Shown here: positions 1 to 64,000 of the stretch, piece after piece
Numbering within the stretch: the first letter of the stretch is position 1
How the letters are laid out: each line of letters opens with the position of its first letter
Assembly: GCF_963921235.1 (NCBI RefSeq)
Contig: NC_086108.1
Span: forward strand, 87,174,001-87,238,000
From: Mobula hypostoma
Lineage: Eukaryota
Length of the DNA: 64,000 nt
Reading direction: 5' to 3'
Translations under genes and position numbers: made by a program
The notes under the pieces: generated by a model
The model's database searches: none
What the model saw: only the letters and a program-made list of their open reading frames with translations
What the model was told of the DNA's origin: nothing

Positions 1-2551
1 AACATTATACTCGTATAACCCGGATGGAGTGACAAATGCTGAGATTTCTCTAGCCCGGTCGGTTAAAGGAACGCACCAGTACCCTTTCAGCAAATCAATC
101 TTTGTGATGTACTTAGCTCTCCTCACTTTATCGATGCAATTGTCTACCCCTGGGATGGGATACGCATCAGTTTTTGTGATGGCGTTCACTTTTCTGTAAA
201 CTGTACAGAATCGTATGCTCCCATCGACTTTCGGGACAACCACACAGCGGGGGCACTCATTCCGATTTGAATGGCCTAATAATATCTGTGGCTAACATGT
301 GTTCAATTTCTTTCTCCACTAGCTTGCCCTTCTCCAAGTTCATCCTATAGGGGTGTTGTTTAATAGGCTGGTCTGAGGTGACAACAACATCATGCACCAT
401 CCCTTTGCATTGCCTCGGGACGTCCGGACATACGTCTGTGGGCTGATTAATTAGCTTTATCAGCGGCTCGCTCTGTTCGGGGGTTAGGTGAGGACCTTAT
501 CAGCAAAATTGGCCAAAACAATAGAGTTCTCCAATCGGGTCGGCACCATATTTATCTTTTCAAGATGGGTTTTCCCTGTATCATTTGACACCCCAGTCTC
601 ATTAATTTTCGTGATAACACCAACTAGATCTGCTTTCTGATCGTGGTAAGCTTTTAACATGTTAATGTGTACCAACTGTGTGGGTTTACGCCTGTCCGGC
701 GTTTCGATAACATAATTCAAAGGGTCTATCTTTTTAATTACCTTGTACGGACCGTGGAATCTCGCCTGGAGGGGGTTGGTTACCACTGGAAACAGAACTA
801 AGACCTGATCGCCCACTTGAAACACTTGTTCACGGGCACGCCTATCATACCATTGTTTCATTTTAGTTTGGGAGTGTCGTAGATTTTCTTTGGCAAGGTC
901 ACAGATCCTTTTAAGCCTCTCACGAAATTTTAAAACATAATCAATCACATTAACTTGGACTGCCGGACTGGACCGTTGCTCTTCCAGTAAGGTCAGGGGG
1001 TCTCTGGGCCGATGACTGAAGATGAGCTCGAATGGGCTGAACCCCAATGACTCCTAAACCGTGTCCCTCACGGCAAATAGCAAAAGGGGCAGAGCATCAT
1101 CCCAGCCCCTAGCGTTCTCTTGACAGTAAATTTTAACCATAGTCTTTAATGTTGCGTGGAATCGTTCCAACACCCCTTGGGACTCTGGGTGGTACGCAGA
1201 GGCCAAAATCTGCTTTGCTCCCATCTCATCCAACATCCGTCGGAATGTGTGAGATGTGAAGACACTCCCCTGATCTGACTGGATTTCCCTGGGCAGCCCC
1301 ACTGTAGTGAAAAATTTCACAAGTGCGTTTACCACTGCGGGAGCCTTGACGCTTGCCAGGGGCACAGCCTCCGGAAACCTGGTGGCGGCGCACATCATAG
1401 TCATCACATACACCCGCCCACTCGCAGTTCTGGGAAGGGGACCGACAAAATCCACAATTATTCAGGGAAAAGGTTCCCCGAAAGCGGGTATCGGTCGCAG
1501 GGGTGCTTTAGGCAGGACCTGGTTCGGTTTTCCTACCACCTGACATAAATGACATCGCCTACAATATTCAATAATATCCTTCCTCATGTTCGGCCAGTAA
1601 AACTCTTTCATAATTCTGTCACTGTCTTCCTCACCCTAGAATGTCCACCGAGGGGTATCTTGTGGGCCAGGTTAAAAATCTCGCCCCTATTAATTTTTGG
1701 CACTACCACCTGGTGTACCACTCCCCATTCCTCATCTGCGGGCATGGTACTTGGTCTCCATTTACTCATTAGTACTCCCTCCTTCACATAATAGCCCACT
1801 GGCTCCCTTTTTAATTCTGCTTCGGAGAGAACTGTCTCCGCCAAAACCATTAGCTCCTCGTCTCGTTCCTGTGCCTGTGTATAAATTCCTTCCTTGCTAA
1901 TGATAAATCTACCTCAACTCCCTCACTTCCTTCCGCTTCATTATGCTCCTTCTTCTCACTTTCTAACTCCTCCTGGTACAAAGCTGGTAAAAACGTCTCA
2001 GCTAAACCTATGTTCACTTCAGCAGCCTTTCTGGACATGCGCCGAGTCACTGCGCAAACAGTATAAACCTGTGAATCCATGGGCGGGTCCTCAATCCTGG
2101 GAGGCTGTCTTGTCAATCTTACTACTGGGTACACCTCTCCGCCGGCGAGGTCATTACCGAGTAAGACCTCCACGTCTTCCATTGGTAGTTCAGGCCTCAC
2201 CTCTATCGTGACCAGTCCGGAGACCAAGTCACTTTTTAGGTGTATCTGGTGCAAGGGTCCCTTTCCCAATGCCTTTTATCACACTGACCTCCCCAGTCTC
2301 GGTCTCTGAACTATTAAGTCTAAAACACTCCTTAAGATCGGTGACTGACAAGCTCCAGTGTCTCTCCAGATCCACACTGAAACTGGATTTGACCCCTCCT
2401 TCACCGACACCAATCCGGTCGAAATAAACTTCTCACGCCCTTCCTGAACTCTATCAGACCTCTTCTCCCTTAAAGGTTTGTTTGACGGCTCAATACAGCC
2501 AGTCGGAGTCGTCATTTTTCCTTTCCCGTCTCCTTCTTTGGGGCAAAGCAC
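1..2551 (-). pseudogene. pol (protease, integrase, RT N-half), multiple frameshifts and stops
   Basis: Fragmented ORFs 2279-2551, 1850-2269, 1608-1850, 1054-1455 and 484-1047 carry PR and IN motifs; RT motifs lie in 1-480. Confidence 0.9.
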
Positions 2552-2559
2552 CTAGACGC

Positions 2560-3813
2560 AAAGTGACCGGCTTTCCCACAATTATAGCATACGACCCCAG
2601 GAGACTTCCTACCAAACTGCTTTCTGTCTTCCTTATCCTTCTCACTAGTGCCTGGCTTACTTTCTGGCTTTTCCGGCGGACTCTCTCCGCCCTCTCGACT
2701 ACCCTTGTGGTAGCTTTTACTCAGGTAAACTTCGCTTTGTGTGTTAACGCATATTCATCCGCTAACTTTGCAGTTGTGGCTAAGGTTTCTGCCTCTTTCT
2801 CATCTAGATAGGGCCTCATACCTTCAGGGACACAACCTTTAAATTGCTCAATCAGTATTAGCTGTAGCAGTCTGTCAAAATCCCAATTGACTCCTTTCGA
2901 GGCGCACCAACGCTCACAATACATCTGCATCTCACGGGCAAACTCTAAATACGTGCGGCCCCACTGCTTCCTCACATTCCGGAACCTCTGCCGGTATGCC
3001 TCCGGGATCAACTTGTAAATCCTGAGTATCGCCTCTTTCACCACATCATACCTCTGGGCGTCTTCTGTAGACAATGCCGAGTAAGCTTGCTGAGCCTTCC
3101 CTTTAAGTACGCTCTGAAGCAAAACAGCCCACTTATCCCTCGGCCAGTCCTGACTTGCAGCGACTTTTTCAAAATGTAGAAAGTACCGATCAACATCGGC
3201 CTCCTCAAATGGGGGAACCAGCCTAACCTCCTGGGTCACCCTGAACCCTCCACCTTGGTTCGGCATGGGACCCTGCACTAGTGTCATCCTTAACTTCTCC
3301 AGCTCAAATTCCCTGTCCTTCTGCTTCTCTCTCTCTTCTCGTTCTAACTGCCTGTCCCTCTCTTCTCGTTCCAGCTGCTTTATTCTCTCTTCTCATTCTA
3401 ATTGCCTGTCCCTCTCTTCTCGTTCCAGCTGTTTTATTCTCTCTTCTTGTTCTAACTGCCTGTCCCTCTCTTCTCGTTCCAGCTGTTTTATTCTCTCTTC
3501 TTGTTCTAACTGCCTGTCCCTCTCTTCTCGTTCCAGCTGTTTTACTCGGAACGTGCTCGAGTCTCAATTTTTCCATCTGCAGCTGTACTGCTTCTCCACC
3601 AGGTTTGCCCATGGATACCACCTCCAGCTCCCCTTGGGGAAACACACCTTTAGATACATAATGTTCAATAATAGCTCCGTGCATCTCTGCTCTCCTCATT
3701 GTGGACTTCCCCTTAAAAAGATTCAACCATTTGGCATCAGTCACCAATTCTGATTTCCTGGCATCCTCTAATGCCTCCAAGGTTGGTGCCTTTAGAAATT
3801 CCTCAATCTCCAT
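2560..3813 (-). pseudogene. gag (SCAN-like capsid, degenerate CCHC), frameshifted
   Basis: ORF pieces 3304-3813 and 2721-3287 align closely to the Gag part of the 917-aa ORF at 13953. Confidence 0.88.
3325..3545 (-). repeat. 54-bp tandem repeat (~4 copies) within gag, encoding an E/R/Q-rich 18-aa coiled-coil unit
   Basis: TTCTAACTGCC-like motif recurs at 3342, 3396, 3450 and 3504; the gag frame reads LEREERDRQLEQEERIKQ. Confidence 0.9.
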
Positions 3814-3889
3814 TTCTGTTGTTTACCCTTTCTTTCTTTTGGGAATTTTAACCCAATCAATTTACCCAGTCCCAAATTTGGCGTTCAAA

Positions 3890-3907
3890 ATCCCAGACGA
3901 GCCCCCA
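3890..3907 (-). promoter_or_regulatory. Primer-binding site, tRNA-Pro
   Basis: TGGGGGCTCGTCTGGGAT lies 4 nt after the LTR; 17/18 match to the canonical tRNA-Pro PBS TGGGGGCTCGTCCGGGAT. Confidence 0.9.
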
Positions 3908-3911
3908 CTTA

Positions 3912-4780
3912 TGTTACGTACCCTGTAACTGGGTTGCCAAACCAGCAGAACTGGACCACTAGTTGGAGTCTGGTTTACTAGAATCTAATAAAGTTTTATT
4001 AAAGAAATAAGTAACACAGTACTCTAATCGTAACGATATAAATGCAACAGGTTAGCAATGATAAAACACACATGTACACAGAACTAGGGTAATGGGAATC
4101 AACCAAGCTCTATCGCAGTCGAGGGGTAAAATGATCAGTCTTAAGTGACGCAGAGTTCAGTTCAGCTTAGTGCAGTTGTGCCGTTGGAGAGAGAGAAAGA
4201 GAGAGGGCGGGGGGAATGCAAATTTGATTCAAGCAAACCTTTGATGTTCTTCGCAGTTTGCTTTCGGGCAGACCCTTCTATACCTTCTATCCGCTTTCAG
4301 GCGGACCCTTTTAGGTCTTCTATTTCACTGTGGTCACCGACTGTGACCCCTCCGTTCCGGAAACGACCGTTCTTCCGTGGTGAACCCGGCACCCAGGCAA
4401 GGGCGGACACACACACCAGGTTCCCACCGATCATACCTTTTCACCCTGTGAGTCTATGGTTGGTTCCTGTGAACCGGACCTCCAAGCTCCTACCTACTTG
4501 TGGGGGCACACCGCTCTTTCAGGGTCTCGTTATCTCGTGATCTTGTGGTGTCTGCCGTGCCTTAGCGAACCTGTTCTTTTTATCCCCCTGCTGGGGTATC
4601 GCCCGTCCATCAAACTTCAAACAGTTCAGGTTCAAAGCAACCGGTCTGTCAATATTCTGAATTGTGTTTCTTTTCCGTTATCTCTCTCTCCTCTCTCATT
4701 AACATTTTGAACGTTTCTCCATTGTCTTCCTTATCTCTCTCATCAGCATCAATCGTCTGATAACTTGGTTTGGCGTCACA
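3912..4780 (-). repeat. 5' LTR of the decayed Gmr1-like element (869 bp)
   Basis: Minus-strand termini TGTGACG...CGTAACA, followed by a PBS; R/U5 half homologous to the LTRs at 11452, 12997 and 16879. Confidence 0.9.
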
Positions 4781-5052
4781 CAGGAAAGCAGCATCCACCA
4801 TCAGGGACCCACAGCACACATGTCATGTTTCCTTCTCGCTGCTGCCATCAGGAAGAAGGCACAGGAACCTCAAGACTCACACCACCATGTTCAGGAAGTT
4901 ATTACCCCTCCACCATCAGGCACTTGAACCAAAGAGACTATTTTCACTTAACCTCACTTGCCCCATCACTGAACTATTCCCATAATCTATGGACTCACTT
5001 TCAAAGATTCTTCATCTCATATTCTCAATATTTATTGCTTATTTATTATTAA

Positions 5053-6444
5053 TCTATATACTACTAAAACTGTCATGCTCTGTTTGTCTGTTTGTGACCT
5101 CCAATTAGCGCAAATGGTGCATTACAGCGGCACTTTTTTTTGGCTAAATCGAATTAAAATGTGCTAACTTACAGAATGCAGGCAAAGTGCAGGGGTATAT
5201 ATTTGTTTAAAATTGCTCATTCACCAAAAATCAACAGACTGCCTTTCACCCAAGACCCGATCAGCCATCATGGAAACTGTGATGCCACAGCCCGATGCAT
5301 GCGCACGGCCAGCCTCAGCAGCTTGGAGGCTTTGGTGTTACTGCTTCCTATCTTATCAAGCATTAGGGTAAAAATATATGGATAGCTTAATTATGCTGCG
5401 TGGAAAGAGAATGGGGACATTCTCGTCAAGAGATGACGCCAAACGTCGTCGGGAAGCGGCAAGGAGAGGGAGAGAACAGCAATCGGATGAGGCCAGGGCC
5501 ACACGACTCCAGGATCAAAGAGTCAGGACAAAAAAGATGAGAGAAGACGAGACAGAGGAGGACAGCCATGCACGTCTCCAAAATGACAACGATAGGCACA
5601 GACCGAGGAGAGAAAAAGAATGATCAGGCCAGGGCCGCACGACTCCAGGATCAGGGAGAAAGAACAAATGGTAGAAGAGACGAAAGATGAAAGGGCTGCG
5701 CGTCTCCAGAATGACAAAAACAGGCAGAGAAGGAGGAGAGCGGAAGAGACAGAGGAGAAAAGGAAAGATCAAGTTTAGAATATGCGGCACAGAGTAATTA
5801 TTGCGAGAGTTGCTGAAGGCGACAATAGCCGCTTTCGACGACAATACCTCGACAGAGAAAGAGCAATGCAAAATGCACGACTCGCATGCCATCACATTTC
5901 TGCTGATGTTGGTTCGATGACCAGAGTATGCCCTCACTGTTGTGCCTTCCTATTCACTGGAGAAACTGTACATTTCTGCTGTATAAAGGGAAAGGTCAGG
6001 ACAGGCAATTTGCAGCCTCTACCTAATGAACTCCTCAATTTGTACAGCAATGATGAACCTATTGCAAATGAGTTCAGGAAGAACATCAGACAATACGACT
6101 GCCTCTTCCAAATGACATCCTTTGGTGCCAAAGAAGTCATTCCAACTAGAAATCGATGGAATCCTTCTGTGATTATTCAAGGCCAAATCCATCATTACAT
6201 CGGACATTTAATTCCAGACCCGACCCAGCAAGCCCCATTCCTTCAAATTTACTTCATTGATATTTAATGTTCATTCTAGTCACATATTTGTCTTTATTCT
6301 TTAATAAGCTGAGTTTTTCTTCTTTGATTTCCAAATCACAGAGATAGCAATAGCATTCAGGAAAATTTAATGTTCATCCTGGTCACATCAGACTGCACTA
6401 CCCTTCTCTCAAAGGGTGCCCCAACGGGTCACCCCATTGTCTAG
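5053..6444 (+). mobile_element. Non-autonomous (internally deleted) Helitron with both termini
   Basis: 5' TCTATATACTACTAAAAC follows a host A. Subterminal hairpin GGGTGCCCCAACGGGTCACCC (6414-6434), 3' CTAG followed by host T, no TSD. Confidence 0.9.
5392..6267 (+). pseudogene. Helitron RepHel N-terminal fragment (STPR-like repeats, CxxC/CC zinc motif), truncated before Rep and helicase
   Basis: CPHCCAFLFTGETVHFCCIKGKV...FRKNIRQYDCLFQMTSFGA...IQGQIHHYIGHLIP...FLQIYFID is typical of Helitron N-termini; upstream charged 23-aa repeats are frameshifted. Confidence 0.85.
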
Positions 6445-6448
6445 TATT

Positions 6449-8268
6449 ATTTTTTTTTCTCAGCTCAAGCTGGGGAATTTCTGAGGTATGAGCATAGCCA
6501 AGTACACTCATTTCTCAAATGCTAGGAACTTTCAGACTATTCTAATGGTGTTTAGTATTGTGGCTTTCTGAAGATTACATAGATATTGCTGTGTAGCCCT
6601 AATTGTTTAATACTATTGTATAGTGTTTTTGGGATGATATTAGTTGTAGAAATTACTATTGGGACAATGTATACCCTTTTCATGTTCTGAAGTCTTTCAA
6701 TCTCATCTCTTAATTCAGCATATTTCTCGTGTTTTTCCATTTACTAATCTCTGTATGTTATGTATGTGTGGATCATAATATAATCTGTGGAATTCTGACT
6801 CTAAACTGGATCAGACTTGTACAGTAAGGTATGGTTATGAGTATTTTATGAGTTTGTATTTTAAAACAAGACTTTGGTGAATTATATTTGCCACTTGATT
6901 GAGCCTGAGTAAGTAATCGGATTGAGTTAACCTCCTGCAGGATCCTGTAATGCAGTGAATTCTTTCTGGTTTCTCTTGGCATTGTCTACTTCTATCATCC
7001 TGAATTTGTTGGTCTTTTGTTATGAATTTTTGATAATTTTTTTGTTTTAACCACCTGTATTGTCACAGGGAACCCCTCTGCTTCCGGGAATGGGTCTCCA
7101 ACTCTGAGCCAGGTGTTCAACACTTCCTTGTCAACAAATAGTCTGCTCAGATTTTGGCGATGTCTTCCACTTGTTATCTTTTTCTTCTATAGTGATAACA
7201 TCTTCATTTTTTTGGGTTGTGTTCTCATTTAAGTTTACTGATGTGTACTTCTTAGCAGAATTGCTAAGTGCAATTGCTGTGTGAAGTGCTGAATTCTCTT
7301 TCCATTGATGAAAATATATCCTTAGAAGTTTTATCTGACTGTTGTGTAGATTTTGAACATCTGTTATTCCTCCTCCCCCTTCTATCTTAGGTAGTGTTAA
7401 TCTAAGCGCATTCAGGTTTACATAATGTTTTCTGAAATTTGTCATATTTGAAATTTTTCAGCTCGGTTTCGAACCATGATATTATGCAAGAGAATACATT
7501 AATATGGATATAGCGAAAGTGTTTATTGCCTTTGTTATATTTTTACTGTTAAGCTTTGTTTGGCAGATATCTTAAGCCTTGAAGTAAATTCTGTCAAAAG
7601 TTTTTCCTTTACCACCCTATGATCTATTTTCTTTCCTTGTAGATGCTTCTATGTTTCATATTCATCCATCGGTTGTATTGTGTCCTGTTGCTCTGTTTTG
7701 TATTCTATTAACTCTATTGCACCATTCTTTATCTTTAATGTTCTGCACTTATCCAGTCCAAAGTTCATTTTTATATCTTTCAAAAATAGTTCTACAATTT
7801 GAATTAATTGGCTTAGCTTAACTGATGAAGGAGCGTGTAATTTCAAATCATCCATGTACAGAAGGTGTATCAAGATATAACTCATTTAGTTGTTTCTAAT
7901 TTCATATCCAATTTTTGTCAGATTCAGTAAACTAGAGAGCGGGTTTAAAGTTAGACAGAACCATAGTCGGCTTAGACATAAAATGCCTCAGTTTATTTTG
8001 ACAACAGTGGTTGTTAATAGATAGGGTGATAATAGTATGCCAATGCTTCATCAGATGTTGAAGGAGTTTCACAAGTATTGAGTGTAGTTTATATATATTA
8101 AGATCTATTAACCATGAATGTCAGACAGAATCAAATGCTTTATGGTAGTCAATGTAGCACCATAAAACATTTCTGCTATTGCACAGGGCTTGATTTAGAG
8201 TTACAGAATCTAGTATCAGTTGTTCTTTATGTTCTTTCATAGCCTTAAGGCATCCTTTCTGCTCTTCT
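6449..8268 (-). mobile_element. R4/Dong-clade non-LTR retrotransposon (RT + REL endonuclease), 5'-truncated, decayed
   Basis: HLLYMDDLKL, MNFGLDKC, RLTLPKIEGGGG and EKHEKYAEL...VPIVIST motifs; A-rich tail at 6449-6457. Confidence 0.8.
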
Positions 8269-9229
8269 TTATTGTTATCATCATTATTATTATTGTTATT
8301 TATTTTTTCCTTCTTTTTGTATTTGCAGAGTTTGCTGTCTTTTGCATACTAGTTATCCATTCTGTTGGTGCTGTCTTTCATTGATTCTATTACGATTATC
8401 GGATTTATTGAATATCCCCGCAAGAAAATGAATCTCAGGGCTGTAAATGGTGACATATATGGACTTTGATAATACATTTACTTTGAACTTTGGTTCCTAT
8501 TGAAACCAGTTTATCAGCTGCTGTTTCAATGTGGAGAAATCAAAGAGGCAAGCATGTGCATCATATTCACTGTTGTCTCTTGTGTACAGTTTTTGCACAA
8601 TATTGTAGAGCAGACCCATTCTAATGCTCCTGCCATTCCAAATATATGCATTTGACAATAGGTCCCACAAAACTATGAGGAAGATGTGTATACCGGTCTT
8701 CTGTAAACAGCCATTTCAACACAATTTTACATCTTGAACATTTTGCACCAGACTCCATGTACTGTACATTCAGCATTACAAGTCCCTTTTACACTTACAG
8801 AGTGACAATTTATAAAACTATCTTTAGCAAGTTTGATTTGTAACCATCAGATGCATTAGACAGATATGATTTATTGCAGATTGTTTAAAAAGAAAGTTGT
8901 TGTTCAGAAATGCCCTGTTTCACTGAGGCTCTTTATACGGCTTGCTACAGCAATGCTTTCAATATTCAAATGTTAGCTTTCCATTCTCCCTGTTTGTTCC
9001 CAATAATTGCAATGACAAACCGTTTAAAAATAGATTAAGGATGGAGAAGGTGAGAAATTGTGGAGGTTAACTTTATGTTGAAGCTTCTGTATTCCTCCAA
9101 GGCAGATAAATAAACTAATTTATTGGAGAAGCCCATACTCAGCACTGAAACGATGATTAGGAAAGCAAAATACTTGGAGGATCATAAAACACTAGTCTCA
9201 ATCCAAAGCCCCTGAGAACACTAAATTAA

Positions 9230-9560
9230 ATGAGGATAGAGGAAAAGGGTGCAGCAGTGGAAATTTTGCAAAGGTTGATAGACAATGAGGTGTTCTAAGA
9301 GTTTGCAAAATAGCTAATGTGATTTTAATCTTAAAAGAAGGTCACATGCATGATCCTGTGAATTCTACAGTAAATGCGTTAAGTTTATGACTGTAGTGGG
9401 AAATTGCTGAAGTATTTTATAAAGAAACCAATTCAACAGCACTCAATGAGAGCTAAAGCTATAAAACCAACTCAGCATGGGTTTATTAAAGAAATTTCAT
9501 TTGTAACTAAACTAATAGAATTCTAGGAGCCTGTAACAGAGTTAGGAGATGACAGTCATT
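9230..9560 (+). mobile_element. Ancient CR1 RT fragment
   Basis: Degenerate IANV..I.K.G and QHGF.K..S..TKLIEF motifs. Confidence 0.55.
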
Positions 9561-10235
9561 TTAGCAAAAATGATGACCATGATGCCACTGTAGTGGAGAA
9601 GAGATAGTACTCATGGCTGACCTTGAAGAAATCTGCCTACTGGGGGAAGTACAGTGTGGATTTGAGGGTCTTCAATTCATTGCGGCATTGGGCATCTTCC
9701 ATAGGGGATGTGCAGTAACATCAATGGGGATGCAATATGTTGATCAGCTGATCAGACTGAATTCTCACAGCCCTTGAGTCAGCAAATAAAAAGGTACATT
9801 TTTTAACCCTTTGAATATTTTCCATAAAATGAAATTAATATAAATGCACACTTGCAAGAGTAAGATGTTGACATTATTAATATTTTAAGAAAAATATATT
9901 TAAAAGTATAATTTTTTTAAATGTTATTCTGAGGAAATGATAACCCAGAAACAACTATTAGCTTCTGAAGGGCTGCTGTTAGTCAGCAGTAACTAATAAA
10001 AACTTAGTTTTAACAATACTTTAAATATTTTTTCATGTGAGAATGTGGCATTAAAAAGGCGAAGTTCACATCAAATCAAAGATTCTTTGCAGCTTGTCAT
10101 TCCAAAGACTGCAATAGTGCATTCTGTGGAGAATCAGAGCTTCATTCCTCGCAATTTCTACATTTATTGCCATGTGTGCAGACACCAGAAATTGTGGTTA
10201 CATTTACAAACTAATAATAATATTCACTTACAAAA

Positions 10236-11010
10236 AAATAATGGAAGAATTCAGCAGGTGAGGGAGAATCTATGGACGGAAATGAACAGGTGATGTTTTG
10301 GATTGAGTCCCTTCATCAGGACTAGAAAGGAAGCGGACATAAATCAGGATAAAAGGGTGGGGGAAGGGGGAAAGCTCATGACCTGGCATTGTAAGGAGTT
10401 TGTATATTTTCCCCGTGACCGGTCTGCTTTCCTCCCACATTCTAAAAGGTATACAGGTTAGAAATGGGCTGAAATCATGCTATGTTGGCGCTGGAAGCCT
10501 GGTGACACTTGCAGGCTGCCCCTAGCATACCATCAGACTGCGTTAGTCATTAGTGCAAGCAACACGTTTCACTATATGTCTCAATATTTCAATGTAAATG
10601 TGACAGATAAAGTTAATCTTAAAATCTTTAGGAGTAAGGGAAAGAAAATGGGCGGTGAAGGAGACAGGTCAAAGTGTTACCGGAAGTTAGAGAAATCAAA
10701 GTTGATGCCATCAGGTGGGAAAAGGAATATGAGATGTTGTTCCTCTAATTTGCATCTAGCCTTAAGCTGGCCATGAACAGTCATGTCAGTGTGGGAATGG
10801 CAAGTGGAATTAGAATGGTTGGCTACCATCCTGGCTGTTATGGCAGACCGAGCAAAAATACTCAACAAAGTTGTCCCCAATCTGCATTGGGTCTCACCAA
10901 CGTGGAGAAGACTGCACTAGGAACACCAGGTGTAATAAATGATATCAATGGATTCACATTGGAAGTGCTGCCACATCTGGAGAAACTGTTTAGGGCCCTG
11001 AATGATGGGA
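10236..11010 (-). mobile_element. Penelope-like element fragment (GIY-YIG C-terminus + pLTR), decayed, interrupted by a SINE
   Basis: HSNSTCHSHTDMTVHG...LEEQHLIF...PDGINFDFSNFR; degenerate hammerhead region at ~10286-10324. Confidence 0.75.
10376..10628 (+). mobile_element. V-SINE-like tRNA-derived SINE fragment
   Basis: GTAAGGAGTTTGTA...TTCCTCCCACATTC...GTTGGCGCTGGAAGC body shared with the copy at 62358. Confidence 0.65.
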
Positions 11011-11029
11011 GATGCCACAGGGGCAGGTA

Positions 11030-12560
11030 TTCTCACGATAGGTCTTTCCATTCCAGGACATTCAAGAGGTCCTCTTTTTACAGAAAATGATGTATCCCCT
11101 CCACCACTATCAATGCAGTGCTCACCAGAAACTTCTCCATTTCTCAGATATTGGTCCTCGTGTTATTTTTCTCCAACATAACAGGGATGTCGCCCTGTGT
11201 CTCCATCCCTTTGTCCTGTAGCATAGCAGTTAGCATAATTCTTTAAAGCACTAGCTGTCAGATCAGTGTTCAATTCCTGTCATTGTCTGTAAGGAGTTCT
11301 TACATTTCCCCATGATTAGTCTGGTTTTCTCCCACATTTCAAGAGATGGATGGGTTAGGTCTGCATCCCATGAGATTCTGCATCCAACATATCATTCCCT
11401 GCAACTTCTGCCATCCCTAATGTGATCCCTCCACTGGCACATTATCCCCTCTGTTACGTACCCCGTAACTGGGTTGCCAAACCAGCGGAAATGGATCACT
11501 CAGTTGGAGTCTGGATTACTAGAACTAAGAAAGTTTATTAAAGAAACAAGCAACACAGTAATCGAAAGGATAATAAATGCAACAGTTCAGCAATGATAAA
11601 CACACATGTGCACAGAATTAAGATAACAGCATCAATCAAGCTCTATCGTTGTCTAGGGGTAAATGACCAATTTCAAAGTGACACAAAGTTCAGTCCAATT
11701 TAGTTCAGTTCGCAGTAATCGTTGCCGTGGCGATGGACAATGTAGGGGGAGGGAGAGAGAGAACGAGAACGACTGATCATTCAGAACGGCTTCCACTCAC
11801 AGACCAGCGATATGGCTCACAAGCAGCTTTTGGGCGGGTCCTTTGTGATGTCACCTGAGGTCACCGACTGTGACCCCTCCTCCAGATGCGGTCGATCCTC
11901 TGCAGTGAACCCGGCACCCAAGCGAGGGTGGACACACACCGGGTTCCCGCTGATCGTACCTTTCCACCCTGTGCGTTTAAGGCTGATCCCCCAATCAGCC
12001 GTCCAAGAGCTTCTCACCGACTTGTGAGAGGCGCACCGCTTCCAGGGTCTCGTTACCTCGAGTGTCGTGTGTCTGCTGCCTTAGCGAACCTGTCCCTTTT
12101 TATCCCCCTGCTGGGGTATCGCCTGTCCATCACTTCAAACAGTTCAGGGTTCAAAGGGGGAGCCGCTCCAGACAGCTCTCTCTCCCGTCCCTTCATTACA
12201 CATCTCCAGATGCTGCTTCATTGTTCCTTATCTCTTCTTCCCCTGAAGACAGGTGGCAGAGCAACTGCTGATGCCACTGATGCTAGCCCAGGCCAGCAAA
12301 CATCTTAATTTATGTGTATTCTCGTCACACCTCCCATCCTCTGTCCATTTTCTCAGGGTTCTCTCTCCTCATGACCTCCTTGTCCACTTGACCCTCATGC
12401 CAATTGGCCCCCAGGCACTTAGCCCTGCAACCATCCCAAATGTTACACCACATCTCTTTCTTTTCAGTTCTGTTGAAGGGCCTCAGCCAAAATAAAAATG
12501 TTCATTTCCCTCCACAGATGTTGCTTGTCCTGCTAAATTCCTCCAGAATTTCTGTGTGTG
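11030..12560 (+). mobile_element. Penelope-like fragment, inverted relative to 10236-11010, hosting a SINE piece (11217-11360) and a solo LTR
   Basis: Penelope-like RT/linker sequence; tail ACAGATGTTGCTTGTCCTGCTAAATTCCTCCAGAATTTCTGTGTGTG at 12514-12560; degenerate HHR at ~12465-12500. Confidence 0.65.
11452..12329 (-). mobile_element. Solo LTR of the Gmr1-like family (878 bp)
   Basis: TG...CA termini, 4-bp TSD CCTC (11448-11451 and 12330-12333), no PBS or internal sequence; homologous along its length to 12997-13853. Confidence 0.93.
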
Positions 12561-12996
12561 TTTCTCCTCTCCAGCATATGTAATAATGTGTGAAAATAAC
12601 AGCTTTATGTGACAATAACATTATTGTCACATCACTCCTTCTTCTTTCTGGACTCAGTACAGAATTCAACAATCTCAAATCATTAATAACTTCCAATATT
12701 TTCATGATTTTTTAAAAAAGTCATAGAGTCAAAGAGCCATACAGCATAGATACAGGCTGTTCAATCCAAAGACTCCATGCCAACCATAGTTCCCACCCAT
12801 CTAGTCCCAATAGTCCCAATTTCCTATCTTTGGCCGATATTCCATATACACTCTACTCTCTGTGTGAGAAAGTTGCTCCTCGAGTCCCTTCTAAATGTTT
12901 CTTTCTCACCACTATCTATGTCCACTAGTTTTGGTTTCCCCTACGTTGGAGTAAAAACTGTTACTGTCCATCTCCCCACCAGCCTCTTTTCTTTTC

Positions 12997-13853
12997 TGTT
13001 ACGAGAATACACATAAAATTAAGATGTTTGCTGGCCTGGGCTAGCATCAGTGGCATCAGCAGTTGGTCTGCCACCTGCCCTCAGGGGAAGGAGAGATAAG
13101 GAACAATGGAGCAGCGTCTGGAGATGTGTAATGAAGGGACGTGGGAGAGGGAGCTGTCTGGAGCGGCTCCCCCTTTGAACCCTGAACTGTTTGAAGTGAT
13201 GGACAGGCGATACCCCAGCAGGGGGATAAAAAGGGACAGGTTCGCTAAGGCGACACACACGCCACCCGAGGTAACGAGACCCTGGAAGCGGTGCGCCTCT
13301 CACGAGTGGGTGAGAAGTGCCAGACAACGACAAGGGTGGAAAGGTACGATCAGCGGGAACCCGGTGTGTGTCCGCCCTTGCCTGGGTGCCGGGTTCACTG
13401 CAGAGGATCGACCGCATCTGGAGGAGGGGTCACAGTCGGTGACCTCAGGTGACATCACCAAGGACCCGCCCAAATGCTGTTTGTGAGCCATCTCGCTGGT
13501 CTGTGAGTGAAGCCGTTCTGAATGATCAGTTGTTCCTATTCTATGTCTCTCTTCCCCCACCTTGTCCATCGCCATGGCAACGATTACTGCGAACTGGACT
13601 ACTAACTGGACTGAACTTTGAGTCATTTTGAAATTGGTCATTTACCCCTAGACAACGATAGAGCTTGATTGATGCTGTTATCTTAATTCTGTGCACATGT
13701 GTGGTTATCATTGTTGAATTGTTGCATTTATTATCCTTTCGATTACTGTGTTGCTTGTTTCTTTAATAAAACTTTCTTAGTTCTAGTACTCCAGACTCCA
13801 ACCGAGTGATCCATTTCTGCTGGTTTGGCAACCCAGTTACGGGGTACGTAACA
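12997..13853 (+). repeat. 5' LTR
   Basis: TGTTACG...CGTAACA; TATA-like GGATAAAAAG at ~13224; AATAAA at 13765. Confidence 0.96.
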
Positions 13854-13857
13854 TAAG

Positions 13858-13876
13858 TGGGGTTCTCGTCCGCGAT
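13858..13876 (+). promoter_or_regulatory. Variant tRNA-Pro primer-binding site
   Basis: TGGGGTTCTCGTCCGCGAT versus canonical TGGGGGCTCGTCCGGGAT, after a TAAG spacer. Confidence 0.8.
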
Positions 13877-13952
13877 TTTGAACGCTAAATTTGGGACAGA
13901 GTAAATTGATTGGGTTAAAATTCCCGAAAGAAAGAAAAGACAAACAGCAGAA

Positions 13953-16706
13953 ATGGAGGTTGAGGAATTTATAAAGGCGCCGACCTTGGAGGCATTAGAG
14001 GATGCCAGGAAATCGGAATTGATAGCTGTGGCCAAACGGGTGAATCTTGCTAAGGTGAAGTCGACAATGAGGAGAGAGGAGATACACAGAGCTATTGTAG
14101 AGCACTATGTATCTAAAGGTGTGTTTCCCCAAGGTGAGCTGGGGGAGGTGTCTATTGAAAAACCTGCTGGAGACGCGGTACAGGTACAGCTTGAAAAACT
14201 GAGACTCGAGCACGAGTTCCGGGTACGGCAGTTAGAACACGAAGACAGACAGTTGGAGAGAGAGGAGAAACAGAGGGAAAGGGAATTTGAGCTGGAGAAG
14301 TTAAAGATAAGGGCCGAGCAGGGGCTCGTGCCGAACCAAGGTGGAGGGTTCCGGGCGACCCAGGAGGTTAGGCTGGTTCCCCCATTTGACGATACCGATG
14401 TGGATCGGTACTTTCTCCATTTCGAAAAAGTGGCTATAAGTCAGGACTGGCCAAGGGATAAGTGGGTTGTTTTACTTCAGAGTGTACTGAAAGGGAAAGC
14501 CCAACAAGCTTACTCCGCTTTATCCGCGGAAGATGCCCAGAGGTATGAGGTGGTGAAGGAGGCCATCCTCAGGATTTATGAGTTGGTCCCGGAGGCATAC
14601 CGGCAGAGGTTCCGGAATGCGAGGAAGCGGTGGGACCGCACGTATTTGGAGTTTGCTCGCGAGATGCAAACATATTGTGAGCGTTGGTGCGCCTCAAAAG
14701 GGGTAGAGGGGGATTATGACAGACTGCTGCAGCTGATTCTGATTGAGCAGTTTAAAGGTTGTGTCCCTGAGGGTATGAGACCCTACCTCGATGAGAAAGA
14801 GGCAGCCACGTTAGCCGCAACTGCTAAGTTAGCGGATGAGTATGCGTTGACACATAAAATGAAGTTTGCCCCGAGTAAAGGCTACCAGAAGGGTAGTCAG
14901 GACGGAGGGGAGAGTCCGCCGGAAAAGTCAGAAAGTAAGCCGGGGACTAGTGAAAAGGATAAGGTAGACCGGGAGCAGTCTGGTAGGAAGTCTCCTGGGG
15001 TCGTCTGTTATAATTGTGGGAAAGTCGGACACTTTGCGTCCAGGTGCTTTGCCCCAAGGAAGGAGACGGGGAAAGGAAAAGCGGAAATTTTGAATGGCTG
15101 TATCGAGCTGTTAAGCGAACCGCTAGGGAAGGACAGGTCTGAAAAAGTCCAGGAAGGGCGCGAGAGGTTTATCTCGGCCGGATGGGTGTCAGTGAAGGAG
15201 GGGTTAAAACCAGTTCCAGTGCGGATCTGGAGAGACACGGGAGCGTGTCAGTCATTGATATTGAAGAGTGTATTAGAGTTTAGCTCAGAGACCCAGACTG
15301 GGGAGGTAGAGGTCAAAGGTGTTGGGGAAGGGACAGAGTCAGTCCCTTTGCACCAGATACATTTACAGAGCAACCTGGTCTCTGGACTAGTCACGATCGG
15401 GGTGAGGTCCGAATTACCGATGAAAGACGTGGAAGTCTTGCTCGGTAATGACATCGCCGGAGGAATCGTGTTCCCAGTCGTGAGATTGACGGGTCAGCCT
15501 GCCAGCATGGAGGCCCCGCCCGCGATGGTGAATTTGGCTGAAACATTTCTGCCAACCTTGTATGAGACAGGGTGTAGTGAGATAAGAGGTAGTGAGGGAG
15601 CTGGGACGGACGTAGCAGTAGCCAGGAAAGAATTTGTGCAGACGCAGGAGCGAGACGAGGGGCTGATGGTTTTGGCAGAGACCGCTCTCTCTGACACAGC
15701 CTTGACAAGCTATTGTGCGGAGGAGGAAGTGCTAAGGAAGAAAGGGAAATCAAGTACAGTACCCGCAGATGAGGAATGGGGGGTGGTGCAAAAGAGTTAT
15801 GGGGATGAGGTTTTTAACATGGCCCACGAGGTACCCCCCGGTGGACATTTTGCGGTGCTGGAGGAAACAGTTGGTGGAATCATGAAAAAGATTTACCGGC
15901 TGCCCAGGGGGAAGAATGTTATTGATCATGACCGACGCGAACTGAGACGGTCACCGGCTTTTGATATGCTAACAAACCTAGTCGGTGTTAGCGTGGAAAT
16001 CAATGAAGCTAGGGGCCCCTTGATAAGAGGAAAAAACCATTTTGAAAAGATTAGGATGGGATCGGTCAGATGGGAGAAGGCTATTGTTTTGGCCAGGTCT
16101 ACTGATAAGGTCTCTCCCTTAATCCCCGAAGGAGTAATTAAACGACTCGCACCCATGTGTTTGATTGTCCCGAGGAAATGCAAAGAACTGGGACGTTGGG
16201 TGATTGTGGTTACAATAGGGCAGCCAAGTAAACAACACCCATATTTTTCGAGTAATTCAGTGACTAAAGGTCTGATGAACACAGAGGTGTGTATTGGCAA
16301 TTTAATACGGCTGTCTGAAGCCAGTTTGATAGTGAACCTTGAAAAAAATGAATTCGGCCACACGAGGGTCACTTACCTGGGAATTGTGGTGACACAGGGG
16401 CAGCTGGCAGTGATGCAAGCTACAGTGCAGGCTATCGCTGACCTCCCAACCCCGACAGACAAGAGGGCCCTCGGAAGGCTTTTGGAGATGGTGGGGTACT
16501 GCAGGAAGTTTTGCAATAACTCTGCGGTCAATACCCGTCCCCCTCCTACTAAGCCCTTGCGAGAGAAAATTGAGTCGGAATGGGACGACCCTTGTTGTTG
16601 TGGTCCGGGACAAAACCAAATGAGAGGTTACATTGGTCGCAATTCATCAGTGTTTTTGGCCACTATGAAGTTTGCTGAGTTGGAGCCTGGTCTAAGGGAT
16701 TATTAA
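13953..16706 (+). CDS. 917-aa Gag-protease polyprotein fused in frame to deleted, inactive IN, RT and RNase H remnants
   Basis: SCAN-like capsid region, CYNCGKVGHFASRC knuckle (15006-15047) and protease DTG (15234). IN H-x-H remnant AHEVPPGGH; RT YIDD position reads CIGN (16290); RT thumb is present; RNase H TDHNPL position reads IGRNSS. Confidence 0.9.
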   Translation: MEVEEFIKAPTLEALEDARKSELIAVAKRVNLAKVKSTMRREEIHRAIVEHYVSKGVFPQGELGEVSIEKPAGDAVQVQLEKLRLEHEFRVRQLEHEDRQLEREEKQREREFELEKLKIRAEQGLVPNQGGGFRATQEVRLVPPFDDTDVDRYFLHFEKVAISQDWPRDKWVVLLQSVLKGKAQQAYSALSAEDAQRYEVVKEAILRIYELVPEAYRQRFRNARKRWDRTYLEFAREMQTYCERWCASKGVEGDYDRLLQLILIEQFKGCVPEGMRPYLDEKEAATLAATAKLADEYALTHKMKFAPSKGYQKGSQDGGESPPEKSESKPGTSEKDKVDREQSGRKSPGVVCYNCGKVGHFASRCFAPRKETGKGKAEILNGCIELLSEPLGKDRSEKVQEGRERFISAGWVSVKEGLKPVPVRIWRDTGACQSLILKSVLEFSSETQTGEVEVKGVGEGTESVPLHQIHLQSNLVSGLVTIGVRSELPMKDVEVLLGNDIAGGIVFPVVRLTGQPASMEAPPAMVNLAETFLPTLYETGCSEIRGSEGAGTDVAVARKEFVQTQERDEGLMVLAETALSDTALTSYCAEEEVLRKKGKSSTVPADEEWGVVQKSYGDEVFNMAHEVPPGGHFAVLEETVGGIMKKIYRLPRGKNVIDHDRRELRRSPAFDMLTNLVGVSVEINEARGPLIRGKNHFEKIRMGSVRWEKAIVLARSTDKVSPLIPEGVIKRLAPMCLIVPRKCKELGRWVIVVTIGQPSKQHPYFSSNSVTKGLMNTEVCIGNLIRLSEASLIVNLEKNEFGHTRVTYLGIVVTQGQLAVMQATVQAIADLPTPTDKRALGRLLEMVGYCRKFCNNSAVNTRPPPTKPLREKIESEWDDPCCCGPGQNQMRGYIGRNSSVFLATMKFAELEPGLRDY

Positions 16707-16866
16707 TAACACGTGTAAAAGGAACAGAAAATGTGATGACTGTCTGTCAAGGTGTTGACAGCTTCAAATTCTCTGTATTAGCTAAATAACTGTTAAAGAT
16801 GTATATTGTGTATGTATCAGATAATGTAGTCATGTTTGTAATTTTTACCTCCCGGTAAAAATCCTT

Positions 16867-16878
16867 AAAGGGGGGAAG
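16867..16878 (+). promoter_or_regulatory. Polypurine tract
   Basis: AAAGGGGGGAAG immediately before the 3' LTR TG. Confidence 0.9.
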
Positions 16879-17735
16879 TGTTACGAGAATACACATAAAA
16901 TTAAGATGTTTGCTGGCCTGGGCTAGCATCAGTGGCATCAGCAGTTGGTCTGCCACCTGCCCTCAGGGGAAGGAGAGATAAGGAACAATGGAGCAGCGTC
17001 TGGAGATGTGTAATGAAGGGACGTGGGAGAGGGAGCTGTCTGGAGCGGCTCCCCCTTTGAACCCTGAACTGTTTGAAGTGATGGACAGGCGATACCCCAG
17101 CAGGGGGATAAAAAGGGACAGGTTCGCTAAGGCGACACACACGCCACCCGAGGTAACGAGACCCTGGAAGCGGTGCGCCTCTCACGAGTGGGTGAGAAGT
17201 GCCAGACAACGACAAGGGTGGAAAGGTACGATCAGCGGGAACCCGGTGTGTGTCCGCCCTTGCCTGGGTGCCGGGTTCACTGCAGAGGATCGACCGCATC
17301 TGGAGGAGGGGTCACAGTCGGTGACCTCAGGTGACATCACCAAGGACCCGCCCAAATGCTGTTTGTGAGCCATCTCGCTGGTCTGTGAGTGAAGCCGTTC
17401 TGAATGATCAGTTGTTCCTATTCTATGTCTCTCTTCCCCCACCTTGTCCATCGCCATGGCAACGATTACTGCGAACTGAACTACTAACTGGACTGAACTT
17501 TGAGTCATTTTGAAATTGGTCATTTACCCCTAGACAACGATAGAGCTTGATTGATGCTGTTATCTTAATTCTGTGCACATGTGTGGTTATCATTGTTGAA
17601 TTGTTGCATTTATTATCCTTTCGATTACTGTGTTGCTTGTTTCTTTAATAAAACTTTCTTAGTTCTAGTACTCCAGACTCCAACTGAGTGATCCATTTCT
17701 GCTGGTTTGGCAACCCAGTTACGGGGTACGTAACA
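16879..17735 (+). repeat. 3' LTR
   Basis: Direct repeat of 12997-13853. Confidence 0.96.
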
Positions 17736-18121
17736 TTTCTAATATCCTCCAGAGCTAATTATGTGATTCACTATTGTCTATACCACCTTCTTTTACCTGG
17801 CTCTGACAACCTCATTACATTTAATCATTCCCAGCCTCTAGCTCACCACATGTATTCTTTTTTGTCTTCTCTGCCTTTCTCACTCATTCCTCTCTATCTT
17901 AAATATTTATGTATTTATTTATTTATTCATTCATTCATTTATTGAGACACAATATGGAATAAGCCCCTCAAGCCATGCTGCCCAGCAACCCCCAATTTAA
18001 CCCTAACCTTCATGGGACAATTTACACCAACCAATTAACTTATCAATTTCACTGATCAATTAACCTATTAGAGCACCTGGAGAAAGCTTGCATTACTTAT
18101 AATGAAAGGCCAACAATCTTT

Positions 18122-18470
18122 AACATAGAACATAGACCACAGAACATAAAACATAGACCATGATCTTATTGAATGGTGGAGCAGGCCCGATGGGCCAGAT
18201 GGCCTATTCCTGCTCCTATTTTTGATGTTCTTATGTTTTAGCTATGGCCACACTGGGAAAAGGGTGCCGGCTGCCCATGCCTATCTGTGTCTCCTATTAC
18301 CATATACACTTCTATCAAGTTGCCTCTCATCATCCTTCTCCCCAGAGAGAAAAACCCTCACGTGCTCAACATTTCCTCCATAAAACATGCTCTCTAATTC
18401 AAGCAACATCCTGTTAAATCTCCTCTGCACCCTCTCTAAAGCTTCCACATCTTTCCTATAATAAGGCAAA
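18122..18470 (-). mobile_element. CR1 3' fragments (mixed orientation)
   Basis: PYYRKDVEALERVQRRFNRML on the minus strand; a plus-strand CR1-type 3' UTR at 18160-18240. Confidence 0.7.
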
Positions 18471-19149
18471 TATTAATGATATTGAATACATCTGTCTCAA
18501 AAGTAAATGCAGCTCTCAATATAATTCTAAAATTGAATCTATTACTCCTAATGGTATCCCAAAAAGAATTCCAATCCTTCTCAGTCTAGCCGATTTGCTG
18601 TTATGGGCAACAGAGCATGCAGGCTGACACCTAATATCCTGACATCAGTCATCTATATTATAGCCCCCATGATAAACAGAATGCGTTGGGTTATTGAGTG
18701 ACAAAGACAATGTGCTAACAACGTGGTTTGTGGGAGCATAAACAGCATGCCTTTTGATGCATGAATAGTGCCCATGCACTGACTACTGTCATGCTTAAAA
18801 ATACAAATGTGGCTGCAAACACTCTGAATTTACTGAATGTGAGACAGTGTGTGAAATCTCAAAAATTCATACATCATTGCATTCCAATCCATGCACCTTT
18901 GCCTCCAGACATAGAACATCAGGCCCATCTACCTCTGCTGCCTTCACAGTTTTCATTTGGTAAGCCTCCTGGCTCCGATAAGTATAAGCAATATCTGTCT
19001 TGCTGGCCCAAGAAACTGAAGTCTGCTCGATAAAGACAAAAATCCAATTGGATCTTAGCTGCTTTAAAGCAAAAAAATAGCTGCAAGCCTCAAACTTCCT
19101 GCAGCTATATGGGAAAGTGTGAATAGTTATACTGTGAATAATTGGCACT

Positions 19150-19990
19150 GTGAGTAATGGATGTAATTACAAAGCAGGCCTGCCAACAGCTATACTTCAT
19201 TAAGGAGTTTGAGGAGATTTGAGATGTCACTAAAACCTCCAGCAAGTTTCTACAAATGCACTGTGGAGTGCATTCTGACTGCTGCATCACTGCTTGGAAT
19301 GGCGATGCCAGTGGCCAGGACCAGCAAAAGCTTCGGAGGGTTATAAACTCACCCGATTCCATCCTTGGCACGAGCCTTCCTGCCATCGAGAACATCTTGC
19401 CTGGAGAAGGCAGCATCTATTATGAAGAATGCACCATCTAGAACATGCCCTCTTCTCATTACTACCATCAGGGTGGAACAGCAGGAGTCTGAAGACACAC
19501 ACTCAATGTTTTAGAGTCAGCTTCATCCCCTGCCTTCAGATTTCTGAACGGCTCATGAACACCAACCTCATCGCTTTATTCTCTTTTTGCACTACTAGTT
19601 TATATTTGTAATTAGTTCTTCCGAAAGTTTTCACTCACCTCAACACTGAACTGATCCATAACCTATGGATTCATTTCAAGGATTCTGCAGCTCATGTTCT
19701 CGGTATTATTTATTTATTTTTTATTAATATTATTTTGTATTAGCATAGTTTGTCTTCTTTTGCACATTGATTGTTTGCAGTTTTTATCATTGATTTTGTT
19801 GTATTTCATGTTCTACAGCAAATGCCCACAAGAAAATGAATCTCACGGTGGTTTATGGTGACATATATGTACTTTGATAATAAATTTACTTTGAGCTTTT
19901 GAACTTTATTCTAACTTACAGAATTATTTTGTGTATTGCACAGTACTGCTGCTGTAAAACAACCAATTTCATGACATATGTCAGCAGTAA
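19150..19990 (+). mobile_element. Rex1/Babar-type LINE 3' fragment with stacked tails
   Basis: CITAWNG...QDQQKLRRVINS...HALFSLLPSG...SLKTHTQCFR. Confidence 0.75.
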
Positions 19991-20009
19991 GAATGTAGTA
20001 AGGATGTGG

Positions 20010-21475
20010 TCTATCAGTTACAATGTGAGATAGAAAATGCATGTCAGAAGGGCAATGTTACAATAGTCATGGAGATTTCTATATCCAGGTAGATTAGGAA
20101 AATCAGGTTGGTGTGGGACTCCAAGAGGGGGAGTTTCTAGAATGCCTACAAGGTGACTTTTTAGAGCAGCTCGTGGTTGGGCTCACTAGGGGATCAGATT
20201 TTCTGGATTGGGTGTTGTGCAATGAACCGGAATTGATTAGAGAGTTTAAGGTAAGAGAACCCTTAGGTGTGTGAAGTTACCACTACTAGGAAGAAGGTTC
20301 TTGGGAAACTGAAAGGTCTGAAGGTAGATAAATCACCTGGACCAGATGGTGTACACCTCAGGATTCTGAAAAAAGGTGGCTGAGGAGATTGTTTAAGTAT
20401 TGGTAATAATCTTTCAAGGATTACTAGATTCTGGATTGATTCCGGAAGAATGGAAAATTGCAAATATCACTCCACTCTTCATGAAGGGAGAGAGGCAGAA
20501 GGAAGGAAATTATACGCCAGTATTTGAGAAGATGTTGGAATCAATTATTAATGATGAGATCTCAGGATACTTGGAGGCACATGATAAAATAGGCTGTAGT
20601 CAGCATGGTAAGGAATATAAATGTGATGTTGGAATCATTTCAAGAGGACTAGTAAATAAAAGCAAAGATGTAATGTTGGGACTTTATAAAGCATAGGCCC
20701 CACTTGGAGTCCTGAGTGCAGTTTTTGGCCCCTTTATCTAAGAAAGGATATGCTGAAACTGAAGAGGGTTCAAAGGAGGTTCACAAAAATGATTCCAGGA
20801 TTAATAATAATAAGTACTTTATTGATCCCAAGTGGGAAATTTTTTTTACAGCAACAATATTTAAAAACACACTTAACAATAATAATAATAATAGTAACTA
20901 ATAAAGTACAGAATAACAATATACACAATAATAATCTACCAATGTACGCTACTGTGAAACAGAGATGAATTTTTGTATATGCTTATTGCTTTTGGTAGGA
21001 AAGATTTTCTGTAACGATCAAATGGCTTATCATATGAAGAGCATTTGATGGCTTTGGGCCTGTATTCACTAGAATTCAGAAGAATGAGGTGTAACCTAAT
21101 TTGAACCTAATGAATGGTGAAAGGACTTGATAGAGTGGATATGGAGAGGATGTTTCCTATGGTGGGAGAGTTTAAGAGCAGAGGACACCGCCTCAGAATA
21201 GAGGGGCGTCCTTTTACAATGAAGATGAGGAGGACTTTCTTTAGCCAGAGTAGAGAATCTGCGGAATTCGTTGTCACAGGCAGCTGTGGAGGCCATGTTT
21301 TTATGTATATTTAAGGCAGAGGTTGATGGATCCTTGATTGGTCAGGGCATGGAGGGATGGAGGAAGGGAGGTAGGAGACTAAGTCTGAGAGGAAAAGTGG
21401 ATCAGCTATGATGAAATAGTGGAGCAGACTTGATGGGCCAAATGGCCTAATTCTGCTCCTATAATATGTTCTTAT
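20010..21475 (+). mobile_element. CR1 LINE, decayed with internal deletions and a nested minus-strand tail (~20800-21020)
   Basis: KSPGPDGVHLR, WKIANITPLF, RVQRRFTKMIPG, RGHRLRIEGRPF. Confidence 0.8.
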
Positions 21476-22107
21476 AATAAACCTGATTCTGATTTTGATT
21501 CTGAAGTAATGATGGCTGTGCAACAACCGAAGGAAGAAGCAAAACCTTAAATACTTAATTTAGTTCTAATAAAAAATGTCTTTCTGCTGTAGAGAATACC
21601 TTAGGATCATATATTGCTGGTGAGCTGACTAATAATTATCTACTAGGCCCAGTGAACAGTTGGTCTACCTAAATCAAGACCAACCTTTGAAAGGTTAATG
21701 AGAGGGTTACCACTCATTAGCTGATGTGTCATTTCTATGATTAACTAAGATGCTCCTAAGACAAATTTCTAGAGCTTATACAAAAGTTGTTAATGCCCAA
21801 ATACCTATCCTGTATACAGACTAAACAGCATTGAATTTCCTGCTGACATGTGTTCCTGCATATAACAAGTAATATTAAACGTAGATTAGGCACTAAAGCT
21901 GGTAGTTATTAAGAAATTTGGAGCTCTTTTAGTTGGTTGCAAGTGCAGTGCAGCCTCTGTCCAGTTCATAATCTTTGGCAATTATTATTAACAAAATTCT
22001 CATTTCGCTCAGTCTCTGCCTAAGACCATAAGAAACTATAGGAGTTTGTGGATACAGCAACACATCGAATAAAAAACTAGCCTCTGATCCATGGACTCTG
22101 TCTACAC

Positions 22108-22298
22108 CAGGGGTGGCCAACCTTTTACATTCCATGCGTCAATTTTTTCACGCACGAGTTCAGATGCGATTTTTTCATGCACGAGTTCTATATTAACATA
22201 CTTTTACAAGAATTGAATGGGGGTACAAGAGTTGTATGGTGCAACCGAACTCATGAGTGAAAAAATTGACGCATGGAATGTAAAAGGTTGGCCACCTG
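22108..22298. mobile_element. hAT-type MITE (191 bp)
   Basis: ~52-bp terminal inverted repeats starting CAGGGGTGGCCAACC; perfect 8-bp TSD GTCTACAC (22100-22107 and 22299-22306). Confidence 0.92.
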
Positions 22299-23029
22299 GT
22301 CTACACTTTTTGCTGCTGCAGTAACATAATCAAAGACCCCACTCATCTCCAACGTTCTCTCTTCACCCCATCCAGAGATCTAAAAGCCTCAAAGCATGTA
22401 CCACCAGGCTCAACAATGGACTGCATGGTACTGATAGGGTTTGTGAGATACAGGCATGCAATGCCAATGCTGGAAGCATGGCAACACTTGTGGGCTGCCC
22501 CAAGAACAATTCTTAGACTGTGTTGGTCATTGATGCAAGATGGCACATTTCAATATACGTGTAACAAATAACGCTATTCCACAATTAAAAATCCATAGAC
22601 TGGACCTCTTATACACTAAGATAGACTCCTGAACTCACAGTCCACCTCAACATTGCCTTACACCTTATTGTCTGCCTGCACCACAGTTTCTCTGTAGCTG
22701 TAACACTTAATTCTTATTCTGTTATTGTTTTTCCCTTACACAACCTCAATATACTGATGTGATAAAGTGAATGGCATGGATGACATGAAAAAAAGGGTTT
22801 TTCAGTATATCTTAGTACATATGGCAATAATAAACCAATTTACCAGTTTACCATTGTAAAAGGACATGTATGGGAATAGTAATATAGTGGAGGAGCACAT
22901 CATTTTAATTATTGATCAAGCAACAATTAACAGTGCGTTAGACAAAAGAACTCACCCATTTGGAGTTGAGTTGGAGCATGAGGATGAGGAGATTATCATT
23001 CCAGAAGAGCATCAAAGGAGCAAATTATG

Positions 23030-23455
23030 TGATTTGGTTCAAGTCTGTACTGCCATTCCATCGTGGCTAATTTATTATCCCTCTCAACTCCATTCCCCTG
23101 CCTTTCCCCCAAAACCTTTGACATCCTTACTAATCCAGAACCTATCAACCTCCACTTTAAATATCCCAAATAACATGGCCTCCACTTCTGTCTGTAGCAA
23201 TGAATTCCACAGATTCACCATCCACTGGCTAAAGGAATTCCTCCTCATCTCTATTCTAAAGGAACGTCAGTGTTTACTGATGCTGTGCCCTCAGGTCCTA
23301 GACTCCCCCACAATAGAATCCCTCCTCATTCTGCTGACCTCCAGCAAGGCAGGCCCAGAGCCATCAAACATTCCTCATATGTTAACCATTTCATTCCCAG
23401 AATCATTCTCATAAGCCTTCTCTGAACCCTCTTCAATGCCAGCACATCTTTGGCA
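23030..23455 (-). mobile_element. CR1 3' fragment
   Basis: Reverse complement matches the CR1 C-terminus and 3' UTR of the other copies. Confidence 0.7.
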
Positions 23456-23529
23456 TTATTTTAGCATGGTAATTAGTAATCATTTATCTTTGGACTCAAA
23501 GGTAGCCAATTCCGATAAAGAAATGAGAT

Positions 23530-24260
23530 GCAATACACTACAGATGTTGGAATATGGAACAAAATTGTAGAGGAACTCACTGAGTTAAGCAGCATCTGTT
23601 TCAGGCTGAGATTCTGCATCAGGACTGAAGGTGTAGAGGGAAGATCACCACTATAAAGAGGTGAGGGGGGAGAGGTGAGACAGGTGCTGGTAGTTGATAG
23701 GTAGAACCAGGTGAAGTGGGAGAAGATGGGTGGGTGGACACAATTGGGAAAAGGAGCAGAAGGAGTTTAGAAACAGAAGCTAGTGGGTGATAAGTGCAAC
23801 CAGATAAAAGAGGGCTGATGAGCTGATGAACCAGGTGGGAAAAGGAATATAAAGGGCAGAACCAAGGGAGAAGAAACCCAGGTGGATGGGTATGTAGCTG
23901 AAGGACAGAACGAACCAGGTGGCAGAAGATAATGTCTTTGGGGGCAGGATGGCAGCAGAGAGAAAGGAAGGAAAAGATGAACAAAAGGCAAAAAGGACCT
24001 AGGTGAACTGGTAGGTGTGGGAAAGGAACATTAGGGTTTTGAAAATGGGAAAATCAATGTTCATACTATTGGGCTGTAGGCTACTCAAGTGTAATCCGAG
24101 GTGTTGTTCATCTACTCTGTGTTTCGTCTCGCTGTGGCATTGAAGAACCTGACAGACAGGCAGGTGAGTGTGGGAATGGGAGGTTGAAATGATATACAAG
24201 TGCAATTGCAGACAGAGCTCAGGCGCTTCACAGAAGAATTGGCCCAATCAGTGATCACCG
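23530..24260 (-). mobile_element. Penelope-like 3' fragment, decayed
   Basis: STSHSHTHLPVC..L.CHSETKHRVDEQHL...SLQPNSMNIDF (GIY-YIG C-terminus) plus pLTR tail. Confidence 0.75.
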
Positions 24261-25451
24261 GTGCTGTAAAATGTAACAGGAGTTATGTTACCATGCTGTC
24301 TACTGTTGAGCCTGTGGTACATGCTTTCAGGGTTTTGTATCTTCTGCCTGAAGGGAGGGGGGGCGAAGAGAGAATGTTGGAGATGAGAGGGGTCTTTGAT
24401 CCTTGCAGACACCAAACACAATCCTGGGCAAGTGTCTTTCAGACATGAACCTTTAAGTCTCGTAAAAATCTGAACTTACGACCATTACTTCTGTTCAGCA
24501 AAAATTGAGGATGTATATTTAAAATAGCTACCATATTTTTCAAGAAATAATAATTTATGTAATTCTAATGAGTAATCATAATTTTTGTAATAGTAAAGGG
24601 ACCTGCATGGATGTGGTCCATGCAGAAAGTTTATCTCTCCATGTAGAAAGTTTAGGCAAGCTATTGGATAATTTGTTTCACTGAAACCATAAACTCTTTA
24701 GAATTGTTTGAAGACAAAAGATGCAGCTGCTGTTCAAAACTTTTAAAAATTAAATTGTTAAAAACTTCATTTTTTCAGGATATTGTGTAATTGCTGGTGA
24801 ATGGGGATTGTTTGCGGTCATAATGTCTGAATATGATCAGACTATTCAGATACAGCAAGAACAATCTTAACTTTAAATTGCCATAATTTGTCTGGTGATT
24901 ATCATGACAATCAATGGCAAGGCTCCTGGCTTGTCAAGACAATGCTAGATAGAGTTTAATGATTTTACCAGGTCAGCAAGGGTAAGCAGACCCATCCAGC
25001 TTCTGAGATTGCATTGTAAAGCAAGTTTTCCACACTCAAAATACTCTTCTTTCATGAATGTACAAAATCATGGGAATTACTGACTGCCAATACAATTATT
25101 TGTACTCCAGTGTGATGCCAGTATCAGATACATTTATCTTTCCCTTCCCCTTTCAGCATTCAGGTTGCCTTTCCAACTGCTTCACTCTGTTTCTTTCTTC
25201 CATCTTCAGTAATATGTAGTCCCTATCTTTGTGCCATGCAACCATGGAAAATGCAGCTTTCAAATGTTTACCTCCACCCTTTCCATCTTCCAGAGTAAAG
25301 CAGTAATTTACTTGTTCCAGTTTTATGTACTACAACTCGTGGACATAATGTGGATTTCCCCACTTCATAGAAACCAAAAGCTCACTTTCAAGGACTCTAC
25401 AAAACATGTTCTCATTATGTAAGTATGTAAGTATTATTATTGTTGTTATTT

Positions 25452-25985
25452 TTATTTTTTCTCAATTCAAGCTGGTAAAACCTGAGGTATGGCCAAACAC
25501 ACTCATTTCTCAATTGCTAGGAACTTTCAAACTATTCTACTGCTGTTTAGTATTGTGGTTTACTGGAGATTTATAAAAATATTGCTGTGTAGGTTTAACT
25601 GTTCAATGCTATTGTGTGTAGATATTACTATTGAGACAATGTATACCCTTTTCATATTCCATAGTCTTTCAATTTCCTTTTTTAATTCAACGTATTTCTA
25701 GTGTTTTTCACTCATTGATTTTTGTATGTTATGTGTGTTCAGAATGGTTATATTTATTAAGTAAGCTGTTCTTACTTGTTTATCCTGTAACATTATATTC
25801 AGATGGCTATTATAGATGATAGTATCTGCAATAATGGATCAATCATAATATAATTTGTAGGACTCTGACTCTAAAGCTGGATCAGGATTGGATTTACAGT
25901 AAGGTATTGTATCTTCTTATGAGTTTGGTATTTTAAAGCAAGATTTTGGTGAATGAATTTTGCGATTTGATGGTTCATATTTCTT
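25452..25985 (-). mobile_element. Second R4/Dong-like 3' fragment
   Basis: Homologous to 6458-6900 (CTCAATTCAAGCTGG...CTGAGGTATG...GGAACTTTC); includes the REL endonuclease region. Confidence 0.75.
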
Positions 25986-26519
25986 TTTTCTCCTTATGGT
26001 TTTTTAGTTACCTTTTGTTGGCTATTAAAAGGTTCTCAATTCTTGAACTTCCCATTAATTCTTGCTATATTATATGTTCTTTCAAACTGCTCTAAAAGCC
26101 ATTCATAGCCATTCTGCAAATTCCCTCTTATGGGATCCAGCACCACACTAATTTTACTAATCTACTTGCATGTTGAAATCCCCATTATGATGGTAACATT
26201 GGTCTTTTTACATACTTTTTCTATTTCCTGTTGAAATTTATATCCCACATCCTGGCTACTGTTCAGAGACCTGTACATAACTCCCATCAGGGTCTTTTTA
26301 CCCTTGTGAGTTTCTTAACTCTACCCACAAGAACTCTACACCCTCTGATCCTATGTCATCTCTTCCTAAGGAATTGATTTCATTTTTTACCAAGAGAGCC
26401 AACCCACACCCTCTGCCTAACTTAGACACGAGGAATTCTGCAGATGCTGGAAATTCAAGCAACACACATCAAGTTGCTGGTGGATGCAGCAGGCCAAGCA
26501 GCATCTCTAGGAAGAGGTA

Positions 26520-26561
26520 CAGTCGACGTTTCAGGCCAAGACCCTTCGTCAGGACTAACTG
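26520..26561 (-). ncRNA. Minimal type I hammerhead ribozyme (Penelope-associated), core intact
   Basis: AGUC-CUGACGA-AGGGUCUUGGCCU-GAAACGUC-GACU: stem I AGUC/GACU, both core boxes present, ACGU palindrome in place of stem III. Confidence 0.8.
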
Positions 26562-27337
26562 AAGGAAGAGCTAGTAAGAGATTTGAAAGTGGGAGGGGGA
26601 GGGGGAGATCCAAAATGATAGGAGAAGACAGGAGGGGGAGGTATGGAGCCAAGAGCTGGACAGGTGATTGGCAAAAGAGATATGAGAGGATCATGGGACA
26701 GGAGGCCCAGGGAGAAGGAAACGGGGGAGAGGGGGAAAACCCAGAGGATGGGCAAGGGGTATAGTCACAGGGCAGAGGGAGAAAAAGGAGAGAGAGAGAT
26801 AGAAGGTGTGTATATAAATAAATAATGGATGGGGTACGAGGGGGAGGTGGGGCATTAGCGGAAGTTAGAGAAGTCAATGTTCATGCCATCAGGTTCCACC
26901 TCTACTGTGAAGTGTCTATCCACAGCCTCCTCTAGTGTAAAGATGAAGCCACACTCAGGTTGGAGGAACAACACCTTATATTCCGTCTGGGTAGCCTCCA
27001 ACCTGATGGCATGAACATTGACTTCTCTAACTTCTGCTATTGCCCCACCTCCCCCTCGTACCCCATCCATTATTTATTTATGTACACACTTTCTTTCTCT
27101 CTCTCTCTCTCCTTTTTCTCCCTCTGTCCCTCTGACTATACCCCTTGCCCATCCTCTGGGTTTTCCCCCCTCCCCCTTTTCCTTCTCCCTAGGCCTCCCA
27201 TCCCATGATCCTCTCATATCCCTTTTGCCAATCATCTGTCCAGCTCTTGGCTCCATCCCTCCCCCTCCTGTCTTCTCCTATCATTGTGGATCTCCCCCTC
27301 CCCCTCCCACTTTCAAATCTCTTACTAGCTCTTCCTT

Positions 27338-27380
27338 CAGTTAGTCCTGACGAAGGGTCTCAGCCTGAAACATCGACTGT
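27338..27380 (+). ncRNA. Minimal type I hammerhead ribozyme, palindrome mutated
   Basis: AGUC-CUGACGA-AGGGUCUCAGCCU-GAAACAUC-GACU. Confidence 0.7.
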
Positions 27381-27479
27381 ATCTCTTCCTGGAGATGCTG
27401 CCTGGCCTGCTGCGTCCACCAGCAACTTTGATGTGTGTCCCTCTGCCTAACTGCTTGTCTTTTCAATACAAGGTGTATT

Positions 27480-28592
27480 GATAGAAGCTGATTGATAAAC
27501 TACAGAATCCAGGCTTCTGTACCACCCCCCCCTCCCCCCACTGCAATTGGATCCTTGATTCCCGAACTGGAAGATTACAATCTGTGCAGATTGGTGATAA
27601 CATATCCTCCTCGCTGACGATCAACACTGGTGCACTTCAAGGGTGTGTGCTTAGCCCACTGCTCTACTCTCTCTATACCCATGACTGTGTGGCTAGGCGT
27701 AGCTCGAATACCATCTATAAATTTGCTGATGATGCAACAATTGTTGTTAGAATCTCAAATGGTGACAAGAGGGCATTCAGGAGTAAGGTATGCCAACTAG
27801 TGGTGTGGTGTCGCAGCAACAACCTGGTACTTACCGTCGGTAAGATGGAAGAGCTGATTGTGGACTTCAGGAAGGGTAAGACAAAGGAACACATACCAAT
27901 CCTCATAGAGGGATCAGAAGTGGAGAGAGAGAGCAGTTTCAAGTTCCTGGATATCAAGATCTCTGACAATCTAACCTGGTCCCAACATACTGATGCAGTT
28001 ATAAAGAAGGCAAGATAGCAACTATACTTCATTAGGAGTTTGAAGAGATTTGGCATGTCAACAAATACACTCAAAAACTTCTACAGATCTACTGTGGAGA
28101 ACATTCTGACAGGCTGCTTCACGGTCTGGTAATGGGGGGTGGGGGGGCAGGAGGTGCTACTGCACAGGACCAGAAGAAACTGCAGAGGGTTGTAAATCTA
28201 GTCAGCTCCATCTTGGCTACTGGCCTACAAAGTACCCAGGACATCTTCAAGGCGTGGTGTCTCAAAAAGGCAATGTCCCTTATTAAGGACCTCCAGTACC
28301 CAGGGCATGCCCTTTTCTCACTGTTACCATCAGGAAGGAGGTACAGAAGCCTGAAGGCACACACTCAGCGATTCAGAAACAGCTTCTTCCCCTCTACCAT
28401 CCGATTCCTAAATGGACATTGAATCTTTGAACACTACCTCACTTTTTTAATATATATTATTTCTGGTTTTTGCATGATTTTTCATCCATCCATCCATTAT
28501 ATATCATGTATTGCATTGAACTGCTACTGCTAAGTTAACAAATTTCACGACATAGGCCAGTGATAATAAACCTGATTATGATTCTGGTTCTG
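27480..28592 (+). mobile_element. Rex1/Babar-type LINE 3' portion (RT C-half + tail)
   Basis: TGALQGCVLSPLLYSLYTHDC...KFADD...ELIVDFRK...LLPSGRRYRSLKAHTQRFRNSFFP; tail AATAAACCTGATTATGATTCTG. Confidence 0.88.
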
Positions 28593-31151
28593 ATCCTTGG
28601 ATGTTTAGCTCCCAACTATGATCTTCTTTCAACCACAACTGAGTGATGCCCACAACATTATTCCTGCCAATCTTTAATTGCGCTACAAGATTATCTACCT
28701 TATTCTGTATTCTGTGTGCATTCAAATATAACACCTTCAGTCCTGCATTCCTCACCCTTCTTGATTTTGCTCCAATGTTGCAAATCAACTCATCCCACTG
28801 ACTGTAACTTTGCCCTATCCTTCCTCACAGTCTCCCTTCACACTGTATCTATTTGTATACTAACTGCCCCATCCTCAGCACTGTCATTCTGGTTTCCATC
28901 CATCTGACAATTTAATTTAAACCCTCCCAAGCAGTTCTAGCTATCCTGCCCGCAAGGATATTGGTCACACTGGGGTGCAGCTGTAACCCTGTCCTTATAC
29001 AGATCATACCTTCTTCCGAGGTGATCCCAATGATCCAGAAATTGAAAATTTGCCCCTGCACCATTTCCTCGGCCATTCACTCATCTGTTCATCATTCTGT
29101 TCCTGCCCTGCCTAGCAAGTAGCATTGGGAGTAATGCAGAGATTATTACCTTAGAGGTCCCGTTCTTCAGCCTTTTCCCTAACTCCCTAAATCCCCCCTT
29201 CCTCATTTCCCCCTTCTACCTATGTCTTGGTGCCAATCCACACCGTGACCTCTGTCTGCCCACCCTCCTTCTTGAGTATTCTCTGCAACTGCTCTGAGAC
29301 ATCCTGGATTCTAGCACCTGGGAAGCAACACATCATCATGATTTCTCTTCCGCGGCCACAGAATCTACTGTCTGTTCTTCTTACCATTGAGTCTCCTATC
29401 ACCACCACACTACCTGAACTTTACCCTTCCCTGCTGAGCCTCAGAGCTGATGCTGTACCCTGCTCAGTCATCCCCCCCCACTTCCCATTGTATCCAAAGT
29501 GGTATACTTGTTGCTGAGGGGAAATAGCCACAGGGGAACCCTGCATTGACTGCTTCTTCTGGTGGTCAACCATCTGCTATGTCAAGCCTGCACCCTGGAT
29601 GTGACCCCCTCAGTAACAGATTCCTCTATGAATTTTCAGCCTCCCAGATGGTCCTGAGTGCATCCACCTCCAGCTCCATTTCCTTTATAGTCATGAGCTG
29701 AAGTTGGGTGCACTTCCTGCAGATGTAGTCATCAGAGAGACCATTAGGGAACCTGAAACCCCATATCTCACAGGAGGAGCATTCCATTGCCTGAATCATC
29801 ATCTTGCCTACACTGGTTATGCCACGAACATCTCAAATTTAAATTCCAGCCTGCGCCTGTTGTCGTCCAAGCCTGTTGAACCAAAGCCTGGCCACTCTAA
29901 CACTGTCCACTCAAACAATGGCCACTCCACTCGAACTCCACTTCTTTTTATTGGACCTTGCTAATTAAACCAAGCAATCTCCCACTCTGCAGACTAGTCC
30001 CAATGGGTACTGCTCACATTTTAAAACTGGTACATAAACTTCACAAGGAACTGTCTCCAACTCTCTCCATGGCCTCCCACTCCGGAGACAAGTCCTAACA
30101 GTCCTCACCCCTTTTTAAAACTAAATGATGTTGACAAATTGCTCATATTTACTCTCATTGTTGCTGATGATCAATTCCTTCACATTTTCAAGCTCATTGA
30201 AGCATGTATGCAGTGGGGAGTCAGCAGGAATCATTCCCACATCCATCCCCAATATTCATTAACTATGCTAAGGACATACCCCCGTGCATATATGTATAGC
30301 ATGTCCCATCAAAAGCAGACTCTTGTATATAGTGTTCAAATAGTCCACTTTACTACATGTATTGTGTTCTTATCTAAGGTCCATTGATACAAAATCAGAG
30401 CAAATTTCAAAATGAAAACAGCAAAGGAATAATTCTCTACAATAATAAAAAGTTACTTCTCTGTGGGATCAGTCTGCAAGACACAGGTGAATTGTTTTTC
30501 TGCTGACAGATGTTTGCAATAAACATAATATTGGAGGCCAGACAACATTCTCCATGTTTCACAGCCTCACTCATTACAGTAGATTGACCATTGATTATGT
30601 GAAAATTTGCATGAACACAATTCCTACATGAATCTCAAGACACAGATGCATTCAAGCAAGCTGTCCATTCCAGTTACATCCAGGCCAGACAAAATCACTG
30701 CTAATGAGCTTCAGGCAACCGGCTAGCAGGCAAAGTGAGTGACTGTCTGTACAAATCAGGTGCCATACCCGCTCCATGAAGTTGTCTTTTACCTCCTCTC
30801 ATGACAGCAATCTTCTTCCTTTTCATTTCCAGATAATGCCTTCAACAAGCAGCAAGCAATTTACAGAATGCACAGCAATTCCAATCTCCCTGCATAATCT
30901 ACTGAGCAACCTTGCAAAGCTCGCTAGTAATAAATAGGTTCAAATGGCCAGTTAGATCCCACAGATTGCAAAGATCAGCATTTCCATGGGTCGTATGTTA
31001 TTGCAATGTCACAAAGTACAATCGAGTTTATTCCTCAAGATATCAATATCAGCACCTCCACTGAAACAAAGATATGATCAGAATGTGATCTGGAAAGAGA
31101 ATTGTGTATTGACATTTTGCTCGATATTATTGACCACTTATTATTCCAAAG

Positions 31152-31251
31152 TAACACACACAAAATGGTTAAAGAACTAAGTAGGTCAGACAGCATCTAT
31201 GGAGAGGAATAAACAGTCTATATTTCAGGCTGAGACCCTTCATCATGACTC
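31152..31251 (-). mobile_element. ~100-bp Penelope pLTR mini-insert (degenerate HHR + tail)
   Basis: Reverse complement reads AGUCAUGAUGAAGGGUCUCAGCCUGAAAUAUAGACUG plus tail to TTTTGTGTGTG. Confidence 0.7.
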
Positions 31252-33179
31252 AAATTTTGTCTGTAATTTTAGATAGGAATATTGTAGAGCCAAAGCTTTT
31301 CACTCTGTTTTGGTGCATAAGACATTGCAAATATCTGTGTGTGGTATTTCTTATTGTTTGTGAATTTGAAATGGGCAATACAAATTCTTCCTCAGCAATT
31401 ATTGTGGTGCTGGTACCATTGTAAAGCTTGACAGGAAAGATTCAAGTCCAGTGACATTCACAATTTGGCAATGGTCTCACCATTTTCTTGACTGATTGTA
31501 GACTATTTGCTGCTATCTTCTGGGAAAAATAAACCATCCTTTTCCACACAGGTGCATATTGTAGAGCTTAAATGTTATGCTCATGAAGCTGGCTGAACAG
31601 TTGTTCAGGTATTTCGAACTTTTCCTCTTCTATAATTGTTGCAAAGAAAATGCCATCTTGGTTCATTCACACTGCTGGATTTCCTTCAACATCTTGTCCA
31701 CAGTGTGAAACGTTTTAGTTCATGACTTTAAGGTCATTGACTGGACTGATATTGTTATCCATGTTAAAGCTGTACATATACATGAGGCAGATCCAACAAT
31801 CAAATCTTTGGCCTCTAACAACTTAGCATAGGACTCTATCAATACATACGATGTGTTTTATGGCTAATCTGCATGGCTAATCTGAGGATTACCATGAAAT
31901 CACTCTAATGTTAAACAGTTTAGGGAACGATAACAATGAAAACTGTGTAGCCTTTGTACCATTTAATGCCAGCCTATAAACCTGATGGTGTAGTGGTCTT
32001 TCAAACTATTCTTAGTTGTTGAAGCCAATCATTTCCTCTACAGCTTGGACAGGTTTTTTAATTACTTCAATTGTTAGCCTGATTTTTGACTGTTTTGAAA
32101 AACTGCATCTGACATAGAAACCAGTGCTTCCCCAACACTGGGCCAATCATTCCCAACAGACCAAACCCCACCCATACCTAGCCCTGCCAGCACAGTAATC
32201 TCCCTCTTGCTGCACCGCTCCTAAGGGCCTGAGACACAGAGAGCAACAAGCAGAAATTAACTGCAGGCAAAGTGAAACATGACCCCAGCACTGGTCCACT
32301 CTGATGGAATTGCAATAGCTCACGCTTTCTGCTACATCCAAAGTCCGAGACCACAAAAACAAAACTGAAAAAATATAGGCAATTTTGGGGAGTTAAACAT
32401 CAATTTAAAAATTCCACAAACACATATTAAGATGAACTTCCGATTTCTCAATACACCCCTCATTGCCCTTGTAATTGATTTGTCTAACTGCTCTACTTTC
32501 TCTGTAATGACAACGCTGTGTCTCCAATCTGCTTTCCTTATGTACACTTAAATTTACCTATACTTGGATAACCTGTCTAAATGGCACACCAATGACACTT
32601 TTCTCTGTATCTCAAGATATTTGACAATAATAAACCAATTAGCAATTTAATTATTAAGAACTATTTAAAATAAACAGTAATATAATTTAAAATAAAGCAA
32701 CTGCTTTTCACTTACTTTTTGGGAGAAGATCAGCAATCTCGTTTAAATGGATGGGTGTGCCCGAGGTACACCATCTTGGGTCTGCTGGCAGATACAATGT
32801 GGGTCATGCCCCTTAGCTCGTTAAGTTACAAAACCCAGATAGAAATTTAACCACTCCAAATTTTTGAAAACTGGAAGAAAAAATGTCAGGCAGACTCTGT
32901 GGAAAGAGAAACATGGGTAATGTTTGAAGTCAAAGACATTTTGTCGAAACTGAGAAAGAGGAACAAAAGCCAGTTTTATGTTGAAGAGAAGGTGGAGAAG
33001 GGATGGAGAGAGCAAAGAGCATATTTCTAATTGGATGAAGTCAGGGTTGTCATGGAAATAAACTGTTGATAAAGCCATCTGTAGATGGATTTGATAGATT
33101 AATGAGAATAGCTGGAGAGAGAGAGAGAGAGAGCGCACAAACAAAGGAACAGATAAAAACTGTAAAGTACCAAAGCTAA

Positions 33180-33495
33180 GACCGTAAGACATAGGAGCAG
33201 AATTAAGTTATTCTGCCCATCAAGTCCGCTCTGCCATTTGATTATGGCTGATTTATTATCCCTCCGAATCCCATTCCCCTGCCTTCTCCTCATTACCTTT
33301 GATACCCTTACTAATCAACACCCTATCAATGTCTTATTTAAATATACCCAATATCTTGGGAGTCCACAACTCTCTGTGGCAATAAGTTTCACAGATTCAC
33401 CATCTTCTGGCTAAAGAATTTCCTCCTCATCTCTATTCTAAAGGGGTGTGTTTTTATTCTGAGGCTGTTCCCTCTGATCCAAGACTCTCCTAATA
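33180..33495 (-). mobile_element. CR1 3' end fragment
   Basis: CATAGGAGCAGAATT... 3' UTR shared with the other CR1 copies. Confidence 0.7.
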
Positions 33496-35568
33496 AACAC
33501 TGCAATATCCAAAGAGCAATAAACTTTGCTGAGGTCCAAACTCACCCATTTACTGTGTAGGAAAATCCCAGCAGCATGTCAAGGTGGAAAGAGAAAAACC
33601 GTCAATGTGGGAGATGGATGACTTGCAGCAGAATGTACAAGTTCTAATACAAAACAATTAAATTATGTTGAATTGCTGAATACTCTCATCTCAAGATGTG
33701 TTCAAAGACAGAATAAGAGTGTATATGTGCTACAAGCAGTGTTTAATACAGAGATTCCCAGCAGGGGCAGTATCACACCCCAGTGGGACAGTTACTTGTC
33801 CTAAGGGGGTGTGGATAAGGGGAAATAGAAGTCATTAGGATATGTTCAAGATCCATGGGGGAGAGGTTTGTAAGCACTACCCTAACTTGAGGCATGAGAC
33901 CTGACCGACCACTAGTAAAAAAGGCTCTTCCAAAAAAATGGATGAGGCACTGGAACAAAAGAAGAATCATAGCCCTGCAGGCAGTGAGCACTTCTCAACT
34001 GGGCAATTTCATCCAACCTTACTAACCAAACAGACAGTATTAGGAGGTATAAATTAGCAACCAGGGTTCCCAGCAGTTCCCTTTGACTCACAGCATGGAA
34101 CAAGTTCATGCAATTTAACAGTCATTAAGTCAAGTACACCCACTGAACTTTCTCTACAGATCTATGGAAAACAGAGCACGCAATGATACAGTGCTGGCTG
34201 GAACCGAACGGTGAAATAGAGCCAATCAGTGAACCTGCTGACCACAAGGGTTCCTCTTGAGGTATTCAAAATGACCTTGGCTTTATATGTGCAGTCAAGA
34301 ACCACTTTTGGTCAATCACGCTAACTGGAATATTATAAAGGCAGCTTGCCGAACACCAGCTCTATCCCGACTAACATCCAGATTCCAATCTGAATTCTCG
34401 TCAACGTAATTTGCACTGTTGTGATCGTCTTCATCTTTGCCTCGCTGTTCCTTTGTGTGCCGTTACCATCATTTGATCTGTGTCAACTTGCTGTTGTCAT
34501 CAACATATGATAGGCCTTCTCAGTTTGTGTTAATTTTTTTAGTTTAATTTAGCCCCGTTGATGTTAGATAAATATGTATGGCGCGATTTCTATGAGTCAG
34601 AAGGCAGTGAAGCCTTGAATTCGAATCTGTTAAGAAACAGAAACTACAGGAAGTACGTCAGTACAATATTACATACCTGGAGTATGGTTTGATCTCATTT
34701 CTGTCAGATCAGCGAAGCCATGAAACCATCAAGATTGCAGGAACACTTCCATAAAAGACACACTGAAAAGCTGTCTTCTCAGTTCCAGAAGATGAAAGAA
34801 GTATTTGAAAAGCATTACACACTTAAGTCATTTGCCAAGAATGCTAAAAATAAGCTTCGTAGTGGTGTCCTTGCTTCTTATAACATTTCCAAAATGATAG
34901 CGAAGTGTGGGAAATCTCATACAACTGGTGAAAGATTAATAATGCCTGCTGTGTCAGAAGTGCTCACCACTGTTCTCAAAATGGAAACCAGTATTTTAAA
35001 ATCAATTCCTCTCAGTAATAACTGTAGCTTATTGTCCTGGCAATATGAGTGAAGACATTGATTATCAACTATGCACAGAGCTGCAAAAAAAACAGAATTT
35101 GGGGTACAACTGGATGAGTCAACTGTGCAAGACCATGTTAATGGCATATGTACGGTTTATCAAAAATGGAAAAGTTTATGAAGAGATTCTCTTTCGTAAA
35201 AAGTGGAAAACAAATATCCACAGAGAATCAATCTGTGGTGAGCTCAAAATGTACATTGAAGATAAAAGTATTCTGATTAGGAAAATGATTCATTTGTGCA
35301 ACAGATGGAGCATCATATACAACAGGTTGCCATGCTGGTTTAGTGGCACCTACGAAAAAAGAAATTCCAAATCTGTTTGCAATCCATTGTGTAATTCATC
35401 ATCAACATCTCACAGCCAAAAACCTCAGCCAGCAACTTTTTTCAAACATGTCTCTTGTAATATCTGCTATCAACAAAATTAAAGCTCACCCATTAAGTAG
35501 CAGAATATTTCTCCAGTTGTACCAAGATAACGCTGAAAAGTTTGATCACTTGCTTCTTCACACTGAAG

Positions 35569-38500
35569 GGAGGGCTTAAATTAATTTGACAGGGGGGTGG
35601 GAACCGGAGTGATAGGGCTGAGGAAGGGGAAAACAGAAATAAATCAAAGATAGTGTGCAACAGAGATGATAGAAAGGACAGGCAGAAAATGAGGCATAAT
35701 CACAGCCAGTGGGATGATTTACAAAGCAATAGAGACATGGTATAGTTAAAACAGAAATCAACAAATATTGGAATGAAAATGTTATATTTGAATGCACGCA
35801 GCACAAGAAATAGAATGAAGGATCTTGAAATTCAGCTACTGATTGGCAAGTACGACGTTGTGACCATCTCTGAAACTTGGTTAAAGGATGGCTGCCATTG
35901 GGAGCTGAATGTCCAAGGATATATGGTGTATCAGAAAGATAGGCTAGTAGGCAGTGGGGGGTTGTGTGACCCTGCGTATAAGAAATAAAATTAAATCACT
36001 AGAAAGGGATGACATAGGATGGGAAGGTGTAGAGTCTCTAAGGGTTGAGTTAAGAAATGGCAAGGGTAAAAGGACCCTAATGGCAATTGTATACAGGCCT
36101 CCAAACAGCAGCTGGGATGCGGATTACAAATTACAGCAGGAGATAGAAAAGGCATGTCAGAAGGGCAATATCATGATAATTACTGGAGATTTCAATATGA
36201 AAGTGGATTGGGAAAACCATTTTAGTACTGGACCTCAAGAGAGAGAATTTGTAGACTGTCAAAGGGATGGCTTTTTAGAACAGCTTGTTGTTGAGCCCAC
36301 TAGGGGACTGACTGTGCTGGATTGGGTGTTGTGCAATGATCCAGAGGTGATAAGAGAGCTTAAGGTTAAGGAATCCTTATGGAACAGTGATCACAATATG
36401 ATCGAGTTCACTTTGAAATCTGAGAAGGAGAAATTAAATTTCAATGTGTTGGCATTTCAGTGAAACAAAGGAAGTTACAATGGCATGAGAGGGGAACTGG
36501 CCAAAGTTGACTGGAAAGGGACACGAGCAGGAAGGACAACAGATCAGCAGTGGCTGGAGTTTCTGCAAAAAATGAGGGAAGTGCAAGATAGTTATATTCC
36601 AAATAAGAAATATTCAAATGGAAGAAGGACACTACCATGGTTGACATGTGAAGTCAGAGTCAAAGTAAAAGCAAAAAAAGAGGGCATACAAGGAAGCTAA
36701 CATAGAAACATAGAAAGCATACAGCACAATACAGGCCATTCGGCCCACAAGACTGTGCTGAATATGTCCTTACCTTAGAACTATCTAGGCTTTACCCATA
36801 GCCCTCTATTTTCCTCAGCTCCATGTAGCCAGCCAGGAGTATCTTAAAAGACCGTATCGTTTCCACCTCCACCACCACCACCAGCAGCCCATTCCATGCA
36901 CTCATCACTCTCTGCGTAAAAAACTTAACCCTGACATCACCTCTGTTCCTACTTCCAAGCACCGTAAAATTATGCCCTCTCGTGCTAGCCATTTCAGTCC
37001 TGGGGAAAAGTCTCTGACTATCCACATGATCAATGCCTCTCATTATCTTGTACACCACTATCAGGTCACCTCTCATCCTCCGTTGCTCCAAGGAGAAAAG
37101 ACCGAGTTCACTCAACCTATTCTCATAAGACATGCTCCCCAAACCAGGCAATACCCTTGTAAATCTCCTCTGCACCCTTTTTATGGTTTCCACATCCTTC
37201 TTGTAGTGAGGCGACCAGAATTGAGCACAGAAGCTAAAGCTAGTGGGAAGATAGAGGATTGGGAAGCTTTTAAAAACTTGCAGAAGGAAACTAAGAAGGT
37301 CATTAGGAAGGATAAGATGGATTATAAAAGGAAGTTGGTGACTAATATCAAAGAAGATACTAAAAGCTTTTTTAAGTATATAAAAGGAAAAAGAGAGTCG
37401 AGGGTAGATATAGGACCAATAGAAAATGACACCGATAATATTGTAATGAGAGATGTAGAGATGACAGAGGAACTGAATGCGTATTTTGCATCAGTCTTCA
37501 CAGTGGAAGACATCTGCAGTATACCGGACATTCAAGTGAAGCATGTGCAGTGAAAATTACGACTGAGAAGGTGCTCAGGAAGCCTAATGGCCTGACGGTG
37601 GATAAATCTCCTGGACCTGATGGGATGCATCCTCGTGTTCTGAAGGAAGTAGCTGGATAGATGGTGGAGGCATTAACAAAAATCTTCCAAGAATCGATAG
37701 ATTCTGGCATTGTATCGGATTACTGGAAAATTGCAAATGTTTCTCTACTGGTGGGAGGCAGCAGAAAGGAAATTATAGACATGTTAGCCTGACATCAGTG
37801 GTTGGGAAGTTGTTGGAATCGATTGTTAGGGATGAGATTACAGAATACCTGGAGGCACGTGACAAGATAGGCCAAAGCCAGAATAGTTTCCTGAAAGGAA
37901 AACCCTGCCTGACTAACCTACTGCAATTTTTTCAGAAAATTACAAGCAGGGTAGACAAAGCAGATGTAGTAGATTGGGTGTACTAGGATTTTCAGAAGGC
38001 CTTTGACAAAGTGCTGCACATGAGTTTCCTTAGTAAGATAAGGGCCCATGGAATTACAGAGAAGGTACTAGCATGGGTGGAGCATTGGCTGATCAGCAGA
38101 AAACAGAGAGTGGGAATAAAGGGATCCTATTCTGGCTGGCTGCCGGTTACCGGTGGAGTTCCACAGGGGTCGGAGTTGTGACCACTGCTTTTTACCATGT
38201 CTGTCAATGATTTGGACTATGAATTTGTGGCTAAATTTGCCAATGATACAAAGATAGGTGGAGGAGCAGGTAGTGTTGAGGAAACAGAGCAACTTAGTTA
38301 CTTTTGGAGAATGGGCAAGGAAGTGGCAAATGAAATACAATGTTGGAAAGTGTATGGTCATGCACTTTGGTGGATGAAATAAATGGGAAGACTATTATTT
38401 AGATGGGGAGAGAATTCAAAATGCAGAGATGCAAAGGGACTTGGGAGTCCTTGTGCAGGATATCCTAACGGTTAACCTCCAGGTTGAGTGGGTTGTGAAG

Positions 38501-39159
38501 AAGGCGAATACAATGTTGACATTCATTTCTAAGGGTATAGTATAAAAGAGCAGGGATGTGATGTTGAGGCTCTCTAAGGCACTCGAGAGACTACACTTGG
38601 AGTATTGTGTGCAGTTTTGGGCTCCCTATTTTAGAAAGGATATACTGATATTGGAGAGGGTTCAGAGAAGATTCATGAGAATGATTCCAGGAATGAAAGG
38701 GTCACCATATGAGGAACATCTGGCAGCTCTTGGGCTGTATTCTCTGGAGTTCAGGAGAATGAGGGGGGATCTCATAGAAACATTCCGAATGTTAAAAAGC
38801 CTGAACAGATTAGATATAGCAAAGTTATTTCCAGTAGTAGGGGAGTCTAGGACAAGAGGGCACAATTCAGGATTGAAGGATGTCCATTTAGAACAGTGAT
38901 GTGGTGAAATTACTTTAGTCAGAGGGTGGTAAATCTGTGGAATTTGTTGTCATGAGTGACTGTGGAGGTCAATTCATTGGGTGTATTTAAAGGAGAGATA
39001 GATAGGTTCTTGATTAGCCAGGGCATCAAAGGGTGTGGGGAGAAGGCAGGGGAGTGGGGATAACTGGAAGAATTGGATTAGCCCATGATTGAAAGGCGGA
39101 GCAGACTCGATGGGCCAAATGGCCTACTTCTGCTCCGATATCTTATGGTCTTATGGTCT
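35569..39159 (+). mobile_element. CR1 LINE, near-complete ORF2 (APE + RT), decayed
   Basis: MLYLNARS, ISETWL, VYRPPN, GDFN, SDHNMIEF, DFQKAFD, GVPQGS and KFANDTK motifs; tail (TCTTATGG)n. Confidence 0.92.
36701..37229 (-). mobile_element. CR1 3' fragment nested in the previous CR1
   Basis: RVQRRFTRVLPGL...RMRGDLI; TSD GAAGCTAA (36693-36700 and 37230-37237). Confidence 0.88.
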
Positions 39160-40766
39160 AAGTGCCTTGGCCGTCAAAAGGCTGCTGGTTAAAACTCTTC
39201 TTTGATCTTTTTGACATTGTGGTTGAACTTTTGCTCGGTCAACAAGAGCTTGAGAAATAAGATTGAACTTTTATTTGGAGATGTATCATAACCAGCCAAT
39301 CTGTATAACAAAGTGAACATTCGAAAGATGAAACTGCAGGGTGGGAATTTCAGTAGAATCCAGGCAAAAGGTGCAGTGTCCACTTTCATCAGAAAATTTG
39401 AAATATATAAGCAAAACATTGGGAGAAGAATGTTCTCACAGTTTCCCTGCATGGAAACTATGGTACTCTCTTTCACAGATGATGATTTGCAAGAGTACGG
39501 CTTACACCTGTGGTCACTGAAGAAGGATTTTCAGACTTGATTCAAGGATTTGAACAATCTGAAATACCAGACTTGGTAATTAACCCATTTCTTTGCAAGG
39601 TGGAAGAACAGGAAGACAGCTTGCAAGAAGAAATTATCAAAATTCAGAATGATGAAGACCTAAGACTGCTTTTCAAAAATGTCAGCTTTTATGGTGCGTG
39701 GCTACACTGCCATATGAAGTTTCTTGACCTTTGGAGAAGAGCTAAACTGCTCTTCAGCATTTCCATCCTCCTACCTTGTTGAAAGAGGCTTCAGTGCAGT
39801 GAACCACATACTCACAAAACAGAAACCACATGGACATTGTCACACGTGGTGACCTAAGGCTTTTGCTGTCATAGCTTGAACCAGATATTTCAACTGTTGC
39901 TAAAAACCATCAAGCTCAAGGATCACATTGATATTGAAACTACTACACAGCACACAGGTACTGTGTAAGCTCAGTTTAAAGACAAATAATAATTTAAAAC
40001 AGAATCATTTTTCTCATGTTAGCATATGGTTGACGTGTTTTTACACTATGGGGGTGCCGGAAAGAATATTGTGCCTAAGAGGGGTGTTGGCTAGTATGAG
40101 GCTGCTTTAGGTGGGCGTGGGCAAGTACGAAAGTGTCTTGGGAGGTCGTTGGGCTAAAACAGGTTGGGAATTTCTGCTCCAGTATGATATGTGTCACTAG
40201 CCTACATCATTAGTAAAGATTTAGACAAATCTAAATTTAAACAAGTCTGGTTGAAGAGATGGAATCAGATGCACATCTGCTTTGGAAGGGTCTACAAGCC
40301 ATTACCTCCTACAAGGGGAAACTCAACATCACGAATGGTTGTGATGCTTCTCTCCCAAGTGAGATCAACACTTTTTATACGTGTTTTGAAAGGGAGAATA
40401 AAACTACGCCTTTGTGAATCCCTGCAGCATCTGGTGACCCTGTGATCTCTGTCTCAGAGGCTGCCGTCAGAACATCCTTCAAGAGGGTGAACCTTTGCAA
40501 GGCATCAGGCCCTGGTGGCTTCATCGTAGGGACAATCAACTGGCAGGGGTGATGAAGGACATCTTCAATGTCTGCTGCCACCAGCTTCAAAAGGGCAAAA
40601 ATCATACCAGTGCCAAAGAAGAGAATGGTGAGCAGCTTCAGAGACTTTCACCCAGTTCCACTCATATCTACTTTGATGAAATGCTTTAAGAGGTTGGTTA
40701 TGGCCAGAATCTACTCCTGTGTAAGCAAGGACCTGGATCTGCTACAATGTGCCTGTCACTACAAGA

Positions 40767-41382
40767 CAAGGGCTGATTGATAAGTTTGTGGCCTAAGGTA
40801 GAAGGAGTCAATTTTAGAAAAACTAGCACTTTTATTTTTCAACATTGTCCCCTCCTTCATGTACACACTTGGTCCAGCGGTCGTGGAGCATACGGATCCC
40901 TTCTTTGTAGAAGCCTCCACAGCAGGGGTGATTGATAAGTTTGTGGCAAAAGGTAGAAGGAGATAAGTTATTAACTTCAAAATTTCTGCATTATCACTCA
41001 AAGGGTTGAACTGCACATGCATGTAACAAAAGCGTCTTGTTCCTCCAATCACCAGCAGGGTGATTGATAAGTTCGTGGCCTAAGGTAGAAGGCGATGAGT
41101 TATACAGCTCTCATTATATGCACGTGCAGTTCAACTCTTTGAGTGAAAATGCAGAAAGTTTGATGTTAATAACTCATCTCCTTCTACCTTGGGCCACGAA
41201 CTTATCAATTACCCCTGATGTGGACCACTTCTGGAGGTCCAAGACGCCGACTTCTACAAAGAAGGGATCCATATGCTCCATGACCACTGGATTAAGTGTG
41301 TAAATGTAGGAAAAATAAATGTGCAATGATTTCTAAAACTGACTCCTTCTACCTTAGGCCACAAACTTATCAATCACCCTCG
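40767..41382. mobile_element. Mariner-derived palindromic non-autonomous element with five TIR copies
   Basis: GGTGATTGATAAGTTyGTGGCCTAAGGTAGAAGG at ~40770, 40926 and 41059, inverted at ~41180-41215 and 41343-41382. Right flank TA. Mariner C-terminus FYKEGIHMLHDHWIKCVNVG. Confidence 0.82.
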
Positions 41383-42541
41383 TAGGTCTACAGTGGATTT
41401 AACTCATTGTCTCTCCATTCATCCTTGGATCACCTGGACAATATCAGTCAAACTGCTGTTTATTGATTACTGCTCAGCATTTAAAACAATTGTATCCTTG
41501 GTACTAATCAACAAGCTCCAAAACCTGGGCTTCTGTACCTCCCTCTACAACTGGAACCTTGACTTCCTCACTGGGAGATCACAATTAGTCCAGATCAGAA
41601 TGAACATCTCCTCTTCGCTGACAATCAACACTGACGCACCTCAGAGATGCTGCTTAGCCCACTGCTCTATCCTGTCTACACCCACAACTGTGTGGCTAGG
41701 CACAATTCAAATGCCATGTTTCAATTTGCCAACCACTCAACTATTGTTGGCAAAATTTCAGATGGTGGTGAGGAGACGTACAGAATTGAGTGGTGTGGCA
41801 GTAACAGCCTTGTACACAGCGTCAGTAAGACTAAGGAATTGATTGTAGACTTCAGGAAAGGGAAGTCAAGAGAACACAGGCCAGTCTTCATCGAGGATCA
41901 GTAGTGGAAATGGTGAGCAGTTTCAAATTCCTGGATGCAATTACAAAGAAGGCACAAGGGCAGCAATATTTCATTAGGGGTTTAAGGAGACTTGGTGTAT
42001 CTCCAAAGACTAGTACTTTTCTCTACATGTACTGAGGAGATATATCGTCATCTGGTATGGAGAGGCCACCGTACAGGATTGGGAAAAGCTGCAGAAAGTT
42101 ACAAACTCAACCAGCTCCATTATAGGCACTAGCCTCCCCAGGATCAAGGGAACGTTCAAAATACAATGCCTCAACAAGCTGGCATCTGTTATTAGGGATC
42201 CCCATCACCCAGGACATGTCCTCTTTTCATTGCTACCACCAGGAAGAAGGTACAGGAGCCTGAAGACATACACTCAATGTTTCAGAAACAGCTTCTTCCA
42301 TTCTGCCATCAGATTTCTGAATGAACAATGAACCCATACACACTATCTCACTATTTTTTTCTTCTTTTGTTATCTTTTTGCACTACTTATTTAATTTATA
42401 TATATAAAAATTATATATTCCTGTGGCATAACAAGCGTTTGATTGATTGATGAAAATTATATATATCTTATTGTAATTTATAGCTTTTATTATTATTATG
42501 TTTTGTAATATACTGCTGCCACAAAACAACAAATTTGACAA

Positions 42542-43430
42542 CAATAGACAATAGGTGCAGGAGTAGGCCATTCAGCCCTTTGAGCCAGCACCACCATTCA
42601 CTGTGATCATGGCTGATCATCCACAATCAGTACCCTTTTCCTGCCTTCTCCCCATATCCCTTCACTCAGCTATCTTTATGACCTCTATCTAACTCTTTTT
42701 TGAAAGAATCCAGAGAATTGGCCTCCACTGCCTTCTGGGGCAGAGCATTCCACAGAACCACAACCCTCTGAGTGAAAAAGTTCTTCCTCAACTCCGTTCT
42801 GAATTGTCTACCCCTTATTCTTAAACTGTGGCCTCTGGTTCTGGACTCCCCCAACATCAGGAACATGTTTCCTGCCTCTAGCATGTCCAATCCCTTAATA
42901 ACCTTATATGTTTCAATCAGATCCCCTCTCATCCTTCTTAATTCCAGTGTATACACCCCCAGTCGCTCCAATCTTTCAACATTTGACAGTCCCGCCATCC
43001 TGGGAATTAACCTCGTGAACCTACGCTGTACTCCCTAATAGCAAGAATGAACTTCCTCAAATTTGGAGACCAAAACTGTACACAATATTCCAGGTGTGGT
43101 CTCACCAGGGCTCTGTACAACTGCAGAAGGACCTCTTTGCTCCTATACTCAATTCCCCTTGTTATGAAGGCCAGCATGCCGTTAGCTTTCTTCACTGCCT
43201 GCTGTACTTGCATGCTTACTTTTAGTGACTGATGAACAAGGACACCTAGATCTTGTTGTACTTCCCCTTTTCCTAACTTGACACCATTCAGATAGTAATC
43301 TGCCTTCCTGTTCTTGCCACCAAAGTGGATAACCTCACATTTACCCACATTAAACTGCATCTGCCATGCATCTGCCCACTCACCCAACCTGTCCAAGTCC
43401 CCTGCATTCTCATAACATCCTCCTCACATT
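42542..43430 (-). mobile_element. CR1 3' fragment, relatively young
   Basis: EWADAWQMQFNVGKCEVIHFG...LVRPHLEYCVQFWSP...; (CTATTGT)n tail. Confidence 0.9.
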
Positions 43431-44999
43431 TCACAACATATGCCAGTGATATTAAACCTGATTCTGATTCTGTGTCATGTGCCTGTCATTAGAGCAATTC
43501 AGCCCAATTATGTTTTCATATTCAGAGTTCATTTGCTAAGCTTTCTGATGTAGTTACCTTTGTCCAAAATCAGATCACCGGCAGATGCACCCATAAGCAA
43601 ATTATTAACTTCAATCACAATTTCTCACTCTTGCCATTGCACAAGCACATCCTCTGTCTCACGCTTCCTGTCTGATGCTGTTGTGCCTTGCAATCCTGAG
43701 TCGACAACCTTCCGCAAGAGGCCTTGGAGAAGCTGAAGCAACTTCACTGCTGAGAACTGACAGTCCTGCTGGAGACTCTCCATTATATTGGTAGCAGCTA
43801 CTTCCACCTCCTTCAGCCTTTGTTCCAAACTCAGTCATGAAACTCAGTTTGAGAATGAAAGCACTTACCTTTCTTTGCCTATACTTAACATTAACACAAA
43901 AATAAACCACTGGTTAAATTCTTCTACAGGTTTGCAAATCATCTCTATCAGTACAATAATGGAGAGTCAATGGCAGGGAGAGTTTCTCCCTTCTACCGTC
44001 TGCGTGAGATGATGGGGCTATCGGGACTTTTTTTTACCGTGCCCATGACCTGCTCTTTATCAAATTATGGTATTGCTTTGCACTGTTGTAACTATATGTT
44101 ATAATCATATGGTTTTGTCAGTTTTAGGGTTTGTCCTGTGTTTCTGTGATATCTTTCTGGAGGAACATTGCATCATTTTTTAATGCATACATTTCTAAAT
44201 GACAATAAACGAGGACTGAATGTCCTCATAATCTAAAAGAAATTTACATGCAGTCTTAAACATTAAATATTGTGTATTTGTTAAGTTAGGTTGAATTTTT
44301 TTGATTGTTAAACTGCATATGAATTTGTCCTGCAGGAAAATATCAAAACTTCAGTGCCAAACTAACTCTTCAGCCCAGTCACATAACCACTATTGGTCTC
44401 AGCTGACCTTCAGTTTCTGGTTCCAAGGTTGTAGCTTTCTACCATCTGAAAAAAAAAATTGTCTTGTAAAAATAATTCTGCAGTCTCACTATCACCTCAT
44501 CACAATAAAACTTTTTTTGTCTTGCATGGTACCTGGAGTCTACTGAAGTGGAAATATTTCCAGGCTTATCTCTATTATTAACAGGATTGCTTTTCCTTTC
44601 TCTCATGTGTCTTCATTATGAGAAGGCACACATTCACACGTTTCTCAGTATCAGCAACATTATTGCCCCTGAAACCCATCTCTATCCATTTTAAATAAGA
44701 ACCCCGAAGAACACATGAATTTTATCATAAATGCCAAGGTTCTTGATTTAGGATTGAGCTGCCATCTCATACTGTTCCAACTTTAATACTTACAAAGCAA
44801 TATGTGATCACCATACACAACGCCATATTTCTGAACTCAAGAACCAATGCTTCAAGTCTGTACGTTGAAGTTACTGGAACCCATGCTTACTTTGCAGACA
44901 CCAACTATATGGTTGCTCTGTACTCTAGTGATGGGAAATGGAGCTAGGCACAGGCAAATGGGACAGCCTTAGATGGGAATCTTGTACGGTACTTGGATG

Positions 45000-45900
45000 A
45001 CCTAATTGATAGTATTGTGGCCAAGTTTGAGGATGATACAAAGATAGGTGAAGGGGCAAGTGGTGTTGAGGAAGCAGGGAGTCTGCAAAACGACTAGGAC
45101 AGATTGGGAGAATCGGCAAAGAAGTGGCAGATGGAATGTAGTGTTAGGAAGTGTATGGTCATGCACATTGGTAAAAGGAATAAATGGTGAGAAAATACAA
45201 AAATTAGATGTACAAATGGACTTGGGAGTCCTCGTGCAGGGATCTTTAAAGGTTAACTTGCAGGTTGATTAAGTGGTAAGGAAGGAAAATGTAATGTTAG
45301 CATTCATTTCAAGAGGATTAGACTGTAAGAGCAATGATGTAATACTGTGGCTTTATAAGGTATTGGTCAGACCGCATTTGGAGTATTGTGAGCAGTTTTG
45401 GGTGCCTTATCTAAGAAAAGATGTGCCAGCATTGAGGAGGGTCCAGAGGAGGTTCACAAGAATGATTCTGGAAATGAAAGGGTTATCATGTGAGGAGCGT
45501 TTGATGGCTCTGGACCTGTACTCACTAGAGTTGAGAAGAAAAAGGGGGGATCTCATTGAAACCTATTAAATATTGAAAGGTCTGAATCAAGTGGGTGTAG
45601 AGAGAATGTTTCCTGTGCTGGGTGAGCCTAGGACCAGAGGGCACAGCCTCAAGCTAAAGAGATATCCATTTAGAGAAGAGTTCATGAGGAATTTCTTTAG
45701 CCAGGGTGTAGTGAATCTGTGGAATTCATTGCCACAGATGATTGTGGCGGCCAAGTCACTGAGTATTTTTAAAGCGGAGACTGATAGGTTCTTGATTAGT
45801 AAGAGCATCAAAGGTTGTGGGGAGAGGACAGGAGATTGGGGTTGTGTTGGAATGGTGGAGCAGACTCAGTGGGCCAGTCTGCCCCATGTCTTATGGTCTT
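45000..45900 (+). mobile_element. CR1 3' portion
   Basis: KFEDDTK, LVRPHLEYCEQFW, RTRGHSLK. Confidence 0.88.
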
Positions 45901-47290
45901 CTGGTGTTATGACCTCTAGCCTGAGTCTCACCCAACCTCAGTGGAAAAGGCCTGTTTGCACTTATCCTATCTATATTGTTCATAATCTTGTGTAATTATA
46001 TAATCTCCCCTTATTCTCCCCTGCTTCAGGGAATGAAGTCCTAGCCAATTCATCCTTTCCCTCTGATTCAGGTGCTCAAATCCTGGCAACATCCTTGTAA
46101 GTTTTCTCTGTATTCTATCTTATTGAGATCTTTCCTCTTGAAAGGTGACCAGAACTGTACACAATATTCCAAATAAGAAAAATATTGCTCACGAACATCT
46201 TATACAACTTCAGTGTAATAATGATGATAACCAGCTTCTTCTCCATTCCTCCATCTTACCTACTATTAAATTGGAGTGATGACCTGAATGCAAAATAGAT
46301 TCCCACTGGCAGTGATGTTGGAAAATAATGAACAAATATCAATATACAAACACTGTTAATTTTGAAGGACTGCTGCGGAGCTCGGGAGGATTCTCTCTTT
46401 ACCCAAGTAACATTGATAATGATATGTCACACAGAACTACTTAGTTTTACAATGCTGAGGATTATCGAGCTGCCACTGTAGATATATTACACTACTTGTA
46501 ACTGAGTGATGAACTGCTTTACTATCCAGTGAGGAACAAATAGGAAATCTGTATCATTAATCAAGACAGAGGAAGCACATGCCAGCAGTGAGGAACTTCC
46601 GAACAATAAGTGGTAACATAAATATTGGTAGAACATCAAGTCCATCAGCACTAACAACCAACTGCTGGAATAGGAATTTCCTAGCCTTATTAAATTTATA
46701 GCAATTACTTTATCAGCAGCTTTTTCTGCTAAATGTCTGCCGGCAAAATTTATTGTTATTTTTGTGACACCCCTCTGTCCCTTTATTAGGGAGAGAGACA
46801 GCGGGACTGTGGTATGTTGCATTGTCGGGTGAATGGTACATTTTTGCTCCACCACAGATCATGGTCTTTCTTGGGGGCTTTGTTATTACTTGATTGTTGG
46901 GTGGAGGGTGCTGATGCTTTTTTGCTGAAATAAGTCGGGGGGAGGGGGAGAGTCAATGTGCTGCTGCTTGTGCATGGCAGGGGGGAGTAAGGGGCTTTGG
47001 GGTTCTAAAGTTTTTACTGTCGCTCATTCTTTGGGGCACTCTTCTGTTTCTGTAGATGTCCGTGAAGAACAAGAATTTCAGGGTGTATAATGTATGCATT
47101 CTCTGATATTAATTTTAATTCTTGAACTGTTGAAACTATTGTATAGTGATGGATAATCTTTCTATTTTCATCTTAAACTGGTGAACTTTTAAGATGGTGC
47201 TGCTGAAGACAGGTGACAACTTATTGGTGGTTCCTAAATCAGGAAAAAAAACGAAATACATTATTAATGACATATTTTCTGCAAAAATGA

Positions 47291-47553
47291 TGATGATGAT
47301 GATGACATCAACTCAGACCTGAGAGGCCAGCGTCGGGCATATTCATGCATTACAAGGCGCGGTTCGAAAGGCTGTGTGGGGCGCCACTCCTTGCACAGAC
47401 ATTTCGCAGTGTTATTTTATGAGGCCGAGTTGCGAGCTCGACATCAACCCGGCGCGGATGAAGAACACGCATGGGAGTGGTCTGTCACTGAATCGATCTC
47501 GGGAACCTCTGTTCTTGAGCTCGGCGCTGATCTCACTGCGCCACCAGCCGACC
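47291..47553 (-). mobile_element. tRNA-derived SINE with (CAT)n tail
   Basis: Minus strand starts GGTCGGCTGGTGGCGCAGTGAG (A box) and has GAGATCGATTC (B-box-like). It ends in (CAT)n, with an imperfect TSD TTCTGCAAAAA(AA)TGAT on both sides. Confidence 0.75.
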
Positions 47554-47665
47554 TAAAAATTCTGCAAAAAAATGATAATGAATGGTCACCATGAACAATG
47601 AAGAGGTGCGCAAAGGCAAGGCTGAGTTGAGCATCGAAGCGTGTTGGTGTGAGACGGGGCATGTT

Positions 47666-48357
47666 ATAGACAATAGATGCAGGAGAAGGCCATTTGGCCC
47701 TTCGAGCCAGCACCAGCATTCACTGTGATCATGGCTGATCATCCACAATCAGCATCCAGTTCCTGCCTTATCCCCATAACCTTTGATTCTGCTATCTTTA
47801 AGGGCTCTATCCATCTCTTTCTTGAAAGCATCCAGAGACTTGGCCTCCACAGCCTTCTGGGGCAAAGCATTCCATACATCCACCACTCTCTGGGTGAAAA
47901 AGTTTTTCCTCAACTCCATTCTAAATGGCCTACCCCTTATTCTTAAATTGTGGCCTCTGGTTCTGGACTCGCCCATCAGCGGGAACATGCTTCCTGCCTC
48001 CAGTGTGTCCAATCCCTTAATAATCTTATATGTTTCAATAAGATCCCCTCTCAGCCTTCTAAATTCCAGAATATACAAGCCCAGTCGCTCCAATCTTTCG
48101 ACATATGACAGTCCCGCCATCCCGGGAATTAACCTTGTGAACCTACGCTGCACTCCCTCAATAGCAAGAATGTCCTTCCTCAAATTTGGAGACCAAAACT
48201 GCGCACGGTGCTCCAGGTGTGGTCTCACCAGGACCCCGTACAGCTGCAGAAGGACCTCTTTGCTCTTATACTCAATTCCCCTTGTTATGAAGGCCAGCAT
48301 GTCATTAGCTTTCTTCACTGCCTGCTGTACTTGCATGCTTGCTTTCAGTGACTGATG
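47666..48357 (-). mobile_element. CR1 3' fragment, same subfamily as 42542-43430
   Basis: Open frame HQSLKASMQVQQAVKKAN...KGYGDKAGTG. Confidence 0.9.
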
Positions 48358-49947
48358 TTGGGAGCAAAGATAGCGTGGAGGAGAGGTAGATCCAGAGCAC
48401 ATCCACCTGAGTGACACAAACAACGCATTTCAATGTACATCAAACAAATTCTGTACAGATGTAGATTTGATGTTGATTATTTCAAAGATTTCTACAACTT
48501 TCCTTTGTTTGACATAATCTAATAAGAAGAAACCCTGCGTGAAATCTCAAATGTAATACATCAGAGTGAAATTTGCAGCCATCCTGCCAGAGAAGGGGAA
48601 GTCTCCACTGTTTTGATAAAAATAAAGAGATGGTGACCTTCTGGTTTTGTGGATGTCAATCACTGTCTGTTCATCATTCGGGGGGCTGGACTGAGGCGCT
48701 GTTACCTCTTTTTCAGGTTTGTAAAGGAGCAAGGAAGTTAGAATGGAAAATGCGGAGGCATTTGTCCTCATCCTTTAGGCAGCTGATCCCTAAGGACTGG
48801 GAAACAGCAAATGCTGCATCCTTGCTGAAAAGTGGATGCAATGGTTAACCAAGCAACTGGTGGCTTGTTGGCTGCAGAGTGACAGAGAAACATGGATTTG
48901 TAAAGGAAAATCATGGTTAACAGTTTTATTGCAGCAACTATGATTTTCGGGGGGCAGAAATGAGAGTAGTTGCTATTACCAAAGAGAAAGTGCTTGGGAA
49001 GCTGAAAGATATGAAGGTAGATAAGTTACTGGACCAAATGGACAACACCCCAGGGTTCAGAAAGAGGTAGCTGAAGAGATTGTGGTGGTATTAGTACTGA
49101 GATTTTAAGAATCACTAGATTCTGGAATGGTTCCAATGGACTGGAAAATTGTCACTCCACTCTTTAAGAAGGGAGGGAGGCAAAAGAAAGGAAATTATTG
49201 GCCAGTTAGCCTTTCAGTGGTTGGGAAGATGTTGGAGTCTGTTATTAAGGATGAGGTTTCAAGGTCCTTGGAGACACATGATAAAATAGGCCGAAGTCAG
49301 CTTGGTTTCCTTAAGGAGAAATCATGCCTGACAAATCTGTTGGAATTCTTGAGTAAATAACAGACAGGATAGACAAAGGAGAGTCAGTGAACGGTGTTTA
49401 CATTTCTTTTTCAGAATGCCTTTGACAAGATGCCACACATAAAGCTGACAAACAAGATAAGGCCTCATGGTATTATCAGAAAGATACTAGCATGGACAGA
49501 AGACTGGCTGACTGGCAGAGGGAAGAGTCAGAATAAATAGGGCATTTTCTGATCGGCTGCCTGTGTGCTACAGGGGTCTGTGTTGGGACAGCTTCTTTTC
49601 ACATTATATGCCAATGATTGGATGATGGAACTGATGGTTTTGAGTCTCAGTTTGCAGGTGATAGATACAAAGACAGGTGGAAGTGCAGGTAGTGTTGAGG
49701 AAGCAGAAAGTCAGCAGAACTCTCTAGGCAGATTAGAAAAATGGACAAAGAAGTGACAGTTGGAATATAGTGTAGGAAAGTGTAGGGTCATATACTTTGT
49801 AGATGAATAAAGGCATAGACTATTTTTGAAATGAGAGAAAATTCAGAAATCAGAAGTGCAAAGCACTTGTGAGCCCTTGTGCAGGATTCACTAATAGTTA
49901 CCTTGCACATCGAGTCAGTGGATGTAATGCTGAGGCTTTATAAGGCA

Positions 49948-50048
49948 ACACACATCAAAGTTGATGGTGAACGCAGCAGGCCAGGCAGCATCTCTAGGAA
50001 GAGGTACAGTCGACGTTTCGGGCTGAGACCCTTCGTCAGGACTAACTG
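49948..50048 (-). mobile_element. 101-bp Penelope mini-insert consisting of hammerhead + 3' tail
   Basis: Interrupts CR1 at CTTTATAAGGCA|TTGATCA; flanking direct repeat AAGGCA (49942-49947 and 50049-50054). Confidence 0.88.
50007..50048 (-). ncRNA. Minimal type I hammerhead ribozyme, core intact
   Basis: CAGUUAGUC-CUGACGA-AGGGUCUCAGCCC-GAAACGUC-GACUG. Confidence 0.82.
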
Positions 50049-50989
50049 AAGGCATTGATCAAACTGTACTTGGAGAATTGTGAGTAGTTTTGGGCCCCTT
50101 ATCCAAGAAAAGATGCGCTGGCACTGGAGGAGGTTGAAAGATTCTGGTAATGGCAAGGTTAATGTATGAGGAGCATTTGATGTCTCTGTACCTACACTCA
50201 CTGGAGTTTAGAAGAATGCGGTGAGATCTCATTGAAACCTATCGAATATTGAAAGGCCTAGATAGTGTGGAATTGAAGAAGATTTTTCCTATAGTGAGGG
50301 AATCTAGGACCAGAGGGCACAGCCTCAGAATACAAAGCTGTTCCTTTAGAACCGAGATGAGGAGAAATTCCTTTAGCCAGAGTGTAGTAAACCTGTGGAA
50401 TTCATTGTTAAAGAGGGTATATTTAAAGTGGAAGTTGATAGGGTTCTTGATTAGTAGGACTATCAAAGTTTATAGGGAGAAGTCAGGAGAATGGGGTTGA
50501 TAGGGATCAACTTTGATGGAAAGGTAGGGGGAGTGGCCTAATTCTGCTCATATGCCTTATGCACTTTTGGCTTAAAGATATAGATAATGTGCTGTATTTG
50601 GATTTTCAAAGTACTTTATATATTAAACTTCTATTTGGTGAATCCAGAAATCCCATGCAACCAGCAAAAATCGTTGAGAATATTAAACAAGTTCATAAAT
50701 ACTTTTCACAACATAAGTTTCAATTGGACAAGTAAGAAATGAAACTTCAAGCTTGACACTCAGAGAAGCAATTTTCAATGTGTCATGCACTTGGAAGCAG
50801 GTGAAGAGAGAATGCATAAATAAACACAACGAGATTTTTTGTGTAGAAGGGCAAACAGTTGACAACTGTATGTGAAGAAATAGTGAATGCTGAAAATCCA
50901 TTGGAAATACACTTGCGAGATGCACTGAAGGGCATGGAAATTGACAAGGATGCTCTGGTTACAGTGACATTAAATACTGATTAAATGCA

Positions 50990-51390
50990 ATCATAGAGCC
51001 ATAGAACACTACTGCACAGAAACAGGCCCTTCGGCCCATCTAGTCTGTGATAAACTTATTCTGCCTTGACCCATCAACCCGCACCTGGACCACAGACCTC
51101 CATAACTCCCTTATCCATGTAGCTATTCAAACATCTGTTAAATTTTGAAATTGAACCAACACCGACCATTTGCTCTTGCAGCTTATTCCATGCATGCACC
51201 CCCTTCGGAGTGTAGAAGTTCCCCGTTATGTTCCCCTTAAACATTTCACCTTTCACCCTAGCCTATGACCTCTAGTTCTATCCTCGCCCAACTTCAGTGG
51301 AAAATGCCTGCTTGCATTTACCCTATCTATACCCTTCATAATTTTGTATACCTTTATCAAATCTCCCCTCTCTCGCCTCATACCCCTTCA
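50990..51390 (-). mobile_element. CR1 3' end fragment
   Basis: KGEMFKGNITGNFYTPKGVHAWNKL; ACAGGCCCTTCGGCCCA tail. Confidence 0.7.
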
Positions 51391-52741
51391 CTCCCAATTT
51401 TGGGTGTCATCTGCAAATTTGCTGATCCAGTTTACCACACTGCCATCCTGATCATAGAAAAGGTTTTAAATCACAGTAAACCTAGTGATCAAGAAGAAGA
51501 AAACAGTGATGAATGGGCACCTGAAGAAAAAATCTCCTGCAAAATTTCTGCCTAAAGATTTGAAAATGTCTTGAAAGATGTTGAGCAACAGAATTGCTTT
51601 TCTACCTAATCTGCAATACATTTTTACCTTCTTCATTCACACTTTGTGCATGACAGAAGGGAGGCTTGCAAGCAAGCTGACATAAGATCTATTGAAGAAG
51701 GTTAGTAAGCCTAAATCTCCTCAGCCTTTAATTTCTGTTATGCCAAGTAAGTGTGAAAAGACATTTCTTTTAGATTATTTATGTTTTTATATAAGGTCAG
51801 TACAGCAGTAAGCTGATTATCAACCATATCCTCTTTGAGGAACTAACACATCATATGATGGCAAACACAGCTATTCATTTGATTTGCTGCATTTTACATT
51901 AATACTGGTCTGCCTTAAAGCATAGCACTGCCACGTAAAACAGTGTTATTTAAAAGGGCAGGAAGATGACATATAGATCGGCAATTTATTTCAAAGTTTA
52001 TGCATAGAATACTAGTGTGTGTTGTACAGTCAATTCATTTTTAAGCAATTCCCATGATGCGACTGGCTTATTCCTGCAATTGGCACCTCATCCTCCCACC
52101 CCATATCTCATGGCTGAGTGTGTACTGCAACAGGCTTGCCATGATAAGTTAAACCGATGGAACAAAAGTGATAGAAAACAATCTGACACACCAGGAAGTT
52201 GTAGTGAGTGGTCCTGTTTTGAACAGAGGCTCTTTACCTTGGGATTCTCCAGTGGATACAGGAACGTAGGAAGCACAATGAATTGCAACACAAATAATTT
52301 TGAGCTTCAAGTAGTAACAGAAAGGATAGTGGAAAGGGCAGGGAAGTAACAGGTAAAATTATTGTGCCTATAAAAAATATTCACCTCCCCCCCCCCCCAC
52401 TTGGAAGTTTTCATGTTTTATTTTTCTACAACTGGATTTAATTTGGCTTTTTTTGACACTAATCAACAGACTTTTTTGTGTCAAAGTGAAATCAGGTTTC
52501 TACATAGTGACATAAATACATTACAAATATAAAACACAAAATAATTGATTGCATAAGTATTCATCCCCTTTAATATGACACACCAAATCATCACTGGTGC
52601 AGTCAATTGGTCTTAGAAGCCACATAATTACTTCAATGGAGATGCCGTGTGCAGCCAAGGATTCAATTGATTGTAGTAAAAATACCCCTGTATCTGGAAG
52701 GTCCAATTGCTGGTGAGTCAGTCTCCTGGCAAACCTACACC

Positions 52742-54380
52742 ATGAAGATGAAAGAACACTACAAGCAACTCTCCGGAAAGATTAGATAGATAAATACTTT
52801 ATTGATCCCAAAGGAAATTACAGTGTCACAGTAGCATTACAAGTGCACAGCTCCACAAATATACAAATATTAGAAGAGAAATAAGAAAGAATAAAAAATA
52901 AGTTACCTCAAACAGTCTTAATAGGAGGGGGTCAGCACTTCCCCGGCTGTAGGTTAACTCATTATAGAGCCCAATATGCGAGGGTAAGAATGACCTCTTA
53001 CAGCACTCTTTGGAGTAGTGAAGTTGTCTTAGTCTATTACTAAAAGTGCTCCTCTATTCAGCCAAGGTGGCATGCAGAGGGTGAGAAAAATTGTCCCGAA
53101 TTACCAGTATTTTCTGTACGGTCCTTTGTTCTACCACAGCCTTTAGTGTGTCCACTTTAACTCCTATAACAGAGCCAGCCTTTCCAATCAGTTTATTGAG
53201 CCTGTTGGCATCACTCGTGTTGATGCCATTGCCCCAGCACACCACTGCATAGGAGATTGTACTGGCGACAACAGACTGGTAGAACATGCATACTCCAAAG
53301 GACCTCAGTCTCCTCAGGAAGTAGAGGCAAAGTCTGGCCTTTCTTGTACACAGCCTCTGTGTTGGTGCTCCTCTCAAGTCTGTCATCCAGCAGCACCCCA
53401 GGTACTTGTAGGTTTTTGAAAGGCACCAGTCAGGAGATAGATAGAGGAAATTTTCCCAGTCACTGAATATCCTTTGGATTACAGTTAAGTCAATCATCAA
53501 GAAATGGAAAGAATATGACACAGAATATGCCCAGAGCAAGCTGTTCTCAAAAACGGAGAGACGGTGCAAGAAGGGAGCTAGTGGGAAAGGCCACCATGAG
53601 ACCGATGACATCTCTGGAGGAGTTATATTCTTCAGTGACTGAGAGGGGAGAAACTGCTCATAAAACAATTGTTGCCCATGTCCTTCATCAGTCACAGCTT
53701 TATGGGAGAGTGGCAAAGAGAAAGCCACTGTTGAAAAAAAACTCACATGAAATCTCTGCTAGAGTTTGGCAGAAGGCATGTTGGGAGACTCTGAAGTCTA
53801 TGGTTCTATGGTCTGAGGAAACCAAAATGGAGCTTTTTGGCCATCAGACTAAACATTATGTTTGGTGTAAGCCAAACACCGCACATCATCAAAAACACAC
53901 CATCCCTACCGTGAAGCATGGTGGTGGCTGCATCATGCTGTGGGGATGCTTCACTGAAGCAGGCTCTGAAAGGCTTGTGAAGGTAGAGAGTAAAGTGAAT
54001 GCAGCAAAATACAGGGCAATCCTGGAGGAAAACCTAATTCAGTCTGTGTAAGAACTGCAAATTGGGAGAAGATTTCTTTTCCAGCAAGACAATGAACCCA
54101 AGCATAAAGCCAAAGCTACACAGGAATGGCTTAAAAACAACAAAGTTAATGTCCTGGAGTGGCCAAGTCAGATTCCAGAATGCAATCCAATTGCAAATTT
54201 GTAGCTGGACTTGAACAGGGCTGTTCACTCACAATCCCCATACAATCTGAAAGAGCTTGAGCGGTTTCATAAAGAAGAATGGGGGAAAATTGCAGTGCCT
54301 AGATGTGCAAAACTGATAGAAACCTATCCACACAGACTCAAGGCTATAATTGCTGCCAAATGTGCCTCTACTAAATACTG
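52742..54380 (+). pseudogene. Tc1 DD34E-type transposase, disrupted
   Basis: [59 protein letters not shown]. Confidence 0.9.
52781..53410 (-). mobile_element. Rex1 LINE 3' fragment inserted in the Tc1 ORF
   Basis: LYFLRRLRSFGVC.FYQSVVAS...ANRLNKLIGKAGSVIG...SHPLH; tail AATAAAGTATTTATCTATCTAAT. Confidence 0.85.
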
Positions 54381-54704
54381 ACTTGAAGGGGGAAATACTT
54401 ATGCAATGAATTATTCTGTGTTTTATATCTGTAATTAATTTAGATTACTTTGTAGAGATCTGTTTTCACTTTGACACAAAAGTGCCTTTTTCTGTTGATC
54501 AGTGTCAAAAAAGCCAAATTAAATCCAGTGTGATTCAATGCTGTAAAACACCAAAACAGGAAAACTTCCGGGGGGGGGGGGGGGAGCGTGTGGACACCTT
54601 TTATAGGCACTGGAAATACCAAGAAATGGGAAATGTTATGCTTTGGTAGGAAGAACATGGATAATGAAGAAAACTTAGAGGTACAGAAACATGAGATCAG
54701 GGGC

Positions 54705-54841
54705 ATACACGAGAAAAAATCTGAAGATGCTGGAAATCCAAAGCACCACACACAAAATGATGGAGGATTCAACAGGCCAGGCAGCATCCATGGAAAAGAG
54801 TAAACAGTTGACGTTTTGGGCCGAGACCCTTCTTCAGGACT
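54705..54841 (-). mobile_element. Penelope pLTR mini-insert with mutated HHR
   Basis: Reverse complement AGUCCUGAAGAAGGGUCUCGGCCCAAAACGUCAACUG; the GAAA box is mutated to AAAA. Confidence 0.75.
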
Positions 54842-57199
54842 CAACATGTTGTGTGTGTTGCTATGAATGCATATTTCATTGAAAGTGTCAGGACAGGTTA
54901 AGAAAGTGATTAAGAAAGCTTTAAAAGATCTTAAAGAGACAGCAACAAGAGCAATGAAGACATGATGAACCTTTGTATAATACTGGTTTGGGTACAATAT
55001 TGTGTCCAGTTTCATGAGCTACATTTAAAATATATGAAAGCCTTGGAACAGATGCAGAAGAAATAAACTACATCGAATCCAGATGCGAGGGACTCTAATG
55101 TATATAGAAAGTGGCATCGTTGTCCTTGGAACAGAGGAGATGGGAGAGGATTGATGGTGATATTTAAAATCACAGTAAGTCTAGACAAATTAAATAGGGA
55201 GAAGCTGGTACAACTGATAAAGAAGATGTTTTTTTTAAAGAGATTAGCTTTATTTGTCAAATGTACACTGGAACATCAAAACATACACTGAAATGTGTTT
55301 TGCATCAAGAAACAACACAGTCGGAGGATTGTGCTGGGGGTCTGCAAGAGTTACTCCCTTACTGAGTCATTAATATTGTGCGGTAGCCTAACAACCACAG
55401 CAATTTTTGTGTCATCTGCAAACTTATTCATCACATGTCCTACATTCATGTTCATTTTGTTAACCAAACAGTAAGGGTACTGGTACCAATCCCTGTGGTG
55501 CATCACTGGTCACAAGCTTCCAATCATGGAACTATCCTCAGCCATCACCTTCTAACTCTTATTAAAAGACTGTTAGTCAGCCTCAATTTCTCTCATGAAC
55601 TTTATCCTGTCTACCTATTCTTGTGGTGATGCATGAACTTCAACAGGTGCGGTGAGGACCATTTGTGTTCATTACCACTTGCCTGATAGGAAAGGACCAT
55701 GAGAGCCACTCTCAACTCACCTGTTCCATGGCAAAGCATGATTCAGTGCGGTTAAGGATTAACAACCAGCAAAACCTTCTGAGGAATTATTCTATTAAAC
55801 AACATCAAAGTTGAGTATATTGTCGTCCCCACATGTACATGCATGCAAAGGAGCAATGAAAAACTTACTTGCAGCAGCGTCATAAGCACATAGCATTAGG
55901 TAAAGAACATTCACAAGAAAAAATAGTTAAACATAAATTATACACATTTCATACAAGAAAGAACCAATTAGAACAAAAAAAAAAGTTCAATACAGTTCCA
56001 AGTGGCCATAATGTTGCTATAGTGGTTAGAGTTTTGCAGGCTGGTCCAAGAACCAATTGGTTGAAGGACACAAGTTGTTCTTGAACCCCCGTGTGTGGAA
56101 CTTCCAGCTTCTGTACCTTCTGCCTGATGGTAGCAGTGAGAAGATAGTATCTTTGATAATCTGGCTCTTCTGTCATACAGTTGTTGTATTTAAATCACAC
56201 CTGACAGCTTTGCATCACAAATGATCCAATTTGAAGTGATTCAGGTCAATGAATGGCTGTTACATTGTGTCCCATAGTCCTAGCACGTACGGTATCATTT
56301 AACTGGGCAGCTTTCCCTTAAGCACTGACGACCCAGATTTTTTTTCTCTGTTAAATATGCCGGCAATGTGGAATTACTGTAAAAATGAACTTGTAGCAAT
56401 TTCTGGAGTGTAGGGGAAGATTCGCAAATCACTGTGAGAGTGTGTTCATTCTTATCGAAATACATCTGGCCATGTGAAAATGGGGCATGTGTTGCTATGT
56501 AGCTGCCTTTTCCTGGGCCTCGAACTTTGATGAGTCCTGTCATTCAGTAAAATTGCGGTGCTTTGTCATTTTGTCACTGTTGTCCATGGGGAATCTAGCA
56601 AAATTGCTTAATCTACAGAACAATAAAGCCGTGACTTGCTTGATTCATCTTGCACAAATGTTTGCTGTATGTTGCTAATGTCTGTGTTGACAGCAGACGA
56701 GTAAAAGACTTAGAACCACGGTAACCTTAGCTGCCATAAGCAGATCAGCACATATGGTGAGGGTGAGGCACAGATCTGCCCAGAACGTCAGCTAAAGGCC
56801 TGACAACTTCTTCTGCAAAGTGACAGTGCAAGTGCACTTGAGTACTTGCAAAAATGTGTTGTTAACTCCAACCAAGCTGAGCTCCCCTTCACTCTGTGCT
56901 TGCAGAGCTGCAGTATCATCCAGTTTAGAACATACGTATGAAAATAGGAGCAGGAGAAGGCCACAAAGCCCCTCAAACCTGTCCTGACACACAATAGGAT
57001 CATGATTCTTCTGCACTCTACTTCTGTGCTTCTTCAATTCTCAGATCCTTCAAAATTTTATCCACTTCCTCTTTAAATGCTGTCAGTGATCAAGCCTCAA
57101 CAACACTTCAGGATGGAGAACTCCAGAGATTCACAACTCTCAACAAGAAGATATGGACGCACACCTCAATTTTAAATTACCAGTCCATAATTTTGTAAG

Positions 57200-57692
57200 T
57201 GTTTAATTAGATTCACTAGAATGATTCCGGGAATGAGAGGGTTAACATATGAGGAACGTTTGCCCACTCTTGGACTGTATTCCTTGGAGTTTAGAAGAAT
57301 GAGGGGAGACCTCATAGAAACATTTTGAATGTTGAAAGGCATGGACAGAGTGGATGTGGCAAAGTTGTTTCCCATGATGGGGGAGTCTAGTACAAGAGGG
57401 CATGACTTAAGGATTGAACAGTGCCCATTCAGAACAGAAATGCAAAGAAATTTTTTTAGTCAGAGGGTGGTGAATCTATGGAATTTGTTGCCACGGGCAG
57501 CAGTGGAAGCCAAGTCATTGGGTGTATTTAAGGCAGAGATTGATAGGTATCTGAGTAGCCAGGGCATCAAAGTTTATGGTGAGAAGGCGGGGGAGTGGGA
57601 CTAAATAGGAGAATGGAACAGCTCATGATAAAATGGCGGAGCAGACTCGATGGGCCGAATGGCCTACTTCTGCTCCTTTGTCTTATGGTCTT
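57200..57692 (+). mobile_element. CR1 3' fragment (adjacent older minus-strand CR1 tail at 56930-57200)
   Basis: RFTRMIPGMRGLTYEERL...NFFSQRVVNLWN. Confidence 0.88.
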
Positions 57693-58374
57693 GTAATCTT
57701 TTAACTCTGCCAAAGCTTCAGTGTTAAAACTTTTAAGTTTTTATCAATCCCTCTGACCTCAGTCTCCTGTAATCCCCCACAATCCAAAATTTTAGCAATC
57801 CCCATTTCTTTGACCTCCCAATTTTTCATGTCATCCACATTGGTGGCAGCTCTGTCTTTGACTGCCAGAGTCCCAGGAGCTGCTGTCCTCTCCCAACAAA
57901 ATAGAGATCATGATTTTCTGAATTGTAAGGTGCTAATTCTGAAGGTTTTGAAACATTAAAAAAGAGGTATATAAGTTTTTGATCAACTTCATTGGGTGGT
58001 GCTGTTACTAGAGATCGGTCTGGTTTTGACCTTTTTTTCTGAGGTGTTGTCTCTGTGGAACCTGCATGTTTTCCTGTAGCCACGAGTTCTCCCCCTTACA
58101 CCCTCTGTTTTCCCTGTCCACGCTCAGTCCTGAGGCAGAATTTTGACCTGAAATATCAACAGTTCCTTTTCCTCTTGCAGATACTGGATGACACTCTGAG
58201 TTCCTTGGGCAGACTGTTTGTTGTGATGATTGTAGTGTCAGAATAGGCATAAAGTTAATGGGACAAATGGCTTCCTTCTGAGACATGAGGAAATATAAAG
58301 CACATAGATGTATTAGAATGGCATAAAAGATCTTTCAGAAGCAGAGAATCAAACAGCAAACAACAAGAGGGCGG

Positions 58375-59212
58375 TGTCACAATGCAGATGTCCTGTTGGC
58401 AGACGTTTCCATGTAGTGCCCTGGTTAAGATTTTTACTGCTATGCTGTAGGCGTTTCATCATAGCGGTTCTCTAAGAGCAGTCTATTCTGCTTTTGGCCT
58501 GTTTGGGTTTGAACTGAGATAGGGGCTTTGTTGCTCAACTTAGCAATGTGGTGTCAGCTAATCAGGATGGTGGAATTTGGGGAAGATTCTGGAGAACTCT
58601 GGACGGAGGGGTTTTTGTGACGGACACTGGTATGGGTCGAGGTCTCTTTCTGGCGGGAGCTGGGAGAAGTCGGGAGAAAATGGCTAAGAATGCTGTCCCT
58701 GTTGTGTAGATGAATGGCTTCTAGGAGGAAGGACCAATACTCTGGTAGAAGAGCCCGCTTGTACAAGGTGGATTTTAGGCGAGGTCTGGAAGGTGGTGTG
58801 TGCTTTCACACAGACCAAAGGTCCAGCAAATGAGGTGCAGACAAATTAAAGAAGAGCTCCACATTTGACTGTTTAATTATGATGGGCACCTTTGTTTTTT
58901 TCTTTCTTATCTTTAACAACTGCTTGATTAATTTAACATCCTTAAATATACTTTCTTTATAATTGTATGCAGTGAACAATCTGTTATTTCTTGCCAACTT
59001 GCAGGGGGCAGTAAATCACACAGCATTCATACAAACCGAGTTTTGGGCGGGCGAGACATCCCAACTTCATGGGTTTGGCGGGACCAAAGTCGTATACACC
59101 CTTGACATACGGAGCCTGGGAAAGGTGGGTATCCTCACCACCGAGTCCAGTGGCTGCTACTGAGGGGCTAACAAGCTGTATTTCCAGAGATGCCCAATAA
59201 AAAGGAGTCTCA
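58375..59212 (+). mobile_element. Possible solo LTR of another family
   Basis: Starts TGTCAC, GC/CpG-richer than flanks, AATAAA near the end followed by CA; no TSD recognised. Confidence 0.35.
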
Positions 59213-60719
59213 CCATTATTAGGAAGGTTGTCTAGGATCTAAAGGTACAATCTCAGAATAAAATGGTGAGCCTTTAGACTGAGATGAGGAGGAACTTCAA
59301 CCAGAGGGTGTTCAACTCATTGGATTCCTTGCCCGAGAGGGCTGTGGAGGCCAAGTTATTGGACTATTATAGATGAAATTCATAGGTTCTTGTTTGGCAA
59401 GGTTGGGGAGGGTGGTTAAGGGCTTTGGGAAGAAGGCAGGAGAATGAGGTTGCGAAAAGAATCAACCATGATTGACTGGCAGAGCAAACTCAATGGAACA
59501 AATGATCTAATTCTGCTCCTGTATCTTATTGTTTTCTGGCCTGGGACGTTTCACTCACTCAAGAGCTTGCATTATGAGGCATCTTAACCCTTACTCAAAA
59601 TTAACTGGTTGTCTGCCGCTGTGCAATGCAATTTTGTCCAGCCTGAACTCAAGTGTAGTCCGGTGTTGTAGGAGCCCAGCTTTCAATTATTCATTACAAT
59701 CCAGCACAGTGTTGGGCTCTCTCCATCTGAGCAGCTGGTGGGATACACAACTATTCCATAACATTTAGGGAAAATAGAAATATAAAAGTACCATTAAAAC
59801 TATAATAAATGTTAAAACGTTTATTTACACAGGTAGAAAGCTTAAAACACAGATATAACAAAATTCAATTAAAATCATTTGAACTAGCTTCAATAAATGC
59901 TAATGCAACCACATACATTTCTCCGGAGAGCCAATGTCTGCAGCTGTTTTGAATGGCAGATGTGTGTTCCTTCAAGACTTAGTGGGTGATTTTTCCAGCT
60001 CTTAAACCATGAATTCTGTGGGTGATCAAGCCATCCCTTTGGACTCCATTTGTTCATGGGATGTGAATGTTGCTGGTGAGGCCATTTGTTATGCATCCCT
60101 ATTTTTGCCTACACTACGTAATGTGGAAGTTCATTTCAAGGGACATTTAACAGTCAACCCTTGCTAATGGGTCTGGAGTCATCAAGGCTAATACAGGCTC
60201 ACCTGTTTGTTATATCTGACAAGTCTTCCCTTTGGACGATGCTATTTTGAACTAAGGCCAGTCTTTCCCCAGACACAACTCGGCCAGATCCACTACCATA
60301 TGGTCCAGATTAATAAGCACTGCCATTTGTTTTGAAAGCAGATAAGATTAAATGCCATTCAGAATTCTGCAGCACAGCTCTGCCCAACCTAATTTCAGCT
60401 TAACATAACGTCTGCTTGCTCCCAAGGCAGACACAAACCAGATTTTGCTCTTGGAATTCTTTATGAGTAATGTTTCATGTGGTGACAAACAGAAGAATTT
60501 CCCACTTCAGCTGCAATTTGCCAGACTCCTCCACCACCTGATTACATTCTAAAATGCTGGTAAACATCCCGCTGAGTTCAAGATCTATTTGCTGATGCAA
60601 GCTATAAATAACAGCATCTCTTCAACCAAATGAAAAAATTCAGTTATCTGAGGACGTAGTGTCGGGAATAGCCCGATTACTACTGCCTGGATTTTCCACC
60701 CACAATGCTGTCGCTTTGC

Positions 60720-61045
60720 TCTTCTTTTTTCCTTACCCAGATGCCCTCTTCTCATTACTACCTCCAGGGAGGAGGTACAGAAGCCTGAAGACCCAAAGTC
60801 AGCATCTTGGGGGCAGCTTCTTCCCCTCTGCATCAGAGTTCTGGATGGTCCAATGAACCTATGAGTGCTACCTCACCATACCTCCTCTGCAATATTTATT
60901 TATCTATTTATTCATTCATTTATTTATGCATTTATTTATTATTGCGACTTATAATAATGACTTGCACTACACTGCTATCATAAAGCAACAAATTTCACAA
61001 CAACCACAGTTTGTGTCAGTGAAAATAAACCTGATTCTGATCTAA
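60720..61045 (+). mobile_element. Rex1/Babar-type LINE 3' tail
   Basis: PDALFSLLPPGRRYRSLKT; AATAAACCTGATTCTGA. Confidence 0.75.
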
Positions 61046-62357
61046 TTCCTGGTAGAATAGTTTGTGACGAGCAAGAAGTTTTCCTCTGGAGCTGGTTCCT
61101 AACATATGATCTGCTCCTTATATGTAGATGAGGTAGTGGAAGATCCCAACTCCATGCAGGCTGCATCTTGGCCTACTCTTACCACCAGCTACCATCTTTC
61201 ATTTCTCTTTCTTTGATCAAGGGCAACATTTCTCTCTGCTGGTGTTTGGGAAGGATGGGGCCAATATGATATTTTATCCTCTAATGTAGGTTTAAGATGG
61301 AGCTGGTGAAGCCCCATGACTACTTACCAGCAGCAAACAAAACAAAGAATACAACTTATTACTTTATAATAACACTTCTTCTTGTAAAATTTCTGGTAAA
61401 CAATCACTGCCAACAATGGATAGGCGAGGGAGTTGAGGCAGAAGTGAGGCAAGCGAACGAGTGCGAATCTGAATCAAGGCATGGTCAAGGTGAGCCAAGG
61501 GGACGCCCGCCCACCAAACTGAGAGTGAGGAAAGACCCAACGTTTGATCGATCTAAGTGCCAGGCCAATTTGGAAAGGTCAGGTAAAGGGCAAAACATGC
61601 AGCGATGTCCATGCCAAGAGCGCATCGAAGCGACAGGGCTCGGATCCTAGAGTGAGAAATGACCCAATGTTTGGACGATTTAAACGCCGGATTAAAAAGA
61701 CAGGGTGTTGGGATCACAGCGAGGACCGGGCCAATTCTGCTCGCTGCTCTGCGACATTTACTCAGCTCTGCCTTGAACTGAGGCTGTGACCTGCTCCGAC
61801 TACAGTGGTGCCTAGCATCGTGTCTGTAGACTCACTTTTGCTCTGAATGATATTTGTTTACCTTATTGTTGCATGATTTATTTCTTTCTCTCTCTGCACT
61901 TCGGGTGTTCGACAGTCTGCTTTTTCTTTCACTGGGTTCTTTTGGTTTTCTTTGCTTTGCAGCTGCTTGTAAGGAGACAAACCTCAAGGTTGTATAATGC
62001 ATACATACTTTGAACTTTAGGTTCGATTGCAATGATCAGATGCTGAGAGGGATCCGCCGAGGAGGTGCTGGAGTCAGACACAATCAATCACCACTTTTAA
62101 GAGGCATTTAAATAGGCACTTAAATTGATAAGGCATGGAAGAATAAGGATCTAATGCAGGCAAACCAAATTCCTGTAGGTGGGCAGAATGACCAGCATGG
62201 ATGCAATGGGGTGAAGGGCCCATTTCTGACCTGTACATCTCTCTGAGCCTGTAAGACAAAGATAGGGTGAGCTTGAAAGGCTTTAGCAGTTGAGTGCAGC
62301 TAAGGTAAATTATCCTGAAGAGAATGAGGTGGTTATTTTCATGTTAGATCCAACAAA

Positions 62358-62682
62358 GGGTGGCACAGTAGCGTAGCGGTTCATGCTGCACCTTACAGTA
62401 CCAGTGATCACCGGTCGGGGTTCTACTCCCATCGCTATCTGTAAGGAGTTTGTGCATTTGACCCTTGACTTTGTGGGTTGCCTCTGGGTCCTCTGGCTTC
62501 CTCCCATGTTCCAAAAGGACACCTACAGGTTAGGGTTAGTAAGTTGTGAGCACGCTATGTTGGCGCTGAAGTGTGGCAACACTTGTGGGCTGCCCCCAGC
62601 ACAATCCTCAGACTGTTTCGGTTATTGATCTCCAATGCATGTTTCAATGTACATGTGACAAATAATGCTAATCTTTATCCTT
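62358..62682 (+). mobile_element. V-SINE-like tRNA-derived SINE, near full length
   Basis: GGTGGCACAGTAGCGTAGCGG (A box), GGTTCTACTCCC (B box), GGGTTGCCTCTGGGTCCTCTGGCTTCCTCCCA core; related pieces at 10376, 11217, 22435 and 55230 (minus). Confidence 0.75.
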
Positions 62683-63899
62683 ATAAATATTTTATATCAA
62701 TTTGGGAACAGTTAAATTACCAGCAAAGAGGGGTTCAGATCTATTACTGATGAGTTTGTTCATGAGGGTCCTGATATTGTTGAAAAAGCTTGACAGGTCA
62801 TTAACCAAGCTGTATATTTGCTATAGTTTCTATTTTTATGTCCCATTTCCAGCACTTACCTCACTGACTCCACAATACTGGTACATTTTTGACAAGGAAA
62901 AATACTTCCTTTGTTTCCCTGAGCCCTTCTCAGAAAACCTCCAGTGAGGCTACAGAAGATCTTTCTAAAGTGTCTTGTGATCTTTTGGATTCACCTGAAC
63001 TGACAGGGGAGAACATTGGTTGAGAGCATCTTCTATAAAGCAATACCTCCCACAATAGAGCACTCACCCAGTTAAGCAATGAAATCTTAGCCTTGTTTAT
63101 ATACTACAATGTTCTCGAAAGGAGTTTAAAATCCAAAAACCATCCCATGGAACAGGTGCACTGCCTGAGCAGAAGTAATGTTTAAGTGGAGCAGGCATGC
63201 TTTTCTACTTCTAGCTCTTGAAATAAGTGCCTGAACACAATGCAAAAAGATTAGTTTCAACCAGCTTTAAATGCATTTTATTTTCTGTTCAGGAATTTGA
63301 TAGCTAGTAACAGTCTGTATTCAGCTATATAAGAATGCACACAAGAGAGAACAGCGATGCTCTCTTTTATTTTAAATTGAAGACAAGTCAAGTTGTAAAA
63401 CATACATTACGTATATTCCAAATGGAAATGATAATTATTTAAGTTAGATGGGCCAACAAGCTAATCAAGCGCAGTCCATCATATACTGTATGCTGCATAT
63501 TAAAAACTTAAAGCACATGTCTTTCTTCAACCAACATAAATTGATGTCATGCATTGGTAAGCGTGTCCCCTATAAAATGCCATGAAAAATAAGCAAAATG
63601 TCAAACAAGTCTGAGCCACTCTGTAATTTCCAATACCAATTAAGCTAAAACATCAAAAAATTGAAGATAGGAATAAAATCTGTCAAAGCTTAGCTATAAA
63701 ATAGAATGCAAGGCATATATATGTTGGAACGTTTTTACAATTATAATTCTGACTTGGTTTTGATTTCCCACTTTCAACCAGCTTGGCTGTCCCAGTAGAA
63801 ATTCTCTGACATAAAAACATTCCCAGTGAAAATGATGGAAAGGATTTAGGACCAATATAATGCCAGAGAGTTTCCCAGGAGCACTGTCCGAATAAGTAG

Positions 63900-63994
63900 T
63901 ACACACAAAATGCTGGAGGAACTCAGCAGGTCAGGCATCATCAATCGAGAGGAATAAACAGTCGACATTTCAGGCGGAGACCCTTCACTGGACT
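63900..63994 (-). mobile_element. Penelope pLTR mini-insert with degenerate HHR
   Basis: ACACACAAAATGCTGGAGGAACTCAGCAGG...CAGTCGACATTTCAGGCGGAGACCCTTCACTGGACT. Confidence 0.75.
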
Positions 63995-64000
63995 TCAAGC

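Follow-up and report, generated by a model that had tools for sequence, protein, structure and literature searches.

A Gmr1-type LTR retrotransposon satellite of Mobula hypostoma, old and high in copy number, whose gutted pol remnant is very probably selected for an open reading frame

Results

The window is the whole analysed stretch of 64,000 nucleotides of Mobula hypostoma DNA (assembly GCF_963921235.1, contig NC_086108.1, positions 87,174,001 to 87,238,000 of the forward strand). An LTR element lies at 12997-17735, and its single ORF, 13953-16706, encodes 917 aa and stops 172 nt upstream of the 3′ LTR. Its features are as follows.

12993..12996 (left) and 17736-17739 (right), + strand: target-site duplication (TSD), TTTC, 4 nt
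12997..13853, + strand: 5′ LTR, 857 nt, TG..CA ends, AATAAA at LTR position 769
13858..13877, + strand: primer-binding site (PBS), tRNA-Pro type; a family-wide variant, mismatched to the host tRNA-Pro end
13953..15056, + strand: gag, codons 1-368, with a length-variable E/R repeat near codon 95
14589-14858 (aa 213-302), + strand: SCAN-type capsid domain within gag (PF02023, E 1.7e-12)
15003-15047 (aa 351-365), + strand: zinc knuckle within gag (Pfam)
15057..15522, + strand: protease (PR) region, D-T-G at 15234-15242
15523..16706, + strand: gutted remnant of pol (the tail), 394 codons; ancestral frame kept, by alignment to a full-length relative
15899..15973, + strand: integrase-core deletion zone, net -888 nt
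16221..16223, + strand: codon 757, sense here, a recurrent stop hotspot in sister copies
16244..16306, + strand: RT deletions flanking the CIGN remnant of YIDD (-384 at 16244-16248, -54 at 16296-16306)
16595..16600, + strand: connection/RNase H deletion, net -258 nt
16666..16706, + strand: terminal -14 frameshift, followed by the stop, which is TAA in 55 of 57 copies (old and young)
16867..16878, + strand: polypurine tract (PPT), adjoining the 3′ LTR
16879..17735, + strand: 3′ LTR, 857 nt, 2 substitutions relative to the 5′ LTR

A sequence-only reading of this DNA had described LTRs differing at about 2 of 857 nt, a single 917-aa ORF reading in frame through a gutted pol, and altered catalytic positions, and each of these descriptions was confirmed: the LTRs differ by two substitutions, net length changes are multiples of three until 16666, and alignment places CIGN and IGRNSS where catalytic residues once stood. 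The frameshift that it had placed ∼170 nt before the 3′ LTR is in fact ∼210 nt before it, 172 nt being the distance to the stop. Pfam recognized only the SCAN domain and the zinc knuckle in the 917-aa ORF and no domain in the 394-aa tail. The D of the protease D-T-G is kept in 79 of 80 sampled copies.

A natural full-length relative, L051, served as the ruler for aligning the tail. Its Pfam domains run in the order SCAN, zinc knuckle, H2C2/rve (IN), RVT_1 and RNase H, i.e., with IN before RT, and the pol remnants of the element follow the same order; with a SCAN-type capsid and a PR-IN-RT-RNase H order, the element thus appears to be a Gmr1-type LTR retrotransposon. The tail comprises a PR-IN linker, half of the IN zinc finger, an IN-RT linker, the end of the RT palm, the RT thumb and scraps of the connection and RNase H, and it retains no catalytic motif (CIGN replaces YIDD and IGRNSS replaces TDHNPL); the element encodes neither RT nor IN nor RNase H activity. 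Relative to L051, the net length changes along the tail are -63, -21, -12, -15, +3, -888, 0, -18, +3, -384, -54, +3 and -258 nt, each divisible by three; because the -63 change is composed of -36 and -27 (older copies retain the 27 nt), there are ten deletions of at least 12 nt. The first net frameshift in the tail is the -14 at 16666, 13 codons upstream of the stop; it is the sole fixed one and displaces the stop by only ∼50 nt. Read in its two alternative frames, the tail contains 30 and 32 stops. From stop to AATAAA the element has 941 nt as compared to 888 nt in the full-length relative; if translation ended directly after PR, the untranslated stretch would be 2,125 nt.

The element belongs to a non-autonomous family with common deletion junctions (at least 1,608 matches), as a genome-wide check of the junctions suggested by the earlier reading revealed. 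A 22-mer across a junction had 1,608 exact genome matches (control, 0) and a 20-mer at the ORF end had 2,154 matches at one mismatch, whereas RT motifs taken from the full-length lineage yielded 10 and 44; by these motif counts, satellite copies outnumber full-length partners by ∼35-50 to 1. All 40 scored matches in a search with the tail were at 99%, and a protein search with the tail gave 128 scored matches at 97% or above, the window's own copy included. The possibility that the ORF is a domesticated Gag-derived host gene was rejected on account of the at least 1,608 dispersed motif matches and the fresh LTR pairs.

For copy-level analysis we took the first 80 of 100 listed matches on contig C1, which are consecutive and were chosen without regard to an open frame; loci picked by similarity (L001-L050) were excluded from rate estimates, and three copies with unalignable parts (L109, L114 and L120) were dropped from variant counts, leaving 77 of 80. 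Homopolymer runs at 15833, 15905 and 16611 carry frameshifts shared among unrelated copies, which we took to be recurrent events. Two LTRs were present in 73 of the 80 copies, with a TSD in 65 of these 73 and a median LTR difference of 3; with LTR pairs, TSD, PBS and PPT all present, the satellite has been amplified in its deleted form. The full ORF was intact in 13 of 22 copies with 0-1 LTR substitutions, 11 of 22 with 2-5 and 4 of 28 with 6-30, the pattern expected from decay after insertion.

An older subfamily was uncovered among the 20 copies fetched from the 29 on chromosome C1 that lack the exact CIGN junction motif. It has identical large deletions, and its LTRs are 81-84% like those of the window element. 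No intermediate with more pol was found, the large deleted pieces being absent from all 20 fetched copies. The old copies do keep tail pieces of 27, 21, 12 and 18 nt that younger copies have lost stepwise (78 nt in total from old to young). The family is therefore an old, high-copy satellite family of which the window copy is one young member: "young", as the earlier reading had it, holds for this insertion with its two LTR substitutions and fails for the gutted structure. The copy at 1-3813, with which that reading had compared the element, is indeed related, although it is not the present partner and instead belongs to an older, broken subfamily with LTRs ∼72% alike.

Seven proteins matched the tail, each named Mobula hypostoma, and a Mobula birostris protein has the older satellite-type protease linker. 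The tail is also present in sequencing runs of three other organisms (B, C and D): contigs of organism B span the RT and RNase H junctions, contigs of organism C cover most of the IN zone as well as the RNase H junction, and organism D yielded one low-depth contig over the RT junctions. None of the tail-holding runs listed in this run search is recorded as RNA; some runs surmised to be RNA do contain contigs of the tail, which we counted neither for nor against expression. A search of the open-access literature found no description of this family.

Selection was gauged from the N:S of shared variants (in at least 3 copies) over that of private variants at non-CpG positions in the 77 copies. 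This ratio was 0.25 for gag (p 2e-6), 0.68 for PR (not significant) and 0.90 for the tail (p 0.73), and a comparison of old (18) and young (39) copies gave 0.24 for gag (p 0.0005), 0.54 for PR and 1.07 for the tail. Gag residues are thus under purifying selection, and selection on PR (0.54-0.68) was not significant in either test. Old and young tails differ at 74 positions with no stop among them, and a block-wise scan of the tail for residue constraint found no constrained part. On the tail branch dN was 0.19-0.20 and dS 0.27-0.37, as compared to dN of 0.02-0.06 on full-length branches; the resulting omega of 0.54-0.70 should be read against a neutral value of ∼0.7 rather than 1, because dN/dS was computed by NG86 with three-point branch lengths.

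The frame has fared differently from the residues. Approximately 170 replacements have accumulated in the tail with no stop, where 6-10 stops would be expected (P(0) 4e-5 to 2e-3). All ten tail deletions of at least 12 nt are in frame (P 2e-5; at most 4e-4 under a microhomology null), and 7 of 8 shared tail indels are in frame. Only 12 of 35 private tail indels are multiples of three (p 0.014), and among shared indels outside the ORF the LTR has 0 of 25 and the 3′ UTR 0 of 4 such cases (p 8e-7). We conclude that the tail's residues drift neutrally and that selection sees the frame, not the protein; that the frame is under selection at all is very probable. The earlier reading had proposed that selection acts on the open frame rather than on the enzymes, and the N:S values (gag 0.25, tail 0.90) bear it out, gag being under purifying selection and the tail keeping its frame without its residues. 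No report of residue-neutral, frame-selected pol remnants was found in the open-access literature.

The same data bear on the suggestion of that reading that the tail serves as decoy or tether for helper Pol; specific binding could lie, e.g., in the retained RT thumb. In favor of such a role, the thumb is the least diverged tail block, being 83% alike to young relatives and holding 7 of the 225 old-young differences. However, its pN is 0.13-0.16 to all relatives as compared to 0.04 between relatives, the N:S of the tail is neutral, and residues of the thumb, like those of the rest of the tail, change at the neutral rate. Moreover, the two blocks have different closest relatives, the young lineage for the thumb and older families (75-79%) for the IN-RT linker, which suggests that the thumb was re-imported by crossover. 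We consider a decoy or tether most improbable.

Stops in sister copies are evidence against selection on the frame. Of 21 old copies, 7 carry a non-CpG stop at codon 757 (two small clades account for 5 of these) and 3 carry a stop at codon 609; in old copies, shared stops were not rarer than chance. Genome-wide, the codon 757 stop was found in 45 of 141 old-background motif matches versus 43 of 1,037 young-background ones. The stop follows all four bases. We examined 21 carriers (20 fetched of 26 from the youngest background, plus L149), and these represent 21 haplotypes on two adjacent backgrounds. Distances among carriers are no smaller than those among sense copies (0.020 in each case), and carriers are older (median 5 vs 2 LTR substitutions; p 0.0025). 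Because of the four preceding bases, the distinct haplotypes and the greater age of carriers, the stop appears to be mostly a recurrent hotspot that acts after insertion. The nearest neighbor of a carrier was also a carrier in 11 of 21 cases, with ∼7 expected; late stops may thus have passed through some replication rounds, and if some inheritance did occur, selection against late stops may be soft.

An open tail might also reflect luck and mutation bias, i.e., in-frame microhomology deletions, few rounds of replication and one lucky source lineage. The commonness of the codon 757 stop in old copies fits this reading, as do the lack of significance of within-family stop purging when taken alone (0 fixed, ∼3 expected) and the finding that 38-45% of direct repeats in pol are in frame. 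Chance does not readily produce ∼170 replacements without a stop, together with large deletions that are in frame in 10 of 10 cases and shared indels that are so in 7 of 8, when 0 of 29 non-coding controls are, and this reading is strongly disfavored as very improbable.

Full-length relatives with matching LTRs, candidates for the helpers for which the earlier reading had called, were found in the genome: these natural elements have ORFs of 1,535-1,564 aa and LTRs 94-98% like those of the window element. Compared with the young ones, the window element is 97-99.6% alike in gag, ∼85% in PR and 67-84% in tail blocks. The protease region is of a satellite type, ∼85% like that of most full-length relatives, and among the fetched relatives (40 loci) neither the IN-RT linker nor the thumb has a much closer counterpart. 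The LTRs of five young satellite copies are 95-99.7% like those of young full-length relatives, and the best match of old satellite LTRs was an old relative in 12 of 12 copies (88-96%). Two loci join the types directly: L177 is a natural chimera with a satellite 5′ half, a full pol 3′ half and its own TSD, and L062 carries a satellite-type PR. LTR and gag have thus been exchanged between the satellite and full-length relatives of each era, and the satellite tail is far older than the LTR and gag that this exchange renews. TSDs and natural chimeras also lead us to infer that the satellite is mobilized in trans. The exchange probably occurred via template switching in shared particles, although gene conversion within the genome may have been responsible instead.

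Exchange complicates the reading of gag. Among shared gag variants, 51 of 63 are also found in full-length relatives, and satellite-only gag variants number 6 N to 6 S, so the purifying signal in gag was possibly imported. In addition, a 456-nt in-frame deletion in the capsid region of gag is common to two independent insertions, indicating that a Gag-PR precursor is not strictly required in cis. The earlier proposal of a capsid-encoding satellite that packages its own RNA is therefore weakened, both by the possible import of the gag signal and by the capsid deletion common to two insertions.

Discussion

Why would an element keep open a frame whose residues it does not need? We lean towards the reading that the tail is kept open for RNA stability or cis-packaging, ribosomes having to read to near the normal stop. 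RNA stability is preferred because of a retroviral precedent, in which the full-length RNA, its 3′ UTR being long, is described as a predicted NMD target that requires a stability element (PMC2925335). A stop soon after the protease would leave ∼2,100 nt untranslated as compared to ∼940 nt, and so long an untranslated stretch could expose the unspliced RNA to long-3′UTR (UPF1-type) decay, lowering both the RNA and the Gag-PR precursor translated from that same RNA in cis. The tail would then be filler, able to shrink only by multiples of three, and the losses of 21, 27, 18 and 12 nt from old to young copies indicate shrinkage in such steps. Enzymes would be supplied in trans by the rare full-length copies, and satellite and full-length RNAs meeting in one particle could swap LTR and gag by template switching, by which compatibility would be maintained. 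This mechanism gives no account of why the tail escapes outright deletion, and we count against it that wheat gag-protease elements are described without a comparable tail (PMC9744471).

Frame selection without residue selection would be explained equally well if the product mattered as bulk, i.e., if a long, sequence-free C-terminal extension aided Gag-PR co-assembly, protease dimerization or RNA tethering during translation, as has been proposed for the IAP 1-delta-1 fusion. Retention of the protease D-T-G is consistent with such a role, and the IAP fusion, reported to act in cis, provides a precedent (PMC6466679, PMC7411935). However, the tail goes on shrinking, 78 nt having gone from old to young copies, and the two insertions with the common 456-nt in-frame capsid deletion indicate that mobility does not strictly depend on the precursor in cis. 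We regard this explanation as unlikely.

Full translation might alternatively hide the RNA from small-RNA or chromatin silencing, e.g., by leaving little untranslated sequence for piRNAs; ribosomes steer piRNA production. The family matches the tRNA at its PBS in 15 of 72 copies and otherwise keeps the mismatched variant despite scattered reversion, and no tRNA gene fitting the variant was present among 35 matches of a pattern that permits such a gene. A mismatched PBS has been interpreted as small-RNA escape in mouse ERVs (PMC7472051). The PBS effect is nevertheless independent of the tail, and silencing escape seems rather improbable as the reason for the open frame.

Returning to RNA stability, the ray family may exemplify a class of long-lived "translation-dependent satellites" in which a sequence-free open frame serves as an RNA-level device, LTR and gag are renewed from an active partner, and erosion proceeds in threes. 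We propose this class tentatively and with some doubt, as we do the corollary that the family is the first in which frame-only selection on a dead pol has been measured over thousands of copies that span two LTR eras and come from several species. The family in any case allows selection for being translated to be separated from selection on the product, in natural copies with built-in controls (gag, LTR, 3′ UTR, private mutations and stop-bearing copies), and makes the question of whether translation in cis decides which retroelement RNAs are copied testable without a construct. The satellite has survived a change of LTR era through exchange. Annotators should be warned that such copies are called as host genes.

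TR-GAG elements are defined by an ORF that ends with Gag or protease, pol being absent. With 394 extra in-frame codons of pol remnant, our element does not belong to the TR-GAG or Gag-protease class, although it functions like a member of it. Gmr1-like retrotransposons are described as encoding a SCAN-type capsid followed by PR, IN and RT-RH in one frame (bioRxiv 10.1101/2025.03.03.638093), and the ray family differs in having lost the IN core, RT palm and RNase H.

In wheat, RLG_Sabrina_SA, RLG_WHAM and non-autonomous RLC_Angela are described as semi-autonomous Gag or Gag-protease elements that switch partners (PMC9744471), and in Arabidopsis the retained ORFs of pol-less Athila are reported to be under purifying selection (PMC2410132). 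The ray satellite resembles these elements in co-evolving with autonomous partners and switching between them. As far as these accounts go, however, the retained ORFs of wheat elements and Athila are selected for their residues, the degenerate Angela CDS is riddled with stops and frameshifts, and no open pol remnant with neutral residues is described, unlike in the ray family.

An old central piece between partner-matched flanks has been reported in cattle ERVK[2-1-LTR] D-type elements, mouse ETn/MusD and koala recKoRV (PMC10924933). As in those elements, the LTRs and gag-side flanks of the satellite are common with a competent partner and defective copies outnumber competent ones. The cattle D-type elements are described as having no intact ORFs, whereas the central piece of the ray satellite is the lineage's own pol, fused in frame.

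Together with the cattle D-type elements, the closest known system is mouse IAP 1-delta-1, in which an internal deletion created a Gag-Pol fusion ORF that is reported to act in cis (PMC6466679, PMC7411935). Judged from its sequence, the ray satellite likewise has kept an in-frame Gag-Pol fusion after internal deletion; both are non-autonomous, need proteins in trans and dominate new insertions. IAP 1-delta-1 is described as a young ERV with one 1.9-kb deletion that includes part of gag, whereas the ray satellite is of the gypsy-like Gmr1 type, has gag-PR whole and ten in-frame deletions at a dS of ∼0.3, and combines neutral drift of residues with frame-only selection measured across copies.

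Results

The element, a satellite LTR retrotransposon of the Gmr1 type, is one of three family members found inside 18 kb of the window, the other two being an older relative and a solo LTR. The features that accompany it are as follows.

1-4637, minus strand: full-length relative, older and broken, extending beyond the window
5782-6267, plus strand: ORF of 161 aa
11452-12335, minus strand: solo LTR, 91% like the element

The 161-aa ORF holds a C-rich motif and a FQMTSFG..QGQIHHYIG motif, both of which we take to be reminiscent of a putative Helitron Rep fragment.

Elsewhere in the genome, family members sharing common LTRs also form head-to-tail tandem arrays (L050, L053/L054, and C22:122731689-122744949), and these occur for the satellite type and the full-length type alike. 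We identified two natural chimeras between satellite and full-length copies. The first, L177 (G000:C1:42868600-42876400), has its crossover near window position 15720, carries its own target-site duplication (TSD), CAGT, and has a longest open frame of 678 aa; the second, L062, has a satellite-type protease.

Loci L049 (contig C40) and L096 (contig C1) exhibit an identical 456-nt in-frame deletion across the capsid region (window-equivalent 14439-14894); they are two insertions, and their TSDs differ. The E/R-rich repeat of gag at 14238-14330 is variable in length, with net changes that are mostly multiples of 3, and it is these changes that spread ORF lengths between 917 and 1,023 aa.

In the pol tail, codon 757 is a stop hotspot in copies of the old subfamily, where a short inverted repeat (16210-16230) places it in its loop. 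Young copies bear substitutions weakening the stem of this repeat, and the frequency of the stop falls from 32% in old to 4% in young copies, a drop in which copy age and stem weakening are confounded.

Discussion

Satellite copies appear as host proteins in RefSeq models (P0001, P0014, and others): a 966-aa copy is labelled "metastasis-associated in colon cancer protein 1 isoform X1," while "ubiquitin-conjugating enzyme E2 G2 isoform X1" is the name given to a fragment. Such labels likely reflect mis-annotation or LTR-driven chimeric transcripts.

The primer-binding site (PBS; 13858-13877) is a family-wide variant, mismatched to the end of the host tRNA-Pro and retained in old, young, and full-length copies alike. 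The tRNA-matching form was found in 15 of 72 copies, dispersed amid variant-bearing neighbours, and a half-way form in a further 6. In mouse ERVs, such a pattern has been attributed to tRNA-templated reversion opposed by selection for mismatch (PMC7472051). Its bearer here is a gypsy-type element of a fish.
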